A stretch of DNA of 64,000 nt from contig JBNZDD010013429.1 in NCBI GenBank assembly GCA_050575255.1, positions 129,732-193,731 on the forward strand, given 5' to 3'. Both the position numbers and the translations under genes were made by a program. The notes below the pieces were generated by a model. That model searched no databases. It saw nothing but the letters and a program-made list of their open reading frames with translations, and had not been told where the DNA came from. Source of the stretch: Harriotta raleighana (lineage: Eukaryota). Shown here piece after piece: positions 1 through 64,000 of the stretch (position 1 is the first letter of the stretch; the number at the start of each line of letters is the position of its first letter).

Positions 1-13600: not shown

Positions 13601-16600
13601 AACCTAACCTGAGTTGTTCTTCAATAAGTCTCCATCCGTCCTAATCTACTCTTTCTTTCTTCCTCCCTCCCCGGCATTGTCACTTTGAAGGGGGTATAAT
13701 AATAACAGGCTTGGAGGAAGTGTAGAAGCAACAACAACAACAGTTCCATTTGTATAGTGCCTTTCATGTCAGGAGGATGTTTCAAGTCCCTGGACGGTCA
13801 GGAATCCGCACACGAGCTGGTGGTTGGGATCAGTGCAGAGAAGGGGGGGGTAGGGGTAGGAGGGTGACTGAAGGCACAGACAAAGAGGAGAGTTTTGAGA
13901 TGGGTGTTGAAGGAGGCGAACAAGGAAGCCACATGGAGACACTGTGGCATTGATTTCCAGAGGATCAATCAATCAATCAAAATTTGATTTATATAGATAG
14001 TGATAGAGAGGTTGAAAGCAAGCCAGAACTCACTGAGCAAAGGGAGCAGACAGGTTGATAGGGGGTTAGGAGGTCACAGAGTTAGGGAAGGTGAATAACA
14101 ACAACAAATTATATTTTATAAGCATGTTCAGGAGGGATGAAGACCTGGAAGGGTGGGGTTAGAGGATGGTTGAAGGTGTAGTCAAAGAGTAAGGTCTTGA
14201 AGGAGTCAAGGAAGGGTAAAAGATGAAGGGACTATGGAATGGAGTTCCAAATGATGAGGGCAGAAAGGATGGAGGAGCGACCGGCAAGGGTGGGCAGGTG
14301 TCTGGGCAGGAATCACGGATTACACCAGAATCCACCTTGTGGAAGGAGCGGACAGGCCAGTATGGCGTTAGCAGGTCTCAGAGGTAGGAAGTAGCAAGGG
14401 CATGGAGGGCTTTGTAGATGAGGATGAGTATTTTGAACTCTAGGCTTTGGGGATGGGAGACAGTTGAGGCAGAAGAGGATTGAGATGATAGAATCATAGA
14501 GCTTGGAGTAGGCTTGGAGGAGCTGCAATGTTCAAAACATTGGTTGGGGTTCTGAGGTTTATGGAGTTGGGAAGACCGACTCGCACAGAGTTAGCATAAT
14601 CAAGCCTGAATGTGATACCAAACTGGAAAATCCCCTGGTCTTTATAAATCCATAACCTGCTCATTGGTTTAGCGACTTCTAGGATCCATCAGTATCAAAT
14701 TTCAATTCTAAATTTCGATATGTTTCACAGTATGGAGATCACTGGACCATGCTTGCAGCATCTGCCAAGTAGCCAAGCTCTCAGCAGACAAAATGTTGTG
14801 AACTAAATTAGAATTTTCTAAAGATTGAGCTTTGCCACTGAAGATCATGTTTGAGTCTCAATTCACATACGTACCATATACCCATCCAATGCATAAAACT
14901 TCAAAAGTTGACAGGAATAGCAGACATGTTCCGCTGACTGCATAGTAATCAAGCAGCTGTAAGATATACATCCCACCCTGAAAAAAAGAACTTACCAATT
15001 AGCCTTTTTAATGATACTTTACCGGGTTGAAATGTCACAAAAAACTTTACAGTAAATATTGACAAGTGCAATGACTATTTTGCTCAGGAATTTTGCAGCC
15101 CACAAAGAGCCAATTAAGTTAATGACAATTTAATTTGGATAATTGATGGCTACATCACCAAGTAAAATCCCTTTCACACTTTTTAAATTGCCAGATCTTT
15201 AACGTCCACTTGCATGTAGGACACCAGTTTAATATTTAACGTTTGGCATCTCTGACAATATAGTATTTTGTCATAACTGCACTGGATAATCAAATTAAGT
15301 TCAAAGGTCAAATCCTGACATGGAGATAAGAATGAAAGCAGCTATTGTACAACATAGAGTATATTCAGGTCAACAATGTTAACATTTACTAAAATCCAGA
15401 TCATTCATAGCTTTCTTTAAAGCTAAACAATTATTCAATCTACTTCACCTGTTTTTTAGGCAAACAAAGCTTCAATGCTCTTTTAGTTTGAAGCGCTCTG
15501 AGACGCCATCTGGCACGGAGAGCACTAAATAAATCGCAGTTGTTGTTGTTGTAGTTATTTGAGGAAATTACTGAATGGTTGTAATATTTTCAAATATGAA
15601 ACAAAATACCCTGCAGGACTAAGGAACTGACTCAGAACGGACAGAACAAATTGATCTTACAAGAACAACAACAAAATTACATTTGTAGAGCACCTTTCAT
15701 GTCGGGAGGATGCCCCAAGGCGCTGAAGAGTCGGGGTCCCGAGCATGGGTTGGGGGAGGACAGGATTGGGATGAGGGAGGGCAGAGAGTTATATGGTGGC
15801 TGAAAGCACGGTCGAAAAGGAGGGTCTTGAGTCAGGCCTTGAGGAGGCAAGAAAGGGAGCAAGGCAAAGCAATAGTGAGATGGAGGAAAGGATGGGAGCA
15901 GAGAGCCTGAAATTCCAGCTGCCGATAGTATGGCAGGTCGGGCTGGAGACATGGAACAGGCTGGAGTCTGCTGAACAGAGGGAGCAGACAGATTGATAAA
16001 GGTCAGCAGGTTAGAGATGTAGGAGGGGTGTAGAAAGTTGTCTCTTATCCAGGACTTGATTTCTGACGGGCACTCTGTTAGGTTGCTAGTTGCCCTGGAA
16101 TTGAGCATGGAAGCAGAAAGATAAGAGTTGGGTGTCATCTGTGGTCCATGTGAAAATTGACCCCACTGTGGATGATGTCACCAAGGGGAAGCATCTGGAG
16201 GTTGAAGAGGAGGGAACCAAGGACAGAGGAACACCAAATGAGCTGGTAGAAAAATCATTCGCGGAGACAAATTGGAGACGGTGTGAGAGATAAGACCCGA
16301 ACTAGTCAAGGATAGCACTTTGAAGGTTGAGGTGAGAGGAGAGATGGTGGAGGAGGATTGAGTGGTTCATGGTGTCAAAGGCAGTATGGCGGTCAAGGAG
16401 GATGAGGAGGCAGAGGATCCTAGTCACAGATGACAGGATATCAAGCTAGAGTCTTGCTTCTTGCAAACACAATCAGCATTATATTCAATACACACCACAT
16501 CACATGTGTTGAAGGCTAATCACACCGCCCACCTCTCCCTCTCCCCATTGTACACCATCTCCCATGTAACTCCATTCTCTATTGTACCAACTGGTCAATG

Positions 16601-19600
16601 GAAATCCTGCTCCCAGCATTCAAATGCATCTTAGCAGGATGAGCTAATGTTCAGTAAAACTCTCTCCCCTAATCCCTTCACCTTGACCCTCCCTCTACAA
16701 TTTCAAATCCTACCTAAAGACTTTCCTTTCTCCCCCCCCCCAATTTTTGTTGTTTTTGATCATGCTTATAGTCACCTCCCACTCATTCTCCCTGGCTTGG
16801 GATCAGACTCCAGCTCTGTTAAGCACTCCGGGACTCCATCCGGCATGAAGGACACTATATAAATGTTATTGTTAGAAATTTTATCCACAAAATAGCATTT
16901 GATGGCAGAATGCAGAATCTAATCCTTCTGTTTGACGCTCCACCTTTTGCGTTCGAAGGACATCTCAAAGCACTTCACAGGATATACCATAAAGTGTTTT
17001 GACTGTGATTTGGATAGCAAATATGGCAAGTAATTTTCCCACAGCAATAAACTGGCACTGAGTCAATAACCATTTTTATCTGGGAAATTGTTGGCCAAGA
17101 CACTGGCAAAAATTCATCTCTTTTTGAGTCGCATGATTGGATCTTAAACATCTACCTTAACAGGCAGATTAGGCCTTGGTTTAATGTCTCATCTGAATTT
17201 ACAGAAAATCAGCTTTAAAGTTAAGTCGGGAATATGTGAATTTCCCAAACTCAGCTCACTCTGAAATGCTTCATGAAGAGAATAAATCCAGACAAAGTGG
17301 AATTTTCCTCCCCAGTAGTGATCATTTTGAACAATAGCTTTGACAATAATTTGACAACACCAGCCTCAACTTGATTATTGCCCTTATATCTTGCAAACAG
17401 CAAAAATTGTTGCCATTTGCTTAGGTTGCTGTGAGTGAGCAAATGCACCACCGACCGTACCTACAAGATGGCCAAACGTGAGGCAAGCATTGTTTGATTG
17501 CCCAAAGAAAGCATTGCGCTTGTCAGACATCCTTATGTGGGAGTGATTTTGGAAGGAAGAGAAAGTAATGCAAACCTTCCAAGTCTTACCCATAATTTTC
17601 AATGTCAACCTGAGATTCGTCTGCCAAAAAGTAATGTCCCTAATGTTCTTCCATTTGTCCAGCCCAGAGAACAGGATGCTAAAAACAGGAAAAAATTATT
17701 TTGTTTTCATGAGCACAACAAGGAACTCTCACCTGTGTCACCAACAACAGTCCAAAAGAAAATGAGACCATTGCGATCGCTAGGATAAGAAACTCTCGAC
17801 GATTCTTTCCTTCGAATTTTGTTGGAAATAAGTCGATAATCGATGTTGCAAAACACTCAACACCTACAAACTACAAAGGATGAAGGTTAAAAGAAGCATC
17901 TCTTGAACAAATGAATCAAAGTAATGCACTTCAAAGGTGAAGAATAGGAAATAATTCACCCATCATTGCGCACAATGCAATGTTGCTTTATTATTGTAAT
18001 TCTGACCACATGGATTACATATAATAATAGTAATAATAATAATCCTTGAATTTGATATAGTGCTTTTCACATCTTATTGACGTCTCAAAGTGCTTCGCAG
18101 AATATATTGTAAAGTGAATTGACTATATTTGTGAGCTAAATGTGGCAGCCAATTGCTCACAGCAAACAGTCGTGGATTGAAATGACCAATTTTTATTATT
18201 GTGGGTTTTTTGGGAGGGATTATTATATACAAATGTTGCAAAGTCCATCCATTTCTGTGCTGCGACTTTTCATTTTAAAGGTGAATCTGTATATATGGAG
18301 GCAACACTTTTCAGGGGAAGAGACCAATCAGATAGAACCCTACTTTATCCCTTTATCCCATTGTTGAGGCAGTTACCTGACTGTCCAGACCCAGAAGGAT
18401 GATCATGAGGAAGAATAAAAAGGCCCAGAGTTGTGAGAAAGGCATCATGGTAATTGCTTTGGGATATGCAATAAAGACAAGACCAGGACCTATGAAAAAT
18501 ACATCCACAGAGATCAAAAAATGTTCAGCAGAACGCATTTACAGTAAAAATCCGATAATCCGGCACGTTTGGGACCTAGGCGCCGGATTGGCAAATATGA
18601 CGGATTATTGGACGTTACACTTAGGGATGAGAGGATTTGAGTGTGCTGTGCTCTTATCTATGTTACATACCTGTATAGCAAAAACCAGAGCTCTCCCCAT
18701 CCCGGCGGAGCAAGAGGTCTGTCTAAAGAGGCATCGCACCCACCAAATGTTAATTTTTTCAAAAATAAAATTGCGTGCACCTGCGCACTTATTAAACATG
18801 ACATCAGTGACGGGCCCTGAGGAAAATGCTACGAGAAGTGTGAAGGCTCTCTGGGAAGAGATGCGCATAGAGATGCGCATATTGGAAAAGGGCGGACAGT
18901 CGCAGATGCCGGACTATAAGGCATTCCGGATTAACAGGTGCTGGATTAACGGAATTTTATTGGGTTTGTAAATCTCTCTGAAAAGACAGATGTCATTTTT
19001 CCTCATTTCTTTCTACCAACAACCAAACAGTCAGCATCCAACAAAGCAATACTTCGGCTTATTCACTTTGATTTATTCACTTTGGCTTGTTCACATCTGC
19101 TGGAAAGTTTGTACTCTTATAGAACGATTACACACTGTACCTCATTCACGATGTTAGAGATCCGATTTCTCCGGTTAAAAATTTAGGTTACAGCCAGCCT
19201 CCGATTAACCAGATAGTACAGAATATCTCTTTATTTTAGTTCGGAAATAAGGTTACAGCCAGCCTCTATTCCTTATATTAAAAGCAGATTCTTTATTCAG
19301 GTATACTCATAGAGCTGACACTAAAGCATATAAACTAACTAGTCAACACATGACTACAAGTCAACACATGACTTCAAGGCGAACATTATTATCTAGGTTT
19401 CTCTTAATGCAATCTCATACACCAATACTACCCGGCACGCATTCTTCGGGGTTCAGGGGAAATAGTCCTTTCCTCTTCTTTCTCCTCTCATCTTACCTGT
19501 CGTTAAACAGAACAACTGGAACTTATGACCAGTTCCAGTAGTTCTGGACAACAGTGGCAGGCTGGAGATCTCGGCTTGTATGCATGTTCCCCACAGCGCA

Positions 19601-22600
19601 AGCGAGGGGAGCCCGATGATTCCTATTCCCCTGTCACCATCCCAAGTTGTAAGATCCCTGATCCAGACAAATTGGCTAAAAACAACCAGCGTGCTCACAG
19701 GGGACAGCAATACCAGCTGTGGCCAGCTTAAGGTCGGAAGTTATACACCCCTGTACAATATTACCCAATATCCCCCAAGCCTCAACGTTCCGATGTTGAG
19801 GGGGGCCTGGTGTTTTACCCAGACCGGTAATGGAACCCCGATGGGTCACAGCATATGTAACTACACGGTGCCACTAGGGTCCACCGACATAACAGGGGAG
19901 TCAGCTAGCATCTCCCTGAAAGCGACGGGTTGTAAAGTCGCAGACGGTTCAGTCTTAAGTGTGCAAGTAGAACAAGCGAACCTCCGTGGGCCCAACGGTA
20001 CGTACTTCGTCTGCGGTTGGAAGGCGTACCCTTGGCTCCCTTTAAACTGGACCGGCTCATGCTATCTGGCTCATATCCTCCCCAACGTGCATTACCATGC
20101 CCACACCCAAGGACAAGGACCCCAGACCCACGTCCATCGACGTTCCTTGGGCTGGTATGAGAAGCTCTTTGGAGTATTTGTGCCTCCCTATGGGTTGTAT
20201 AGAACCAACCAAGAGTTGGAGGCCCTAGAGGCTGTACTGGAGTCAGTCGCCAATGACACCGCTGAGGCCCTGTTAGACCTCTCTGCTGAGGTAGTGGCCA
20301 TCCGAACCGTCACATTGCAAAACAGGATAGCTCTTGATCTGTTACTAGCCGAAAAAGGGGGCACGTGCGCACTGATTGGCTCAGAGTGCTGCACTTATAT
20401 TCCCGACTCATCCGAAAACATCACAAACCTGGTCCAACACATTCGTACCCAGGTGGGATCTCTCAACCGTGGCGTCCAGCTACCCACCTGGTGGACCAGT
20501 TGGATGTCAGGCTGGGGTTCTTGGTTTTTACATGCCCTCGTGGTCGTCATTGTGTTTTTACTGGTATGTTGTTTAGTGATACAAGTAGTCAAGATGTGCC
20601 TTGCCCGGTGTATTGATACGGTCGTTAAACCGGTCATGTCGACCCATGTGGTTCAGCGACCTGAGCATAACCCGGATAGAGGTTACAAGTTTGTACCCCT
20701 CCTGAAATTGTGATACCTCATGTTTATTCGGTATCAAGGTGGGGACTGTTGTGTTATGAGGGTGAAAGAGCAGCGTGAAAATGTTACCACTAGAATGACC
20801 TCTATCCGAGTAAGGTTGAGACTTGTTATTCGAGAGGAAAAACTGCAAGGAAAGTTCTCTGGGATAAGGGAGAGATAAGAGACCTTGTACATGAAGTACT
20901 GGCTGTTGGATGTAAGGTTATGTCTAGGGGAAAGGTGTAAAAACATTCTATTCTTGGTACGTGAACTCCTCTTGTGCAGACAACGGATTGGAGAAGAGCC
21001 TGTGCCAGCAACCTTAAGAAGGCACGCTTGAGAAAGAAGAGTGTGCTGATACAACAGAAGATTGGATGGAAGAACCGTGTGAAACGGTGTAACGAAAAGA
21101 CAACAGAAGACCTGAGACGAGAAAGGAGACAGGGTAAAGCCCTGCCACGAGTTCTAACCGGGTATTATAACCGCTGAATTATATTACTAAAGTTGTAATC
21201 GTAGTTAACTGTATACTTTGACCAAGTCCGTCCCATATTTGGGAAGCTCAAATAAAGAATCTGCTTTTAATTTTAAGGAATAGAGGCTGGCTGTAACCTT
21301 ATTTCCAAATTAAAATAAAGAGATATCTTGATCTCTAACAACGATTCCTATTGAACCATTGAAGTGAAGTGCTAAAACTGCAGAATACCAAAGTTGAGAA
21401 AAGGAGTTGAGAAAATAAGTCAAAAAGCACTCTTGGGGTAACTCTCAGGTTTGAATTTGAAAAGCTTGCACAGATTTGAGTGACGAAAAAGCTAACTATT
21501 GAGGTTCTGAAAAAGAATAATTTGAAGCACTAAATCTTGATTTAATAATAATTATTTTATTTGACCTAATGTTTTATTATGTCATTGAGACATCTCAAAG
21601 TGCTTTAGAGAATATACTGTAGAGTGAATTCATTATATTTTGTGGGTGAAATGTGGCAGCCAATTGGATACACACACCAATGTCCCACAAACAGTTGTGG
21701 TTTGAGTGACCAATTTTTTTGTTGGGTAATGATGGTGGTGAGTGCTATTACCCCTGAAAAGTGATTCACCAATCGACTAACAGTCGGGTTCCTACTTGTT
21801 GCTAGGTACATGTGGAGTAAGGAAACTTGCCTAAGGTTTCACCCTGTTTCATTGTAGTGAAGATGCAAGATGATGTATTTGAAGGCTGAGAAGTAGCTCA
21901 TTCTGAGTGTGAGAAGCTCCCTGAATGTGGGAATGGAAGAGACTAAATCCAAGTATTCAAGTAGCACCCCGTTATATTGGAGCCTAATTTAATGTATATT
22001 CAACTTGAATTTATATAATTCATTAAAATCTTGAATTATTAAAGATGACAAAATGTCAAAAACGCCGAAGAACAAAAGAGATTCAGAGTGTAAGCAATTG
22101 TTGAGGTCTTTTGATCCACATACTCAGTGTGCTGTCACGGTTACCATATTCTTGCAGGGAAATGGAAAGGCCTACAAGCAGCCTACATGAGTTTACAACA
22201 AAATATAGACTCAGAGCTGCTTGATGCACAGTCAGCTAAACAAGCAGCCTGCAGATTAAAATAACCAGTGGGTCCCAGCAAGGGGAAAAAAACTTGCATT
22301 CGCATCATACAGTGAACAGAGCCACACTTGTATATAAGACAATACTCGTCACTCCTTATGGTCACTAACTATGGCCATCATCTGCTCCACACTGACATGT
22401 ACAGGACTCCTGTGGTCACGGTTGATTTCACATTTCTTTACTAATGTAATATTGTGCTTTTGGATGTTATAGTTCTGTGTGATTATTATATTTGTAATAA
22501 ATATAATTTTATTGATTTGCTCCCATTGTTGTGTAACTTCATAGAATCATAGAAAGTTCCAGCACAGACGGAGGCCATTCGGCCGATCGAGTCTGTGCTG

Positions 22601-25600
22601 ACTCTCTGACAGAGCAATGTCACTTTCATTAACCCCAATCACCAGCTTTCTCCCCATAACCCTGCAAACCTGTCTTCCCCAGATACCTAACCAGTTCTCT
22701 CTTAAAAAGTTGTTGTTGTTTATATGCCAGGAAGCCAAATGTTGCTCGGTGTTAATAAAGGGCTTTTGTTTCAGATTTCCGACATCTGCAGTATTTTACG
22801 TTTTTTTTAATAAAGGGCTGTTGTTTTTAACAAATGTATCCTCGAGTCTCTGTAGTATCCTAGACAAGGAAAGCAGTAAGCACTTTGGAAGTATTTGTCA
22901 ACATCGGAGGTCTACTAGCCTGAGCAGACTCCAATTAGACATTCTGGCTCCTGGAAATTGGAGGTCACTGGGAATACCTGGCTGTGTGTGACTCTGACTT
23001 GGTTGATTTTAACCTTTGAAAAGGGAACTCACACCGACAGAGTTAGAAGAGAAACACTTAGCACAAAACAATAAACATTAAAAAGGTTTGCAAGTACATC
23101 AAGGGATGAGGCCAGCCTGTGATTCAGTTTCCAATCCTTGTGCTTAAATAAATTATAAATGTTATTTAAACAGTTTTAAAAATAAGAGTGCACCCTACCA
23201 GACTCTGCCACTTCAGAGATGGGTATTCCCTGTTCATATGACATGAATCCCAGCACAGAAAACACAGCAATACCAGATACTAAACTTGTTCCGCTGTTCA
23301 AAGCACTCAGAAACAAACAGTCTCTGGGGGGAGGAGAAGAAATCTTATCATTCGGAAAAATAGCTACATGCTGGAGAAAGTTTCAGTCATAAATCATAGA
23401 AACAAAACTGAGTTCTGTTTGAGATGATAGCCTGGGACAACAATGAGTTCTGAACCTGGGTGATTAATGAGATCCAAATCTCTCTCAAGTTGTGCAACAT
23501 ATAGAAGGTATGATATGTGATAGTGAATATAAATGGCAAGTAAATTAATTAGCATAACATTTGAGAATTGAAAGTCATGGAGATGTTTAAGTAATGTATT
23601 ACTTTGAAACCCATAAGATGTGATGTCCTTTGATGAATAATTAACTTTCAGGATTTAATTATACTTTAAAAATAATATTTCATGCATTACATCATTCTAT
23701 TTCTTAACCGAACATGTTTAGAACTTCTCGGCAGAAGGCTGCCAGGATAATGAATAATTATGTACAATGAAGAAGTCAGGATAATGACTAATTTTGTTCA
23801 ATGAACAACAGCAACCTTAGCACTCCAGAGCTTTAGTATTCATCATCTTTACTGTCAAAGGGACATTTCGTCCCATTATTGGGGTATATATTAACTCCCT
23901 GAGCTGAAAGTATGCTGTACTTTCACTTCTGGGAATATGGGTGATAAATCGAGACAACTAATTAGAGATTTGAACTAGTGTGATATACAGCAGATACCAT
24001 CAGTCTCCAGAACAATGATTCAAATTATGCCCATATGATGGGTTGAAAATTCTTTTTGACAGCTGTAAGGATTCAACCTGCTAAAATTCGAAGCATGCAT
24101 ATCAGTACAGTCCATATCAGGACACATTCCCAACGGGGTCAAGCAGTCTCCAACAGATGGGGAACCCTCACTTCACTCCATAGCATTGATTTGAAAGCAC
24201 TGTATTTTAACTAGCTATGTTTTAACTCACTGAAACACCTTCATGGAACACTTATATAAATTGAGCCTGCATCTTAAAGAAGCATTATCGTCTACTTGTT
24301 TGGAGGACAGAGAGACTGGGAATAACACTATACCTGTAGCAGTTATTGTTGTATTTATTGTAGCTTCCCAGGGATGTAAGGGCACCCAGACATACAGCAT
24401 AGGAAAATAAAATCTGAGTACCAGCATCCATCCATACCTGCGGTAAACAAAAAAACCATATGTGATCATATACAACAGTTTGTGCAGGTATACTTTGGTA
24501 GCAATTTGAAATCCACGTCAAAAGGCTCTGAACTAAAATGCTACATGTCTTTCAAGTTCAGTATCATACCGTCAAAGGTATAGACTTAGACAAACAATTA
24601 CATCAAGGTCCCATGCCCCCATTCTTTAGGTGATAAACATCCCATTGAAAAAGAGAAAGGAATTTTTTCCAGTGTTCAAATTCATCCTTTAAAATCAAGA
24701 ATGACCAATAGCAATGCACTAAAGCAAGGATTCCCAATTTGTAGCCTGCAGGCCACATATCTCATTGCAAGACTGAAAAGCCCTAGATTATCCTGACACT
24801 TTTTAATGTGTATTCCACTAATATGAAGAATCATCCTCAAGGCTTTACGTTGCACTGCACTGCCTCCAAGATGAAGAAATTATATTATCCCTTATGTCAG
24901 AGGCAAAGAACCCAGCATATGGCCAGCAACACTTAGCCCAAAGATTTGGTTACCTGAGGATCAGATAGTCTGGACAAGTCAGGATACATGTAGAACTTGA
25001 TTCCCTCGGCAGCACCAGGCAAGGTCAAGCCTCTGATCAGAAGTATGGTCAGCATCACGTACGGGAAGGTAGCGGTGAAATAGACAACCTGCAAAACAAA
25101 ACCATGGAAACGGTATGCTGTGACATTAATGTTTCGCCCTGAGATGGTAGCGCTCTCACCAATAGCAAAGGAAGAGTGCAAATTTCTTGCAGTTAAACGT
25201 CAACAGGATGGAAGCCATACTCTTTGGTTCCCATCAACATCCTCTGTCCTGCAGTTGAGTGCTGGTTGATCTCACATCCCATCCACTGTAGCTCTGGAGG
25301 AGGATGACATTGTTGCAGATTTCATCCTTCACTCTGTATCTACCCATTCAAGTGGACATTCATGTTAATGGAAACATTATTCAAAAAGATAAGTGAAGTT
25401 CTTCAAGTGTCCCGGCCAACAATCCTTCAGGTAAATTTATTGTTGACCATATAGATGGTTGAATGAGTTTACTGGTGGAAAATCACAGCCATATTTTCTG
25501 GCAAACATTGTCACTGAATTTGATAACTTTTACTATAAAGCTATATTTGAGATGTTTTGATCAAATGAAGGACACTAAAAATACAAGTTCTTCTTTCTTT

Positions 25601-28600
25601 GCTAACTGTGTCATCAAATATTCACCTCCAAATTATTCTGTTTAACCGAACCCAACAAATCTTGGAATTAGATTTGTTGGTCTTTTAGGACAGTTTTTGT
25701 TTTATAAAAGACACTTTCTGCACTCACTTTGCCCGTGGACTTCACTCCTTTCCAGATACAAAAAAAACAGATGATCCAGGACAGAAGAAGACAGAGGACC
25801 AGCTTCCACTGCACTGTCCCTAAATGGTTAATACCATCAGACAGCTTCAGGACATGATTCCTGCAGAGAAAAAACACAGATGAATATATGTGGTTCTTCG
25901 TGCTATGCATGTGTCTATCGTACATTAACATTTGCTCGATGAAGTAGAAACACCAAAGGATTTTAAACTCCAAAGAAATAGTGGATAATTCACTGACTTT
26001 CCACACGTGCCAGGAGTCTAATGGGAGTCTAAACGTGAGCCTGTAGAAAATGGTATTGCGTTATTGGTAAGTACACTTAATTTCACTTAGAATTGGTCAA
26101 TGAAAAAGTTGTCTGTACACCGATAAGGTAAAAAAAGAGTGGTTGCATTAGATAGGTGTTACTGAATAGAGAAGGTTTATTCTGGAAAACTGGTTGGACT
26201 GTTTCACGTGGTTATTCGCAGCTGGTGGTTGCTGAATATAACTGAATATTGTCTTTCAGATTATCTCAAATATATTGTGACTGTTCTGATTTCTATATTT
26301 GTTGGGAGTCCTGTAGCTCAGTGGTCGGAGCACTCGCCTCACAAGCGAGAGGCCTGGATTGGATTCTTAGCAGGGTGAAACCTTGGGCCAGTTTCCTTTC
26401 TCCACAGGCCTGATAATAATCCCTCAAGAAAAAATAGTAATAAAATTGGTCACTTCAATCCATGACGGTTTGTGCTCAATTTGTTGCCGCATTTCGCCCA
26501 CAAATATATGATCCATTCACTTTACAGTGTATTGTGCAAAGCGCTTTGAGACGTCTAGAAGATGTGAATAGCACTCTATCAAATGCAAGGATTATTATTA
26601 GTAATATGACTGAATTTGACTGAATATGGTTCCACTGCCAACTGAGTTAACTCAGTGAGCTGGATGGCCTTTTTATATTCAATCATTCTTATAATGGGTT
26701 CTGCCATGTGCCCTCAATCTATGAATTTTCTCTCAAATCCCTTTGCTCCTTGCCTTTAAATCACTGAAAAACTTGTCACTGACCATGCTTTTTATCAACA
26801 TCCTCAAATTTCCCCTCAAACAGAGTAATGCTGTTAAAAATAAACACTTTACTTACTCCCAAAACTCAATAATTGCTGAGGTTCCATTTGTTGCCCTTGT
26901 CCAGTTGTTGGCTGAAGAATTCTTTGTAAATTCCACACAGTCAGCTGTCAAGAGGGATAAAAACCACAAGAACAATATCAATATCTGCACAGTGGAACTT
27001 TACTTTTGTTAATTCTATCTTTTTCTGTTCATTTTGGTGTAAATTACCAATGTTAATTATCCTTCCATTTGATATGCAAGGATTATTTATCTTGGGAATT
27101 TGCATAAATTATGCTCAATTTTATTTTCGATTACATCAGTAAAACAAACTATCTATGACCAAAACCTTTACCTGTATTCCACTCATGACTACAGCTGGCC
27201 CATGGCAACTCAGCACTGAAACAACTGAAGAGGTAGAAGAAGGCCCAGGCCAGAATGAGAATGTAATACACGTCTATGTACGAAAGAATGATCTGTGAGC
27301 CATAACCGATGCCTGCCACAGGGAAGAAAAAGTGCCCATGAACATTCACCAAATAATAGATTCAAGCCTCACATCAGGAGTGAATATTTAGTCTAGGTTA
27401 CCTCCTTAGGACTTCCTTAGGATATTATGGATAAGACTGTAATCAAAAAGTCTTATCTGCCTGTCCAAGGGGACACAATCCCATTGTCTTGCTCTTTCGC
27501 TTGCATCCTTCAAGGCCAGTCTCAAGACCCTCCTTTACAACCGTGCCTTCTGTCACCCTCCTACCTCTCTCCCCTCCCTCATCACAATTCTGCACCCCCA
27601 CCTCGCCCCACCCCAGTCTCCCCCCGCCACCCCCGATGCTCGGGACCCAACCCATGATTTTTCACTCCCTATGTGAAAGGCTTCCTACAAATGGAATTTT
27701 GTTATTGATGTTATTGGATGGCATCTTAGAGAAAGGAGTTTCTCATTGTGTTAATCTTACAGTTCCACTTGAAGCCTTTCATTCAGTTTGTGACAATCAT
27801 ACTTTGTTCGCATTTCAAGCACCTAGTGAGGGCTCCAACCTACACTTGTCAGATATTAAATGACGAACTTGGCGGTAAATAGGGATCTGAACTGGCTGAA
27901 CCGAGCCAGCCCTCTATGATGGTGTTGGGAGTCTGGTTCCCGAGCCAGGCGGTCAACAGGATTCCATGGCACAGCCAGCCTGGCTTATTTGAAGGACTTA
28001 AAAGGGTAGTCACTGGGGCTGAGGGTCATCTCACTCAGCTCCTGATAACACTGCAAATCAAACGCTAATGGTAATAGTGGTCTTAGCTGGACAAGCAGTT
28101 TGAAAGCTTGCCAGACAACCAACAACAAAATTAGTCACTTCAATCCATGACTGCTTGAGGGACGCTGCTGGGTGGTTAGATTCCTGCAGTTATCCCTCTG
28201 GGGTCCCCAAGCCTTCTCTCTTGCCAAACTCCGCCTAATAGTTTCCAGAGTTAGGTAGATAGGATGCAACCATCCAGGGAGAGAATGTGCGTTCCTTTCC
28301 AACAATTTATCTCTGGGATTTCCATGTGTAGGTGGTGATACATGAAATTCTCAGTTTAGTTTGGATACTCTTAAGTATGGTGAACAGACACTCAGCTGAC
28401 CAAAAAATCATTTCCAGCAAAAAATCTGAACTTACCCTCAAAAAGAGGACAGACCATCCTCCAAGCTATGATTCCACTCTGACTGGTGTACTGTCCGAGT
28501 GCAACTTCCAAGAAAAACACTGGTATTCCACAAGCGAAGAGGAATACAACATACGGAATCATGAATGCACCTGTTTTGGAGAAGCAAAGAACAGCTGCCA

Positions 28601-31600
28601 CCTAAATACCATTTGGGAGAGATGGCAAATGGAATTCAACCCAAAATTGTTTACGATGTTCTAAATGATGCAACAATTTCTTAAATTTTAACAGTAAATA
28701 CAACCTTGACCCGTACTAAAAACATGTTGTGAATCTGACAATGTGAAGCAGAATCAAATAATGTGCATGTGTGATACATGTGTGTGAAGCCCAGTAGCTC
28801 AGTGTTAGAGCACTCGCCTTGCAAGTGAGAGACCCAGGTTCGATTCCCAGTATGGAGAAACCTTGGGAAAGTTTCCTTACTCGTCACCCTTGATAATAAT
28901 CCCTAAAAGAAAACCAGCAATAAATTGGTCATTTCAATCCATGATTGTTTGTGGGACATTGCTGTGCACAATTGGCTGCCGTGTTTCACCCACAAATATA
29001 CAGTCAATTCAATTTTTTTTATTATTATCGAATGCAAGGGTTATTGTATAGAAAAAAAACTTTTTTTAAGTGCTTCACGATAATTATTGTCACAATTAGA
29101 ATCTGTTTTCACAGCTAAACACTGAGACCATTTGTACCAGGAACATCCCATAAACAGCCAGGAGGTGAATGAGCAATGTATCGGGAGGATAATTTTCCTG
29201 GACATCAGGAGAAACAATCTTCTCTTTTCTGTTAGCCTTGCAGAATCTTTAACATTTTCTGCAGAACACTCAAGTGAGACCACATTTTAACATCTCATTT
29301 AAAGGACAAAAGCAACATCTGGCAGTTATATTATGCCTTTCATGTAGAATAATGTCTCAGAATGATTTAACATGACTACCATCCATAATAATGTATTGTT
29401 CACCTGGACTGTGAACTCAAGTTGCAAAGTAGAGTTTGATCTGACGGGTAGAGTTCTAACAACTCAGCCAAGCTGAAAATCTCTTGGTACCAGAATGTAG
29501 AGTTGATGATTCTGGAATAAATTTAGTTAGTCTACTCTTAGACTTTGTCAAATTTATACACATTGTATAAACAGAGAACAATGATAATATTTAATTATGT
29601 ATTTTGAAAGATAAAGAAAAAAAACAATCTGATTCCATGTATTATTCTATCATGGAGCCTATTTTTCCGAAAGAGTTGGGTGTTATCTGCATACATGTGA
29701 AAGTTGATTCATGCTCGTGGATGATATCACTAATGGGAAGCATATAGATATTGGAAAGAGGGCTAAGGATAAAGACCTGGAGACTCCATACATGATGGTG
29801 TGGGGGCTGGAGGAGAAGCTGTTAATGGCGACAAAGTGGAGATAGTGGATGAGGTAAGATTTGAACCAGGCAAGCACAAGCCCATGAAGATTAAGCTGAC
29901 ATTACTCCATATGACAAATTGAGCCTGCAGTTCACCAATCTAATTTGTTACCAACAAACTTGGTCTGCTCTGCATTTCTCCCCAGTCTAATCCCTCCTTT
30001 TTCTGGACTATTCCTTATTTCATTGCTATTTATCTCTCCCATTCCTTTATGTAACTTGTGTCTCTTCTTTGATGGTATATCTTGATTCCCTTCCCACCGC
30101 CCTCAAAACTAATTTAAACTTCCCCACAGCACCAAAGACATTCGTCCATACCATGTTCAAGTGTAACCCATCCACCTTGTACAGGTCGCACTTTCTCCAG
30201 AATTGGTCCCAATATTCCAAGAGATTTGCAGAAAATTCAGCGGAGAGATTCGAAAAGAATTTCTTCATCCAGAATATTTGGGTGTAAAATTTATTACTAC
30301 AAGTGGCAATTGAGCTTTCTCAATCAAATCATTCAAAATGCAACTTAATAAGCAGCTGAGCAGTAAAAATATTAAAGGAAATGGGAAGGACTTGAAACTC
30401 CTGAATATACAGGCAGAGAAACATGAAATGTTTGCCACAATTTAATGTGACATATAATTGTCATATGACCCCAAATTCTCGGAGCCAAACTTTGAATGAG
30501 TTAATGTCAATTAACGATTATTTTTGTCACATTTCAGGAGAAACATACATCTTCCCAAGAAACTTACAGAAAGTGGGAAGAGGTGCAGGCAATCACAGTC
30601 TGGCAAGTCTGGGGCACTGCAGCTGATTAGCAATAGCAATGATTTGGGATCGCATAGCAATCACAAAATAGGCAGAATTCACCCAATACTGGAGCACAGA
30701 GTCATTCAACCCAACCAATAACCAGCAAATTAATAGATCCTGGGCAGGCTGTGTATCCTTCAGAAGCCTTGCTCAAAATTCAAGTCCATTTGCTATAATT
30801 TACAAGCAGACATTCAGAAACTCATTCTGGAACTTACATCTTTCAATTTAAATTGAAATTAAATTAAATGTTATGGTCAGACAATCAAGAAATATTCAAC
30901 CAAGAAAAAAAATGAAAACACATTACTAATCAAACAGGCACTTACCTAGACTTGTGCAAATATTTGGTGGCACGCTCCTTGATGGCTCCGTGGGTCACTT
31001 TTGGCCCACAGTTTGGCCACCATTGTTCGAATTTCTAAACAAATTAAGACCCTGACTTGGTTGTCAGCATTCTCCATTGTGGAATAGAAGGTTAGGTGTT
31101 CAATGCCCAAGTTGTGACATGAGCGTATTGTCAAAATTCACATCAATCTGTATTCCCAACAACCTATTCTTCAGGTAAACATTGAAAACCCCCAGGAACA
31201 TGATTTAAAAGGAGAAAAAATTTCTCACAGTTTTCTGACGAGAAAGTTCCCAACTAAATTGGCCATTCACTTCATTGCTTTTTTGTCGGGGTTTTCTCCA
31301 AAGAAATTATTGCAACGTTTGTTTCCTTGGTCACTGTACAGTACTTGACAATAATTACTGGCGAAGCGCTTTGAGACATTACAACCACAACAACAAAATT
31401 ACATTTATAGAGCGCCTTTCACGTCAGGAGGACGTCCGAAGGCGCTGACAAAAAATACAAGTTCATTCTTTCTAAGATGTTGTCATTGTTATGTCTCTTG
31501 GAACATACCTCCTCCATTCTTGTAACAGAGATAAGGGAACCGCCAAATATTTCCGAGTCCAATAACTCCTCCAATCACAGAGAGAATAAACTCCAATTTA

Positions 31601-31692
31601 TTTGCCCATTGTTCTCTTTCTTTCATCTTCCCATCTTTTTTAGTATAGGCGTACTGGGTGTGGGCACGCTCTCCAATTATTTTGCTCTCCAT
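10496..31692 (-). CDS. SLC6 Na+/Cl--dependent transporter of the GABA/taurine/betaine (SLC6A6/11/12/13-like) subfamily, gene A, 610 aa
   Basis: 14 coding exons: 31692-31509, 28570-28436, 27312-27172, 26944-26857, 25860-25728, 25088-24954, 24437-24334, 23323-23199, 18489-18377, 17870-17733, 14977-14875, 13534-13434, 12641-12471, 10657-10496. Total 1833 nt, open frame, all GT-AG. Motifs [20 protein letters not shown] and LGLDSQF. Confidence 0.95.
10877..12275 (-). mobile_element. Relatively young L2-type LINE spanning the assembly gap
   Basis: [18 protein letters not shown]...LQSGFR on one side of the gap; RAFS...APRLWNSIP...KTFLF and a TTG-repeat tail (CAA on +) on the other. Confidence 0.85.
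11172..12001. other. Assembly gap (830 N)
   Basis: Run of n. Confidence 1.
12471..12641 (-). CDS. SLC6 gene A exon 13 (TM12)
   Basis: [41 protein letters not shown]...GSFKQ; 171 nt. Confidence 0.95.
13434..13534 (-). CDS. SLC6 gene A exon 12
   Basis: [34 protein letters not shown]; 101 nt. Confidence 0.95.
13728..14620 (-). mobile_element. Clustered or nested L2-type 3' fragments
   Basis: CAA-repeat ends at 13728 and 14097, with decayed SRLDYAN-like coding remnants. Confidence 0.6.
14875..14977 (-). CDS. SLC6 gene A exon 11 (TM10)
   Basis: [34 protein letters not shown]; 103 nt. Confidence 0.95.
15664..16440 (-). mobile_element. L2-type LINE fragment
   Basis: CAA tail plus decayed RT (DL..AFDT.NH..LL, DDT) on the minus strand. 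Confidence 0.75.
17733..17870 (-). CDS. SLC6 gene A exon 10
   Basis: [30 protein letters not shown]...LLVTQ; 138 nt. Confidence 0.95.
18377..18489 (-). CDS. SLC6 gene A exon 9 (TM8)
   Basis: [12 protein letters not shown]...LLGLDSQ; 113 nt. Confidence 0.95.
18542..18962. mobile_element. pogo/Tigger-like MITE
   Basis: TA|CAGTAAAAATCCGATAATCCGGCAC ... GTGCTGGATTAACGGAATTTTATTG imperfect terminal inverted repeats. Confidence 0.65.
19580..20713 (+). CDS. env: Gamma-type retroviral envelope protein (SU C-terminal part and complete TM), 377 aa, no signal peptide
   Basis: [25 protein letters not shown]; HRR|SL cleavage-like site; fusion peptide; [21 protein letters not shown]; CX6CC (CALIGSECC); hydrophobic anchor [20 protein letters not shown]. 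Confidence 0.92.
   Translation: MHVPHSASEGSPMIPIPLSPSQVVRSLIQTNWLKTTSVLTGDSNTSCGQLKVGSYTPLYNITQYPPSLNVPMLRGAWCFTQTGNGTPMGHSICNYTVPLGSTDITGESASISLKATGCKVADGSVLSVQVEQANLRGPNGTYFVCGWKAYPWLPLNWTGSCYLAHILPNVHYHAHTQGQGPQTHVHRRSLGWYEKLFGVFVPPYGLYRTNQELEALEAVLESVANDTAEALLDLSAEVVAIRTVTLQNRIALDLLLAEKGGTCALIGSECCTYIPDSSENITNLVQHIRTQVGSLNRGVQLPTWWTSWMSGWGSWFLHALVVVIVFLLVCCLVIQVVKMCLARCIDTVVKPVMSTHVVQRPEHNPDRGYKFVPLLKL
20747..21340 (+). repeat. 3' LTR (594 bp)
   Basis: Purine-rich tract aaggtgggga just upstream; TGTT...AACA ends; TATTATAA near 21164; AATAAA at 21251 and 21314. Confidence 0.75.
21585..21850 (-). mobile_element. tRNA-head SINE family fragment
   Basis: Reverse complement matches the body of the SINE at 26306-26600. 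Confidence 0.65.
23199..23323 (-). CDS. SLC6 gene A exon 8 (TM7)
   Basis: [41 protein letters not shown]; 125 nt. Confidence 0.95.
24334..24437 (-). CDS. SLC6 gene A exon 7 (TM6)
   Basis: [34 protein letters not shown]; 104 nt. Confidence 0.95.
24954..25088 (-). CDS. SLC6 gene A exon 6
   Basis: [13 protein letters not shown]...RLSDPQ; 135 nt. Confidence 0.95.
25728..25860 (-). CDS. SLC6 gene A exon 5
   Basis: [14 protein letters not shown]...[11 protein letters not shown]; 133 nt. Confidence 0.95.
26306..26600 (+). mobile_element. tRNA-derived SINE, full length
   Basis: A-box tagctcagtgg, decayed B-box, conserved body, LINE-like 3' end aatgcaagg(att)n. More than 15 copies or fragments in the window. 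Confidence 0.85.
26857..26944 (-). CDS. SLC6 gene A exon 4 (EL2)
   Basis: [30 protein letters not shown]; 88 nt; three N-glycosylation sequons. Confidence 0.9.
27172..27312 (-). CDS. SLC6 gene A exon 3 (TM3)
   Basis: [47 protein letters not shown]; 141 nt. Confidence 0.95.
28436..28570 (-). CDS. SLC6 gene A exon 2 (TM2)
   Basis: [31 protein letters not shown]...CPLFE; 135 nt. Confidence 0.95.
28788..29045 (+). mobile_element. tRNA-derived SINE
   Basis: tagctcagtg...ggttcgattccc A and B boxes with the same body. Confidence 0.85.
31509..31692 (-). CDS. SLC6 gene A exon 1 (N-terminus, TM1)
   Basis: MESK...[38 protein letters not shown]|gtatgt. Confidence 0.9.
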
Positions 31693-32710
31693 TTCACCAG
31701 GTTTGTTCCTCTTCTGTTGAGATTAATAGGAAAGTGAATAGAGATGAAATGTATGGCAAACAGGATCACAATTCGACTCTTCAGTCTAGCACTTTGAACA
31801 CTGGCAAATTTGAAACTTTCGATGGATTAATATAATTTGCCATTGCAGAAAGCAATCATTACAGCAATACGTAATGACAAATCCAAACAGCGAAAGCACA
31901 ATCCAGAATTATGACATTTGTCTCACTGAAACACAAAACTTTGATCGCTCAGCATGTAAACGCTACTTACACTTTGAAATCAAGGTGCATTCCATTCCAT
32001 TCCAAGATGCCAAGTAATACTTGGTTCAAAGTAACAGAATTTTAAACTTGTAAAATGTGACACTCATTTGGTGATAACTGTATGAAAAGAAGCCCGGCTG
32101 TTTGAAATTGTTCTTATGTTGTTAAAGTGTATATTACTCTTTTCTGTAGCAGATACACTACAATTATGATGAGTAGTGGTTAATTTAAGCAAGCAATGTG
32201 CCTTTTGATTTCATAATCATTGACCTGAGGAATGCCTAATTCAGGTAGTGTTGACAGGATAGTGTTTAGTCCCATTGATATAATAAGGGTTTGATAAAGA
32301 GTTGAGCTTTCTCTACTTTCCTTGCAAATGTACAATTTTGTTCCTGTGTAATTTCTGAAATGCTATGATAATAATCCTGTATTTGATATAGCATTTCATT
32401 AGGTCATTGAAACATCTCAAAGTACTTCATAGGATAAAGTACTGTGAAGTGTATTGACCGGCAAACATGTAGTTAATTTGTGCACAACAGTGTCTCACAA
32501 ACAGCCTTTAATTTTATTTGGGCGATGGTGAACCAGAATACCGGGATAAACTTCTGTTTTTTTAAATCGTACCAAGAGATCATTAGTGTCCATCTAAACT
32601 GGCAGATGGGATCTCAGTTTAATGTCTCGTCTGCAGTATGGCATCTCCAAAAATCCAGCACTGCACTGGAGGGTCAGCCTAGTCAATGTGTTCAAAGTCT
32701 TGATTTGTGC

Positions 32711-33026
32711 AGCTCCTGTAGCTCAGTGGTTAGAGCACTCACCTAATAAACGTGAGACCTGCATTCAAATCCAGGCAGATAAGGGCGAAACCTTGGGCAA
32801 GTTTACTTACTCAACGCACCTAACAATAATCAAAAAAAAATACAAATTGGTCATTTCAATTGGTTGTGGGGGACACTACTGTGCGCAATTGGCTGCCGCA
32901 TTTCGCCCACAAATATACAGTCAGTTCACTTTACAGTATATTCTGTGATGCGCTTTGAGACGTCGATAAGATGTGAAAAGCGCTATATCAAATGCAAGAA
33001 TTATTATTATATTATTATTATTATTA
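32711..33026 (+). mobile_element. tRNA-derived SINE
   Basis: Same family; (att)n tail. Confidence 0.85.
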
Positions 33027-33680
33027 TGTGGGGTTTGGACTCACCACAACAAGAAAATTACAATTGTATAGTGCCTTTCATGACGGAGGGCAGCCCCAGA
33101 GAATCTTCTGGCTCAGAGTCAAGAATGGTACCAACTGAGCCAGGGTAACACACTACATTGTTTTTCAAATGAACAAAATTACCCAAAGCCTTTAATCCCA
33201 AAATATCCTGACATGTTGAAGCAATTGCATTTTTTTAAATGAAAAATGCAGCCAATTTTGTGCGCAACAAGGTCGCTCAAACAGTCAGGAAGCAAATGAT
33301 TTAATTTAATTTAATTTAATTTGGTGGATTGTTGGCCAGGACAATGGAAGCAATTTCCAAATAGTGCTGTGGCCAGTCAATTCTGCAGTCATGCTACCGA
33401 ATATTGTAAAACAAATGTNAACAATAAACTCTTAAATTTCCTTTGTGCGGATATGTTGGGGAGTAGGTAGTTGAGACTTCAACACTGCATAAATCTATTT
33501 AGGGTTAGGACTTTTGAAGCATCATATTTATTCCAGCTGGGGATCAGATGTCACATGAAGTTGGAAGTTCATAGAACTTCATAAATGAGCTTGATTAATG
33601 ACAGCAGTCTTTGGGCTTGTGTAAACAACTTCTGGAATAAAGAAGTTTGTGATCAGGAGGAGGAGACACTGTGATCACAG

Positions 33681-33785
33681 TATATAATGCAGTTTACATC
33701 AGAAACATATAAACTGTGCCTCTTTTAGGATCCCTGGAATGTTCAAACTTCCTAATTTCTCTATAAAGTGCTCATTTGGCTCCTG
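33681..33785 (+). promoter_or_regulatory. Candidate TATA box and non-coding first exon of SLC6 gene B
   Basis: TATATAA at 33681 and a strong donor CTG|gtaagt at 33785/33786. The ATG exon of gene B begins after an acceptor at 39169-39170, which implies an upstream exon. Confidence 0.4.
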
Positions 33786-34010
33786 GTAAGTATAAATAGT
33801 TGAAGAGTGATGGAAATTTGTTTCAGTATTGGTTTTTAAATGTTATTTTGATTTCTTTGTGAATAAGTGTACTCTATAAAACTGAAAAATGCAATACAAA
33901 CAGCAAATATTTTGAAGATCTATGCAATTATTTACACTGTGATTGTTTTTTATTGAACTTTGCATTTTTTTCTACATCTTAAGCATTTTTTGTGCTTTCT
34001 GTTATTCTGT

Positions 34011-34290
34011 AGTCCTGTAGCACAGTGGTTAGAGACCTGGATTAAATTCCCAGCAAGGCAAAACCTTGGGCAAGTTTCCTTACTCCTCATGGCTGATAAT
34101 ATTCCCTCAAGGAAAAACACAATAATAATTTGGCTACTCAATCCACGTTTGTGGGACACTGCTGTGTGCAATTGGCTGCTACGTTTCACCCACAGACAGT
34201 CAGTATGTTCTGTGAAACTCTTTGAGAAATCTTGAAGATGTGAAAAGTGTTACATCAAATGCAAGGTATATTATTATATATTATTATTAT
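34011..34290 (+). mobile_element. tRNA-derived SINE
   Basis: Same family. Confidence 0.8.
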
Positions 34291-35654
34291 ATAAGGCAAC
34301 ATCCCAATTGTTAACATCGAAGACAAGTGTGTGGTTCACACCCTTGATGGTGATTAGGATTTGTTTGAAACACTGTGGAGAATCTCTATCAAGGTTTTTG
34401 TTTGTCTGAGTTGAAGGAAATGAGCCAAGCCTATTATTTTAACTTTAAAAAGCTTGTTAGAGGCTTAAAGAATGGATATTCCAGTTTGTACTTGCATTTA
34501 TTTAAAGATCACATTTGTTTTAATGGGAGTAATTTTTGAATTTTATAAGGAAACCATGAAAAAAGTATAGTATCTTATAACTAAATTCCCAGAATTTATG
34601 TCATTTAGTTCCAGTTGCTGTTGAATTTGGATTGCTTGATTGAAAAGGAAGGATTGAACACGGTTGTCTATTGCTTGAACAATTTAATAGTGAAAATGCA
34701 GTATTTCAAATCTTGCTGGCTTGATTTACAACTTTTACTCTGAAGCCCAATTATTGGTCCATTGTGTTGCCATAAAGCTGACTTTCTTTGTAGGCGGGAT
34801 TCTGGCTGTCATGAAGCTATAGTGGATGCTGAAAAGAGTGAATATTGCAACCTGCGTTTATTTCAAAAATAAAAATAGAACGTTTCGATTTTTTTTAATG
34901 AGTTTGGTTTGTTGCTATTTTGAGAATGTTTGTGGCAATATCATTTTACCAAATGATTGAGAGAGATTAATTTACATTAGAAATTCCACCCTCGTTTTAC
35001 TGGATAAACAGTAAAAATGCATTTACTTCCATCAAATTATCAACTAAATTGCACAGAATTATTCATCATTTTGTAGGGGTAAATATAACAGTTTCAGTGA
35101 AATGATACTCAGCTATTACAAAGATCCAAATTAATGAAATGCAAATTCTATAGTCAATCCCTACTAAATTATTCTAGAGTCAATTTTCTTTTGATCAATT
35201 GGATGGGAAATGATGACCAAAAATGCTTTCAAAGAAGCCAAACCATGAATGAGGGAAGGAAGGAAAATTTTCATCCAGGTCTTGAGCAATGGAAGCGGCT
35301 GATCAAACCTAATGGACTTCAGGATGGAGTTCCAGAGACCAGGGTAAAAAAGGCTAGAAATCAGTTTGTCAATGATAGGGCAGAGAAAGTGAAGGACAAT
35401 TTGAGTTACATTTTTTGGTAACTAGTTCCCTCTAGTCTTTTGTGTGAAAAGTTTGCTCCTTGTTGTCTATATGTGGATTGACTTACGTTTTGAACTTGTG
35501 ATATTTCGAATGTGGTTCCTTCTGGGATTGTAATCATAAATTGTAAAATAATAGCCCTGAGGCGAAGAACAGATTGGATTTCAGGAGTCTGAAGACATAG
35601 GTATGGAGTGGGGTGTTCAAAATGGTCCTGAATAAAAGCATGCTCTATTTCAGT

Positions 35655-35786
35655 TCTGACGAAGGGTCATGGACCCGAAACATTGACTCACTTCACTCTC
35701 TCCATGGATGCTGCCTGACCTGCTGAGTTTTCCTAGCAACTTCTGTTCTTGTTTCAGATTTCCAGCATCTGTAGTTTTTTGTGTTT
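35655..35786 (+). mobile_element. Penelope-like terminal fragment with hammerhead ribozyme-like core
   Basis: CTGACGA-a-GGGTC-atg-GACCC-GAAAC; flanked by the 14-bp direct repeat TGCTCTATTTCAGT (35641-35654 and 35787-35800). Confidence 0.7.
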
Positions 35787-35924
35787 TGCTCTATTTCAGT
35801 GTTTTGTCCACAATAAACACATCATCAAATATCTGGACATCCTTTTCTTTGAATCCATTAACATTTGGCTATAATTTCAACTGGTCTAACTTTTACAGCT
35901 GCCTTTGCTTAGCGAATCAAAGTT

Positions 35925-37043
35925 GAGGAACATAGCAATTAGAAGCAGGACTAAGCCATTAGGCCCCTCGAGCCTGCTCCGCCATTCAATAAAATCATGG
36001 CTGATCTTCTAATCTAACTCCACCTGCCCCACCTTATTCCCATATCCCTTAATCCCTTTATCCATTAGAAATCTATCAATCTCAGTCTTGAATATGTTCA
36101 AGGACTGACCATTGAAGAGTGGCTAAAGGGAAGAAAACAGAGAATAGGGATAAATGGGACCTTCTCAGATTGGCTGGATGTGACTAGTGGAATGCCACAA
36201 GGATCAGTGCTTGGGCCTCAACTATTTACTATCTATGTCAATGATCTAGACGAAGACGTCAAACTTAAAATATTTCAATTCACAGATTATATAAAACTAG
36301 GTGGGAGAGTAAGCACAGAGGATAACATTTAAAAAAAGCAGCGGAATACAGATAGGCTAGGTGAGTGGGTAAGAAGGTTGCAAATGAAATATAATGTGGG
36401 GAAGTGTGAAGTTATTCACCTAGGTAGTAAAAATAGAAAAGCGGATTATTTTCTAGAAGTGGAGAGACTAGAAAGTGTTAGTGTTCAGAGGGACTCGGGT
36501 GTCCTTGTACACCAGTCACCAAAAGTTAGTTTGCAGATAGAGCAAGCAACTAGGAAGGCTAACGGTATGTTGGCATTCATTGCAAAAGGGTTACAACATA
36601 ATAGGAAAGTCTTGCTGCAACTGTATAGGGCCCTGGTGAGACTGCATCTGGAGTATTTGTGTAGATTCACTAGGTTGGTTCCTGGGATGAGGGGGTTGAG
36701 CTATGAGGATAGGTTGATTAAACCAGGCTATATACTCTCTAGAATATGGAAGAATTAGAGGTGATCTTATAGAAACCTATAAGATTCTTGAGGAGCATGA
36801 CAGAGTAGACAGTGAGAAACTGTTTCTCTTGGTAGGAGAATCTATAACTAGGGGTCACAGTTTTAAGATTAAAGGTAAGAATTTTTGAACAGAGTTGAGG
36901 AAAAACTTCTTCACTCAGGGGATAGTGAAATTATGGAATTCTCTACCCCAAAAGGCTGTAGATGCTCAGTCCTTGAACATATTCAAGACTGAGATTGATA
37001 GATTTCTAATGGCTAAAGGGATTAAGGGATATGGGGATAAGGC
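35925..37043. mobile_element. CR1-type LINE with 5' inversion
   Basis: 3' end on the minus strand (35925-36108) joined to an RT segment on the plus strand (36110-37043; PQGSVLGPQLFTIYVNDL, KCEVIHLG, FFTQ.IVKLWNSLP). Confidence 0.8.
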
Positions 37044-37689
37044 TGTCAGATCCTTTAACTTTGTTATAGTTATGGCAAAGGGTCATGGACCCGAAATGAT
37101 GTCTCACTTTCCTTTCTTAATAGATGCTGCTTGGCCTGCTGAGTGTTCCCAGCGATTTCTGTTTTTGTTCCAGAGAGCCAAAAGATACTGGCAAGGCATG
37201 GGAATGATGGCCATATGGGAGAAGATACAAACTGCAGAGTTAATGAAGGGCTTAGCTAAAAAAACTGGCAAAGAGAGCAATTGAGAAATCAAATCTAGAG
37301 ATGAATAAATCTGCAGTGTGTTTGGCTAGAAACAAGCAACATTCTTAAGACAAAGAAACACAGTCTTGGTCAAGTAACTTGTACATGGGTGAAAGAGCTG
37401 AGGGTCAAACAAAATGCAAAGATTGTGTATGAGCCATGAGACATTTTCAATTTGAAGTAAACACTTGATGAACACACAACTCATTGTAAAATAATAATTT
37501 CAATAAAGCTGTATCATAGTTCCTCATCTGGACATAACCTGGTCTGAAATGCATTGCAGATTTTTCTTCTCTAATTAAACTCTTGCTTGGTGAATTACCG
37601 CAGAATGTGAATCAGAATGGCTATTTACATCATGGAAGCTTTATTCGCATCGCAGCCACATACATGCTAAATAGACGTCAAATCGGTCA

Positions 37690-38225
37690 CCCAAACTGCA
37701 TTTAGTCTACACAAATTGAGCAACGGATGCAATATACTACATTGGCTGTAGTACATGTAAAGCGCTGTCTCATGTGAAAACTATGTTTGGGGCCTTAGAA
37801 AATGGTTTGGGAGGAAGTGAAAGGGCAGATATTGCATCTCCTACACAGGCATGGGAAGGGATCGGGGGAAGGAGAACATTTGTTGATGCTGATGGAGGAA
37901 TGAACCAGGGAGTCATCGAGGGAATAGTCCCTTTGGAATGCTGAAAGGGGAGAGGAGGGAAATATATTTTTTGTGGTTGGGTCACATTGGAGATGCTGGA
38001 AATGGCAGAGAATTATATGTTGGATATTGAGTCTGATGGGGTGAAAAGTGAGGATGAGGAGGACCCTATCAAGGTTCTGGGAAGAGAGGGGTGAAGGCAG
38101 AGGTGGAGGACATAGGGCAGATACGGTAAAGGGCCCTGCCTACCACATTGGATAGGAACCCTGGGTTAAGCAAAAAGGAAGATATTTCAGTTGCTCTGGC
38201 CTGAAAGGTGGCATCATCAGAACAC
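37690..38225 (-). mobile_element. Penelope-like element fragment (GIY-YIG endonuclease region), decayed
   Basis: Minus-strand frame reads AFQRD..L.DSLVHS...PC..RRCNICP...GPKHSFHMRQRFTCTTANVVYCIRCS, typical of the PLE linker and GIY-YIG start. Confidence 0.75.
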
Positions 38226-39186
38226 AACATTTTGCCTATGGGCTTAAATACAGATTGATGAGCTGAAAATCATTTGTCAAGTGTAAGTTCCTAAACGAAG
38301 TATGTTTGATAAAGTTTTAACCCTTTATTGTCCAGGTGAGCAAACCAAATTTCATAATAACTGTGAAACATTACAAAGAGAGTAACTGAAATGGAAATGT
38401 GATTTCTGTGTGCAGAAGTTCACAAATGAGAAACAGAACTTTTCCTTTGTTAATCTCATCCATCTGTCCCATAAATAATGTATGAAAATGAAATTGTATT
38501 TTATTATGATTCCTCACCAGAAGCATAGCAATCTCAATTCTTCCTTTCTGTGCTTGTGAGAAAGCAGATACATATAATGATAACAGAGTGGTCGATGGCA
38601 TGGTCAAAGAGGAAGATCTTTAGACAGGACTTGAAAGAGGAAAAAGTGGTGAGGTGAAGGAATTGCTGGATAGAGTTCCAGAGTGTGGGGGCAGAGATGC
38701 TGAATGCCCAACCACCAATGGTGGAGTGGGAACTGCGAAGCAAGCTGGTGTCGGTTGAACGGAGGGAGCAGACAGATTGATATGGGTTTAGGAGGTTAGA
38801 AAGGTAGTGGGAGCAAGACCATGGAGGGCTTTGAAGGTAAGAACAAGAGTTTTGCTGTCCTGCAGATGAGAATTGGGACGTCCAGCAAACAAGGAATTAA
38901 CATGCCTAGATGTGATATAAGCAAGAAGCACACATTTGGTATCATATTTATTCNGGTTTTGCTGTCCTGCAGATGAGAATTGGGACGTCCAGCAAACAAG
39001 GAATTAACATTGTCAAGCCTAGATGTGATATAAGCAAGAAGCACACATTTGGTATCATATTTATTCCCTGGGAACAAATATGTAACAAATTTTAAATGGA
39101 TTACATTTGTTTTCCTTTGTAGTTTCAAATATCCTTGCCTCTGTTTCCTGACGTTTATTTTCTCTGGCAGACCAGTATCCAGTAAA

Positions 39187-39394
39187 ATGACTGAGATGCA
39201 CCTGGGTGATGTTGTAGGCGGAGGAACAGACTTGCCTGAGGAGCCTGATACACAAAGAAAAGAAAAGGAAGAAGAGATAAATAAACGTGGACAATGGGGC
39301 AACAAATTTGAGTTTCTTCTCTCTGTGGGTGGCAGCATAATTGGTTTCAATACGATTTTTCAGTTTCCTGGACTTTGTTTCCGTAATGGAGGAG
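39187..39394 (+). CDS. SLC6 gene B exon 1 (N-terminus, TM1)
   Basis: MTEMH...[38 protein letters not shown]|gtttgt. Confidence 0.88.
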
Positions 39395-42300
39395 GTTTGT
39401 ATCAAGGAAATTTTTATACCTGTTTAATCCTGTTTACAACCAAGGTTCTGGGCTAGGATTCCCTAGAGTGTGAAGGGGATGTTGTGCAAAGCTATTTTGT
39501 CATGGTTTTTATTTATTCGAGAGTTTGCAGTAAGGAGCCAGCATCAGAATTTAGGATTTGCTGCAAAAATATGACTAAGGATTATATAATTCCAATTCAG
39601 GAGAGCTTCACCTGACCTATATATGGTCTGGAAGAGCTTTATGGAGTCCTGCAACATATTGGTTAGACACTCTCCTCACAAGCGAGAGCATCGGGGTATG
39701 ATTCCCAGGCAGGGCAGTTTTGTTGCACCACACACCTCTGTTAACCTAATAGTAAACAGGAACCTGGTTCTTAGTCAATTGGTGATTCACTTTCCAAGAG
39801 TAATAATCCCTTTAAAAAAAGTTCAATCCACTCACTCAAACCACAATTGTTTGTGGGTCACTACTGTGTGCGATTGGCTATGACGTTTCACCAACAACAT
39901 ATAAAGATAATCGCAATACAGCATATTCTGTGAAGCACTTTGGGACATCTCAACAATGTGGTAAAACGCAAGGATTATTATAGGGATTATTTTAGGCATT
40001 TCACAGCCCTCTGACCTCAATATTGATTTCAACAATTTCAGACCATAACAGTTCACCTTCCTCCTCCCCCTCTGCTGTGCCCATTTACTGAATCATCTGG
40101 GACGCAGACACACCTTTTCTCTCAAATGCAAAATACTGGATTTTTGAAACAAAAGCACAAGGCACTGAGAACACATAGCGGGTAATGCATCTGATCAGAT
40201 AGAAAAGAAAATAATATTATTATGATGCCATCAGGCCCAGTGGCCAAAGTATCAAGCAGTAGCTCAAGACACAATACAAACCATTTTAGGGATCCTTGTC
40301 CTTTATTTCGGTGTATTTGCAGCTTGATTATAAGTGTCAAATTTTGATCAAAAGCGGACACCCAGCGGACACCCAGCACTATATTTTGGATAATTCAAAC
40401 CAGAGAATCTATGTCAATTCCATGTAGAATTTTCCATGCTTGAAATGCCCCCCCACACTTTCACCAAAGGGGAAAGCGCTTTTCTAATTCTAATGTGTAT
40501 CTGGCACAGTTTAGCAAGTCCCAAGACTTGGGAACTCCACAGGACACATTACAGCTGGAATTAACTAGCTAAAACTGCATAGATTCCCATTGAAAGCTCC
40601 GTCCAGCAAGTTTCCCCCTCCTTGTCCAACTCAGACCAGTCACCCCATTAAAGCTTTGCTTTACAGGGTGAACAGGAGCTGAGTGGGAAGAATCCCTGTG
40701 TCTAGTCACCGCTCCTCCCCTCCAAGTCCAGCTGATCTGGTCTGTCATCAGCAGTGCCCTGGAGCCACCTTGCTGAGGATCTGTAACATCAACACACAAA
40801 ACTGACTTGATTGTAACATTCCTTGGCCAATTAATGTCACCAGCCAGAATCATGGAGGCCCTCCTTACATAGTTATACTTATATAGTGCCCTCCACACTG
40901 GACGTCTGGATAGTGTCTCAGGGAACCAAGTTCCCAACTGCCTGTTCCAGTTGCTGCTGTATTCACCTGCATTCATTATGTATATTCTGTGAAGCGCTTT
41001 GAGATATCCTCGCAACATGAAAGCTCTTTATATCAAACGACTGATAGAGAAAAAGCAAGATTGAGAGGATGGCATTGGATTGTTTATTTCATAAGCAATA
41101 AAAATGGAATAGCTATTCTCTTGCTTGCTTCATTCTGGAGACTGTTGCCAATTTGTCTAGAGGAAAGAACTGGCAGATTCCTAATTCTGGGGTGAAATGT
41201 TAATAATAATTGCCTTGTCTTTGAATTGTCTCAAAGCGCTTCACAGAATATACTGTAAAGTGAATTGACTGTATACTTGTGGGGGAAACACAACAGCCAA
41301 TTGCCAGTCAGTGAGACACTCATAAGCTTTAGGAATCATGCTTGAGTCTTTGTATTGCAGCTTTAATAGACATTTAAATGAATCACAGCAGTTTTCAATG
41401 GTAAGCTGAAGCTTTTCACAGCTCTCCTTAGTGAGAGAGGAACACACAAAATTTAGTGTGACCAGTCACAGGAAACAAGATGTTTGGTCCATGAAATAAC
41501 GATGATTTCCATGAAGAGGCCCGAATGGGGAAAGAAAAGCTTAGAGACAGCAACTGGAAGATGCAAAACGAGAATGATCAAAAAGCCATATGTGCATTTC
41601 AATTGTTTCTCAATTGTTCATTGAAGCTCAGCCAAGCTCTCCCCTCGGAAACATCATTAATGTTCTTTCAGAGAAGCGCTCACTGTTCCTGTTATCTTTA
41701 ATGAGTTATCTTTAATGAGAGTTCTATTTGTAGGAACCCTGTAGCCCGGTCCCGGGATCCGTTATTATGAAGCGTTCTGAGACGCTGTCCAGGGTGGAGG
41801 GCACTATATAAATCAAAATTATTGTTGTGGTTAGTGATTAGAGCACTCACCTTGCAAGCAAGGGACCCGGGTTTGATTCCAGGCAGGGCGAAACCTTGGG
41901 CAAATTTCCTTATTCTACACGCCTAATAATAATCCCTCAAGAAAAAAAACAACAATAATTTGACCATTCAACCCACAACTATTCATGGGACACTGCTGTG
42001 TGCAATTGGCTGCCACATTTCTTCTACAAAATATACAGTAAATTGTAATAATATACAGTAAATTCACTTTACAGTGTATTCTGTGAAGTGCTTTGAGATG
42101 TCTAGAATCTATATCAAATGCAAGAATTATTATTGTTAGTAGTAGTATTATTATTGTTAACCTGTGAAGCACTTTGCCACTTCTCCCCGCTGTGAAAGAC
42201 ACTGTATGAAATGCAAGAATTATTACAATTACCTATTGCTCAGTAATTATATCACAGCTAGGAGGTAATTAATGTACCGGCTGATATTGAAGCAGCAGCT

Positions 42301-45300
42301 TTTTGACCTTTTATCTTTTCCCCCCAAACAGTTATATTTCTGATTCCATACTTCATATTCATCCTCATCTTAGCAATCCCATTATTTTTCCTGGAAACAG
42401 CTCTTGGGCAGTACACCGGCCAGGGTACGATCACAGCCTGGCAGAAGATGTGCCCTCTGTTGGAAGGTAAGGAAAATATGCAATGTTGTTTATTTCTCAA
42501 TCTCACAGTAATCGGAGTATGGTTTACTCTGTGAAGACAGTTGATGACACAAGCATTGGTTAACTTCGATAAAGTGCTTGCACTTCCCACAGATATTGCC
42601 AGCTACATGATCAAAGCATTTAAACTAACCAGTCAGAAACCAGGGAGTTTTGTATGACCCTGAACAGTCCTTTCTCCCCTATATCTGTGCCACGACCAGT
42701 ACCGCCTTCCATCACAACATCGCCTGTCTCCATCACTGCTTCGCCCCTCAGGCCGCTGAAACCCTCACACATGCATTTATCACCTCAAGACTCGTCTATG
42801 GCAACTCCCTCCATGTCAGCCTCCCCAACTCCTCCCTCCACAAGCTGCAGATAATCTAAAACTCTGCAGCTCATTACTCCTCCCGCTCCAGGCTCTGCAA
42901 GCCCATCACCCCCAACCTCGACCGGCTCCTCGTTCCTCAGAGAATCAAATTCAATATCCTTGTTCTCACTTTCAAAGGCCCTCCATGGCCATGCCCCCTC
43001 CTACCTCTCTGGCCAGCTGACCCCCTATCATCCTGTCCGCTCCCTCCAAGGCTGGTCTCAAGTACCTCCTCTTCGACTGTTCTTTCGGTTGCAGCCCTAC
43101 CTCTCTGCCCTCCTCATCTCAACACTCCACCCCGCGCCCCCCCCCCATACACCACCAATGATGGTGTTGTTGTTAATACCATTTTGTTAGGATTATTTCC
43201 TCCCGCAATACAGTTTGGCCTGTTTACTGGCGGATTTAAACACAGTGGTTGCTGCATCCAAGAAAGTTTTCTATCAAAGTCCAATGCGCCAGCATNCAAA
43301 AAATTGGTTGCTGCATCCAAGAAAGTTTTCTATCAAAGTCCAATGCGCCAGCATCAGTCCTTGGAATTTATGGAGATGAAGGATAAAATTAAACCACAGA
43401 TTCCAGTCTTTGCTGTTCNTCAGTTCTTGGAATTTATGGAGATGAAGGATAAAATTAAACCACAGATTCCAGTCTTTGCTGTTCAGATGCATTGTTGCTC
43501 CGGGTGAAGGCTGTTGAATGTTTGTATCAGTACTTGCCTATTTTGGCAGAATTTCTTCAAGGGATTACATCAGAGGCGTCAGCAGTGAAAAATAAACTGC
43601 TGTAGAGTTGCTCAAGCAATCTTTGCCATGGACTGAGCTCATAAAACTCATTAAAGAATGTCAGGCAACAGCTATGTATCAGAACCACAGTTTGTAATTA
43701 CGGGTGCAAAATATACATTTATTTATTGATTTCTGTATCACTGCTGGAGTGGAGAAGTAGAGATCAAAGACAGTAGAAAAGTTGGCAGCCTCTTCCAAGA
43801 GGGAGAGAGATGCGTGTGTCAACCTTTTCCAGATAATCATGCATGACAGCAGTGAAAAGGTGGGACTGATTTTGTAAAAGCATCTGGCAAATGCTACCTT
43901 TAAAGCAGGTTGTATTTTTGATTCTCACCAGTTAGCAACAAAGAATGCAGAAAAAGACTTATATACGGTAAAAGCCTGTTTATCCGTGATTTGATCAACC
44001 AGAACTTCCGTATAACCGGCACCTCAAAAAAAGGTCCCCATTCGAATTTTTTTGAGTGTTGGGTTTTCTTCCGAATATCCGGCATGCAGTTTAACCAGCA
44101 TTGGCCTGGTCCTGAGGGTGCTGGATAAACAGGCTTTTACTGTAGTAATGTAATTCCTGCCCTTTCAACTATTTCAATTATTTCAAACTCTGAATGGCAT
44201 GCTTATAAAGCAGCTGGAGGAAATATTACAGCTAACCGCAAAATATCTTGGTGGGAGCTCAGCCTGAGCCACTTGTGAAACTTTCTAAAATTGCAAAAAG
44301 GTGCAGTTTGGCTGCCAATGGGCACAGTTGACTTTGAAAGGTCATTTCCTGTTTATTCAAAACTCCTCAAAGTTAATAGATAAAGTCTAACAGAAGAAAA
44401 CAAAGATTCTTCTCATGTTAATAATTAATCAGCACTGAACTTTTAGTTAAGAATTTTCTGTTTATTTCTGTGAAAATTTGATTTAGAAAATTTAAATTTA
44501 TCTGCAGACTATGTTGAAAGGTATAATGTTCTGGTCTTGTTAAGGAAACATTAATAAATTGTTTTTTTCAATAATCTATAACGTGTTATTTCTTCATGTT
44601 TAGGTTGTAAAAAAATAAAATGTAAGTTAGCAGCAAAGTGTGTCTGTCGATAGCACCAATTTTCCCCAAAATGTAGCAAATTTCTCTGCAATTTTTGCTG
44701 ATACTTCCACACTTTTCTATTGGCCCTGCTCAAAGCTCATTCTACTAACTGGGGCCATTCTCATTGCTCCTTTTATGGAAGTGCGTTGAGGGCCTGTATG
44801 TCATGGTTACCCTAAACTGAATTCAAGATGTAACATGACCATAATACTACACCACCTGAGAATGATATCTGGGGATTTAAACTCAACTAATTTAACAATA
44901 TAGCCCAGTGACCTCTTAAACTGAGAGTCGGGATGTCTGAGCTCAATTCCCAACATGGAATTTAAAACTGCAAACTATGATCCAAAGATAAAAGTGCAAT
45001 ACAATCATCCGCTGATGTCTATGAGAAATCTTTTATGCTTCACAATTACTTGAATCTGTCTTACACTGCTCACTGATGGTGATTTGCTATGTTTTTGTAA
45101 TGGACTTTCTCATGACCTACAAAGAACACATTATTCAGATTATTTCCTCACAGATGTATATATTTTCATCTCTTTCTAGGCATTGGCTATGCATCTCTGG
45201 TGTCTATAATCTACCTGAATATTTATAACATTATGTTCCTAGCCTGGTTGATCTTCTACCTTTGTAACTCCTTAATCTCTGTGATGCCTTGGGCTGACTG

Positions 45301-48300
45301 TAACCATGACTGGAACACAGGTAATCAAAAAATGGAAAGTCAAGGAATTCTGTGGAATTCTTTCAATCAACCAAGAGATTGCACATGCTGACACCGTGCT
45401 TAAGTGTATTCATACCAGACAATTTCACAGATGTACACATGGAAGGGTTTCTCCCTGGCACCTAATAGGATAAATCAATAAAAATTTGGTCACTGAATCC
45501 ATGACTGTTTGTGGGACCATGCTGTGTGCAATTGGCTGCCGGGTTTTGCCCAAAATTATAATATTCCATTTACCTTTCATTATATTCCGTATGAGACATC
45601 TAGAAGATTTGAAAAGCGCTATATCAAATGCAAGGATTATTATTATATTATTATAGCAATAATTGAGATAGACAAGGCTTTCAGGCCCACATGTACGTTG
45701 GTGTTCTGCTGGAGTTTGATCTGCTGAAATCACAAGTGGATTCCTGTAAATCAGTGGTTAGAGCACTGACCTCACAAGCAAAAAAGACCTGGGTTCGATT
45801 CCCGGCAGTGTGAAATCTTGGGCAAGTTTCCTTAGTCCACATGTCCAATAATAATACCTCAAGAAAAACAAATAATAATAAATTGGTTACTTCAATCCAC
45901 GACTGTTGGTGTGAACAACAGTCACACCAACTAGGTGGTTGTGCACAATTGGCTGCTGCATTTTGCCCACACATATACAGTTAATTCACTTTACAGTTTA
46001 TTTTCTGAAGCGCTTTGAGACATTTGGATATTTGCAGTAAACACATACAGAAAGAAAACTGCATTTATGCAATAAATAGCCTATCAAGTCTTAAAAAAAA
46101 TCTTTCTCTTCTCTCAAATGTAGTGAACTGCATGGATAATGGTTCTCACCAAAGCACATCATCTGAAGTTGAGTTCTGGGAGTGAGTATCACCAGAGTAG
46201 AAAAGTTATTGTACCAGAGGAATGATTGTTGGAGCAAAAATTGTCTTTTCTCATGTGTACTATTAGTTCTGAAAAAATGGTCCATGATTTGTAAGATGGT
46301 CTTAGGTTATGAAATTGGGCTTTTCTTCTGAAATGGGGCTTAGCTTCTGAGACCAAGTGCAACTTCTGAAATACCTAACAATTTCTGAGGTAGGCCCAGA
46401 TTCTGAGATGGTTACACGTTCTGGGATGAGAAGCAGGTACTGCGATGTTGCTTAGCTTCTGAGATGAGGTTCAGGTTCTGAGATGGGTGCAAGTTCTATG
46501 TTTAGGTGCAGGATCCGACGTGGGGCACTGGTTCTAAGATGCGGGGCTGGTGCTAAGACGAGGTGCGTGTTTTGAGATGGAGCGTTCGTTCTATGCTGGG
46601 CCCCAGAGTTCTGATATGGGCATAGGTTCTTATATGGATGCAGGTTCGGAGATAGAGTGAGGATTCTGAGTTGGGTGCACGTTCTAACTTGGGGAGCAAG
46701 TTCTACAATTGGGCATATTTTCTGAACTGAGGAACAAGATCTGCGATGAAGGGTGGGTATTAAAATGGGGTGTTAAGATCTGAGATGGGCTCATTCTCCA
46801 CAGTCTGCTAGTAGAAACATAGTACATGTTACTTAACATAGACGTATTACTCACCAGATATTGGTCTCGCGAGAATCTAAAGTTCAGCTTAATCTTCGGC
46901 TCACACATACTCAATGCTGACTTTTGTTTTCTGCAGGAATCATGTCCTTCAAGTTTCAAATGGAATTGAGGAAATTGGCAGCATGAACTGGACACTGGCC
47001 CTCTGTCTTCTTGCAGCCTGGACCATCTGCTACTTTTGTATCTGGAAGGGAATCAAGACCATTGGCAAGGTGAGACCACACTGTGACTGAGTGAACTAAA
47101 CAACACTGAGCTAACAAAGATTGAAAAGTGATATTCCCCGATGGGTTCCAGTCTGAGTGAACGAATGAAATACAGTGGTATAATCTACATATAATAATAA
47201 TACTTATATTTGATACAGTGTTTTTCACATCTTCTAGATGTCTCAAAATGCTTTACAGAATATATTGTAAAGTGAATTGACTGTGTGTTCATGGGTGAAA
47301 CGTGGCAGCCAATTGCATACAGCAGTATCAGAAGGAGAGATTTCACCCATTTTGCCGCATTCCTGGAACTATATCCACGATGCGCTTTCCTGCCACACAT
47401 TGGAAGCACAATTTAGATCTACCTTTTCAAATGCTCCATTGGTGGCCGGGCCTTCAGCCACTCTGCCCCTAACCTCTGGAAGTCTATCGCACAGTCCATT
47501 CGCCTCTCCCCTCTCTTGCCTCTTTCAGGACCCATCTGTGATCATAAGTGAGTTGTTCAGATCTGGAATACATTGCCTGAAAAGGTGGTGGAGGCCAATT
47601 CGATAACAACTTTTAAAAGAGAGGCATACAGAGACATTTATTTGAGGAGTAAGGGTTTGCGAGGTTATGGGGAGAGAGCTGGTGTGGGATTAAATTGCTC
47701 TTTTTAACGAGCCGGCACAGACTCGATGGGCCGAATGGCCTCCTTTTGTGCTGTGAGATTCTATGATTCTATGATAAGCATTGAGTTGAAGCAGGCAAAT
47801 CAACGTCTGTATTATTTTCTCTGATGTATAATTTCTCTTGTTCAGGTTGTCTACGTAACTGCCACCTTCCCCTATGTGATGTTGATCTTCATTCTGATCA
47901 GAAGTGTATTACTCCCAGGAGCTGCAGATGGAATAAAGTACTACCTGTACCCTCAATGGTCTGCGCTGTTTAACCCTTCTGTGAGTGATATAATGACAAG
48001 GTGCTTGAGCACGAGTTATGTTCTATTGAGTCATTTACAGCGCATTTCTCACAAAGTTCTTTGATGCCAGCAAAAATAAGCAGAGTGCGGGAACTTGTAT
48101 TAAGAGGTTATGAATTTCCTGGTGTCTGTAATTAAAAAGATTAGCTCCTATGTTACATTAGCTCTACATGCCCCACCTCTTCCCTTCCACCCTTCACATG
48201 TTTGACCTCATCCCTCCTTTCACTCACCTGTACTTGAAATTCACCATCTGCCCTCTGTAAACCAATTATTATATACCTTCCGTCCATCCGGTTACCACTT

Positions 48301-51300
48301 CTCTCCCTCTTACCAGGCAACATCATCAACCTCTCCCTTTCATCTGCCACAGTAACTTCCCTTCAAAATGCTATTACAGTATTACTCTATCCACCCTTCT
48401 CAAAAAGCTCACTCTTTCTCACTCCCCAGTTAGCACTCCAACCCTACAATCTCCAATCTGCCATTGCTTTAGCATTTGGCTGAAATCTTCCTTTCCCATT
48501 CCCTAAACAAGTTCTTCCAATCTGGTACCCACCCAGCCCACAGCACCAAGACAGCCCTGGCTAACAGCCCTAGTTCCATTTATATAGCACCCTTCAGGCA
48601 GGTAAAGCCTCTGAATGCTTAACAGCAGCGTCGCTTAACTTCAAACCAGAAAGGGAGAGCGGGGCGACTGAAGGCATGGTTGAAAAGGAAAGTCTTCAGG
48701 TGTCATTTGAAAAAGGGGAAGGGAGGGGGCAAGACAGAGGGAATGAGGCAAGGAGTTCCAAAGATTTGGGCATAGTAGCTGAAAACATAGCTGCCAATTG
48801 CAGAGCAGAATTGATGAAAGTATGTATGGAACTTCAGAAGCTTTGGAAGTAAGATAGGGCAAACGTGAGCAAAGTGGCAAGGGATGTAGGATAGGATGAG
48901 TAACATGGACCAAACCTGATGCCAAGGTTTCATACAGGTTTGGCTAAGACAGGGTCATCCACGGGCCATCTCCAGGCTGAGGATGATTTGATCCAGCAAG
49001 TGAACCATTTTGAACTTCATTGTTTTGTCTCCCAGCTGCACTTCTCTTCCGGTTGGACAACATGGAGAGTGACCGGAAGGGCGGTTGGAGCATGAGCTCA
49101 CTCTGACCCTCTTCCAGTCACTCTTGGCACTGCTTTATGCCTCGTACAACCTCATGAGAGTTAACATGGAAAGTAATTGCACGAGAGGCACAGGGAGAGT
49201 ATTTTAAAAAGGTATTATTGCATATTTTGCAATTCTAAAACTGAGTTTCAAGAAAAAACTCAAGGTAGATGTGGAATATACAGGACATTGGAACTCTGGT
49301 TCAAGGAAACATTTCCACAATGATATCAGTATTTTGTTCATTATTAAGATTATTGCATTATGTGCATTTTAATTCACTTACTTATTTATTCACTTTCATT
49401 TTTTATTGTGGTTTTGATGATTATTGTTGCATATATGTAAATTATTGACAAAAGTGTATTATTGTTTTGAAATTTGAATGAATTTTACACTGCCTATTTT
49501 GAGTTTTGCATTGTGACTAAAACATGTGAAATTAAATAATACAGTTACACAATTTAAAGCATAGGATTTATGTAGGAATTTTTACATTCGCATTTAAAAT
49601 ACACAAACAACTGTACATTAATTCTGTCAAACGATTTGAGATATATATCAAATGAAAGGATTATTGTCATTTAATATAACCTGTAAATCTGTGCTGTTTG
49701 TAAAAATTCACTGAGGTTCAGATTGCAAACACCACTCTTATTATACCATGAATCAAAGTGACATCTTTCCTCACTTCTGCTGATTCTGATTCCCCAGATG
49801 TGGTTTGCAGCTGGCCAAGATGTGATGTTCTCCTATGGTTTAGCTCAGTGCTCCCTGAAAGCAATGAGCAGCTATAACCATCGGAACAACAATTGCTACA
49901 GGTATGAATTGGCTATGAGAGCAATGATCATCACACATAAGTAAACTTGAATTGCAATGGCAGGAAGAAAAAGGTTGTGACCATGCACTCACCAGTCATG
50001 CCTTCCTCCATCTAATCTAATTTGAATTTCCTTCTCTCACCCTGTAGTATTTCTTATTTCTCCTCCAGTTTCCATCTAATTCCATGTTAAAATAACTTAT
50101 ATGAAATCTACTTCAAAAATTTGGAAGATACACAAAAATAGAATACTACATATTCCAACCACACGTAGGATAAATGTCGAATTCATCTATGGCAAAAGTT
50201 TGAGACCTTTAGTCATTAAGCTGGGCTAAACTGTATCCCAAGTAAGGAAGTAAACATCAAGAGCAGTGTACACTCCCATATAGTACTGCCCCTGTGTGAT
50301 CCCCTGGGGGAGTGAGTATGTAAATGGAGATGCATTTAGCACTAGAATGTCAGAATTGAGTCGATCTTGTATGGCAGGCTCAGAAGTTCAGAACCCTGGA
50401 CTTTGTAAGCCAGAGGGATATATTGTACTCCAGGGTACTGCTGACATACAAGTCAGTCTGACTCATTGGTATTTGAAGGGTTAACATCCCCAAGTGACTA
50501 GAAGCCGGGATTCTCCTCTCTCAGGCTCCTGTTCAATCTATATTACCTCGGGTTAGGTGAGCACCAGGTTGATACCCAGATAATACTCTCTGTGGCCAAC
50601 GATGCAGATTTAGTTGGTCAATTTGGTCTGGAAACTCTTAAGTATGATGATGGATTTCTGCATGTGTGAAAACATCCATCTGACCAAAAAAATACTTGAC
50701 AGCAATTATTTGCGAAGCATTTTTAAACTTTTTGATGTTACAGATGCTTGGACTGAAACAGGTTTCCCACATGGGTAGACGCCCAATTGACAGAAAAAAA
50801 GTTCCCTGCAATACAAAAACATTGGCGTTAGCTTCAAGTGTCCATTCATTAAATGTGTTCTGCAGCAAAGAGAAATAAAGTATGATTTTTTACTAAACTT
50901 ACCCCCAAAGTGTCTGATCACCTGATCTAAGACTTAATCTATTACCAAGGATTAGATGCAGAAAGTTTCCCCATCAACATCATCACCATTGGAGAAAACC
51001 AAGAGCAAAGATAAACTGGTTAGGAGCTTTCTTTGCAGGGAAGAATCACAGGTTTATCCCACAAAGTCAGCAAATTGGATCCAGTTTAAATACTAAACAT
51101 GTACAGATGGTACCAGCGCCTCCATCACAATGCAATAATTGGATTTTAATAAGGGTTTGGGGATTATTGGTCTGTCTGTCTGAAACATTTTCTTTCTTCT
51201 ATAGTGATTGTCTGGTGCTGTGCTTCCTGAATAGTGCCTCAAAATTTGTGGCTGGATTCGCCGTCTTCTCTATATTGGGATTTATTTCCAATGAAGAAAA

Positions 51301-54300
51301 TGTGCCCATCAATGAATTGGGAATAATTGGTAAGAAATACAGCAGAGGATACAATGATGAACAAACTGTCCATGAAACAATACCTTGCATTTATATAGCG
51401 CTCTTCACACTAGTAGGATTTCAACAAGCTTAATGGTGGTAGAGCTTGATCAAGCACTCTGGAACGCTTCGATGTGTGAGGGCATTATATAAATGCAAGT
51501 TGTTGTTGTTAAGCTAGGGAGAAAAGAGAGGTGATTGCCGGTCAATAGGAAGGTCTTCAAGCACAATTTGAAGATGGGCATGGAGAAAGTAAAGTGAAGG
51601 GATTGAGGCAGAGTTCCATAGTTTCGGTATGCAGTGGCTGAAAGCTTGTCCACTGATGGTGAAGCAGAAGGGATGAGGGATGTGCAGAGGGACAGAGCCC
51701 CTGAGTGAAGGAAATGGATAGAAGAGTGAGATACAAGCAGTTTAGAGAGGTATGGAGGTGCTGGTGTTGTTTGTACACCAGTGTGAAGGTCTTCAAAACA
51801 ATCTGTTCTACAATAAGGAGCCAGTTGGGCAGGGGATGCAGAGTTTGCACGGGCAAGGGTAGGGGATGGCAGAGTTTGGTTTCATTGGATTTGATGAATG
51901 GTGCAGTTGGAGTGATTGGCAAAGAGAACATTGGAAAAATCAAGGTCACAGATACATTGAGAAAGGTTTTATCTGTGCTGGGTCTGAGGTAGGCTCGGAG
52001 GCAGGCAATGTTGTGGTGGTGGAGAAAAACAGTTCTGGTCAGGGACCAGATGTGGGTATAAAATACTGTATACAGTCAATTCACTTAAAATATATTCTGT
52101 GAAACACTTTGAGATGTCTCGAAGACATGATAAGATACTATTTCAAATGCAAGGATTATTATTATTATGCCAAAGGTTTTTATTTCCAATCAGACAAACT
52201 AAGAGACTGACTGATGTTCTTTAGTCCATGTGAGCAGAGCTAACTGTTTACATTGTATTAAATGTTCTGATCAAGGTAATCTCCCTACACAGGTCAGGAG
52301 TTGATGTTTATCACATTTCCCAAGGCCATGTCCCTGCTTCCGTTCTCTCATCTTTGGTGGTTTCTGTTCGTTTTAATGTGCATCTTTCTGGCATTCAACT
52401 TTCAGGTACTGTGCAATTCACAATGTCTAATGATGACAAAAGATGGCTTGAAATGTACTTAATCAATGTTTTTTTGTCATTATTTAGTTTTGCCTCATTG
52501 GTGTGATAATAAAAGCATAGGAGTTTCCTGCTAAATATCTGATTGGAAAGTGATTGCAATGCAAGGACAATTATTTCACATTATTTTAGTGTACCACCTC
52601 TCGTGTGTCAAACCATCAAGCCATAAGCAGCTTGTCTTCAGGCAATTTGATTGGCTTTTGGGGGTTGGTTTGATGCAATCTGTGCTATAAATCCCCATTT
52701 TTCATGTAACACAGTAATCTCATGCAACAATTCATAGTTTCCCAACTGGATTCATCAAAGAAGGCAAGCAATTGGTTACCATTGATTTGGTCTTATATAT
52801 GCCTATTGATATATAGGAGGTAAATTCTACACCAGTTAGGTTAGACATGCTGAATGCATAAGGTTCCGTCACAACCAGGCCAGTCTCAAGGCCAGTCTCA
52901 AGGCCAGTCTCAAGAGCCTCCTTTTCGATCGTACCTTTTGCCACCCTCCCACCTCTTTGCCTCCCCTCCCTTCTACCTTGCCCTTCCCCCTTACTTGGGT
53001 CACGATCCCTGAATGTTCAGCTCCTTGGAACGTTCTCCCGATGTGACAGGCACTCTATAAATGTAATTTTGTTGTTGTTGTTGTCAAATGACCAACTGGT
53101 GACTGTCCTCCCTGGGGGGAGGTGAACGGAGGCTTCTCAGAGTTGAACTGGCTCCAAGATGACATTCTTAGGAATTCAATGTCAGAATTGAGACAACCCT
53201 TGGTGGCAGCTTTGTTCCTGAGCCAGTCCAGAACAACAACAAAAACAACTTCAATTTATACAGCGTTCTCCACGCCAGATGGCGTCTCAGAGCGCTTCAA
53301 CAACCACAACAACAACAACGTTGACCGGAACTAGGGAAGCAGGATGCATCCCTCCAAGAAGAGAATGGGTATTCCATTTAAGTAAACAGGAATATTCATG
53401 TGGAGATGGGATGCATGGAATGCTGTTTGATTTGGAAATTCAAGCATGGTGATGGGTTTCTGCATCTGTCCAACTCCCAGCTGATAAACAAAATTCAGCG
53501 AAAAGTGACATTGTATATTACCCGCTAATTAATTTTTTTTGTTTATTCAACCAGTTTGTTACCATGGAGAGTTTAGTGACCACCATTGTCGACATATTTC
53601 CAAAAATATTTCAGAAGGGTTACCGCAGAGAGCTCCTTATTCTGGCCATCACTGGTATTTTCTTTTTGATCAGTCTATTGATGGTAACACAGGTAAGAAA
53701 ATCCATTTAACAAGTGGTAAAGTGTTTTTCTGTCCCAGTTTTGCCCCCTTTCACTACTGTGAAGGTATATGTGGGATTGACTATGCAGCAAATCAGGCAC
53801 ACACTGTGAACTCACAGCTTTTCTCCCAAAAGCTATTTGCAAATTCATTGAGTGCTCTAGACAGTTTCACAAAGAGATTTCTGTCTTGGGTGGAGCAGAG
53901 CAAATACAGTCAGCTTTAAGAGTAAGAAAAATTTTAAGATATGCAAATTAAATAAATGAACTTAAGTGTAGACTTAAGTAAAAACAGAAATTGCTGGGAA
54001 CACTCAGCAGGTCAGGCAGCATCTATGGAAAAGTGAGTCCACATTTCGAGTCCACAACCTTCGTCAGAACTGCCTGACCTACTGAGTCTTCTCAGCGATT
54101 TCTTTTTGGTTTCAGATTTTCAGCATCTACTGTATTTTGTGTTTTTGATTAGTATAGACTGCCTTGCAGCTTAAACATTTTTAAACTGTTGTTTAACTCA
54201 GCGACATTGGTTTCTCATTTCCAAAGCTCTACCCGAATGAGTCGATTGCTTGATACATCAGTTCAGTCCCATCTCATGGTTTTCTCTTCCCTTCCTGTTC

Positions 54301-57226
54301 TGTCAGAGTGGCTTTTACATCTTCCACCTGGTTGAATATTACGGATGCGGGAGCAGCTGCCTGTTTTTTGTAGCCATTTTTGAAACTATTGGCATTGCCT
54401 GGTTATATGGTGAGTGTTTTCAATGTCTGTTATTGTTTGAAGTCACGAAACACACACAGTGGCATGACAAGAAGGGGAAAGTTGTGGAAACTGGACATAG
54501 AAACAAAAAATGTCACAAAACTGAACGGACCATCAAATCCGTACCAGTGCTTTTCCTGTCAATGGGCCATCTGACATGATTCAATCAAGAGAGATGATTC
54601 TTGATAATGAAGATGATCCAATTTTGCAGGGTTTGTTGAGTGTTTTGACAAATACAAAAGCCCGTCAGTACTCGTGTGTATCTAAACTAAACTGAGAGGT
54701 AAGAAATATCTCCATGCCTGGACCAGATTTCCCACTCTCTCTCTCTCCTTGGATCGACAAACCCTGCTTACCTCATGCTGGTTAAGGCACAACTTAACAA
54801 GAGCCAAAGATATCCCAAAGGGATCCTGGTAGGGAGATGCCAGGGCAAGGAATCGATCCATTCGGTGATAGCGAGCCAATGGAGCCAGGTTAGAAATGGT
54901 GTAATGGGGGTATGGAGTTTAGTACGGTTGAGTATCCAGGCCAGATGAGCTCAATGTTGTGGATGGTGGAGCTGGGGAGGCGGGCGAGGCATTCAGTCCA
55001 TGGTTGTCTATGGACACTGCTCTGTGCAAAATAGTTACTGCATTTCACCCACAAAATCCACTTTACTGTGTATTCTGTGAAGTCCTTTAATAATAACCAT
55101 TGCAACGTTAAATGCAAGTTTTTTTTAATATATCCCAAGCCATCTGAAAACCTCATCCACGCCTTTGTCTTCTTCTAATTCAACTTTCACAAAGCCCTGA
55201 TTGCCAGTCTCCCAGCTCCAGATTACTCAGAACTCTCTCATTCCAGGTTTCATAAATATGCACAGTCCAGCAATGCAGAAACGTTTTGAAAGCTTGTTAT
55301 CGCTCTCTCTGGTACTCACTGTGATGACTTCAAGATCAATTGTAACTTCTTGCCTTTCTCCTGAATTCATGCAGGCGCTGATCGGTTCTATGACAACATA
55401 GAAAACATGATCGGACACAGACCCTGGCCTTTAATTAAGTGGTGTTGGTGTTTCTACACTCCAAGTGTTTGCCTTGTAAGCATCTTATTCTTTTCAGACG
55501 TATTAAATTAATAATGACCTAGAGACGGTGCAGAGGAGCTGGAGGGAGGAATATTGGAGTGATGAAAGATAAGGAATGACTAGAATAAGCTCAGGTTGTT
55601 CAATCTTGAAAAGAGATGTCTCAGAGGGAAAACTGCAGACATTACAAACCTAATATCTCTTCTTATTGTTTTTTTCTTTTCAAGGCTTGTTTTCTTTACG
55701 CAATGATAATGGAACACTGTCTAACGATCGGGTTTTATGTGTATCCAACAATGGCATATTTTTTGGGCTGGTTACTCAAACTCTCTTCCCTGATATGCAT
55801 TCCACTCTGGATCATATACAAGATTGGTTTAACCAATGGGTCTTTATTACAGGTAAGTTGTTTACTTGGAAAAAAAAACACTTTTGATTCTTTAAAGGTC
55901 TGCCAATAGTGCACCAATGTCACCAGCGTGAAGGCACTTTCCAGATAATGTGATTGTGTATTTGAAAATGAAATACATTTACAGAGCTGGTGTCCAATGG
56001 GCGTGTGCCCAGTGCTTCGCATGGTTCTGTATACTGTAAAGTGAATTGACTCTACTGTATCTTGTGAGTGAATTGCGGCAGCCAATTCCACACAGCAGTG
56101 TCCCACAAACAGTCATGGATTGAAGTGACCAATTTTTTTTTTAAAGTATTTATTAGCCCTGGAAAAGCAATCTAACAACTGGGTTCCTACTTACTGCTAA
56201 GTAAACAGAGGGGTGTGGAGTAAAGAAACTTGCCCAATATTTTGCCCTGCCAGGAATCAAACCTAGATCGGTCGCTTGCGAGGCAAGTGTCCCTACCACT
56301 GAGCTACAGGACACCAGCTAATGTTACGAAAGCAGAATGGGTCAATGCACAATTAAAAGAAATAAAATGAAAATGTTAGAGAAAAAAGTTATAGCACTCC
56401 TTCAACAGAATGTGTGTCAGTCTGGCTTACTTGGTAGCACTCTCTGCTCCTGCCCTTCGCAGGAATTTGGACCCCACATAGTCAATTTGCACGCAGTAAC
56501 ATCCCACAAACAAACATTGAGTGTTTGACCAATTCAATATAGTGCTGGGAATGTGCTAGATTATCAGTGTTGCCATCCTCCAGGAAAGATGTTAAATCAA
56601 GGCCCCACTTGTCTGTTTAGATGGATTTTAGAGATCCCATACCATTATTCAAAAAGAGAAAAGATTTTGTCTCTCCTAGTGCCTGGTTAACAATCACCCT
56701 AAGAAAAGTCGTCATTCACTCCGTGGTTGTTTGTGGGATATTACTGAGTGTAAATTGGCTGCCCGATGGCCCACAAATTGCACACCACTAGAGAGTCTAT
56801 CCTGTCAAGATGTATATGACATTTTAAGAAGCTTAATCAAATATTATTATTATTATTGAATATTGAAAGTTACCTGAGCTAATGATAGAATATTTTCAGT
56901 GATGGGCAGCTCTGGGATTCCGGTTCCTCTCCCAAAAGCTTGTAACAAGCTTTTGGCAAATGGGCTGATCATTCTATGGAATAGGTTTCACAATCAAATG
57001 CTTATTGATCTAGTTTCCATATGTAATGGCCTAGTCAATGTCCTGCNATTGACCTAGTTTCCATATGTAATGGCCTAGTCAATGTCCTGCATCCATATAT
57101 TTCCTAAGAATGGTAAATGTACCATTTTTTCCACAGAGGATACGCCATCTTACTGCCCCTGTTGACAGCAAGCCACAGTTGGATTTCAGGGTTCTTCCAT
57201 TGGACACCATGAACAGTCAACATTGA
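39187..57226 (+). CDS. Atypical SLC6 (GAT/TauT-subfamily-derived) transporter, gene B, 583 aa, with substituted ion and substrate sites
   Basis: 14 coding exons: 39187-39394, 42332-42466, 45180-45320, 46124-46181, 46937-47069, 47846-47980, 49798-49901, 51205-51329, 52293-52405, 53555-53692, 54307-54409, 55375-55475, 55685-55852, 57137-57226. Total 1752 nt, no internal stops, all GT-AG. Ten internal exons match gene A in length. Confidence 0.92.
41826..42157 (+). mobile_element. tRNA-derived SINE
   Basis: Same family as 26306-26600. Confidence 0.8.
42332..42466 (+). CDS. SLC6 gene B exon 2
   Basis: [32 protein letters not shown]...CPLLE; 135 nt. Confidence 0.92.
42640..43150 (+). mobile_element. 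L2-type LINE fragment
   Basis: [19 protein letters not shown]...LHKLQII RT C-terminal remnant. Confidence 0.75.
43966..44142. mobile_element. pogo/Tigger-like MITE (177 bp)
   Basis: TA|CGGTAAAAGCCTGTTTATCC ... GGATAAACAGGCTTTTACTG|TA: 20-bp TIR with 1 mismatch and a TA TSD. Confidence 0.85.
45180..45320 (+). CDS. SLC6 gene B exon 3
   Basis: [47 protein letters not shown]; 141 nt. Confidence 0.92.
45738..46022 (+). mobile_element. tRNA-derived SINE
   Basis: tcagtggttagagcac...gggttcgattccc head and family body. Confidence 0.8.
46124..46181 (+). CDS. SLC6 gene B exon 4 (short EL2)
   Basis: tgtag| [20 protein letters not shown] |gtgagt; 58 nt. Confidence 0.85.
46300..46795. repeat. Degenerate minisatellite, 18-20 bp period, about 25 units
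   Basis: Recurring core TTCTGAGATG separated by variable segments of about 9 bp. Confidence 0.8.
46937..47069 (+). CDS. SLC6 gene B exon 5
   Basis: [44 protein letters not shown]; 133 nt. Confidence 0.92.
47846..47980 (+). CDS. SLC6 gene B exon 6
   Basis: [13 protein letters not shown]...[11 protein letters not shown]; 135 nt. Confidence 0.92.
49798..49901 (+). CDS. SLC6 gene B exon 7 (TM6)
   Basis: [34 protein letters not shown]; 104 nt. Confidence 0.9.
51205..51329 (+). CDS. SLC6 gene B exon 8 (TM7)
   Basis: [41 protein letters not shown]; 125 nt. Confidence 0.92.
52293..52405 (+). CDS. SLC6 gene B exon 9 (TM8)
   Basis: [38 protein letters not shown]; 113 nt. Confidence 0.9.
53555..53692 (+). 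CDS. SLC6 gene B exon 10
   Basis: [30 protein letters not shown]...MVTQ; 138 nt. Confidence 0.92.
53980..54148. mobile_element. Inverted (fold-back) pair of Penelope-like termini
   Basis: ctcagcaggtcaggcag (54003-54019) is inverted relative to ctgcctgacctactgag (54070-54086); a minus-strand CTGACGA...CGAAA core lies between them. Confidence 0.65.
54307..54409 (+). CDS. SLC6 gene B exon 11
   Basis: [34 protein letters not shown]; 103 nt. Confidence 0.92.
55375..55475 (+). CDS. SLC6 gene B exon 12
   Basis: [34 protein letters not shown]; 101 nt. Confidence 0.92.
55685..55852 (+). CDS. SLC6 gene B exon 13
   Basis: [42 protein letters not shown]...GSLLQ; 168 nt; AAG acceptor. Confidence 0.88.
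56025..56312 (-). mobile_element. tRNA-derived SINE
   Basis: Reverse complement gtcctgtagctcagtggtag head and family body. Confidence 0.8.
56410..56860 (+). mobile_element. Deu-domain SINE
   Basis: gatgttaaatcaaggcccc...ggattttagagatcccat...attcaaaaagag Deu-like core; (att)n tail. Confidence 0.6.
57137..57226 (+). CDS. SLC6 gene B last exon
   Basis: ttccacag| [29 protein letters not shown]; AATAAA at 57284-57289. Confidence 0.85.
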   Translation, partial: RIRHLTAPVDSKPQLDFRVLPLDTMNSQH

Positions 57227-58859
57227 AAACAAAACACTTATAAAACATGATGCACCAAACGTTAACATTCAGTTTCACCAAAAAATAAAGGCAGTATGGA
57301 ATGTTTGACAACAAATCCCGAATTTGAGTCGCTTTAAAATCCGCAGTTAAGTCATACCACAAAGCACGCTGCTGCCAGAAGCTCCTGTTATTTGCGAGTT
57401 TTGTGTTCTTGTGTGGCTGATTTGTTTTCATTTAGTTTTCTTTCCCAGCTTGAAATTGTCTCACAAATTGGCTTAAGAAGGGGAAAAAGCACAACCACTT
57501 GCAATTCATCTTTTATTCAGATGGAAAATAACACCCCACCATCACCACCGTCTTTCTCCCCCTCCCCCTGGCTCGCCCCCGGGATCCGTTGTTGTGAAAC
57601 GCTCTGAGATGCCTTCCAGCTTGGAGGGCGCTTAAAAATCCAAGTTGTTGTTATTGAAGCACTTTGAGACATCTAGAAGACATGAAAAGTGCTATATCAA
57701 AATGCAAAGACTATTATTGTATTATTATATCTTGAATATTCTTAAACAGCCATTACTGCTGTTTTTTGAAGAGTAATATGTAATAATCAAACAGTTAATC
57801 AAACAGTCCAGACAAATTTGAAGTAGAAATATAATCTAACAATATCAGTGTATATCAGTATTTGCAAAAAAAATTAAGAAAATTGTCAAAACAAGTAAGG
57901 AAAATGAGCAGGGATCATCAACTGACCAGACAATGGACTTCAGAAGAGCAGCAGCAGCAATAACAACAACTTCGATTTATAGAGCGCCCACAACGCTGGA
58001 CAGCGTCTCAGAGCGCTTCTCAGAGCAGCGTTCCAAAGAGAAAAAGAGAGAACATTTATATAGCGACAAAGGGCACAAGAGATGGGGGAAATCAGAGAAG
58101 AAAGACTTATTTGATGTAGAGCATATGCTCAGAGAGGATGAATGTTGTTCATGTCCCCATTAGCCTTCATACTCCGCGATTACAGTCTCCAAAGTCCACA
58201 AGTTGTCCAGCACACACTGTATGTAATCTTGAAAACTAATTAACAGTAGTAACCAGGTGATGTTTTTGTAATAATGAAAGTTGTTGCATTGTAATTCCTG
58301 TAATTCCAAAGTTGAATATGGCTAATGTATACTGCCATAGATATAAAACAGAATTCATTGCAACACTAGTTACTGTTGCATTGGCAATCATTATTTTCAC
58401 ATGTATAAATGAAATTAAATAAATAGATGCCTTCAGTCAACAGAACCATTCTATTTCATACTCAATATCTTAACTGTGAATCAAGTGTAGCAAGAAGTGT
58501 TCTTACCATACAACATTTTACAGACTTGTTTGCGTGCAACAAAATTGTGACTATGGTGCTGCAATACAATTGTGGAGAATGACTCACAGCCAATTAAAAC
58601 ATCTCATCTTGGAATATGCCATTAACCTAATTCCAATTGATTTCCTCCTATACCTTCATCACCTCAAAACTTGCTTTCTCAAATGTCCTTCTCAACCAAC
58701 CTTTTCAGATCAAACTCTCACGAGCTGCAAACAATAAATAATAGAAAACGCCACAATTCCCAAGCTCTGAATACTGTACATGAACGTGTGTTCACAAACT
58801 CAGAATCCAGGTAATACTTTCTAGCAATTATTGTCCCAAGCCTCAGAGGTTCCTCAAAA

Positions 58860-59790
58860 GCCATCTCGGTTAATTTTTACATGTGTGTGGACACTAAACT
58901 CTCTATCTTTGCATCCACCCTCAACTCAAGGTCCACTGTTGTCATGATGGATTGTCTGTCAGACATCAAGTTATGGATGAGAGTTGACTTTCTCCAATTA
59001 AATGACAAACAGATTGAGGCCCTCCTGCTTGGCTCCTTTCAGTACCTCATCGAAGGCCCTGACAGCATCACTATACAGCATCACTACGCATACTCCACCT
59101 CAATGACCCAGTACAGAACCTTGGTGTCTTATTTGACCCTCATCAGTCTTTTAAATTAATGTCCTTACCATAATCTATTTTGCCTTTCCCTACCTCTGCA
59201 TCGATGCCCACCTCCGCCACTACCTCTGCCATCAGACCGACAAAGACCCTCATCCATGTTTTCATTAAGTCAAGGCTTGACTATGCCAACTGCCTGCTCA
59301 CTAGACTTTCCAACTCTTTCCTCCACAAACTGCAGATTATTCAGAACCTTGCAGATCACCCCCCAGTCTTGCCCAGATTCACTGCCTCTCCATTCCCCAG
59401 AAGATCGAGTTTAAGATACTCGTTGCCAATGTTAAAGCTCTCCACAGAATTTCTTCCCTTTACCTAAGCAACCTACAAAAACGTTAGTCCCTCTGTTTGG
59501 CGGGCATTACCCTGGTCCATGTACCCCTTGACAGTTAAGACATTTTGTCTTTTTACCCAAACCCTCTGGAATTCTATGCCATTGTCCCTCCAACGTCCTC
59601 TCTTGCCTCCTTCAAACCTGCCTAAAGGCCTTCCTCTTTGACCGTGCCTTCAGTCATCCTACCACCTCCACACCCTTTGCCCTTGCCCTCCAGCCCTCTT
59701 GACTCCAATTACCAGAACGGGTGTGAGTTCTTGTCTGCCCAATGCCTTGGGATGCCCTCCTGAAATGAGAGGAGCTATATAAACTTCCAG
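58860..59790 (+). mobile_element. Decayed L2-type LINE
   Basis: CLSDIKLWM..DFLQLN..; LIHVFIKSRLDYANCLL. Confidence 0.75.
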
Positions 59791-60974
59791 TAGGTAGAGA
59801 AACAAAATTGTTATCAATGACAAAGCCATCTCAGACGATCATTTAATTCCCCTTAACTCCTCCACCCATCTCCACCCTGGAAAAAAATCTCTCCCCATTC
59901 CTTCTCCAGTACCCTGGAGTCATCTAAACACCTCCCACTCTGGGCTTCCTCTTGTAACAACGTAACCTCCCTGACTACTCTCCTTCACAACTCCCTCTCC
60001 AACATGCTTGATACTCTTGCCCCGAACTGCCTTCTACTCACACCAGCCACCTCCATTCTCTGAAGGCGCTGGTACACAGCAATTGCACCTGGCTGAAATC
60101 CAATTTAATGGTCCCTTGGCAGATCTGCCTGGATCACATCAAAACTTACCACTCTGCCCTCACCTACACAAAACTGTCCTTCTACTTCAAGATAATCTTG
60201 GAGGCCAAGGACAATCCTAGGCTCCTCTTATCCACCACAACCAGCACTTCCACCCACCCACTCATGTCTCGTCCATCCTCTTCTCCACCTCCAACTGCGA
60301 CAAGATGCTGGATTTCTGTGAGTCCAAAATCAAGGTAGTTCGCTTAACTGTCTCTGCTACCCACTCCATCTCCCCCTCACACTCTGACCCCTACCCAACC
60401 GTCCCTCCATACCTTCAAACATGTCTCCCCTATTCTCACCATGAAACCCACCACCTGCTCCCTCAACGTAATCTCTACTTCTTTCCTTACCTCCCAGCTC
60501 TAACATAAACCTCTCCTAGTTTGCTGGCCCTGTTCCCACCATCTTAAAAACGAGTTTGGAAAGTTTCCTTACACCTGTTTATCTCGTAGTAAGTAGGAAC
60601 CCGGTTGTTCACCTATTGGCAGATTGCTTTTCCGGGGTAATAATTCCTTCAAATAATAATAATTTGGTCACTCAATCCACAATTGAAAAAAAATAATAAA
60701 TTGGTCATTTCAATCCACGACTATTTCTGGGACACTGTGTGCGAAAAGTCAATTCACTTTACAGTATATTCTGTGAAACGCTTTGAGACGTCTAGAAGAC
60801 ATGAAAAGCACTATTTCACATGCAAGGATTATTATCAAATTCAGGGTTTGAGAAATAGTTATTACACACAAGCACAATGTGTTATTATGATGTTTTACAC
60901 ATCTCGTGTCACCTACAAAAACATCCCCAACTTGTACTGGAATCTGGTGAAAATATCTCCATCATCCTGTGTGG

Positions 60975-61600
60975 AAACAACAACAACAAAATTACATTTG
61001 TATAGTGCCTTTCATGTCAGGAGGTCTGTCAAGGCACTGGACAGTCAATGTTTCAGACCCGAGCTGGGGTTGGGATCGGGGAGGGTGGAAGGAAGAGAGA
61101 GGATTTGGTGTGACCAATGGGACCGTCGAAGAGGAGGGTCTTGAGGCGGGAGTCGGAAGGAGGCTAGCGATGGGGCGAGGAGGAAGGACTGCGGGATGTA
61201 ATTCCAGAGGTTAGGGGAAGAGTGGCTGAAGACTCGTCTACTGAAGGTGGGTTGGTTGGGGACATGGAGCAGGCCGGAGCCCATTGAACCGTGGCAGCAG
61301 GCAGGTTGGTAGAGGGTCAGGAGGTTACAAAGGTAGGGTGGGGCGAGGTCATGGAGGGCCTTGAAGATGAAGACCAGGATCTTGAATTGAAACCTCTGGG
61401 TGATGGGGAGCCAATGCAGTCAGGCGAGAATGAGGGAGATGGGGTTCCGGAGCTCGGAATGGTGGAGGTCATGGGCCGCAGAGTTCTGGATGATCTGGAA
61501 TCTATGGACGGAGGATTTGGGAAGGCTGACAAGTTGGCATAGTCGAGCCTGGATGTGATGAAGGAAACAAGGTCCATATCAAACACCATAAAGTCAAAGC
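60975..61600 (-). mobile_element. L2-type LINE 3' fragment
   Basis: CAA tail at 60977; LVSFITSRLDYAN on the minus strand. Confidence 0.75.
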
Positions 61601-64000
61601 CAAACCTCTTGCCTTTCAGTGCAAGAGTTGGGAGGACAGCAGAAGGGACCGTTGAAGGAAGGAAGAAAACTTGCCCAAGGTTTCGCCATGCCCTGAATCA
61701 AACTCAGGTCTTTCGCTTGCGTGGCGCGTGCTCTAATCACTGAACTACAACACTATTCCGGACTACTCTTGCTTGCGAGTCGAGTATATTTATATTGTCA
61801 TGCCAAATACACAATGTCCATGGACAAATAATTGAAATAAATGGTAAACATTGCAAATGTTTTTCAACCTATTAGGTTCTCTTTATTGAAAAGAAACAAT
61901 TGGAAACCAAAGGCAGGTCAGACAGAGACCATCCTGTGTAAATACATGAGAATAATAAATTACTGTCACAGTTATTTAAGAGAAATTCCTAAAGATGAAT
62001 GGAATGGAGCTCTCTCAAGGAAACAATTTTTTAACTGTTTTCCCACAAAGCTCGCTGCTTCTTCAGGGAAATCTTGGGATGATTCAAATTTCCACAGCTG
62101 TCCATCAATTCCTTGTATTTTAGATGTTCTGATCCCATAGGTAACTCGCAATCAATTATACAATACTGCAGCATGCGATGATGTGTTTTGTCCACTTTGA
62201 CAGGAGTGTTCTTCAGAGCCTATCCAATCTGTCCAAACATCTAAATGGTTGTTTCAATAAGGCAAAGCTTACCTCAATCAGTATGGCTTTGCAAATGCTT
62301 GGATATATGCCAACTCAATTTCTGTATATATGGACAGCGCAAGCATGTTTAAAATAACGATGACAAAGAATATCCAGGTCCCCAGAATCCACCCGACTCT
62401 TAAACTCTCAATGAGTTTAAGAAATTAAAGCACTCCGAGACACAGAAAAGTGCGCTACATATATAATTAGCCGCTGTTATTGAATGAGTATATGTCCTTA
62501 TGAAATTTAGTATTGATATGAATGACTTGTTTGTTGACCGTCATTGAAAATTTAGGGAAGGCAAACCCTTTAATGATAATGAGGGATGGGTAATGGGGAC
62601 TGTCAATAATACACTGGAAATTCCTTCTATTAAAACTGTTTGCTACCACTCCCTCATCACACAGATCTTACAGAAGAGAAAGTGGTTCAATTTTTTGACT
62701 TCAACATTCAGGGACTTCAGTCATTCGTCTATGAAAATATCTGAATTCCAGTCTTTGCCATTCTTATTCCCTGCACTGACTTGGAAAGATAGGAGCAAAC
62801 ACAATATTTAAAGATAGTGACAATTTTTACTGATGCTTTGCAACCTTTAGACATAGTAATTCAGTGCAAGATTGCCTGCCAAATGGATCTGTAAAGGCAC
62901 CATTAGAAATTAGCACCCTCAAGTAAAGCTTTTGACTTGTAGTAAGATGCTCTCACTGTGTAACCTGTCGATCCTCTCTTACAAGTCTTTTAAATCAAAG
63001 ATATATATACATGCTCTAGTTCAAATGTGGCATCTGCCCTTCCTCCAACATGTCACCTATCTGACACTGCTTTCGGTGTCAATGGCAGTCCAATCATACA
63101 ACTCCAAAATCCTCCAAAAGGACTATTCATTGATCTCAAGGGATTCTGCTCAGGTGCACCTTCGATGTAAAAGCCAGGATATAATTGGCGCATTTGGGCA
63201 ACACGAACAATGGAAATTTCCAATTTGAAACATCATCCAAATAACAAGCTCTTAATGAGCTCATTTTGTGACTTATCTCTACATTGAATACAAAATAATT
63301 TATTTAAAGTTGTATAGAATTGGAATTTGATTTGTAATGTATTTCCTTAACTGTGTTCTCGGCTGCAGTTTTCATACACTACCAGTTTCAGAAAAGTTTC
63401 CAATCAGTGGATAATCTGCCCCAATTTATACAAAGTAAACCAAAGTAAAACATAAACAAGGGCTGCATTATGATCTGAGCATTCAAAGTGTACTTCTGGA
63501 ATTGTTTCAAAGCTCCTCTTTGCATACAGCCGATGGCACAAAATGCCGTGGTTTGTTCCCATGCTCCTAGATTGAACATTTTTGAATCTCATGTCCAACT
63601 CTGGGTCCATATTCAGGAGGAATTTCTAAATAGATTACTTTTTAACCTTTTCATCCAGCAATAATTCCTTCAGTTGTGCTTCAAAACTGTTTATCAAAAC
63701 AATTGAATGATTTAACGCAGCAATCTCATTTCAAATTAAATGATCAACGGGTTTAAGCTTTCAATTGGTGAGAGAGAGGATATGCATCACTGTGGTGGAA
63801 TCCAATAAGGGGTCCTCAATTGCACTCCACATCCTTGGATTGCAGCAACATCATGTGTTCTGATGTAAATTTTTTAAATGCTCAAGTAAAAACTGTGCAG
63901 ATGAGAGCAGATGAAATCTGGAGATGTCAGGTTAAATAATCCTTGCATTTGATATGCATCTTCTAGACATCTCAAAGTGCTTCACAGATTGTACTGTAAA

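Follow-up and report, generated by a model that had tools for sequence, protein, structure and literature searches.

The window, a 64,000-nucleotide stretch of the Harriotta raleighana genome, contains a retroviral insert in an intron of an SLC6-family transporter gene. The feature is real in the assembly. It occupies 19152–21340 (2189 bp), begins with TGTTAGAGATC at 19152, ends with GATCTCTAACA at 21340 and has ACGA directly on either side; ends, length and both ACGA copies are as the original prediction gave them. The features of the locus are as follows.

18490..23198, minus strand: intron of an SLC6-family (PF00209) transporter gene, containing the insert; the gene has 12 exon-sized profile matches
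19148..19151: left copy of the target-site duplication, ACGA, 4 bp, the length usual in the family
19152..19577, minus strand: last (3') 426 bp of LTR-B, with distal U3, R and a long-type U5; identical at 379/379 positions to copy L039 and at 354/355 to L041
19292–19297 and 19230–19235, minus strand: a pair of LTR-B AATAAA hexamers that read in the host gene's direction, putative poly(A) signals from their sequence
19576..19577: junction, a 2-bp TT overlap of antisense LTR-B and env; one match in the assembly
19576..20713, plus strand: 5'-truncated class I-type env; Pfam TLV_coat, E=1.8e-22; 1165/1171 identical to L033
19588..19593, plus strand: 6 bp of env that match antisense LTR-B continued in register, 10 nt beyond the junction
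near 20135, 20315 and 20366, plus strand: env motifs that we take to be a furin-like site, an ISD and a CX6CC motif, respectively, with a presumed membrane anchor in addition
20736..20746, plus strand: polypurine tract plus 2 nt ahead of the LTR
20747..21340, plus strand: LTR-A, complete, 594 bp; 592/594 identical to solo copy L013
21341..21344: right copy of the target-site duplication, ACGA

Of the frames scanned in the host gene, 12/129 match PF00209. To the left and right of the insert these matches are colinear with the profile, and because they keep its order across the insert, no exon has been lost.

Both outer ends of the insert are exact U5 CA ends that face outward. The terminal TG...CA and the family-length duplication are those of a normal provirus, whereas two direct LTRs, a PBS, gag and pol are missing from the element. 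Self-BLAST revealed no direct-orientation 5' LTR within it. The best placements of the family's 18-nt PBS in the element have 8 mismatches on the plus strand and 7 on the minus strand, which amounts to no PBS. When leader, gag and pol pieces of relatives were compared with the element, the sole match was 16 nt long (E=0.01), and no gag or pol remnant was found. These searches bear out the earlier statement that the direct 5' LTR, PBS, gag and pol are absent. Positions 19223–19297 match the reverse complement of 21251–21326 with 94.7% identity over 76 columns, in line with the roughly 95% first described. The same account held that only env, a polypurine tract and one LTR remain. The polypurine tract and LTR are indeed present; the left 426 bp, and not just 75 bp of it, is also LTR, and env is truncated.

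A search against the element's own genome divides it into two parts, 19152–19577 and 19576–21340. The U5 CA end of antisense LTR-B forms the left end of the element and that of LTR-A the right end. By comparison with five solo copies, the LTR-B arm lacks 513–537 bp of 5' U3; solo LTR-B copies with both ends located are mostly about 870–1010 bp long. LTR-A and LTR-B have about 75 bp of R/U5 and the final 11 bp in common. Judged by alignment, the "inverted repeat" first noticed is this shared R/U5 stretch. The possibility that the left arm is a copy of the element's own LTR was excluded, since the arm has a U3 of B type and a U5 of the long form, and its sequence in the shared stretch is not that of LTR-A. 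The inverted LTR ends are both U5-type and outward, as was originally seen, and their origin in two different LTR lineages had been missed.

The env gene lacks the first 97 codons of a longer stop-to-stop frame in L033, and a hydrophobic signal-peptide-like stretch lies within the lost codons. The frame is open from the junction through to its stop. As in an ERV with a class I env, a TM region with ISD and CX6CC is followed by a polypurine tract and an LTR. At the junction, a run as long as the 6-bp match occurs in 0.7% of random pairings, and the match was noticed post hoc; identity over a wider 18-nt span did not reach significance (9% of the null). An in-register match at this place fits annealed strand ends.

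Relatives of the element carry RT/RNase H and integrase frames and a tRNA PBS. This PBS, absent from the window element, is complementary to tRNA-Ser(AGA). Between the A and B lineages the tRNA-Ser PBS and most of U5 are shared, and the leaders are related. Solo LTR-B copies are abundant in the assembly. Two sister copies (L084 and L085) have a YVDD RT motif, and in a similarity ranking RT/RNase H p80 chains and Pr125Pol chains, which we take to be MLV-type and foamy-type, respectively, obtain about equal scores with the RT region of a sister copy. The best match of a Pol fragment is an unclassified Xenopus tropicalis protein with 54% identity. Exactly 4-bp duplications flank 7/7 complete solo LTR-A copies examined. 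A list restricted to copies whose 4-bp flanks match contains 22 solo LTRs (7 A, 15 B). T is favoured at position 2 of the duplication and disfavoured at position 1. A similar target-site base pattern is described for MLV/XMRV in the available part of PMC2857682, and the 4-bp duplication, this T pattern and a gamma-type env are shared by the present family and gamma/epsilon-like class I ERVs.

XtERV-S of Xenopus, as far as the accessible text of PMC8278194 describes it, shares with this family a tRNA-Ser PBS, TGT...ACA LTR ends and a class I-type env with CWIC, ISD and CX6CC; the env motif names used above also appear there. In contrast, XtERV-S, which carries a dUTPase, has 5-bp duplications and YIDD, whereas this family has 4-bp duplications and, in sister copies, YVDD. 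Membership in XtERV-S was excluded by the duplication length (4 versus 5 bp) and by YVDD versus YIDD.

The original prediction had offered, as one of two readings, a non-autonomous env-only family with inverted termini, and had proposed a genome search for several loci of the same architecture. A 33-nt junction sequence has one match in the assembly, allowing up to 2 mismatches. The U5-end motif has 356 exact matches, of which 353 were listed; diverged ends and ends in gaps escape this motif. Among the listed ends, pairs no more than 15 kb apart comprise 30 direct, 1 inward and 1 outward pair, and the outward pair is the window element. One more outward pair (C13655), with 34 kb between its members, was rejected as two separate LTR-B-type copies whose outer flanks share no 4-mer. 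Thus the search for several such loci returned one match in this assembly, and among the 353/356 exact U5 ends listed no further locus of this architecture, with another duplication, was found.

A mobile env-only family would account for the clean termini, the duplication and the env frame that is open from junction to stop. Against it stand the single copy with its single junction, an env without its N-terminal part and two arms that are simple pieces of ordinary LTR types. The PBS, the cis signal for reverse transcription that such a family would carry, is absent from the element. We consider this reading extremely improbable. The element, single-copy here, most plausibly represents an aberrant integration that happened once and not a mobile family. 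It should not replicate or be copied again, because it has no PBS and both promoters face outward. DIRS-like elements with inverted termini integrate by a tyrosine recombinase and leave no duplication. A DIRS-like origin was excluded, since a 4-bp duplication is present and the relatives encode a retroviral-type integrase. MITE-like membership was also rejected.

A and B sequences are combined elsewhere in the assembly. In L034, LTR-A and a PBS are followed by 170 nt of leader and then by a B-type tail, with flanks CCTT/CCTT. L032 has an A U3, a 45-N gap and a B tail between CATT/CATT. L074 is built like L034 with a large gap between its A and B parts, and its flanks CTAC/CTAA match at 3/4 positions. 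These three direct-orientation A-5'/B-3' chimeras have shared flanks, two of them exact, which suggests that recombination between A and B genomes precedes integration. At another locus, L036, an A-like provirus is followed by antisense B-like LTR sequence.

Together these observations point to an event in which the U5 ends of an A-type and a B-type genome, both belonging to one young retrovirus family, were probably joined to the host by integrase in one concerted reaction, leaving a single-copy dead-end provirus. Integration of two U5 ends would leave the normal 4-bp duplication. One-unit integration with two outward U5 ends, as first proposed, fits the exact CA ends and the 4-bp duplication of family length seen in the assembly, and its description as a rare aberrant product agrees with the same assembly-based features. 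The probability that two family target sites match by chance is about 1/139 under a position-frequency model, or 2/462 pairs empirically, both estimates being derived from the 22 solo-LTR duplications. Under random placement the expected number of outward pairs with matching 4-mers is about 0.0005 (within 2.2 kb) to 0.003 (within 15 kb), before any required deletion is counted; this estimate may be too low, because L036 shows that nesting happens.

Several points weigh against concerted joining of two U5 ends. As a target site, ACGA departs somewhat from what is typical of the family (P about 1/578 versus a mean of 1/139). The element is one case, known from the assembly alone. Among the direct chimeras L032 and L074 contain gaps, and the flanks of L074 match at 3/4 positions.

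The U5/U5 DNA would most likely have arisen by aberrant reverse transcription in a mixed particle. In one sub-route, to which we give somewhat more than half of our belief in concerted two-U5 joining, one particle would have contained one A RNA and one B RNA. The nascent minus strands would have stalled, A inside env and B 426 nt in, inside U3. Paired over a short, imperfect overlap, the stalled strands would then each have served as template for the other, yielding a single DNA that has U5 at both ends. In the other, with the slightly smaller share, two separate cDNAs would each have donated a U5 end to one intasome, and the middle would have been closed by host end-joining or a later deletion. 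The sequence cannot tell these sub-routes apart. In either case the element seems to be a rare fossil of a replication error.

Rearrangement after integration was also considered. An antisense solo LTR-B would have received an A provirus, either within it or beside it, and a deletion would have followed from the B U3 through 5' env. To account for the two ACGA copies, the remainder of B would then have been deleted in a further step, between the AACA (4 bp) that the A U5 end and the inverted B U3 end have in common, or the ACGA match would be due to chance. Nesting has a precedent in L036, solo LTR-B copies are plentiful and the junction microhomology is typical of host end-joining. On the other hand, this course calls for two exactly placed deletions, or else for a match with a chance of about 1/139, in very young sequence. 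All three parts are 99.5–100% identical to their best copies, leaving little time for several later deletions. Neither 200-bp flank contains an LTR or provirus remnant, and the host exons are all retained. Such a rearrangement therefore appears unlikely.

An assembly artefact, in which repeat copies from different loci or alleles were joined, was weighed as well. The assembly is fragmented (13,732 contigs), many family copies contain N gaps, and some solo LTR-B copies occur twice with identical flanks (L083, L090, L091 and L094). The junctions are known from the assembly. Conversely, there is not one N within 19152–21340, each outer junction lies at an exact CA end, the duplication has the family's length, and no haplotig or paralog copy of the left flank, nor a second full-length copy, is present in the assembly. 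A repeat-driven misjoin is further disfavoured because the overlap at the middle junction, just 2 bp, is probably too short. We regard an artefact as quite improbable. No empty site was seen in the assembly, where the left flank has no second copy. Reads and contigs of 4/12 runs were compared with 17800–22800; the rows were filled by high-copy repeats, and there was no bridging or empty-site record among those listed. No run contained half of the sampled words, and the runs may come from a related organism.

Aberrant proviruses are already known. In the available portion of PMC5041404, aberrant HIV/ASLV integrants resemble the window element in that a viral end is joined to further viral sequence in either orientation. 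In those integrants the host-inserted end is often truncated and the duplications are usually long, whereas in the window element both ends are exact and the duplication is canonical. The same source bears on one-ended integration, in which integrase would have joined the A U5 end alone and host repair would have copied inverted B sequence at the other end. Its section 10 describes aberrant HIV ends joined to more viral sequence in either orientation, which favours such a course. The aberrant end described there is often truncated, however, and the host duplication is usually much larger, whereas here the second end stops exactly at the U5 CA and the duplication is 4 bp long. One-ended integration is accordingly rated very unlikely.

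HIV-1 proviruses with asymmetric LTRs, for which the accessible part of PMC9278108 proposes inter-genome plus-strand transfer, provide another comparison. There, template switching between two co-packaged genomes is followed by integration and yields defective proviruses, and L034 and L074 share this anatomy. Those proviruses have direct LTRs with one U3 and one U5 end, whereas the window element is inverted, with two U5 ends from two lineages. The biochemical two-molecule integration reaction takes ends from separate molecules with normal stagger, as is proposed here for the concerted joining of A and B; it is a reaction, whereas the window element is an apparent germline fossil. Six further sources, in the portions available, served as background only (PMC4422223, PMC3187697, PMC11054761, PMC4358916, PMC13756887 and PMC12789967). 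Within a partial coverage of the literature, with supplements largely outside it, no report was found of a germline two-lineage U5–U5 integrant with a canonical duplication.

If real, the element would be natural evidence, from an in vivo event, that a U5/U5 pair drawn from two different genomes can be used by a retroviral integrase in the normal geometry. It would likewise be evidence that particles or cells were shared by two LTR lineages of the family. LTR finders and integration-site assays assume one U3 end and one U5 end. A broader idea, which we hold as doubtful, is that co-packaged genomes cross-prime to give U5 at both ends and integrate faithfully in the germline, forming a recurring class that such tools miss. 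Outward U5 pairs with a family-length duplication offer a cheap screen for integration datasets and further genomes. The element, a single dead-end copy, probably has a small biological effect. The host-sense putative poly(A) signals in the SLC6 intron could matter locally.

Three copies elsewhere in the genome assembly (G000) join the two LTR types of the retrovirus family, LTR-A and LTR-B, in direct orientation.

Direct-orientation A/B chimeras
L034:1897-2980, LTR-A at 5', B-type tail at 3', exact 4-bp flank match
L074:826-5339, LTR-A at 5', B-type tail at 3', 4-bp flanks agreeing at 3/4
L032:3019-3757, LTR-A at 5', B-type tail at 3', exact 4-bp flank match

All three share 4-bp flanks on both sides, 2/3 exactly and 1/3 with 3/4 agreement. 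In 2/3 (L034 and L074) the leader directly adjoins the 3' LTR, a layout like that of HIV asymmetric-LTR proviruses.

One U5 and PBS are common to several U3 types within the family in G000. The family looks young: 356 exact U5 ends are present in G000, and solo LTRs there are 99-100% identical to the LTRs of the window element. U5 ends that recur at a spacing of exactly 79 bp at four loci (C13657, C13688, C13702 and C4768) suggest a tandem-U5 LTR variant. At L083, L090, L091 and L094, LTR-B copies occur in pairs separated by 1.5-8.4 kb, and the right flanks within a pair are identical; this hints at either local duplication or duplicates in the assembly. At L075:5380-5975, 462 bp hold three U5 ends, two followed by a PBS and the final one preceded by a 43-nt leader; this copy is either heavily deleted or misassembled.

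In L036:7573-8335, an older B-like LTR, represented by its 5' part in antisense, comes directly after an A-like 3' LTR; nested insertion is the probable origin. The remaining half of the B-like LTR was sought in L082 and was not found.

In the window element, antisense LTR-B is by chance in frame with env (19529-19576), producing a 394-aa stop-to-stop frame whose 16 initial codons derive from the LTR. Outside the element but still within the window, an 830-base N run (11172-12001) lies near the last detected exon of the SLC6 host gene. The putative LTR-B poly(A) hexamers at 19230-19297 (-) have the same sense as this gene and could truncate its transcript.
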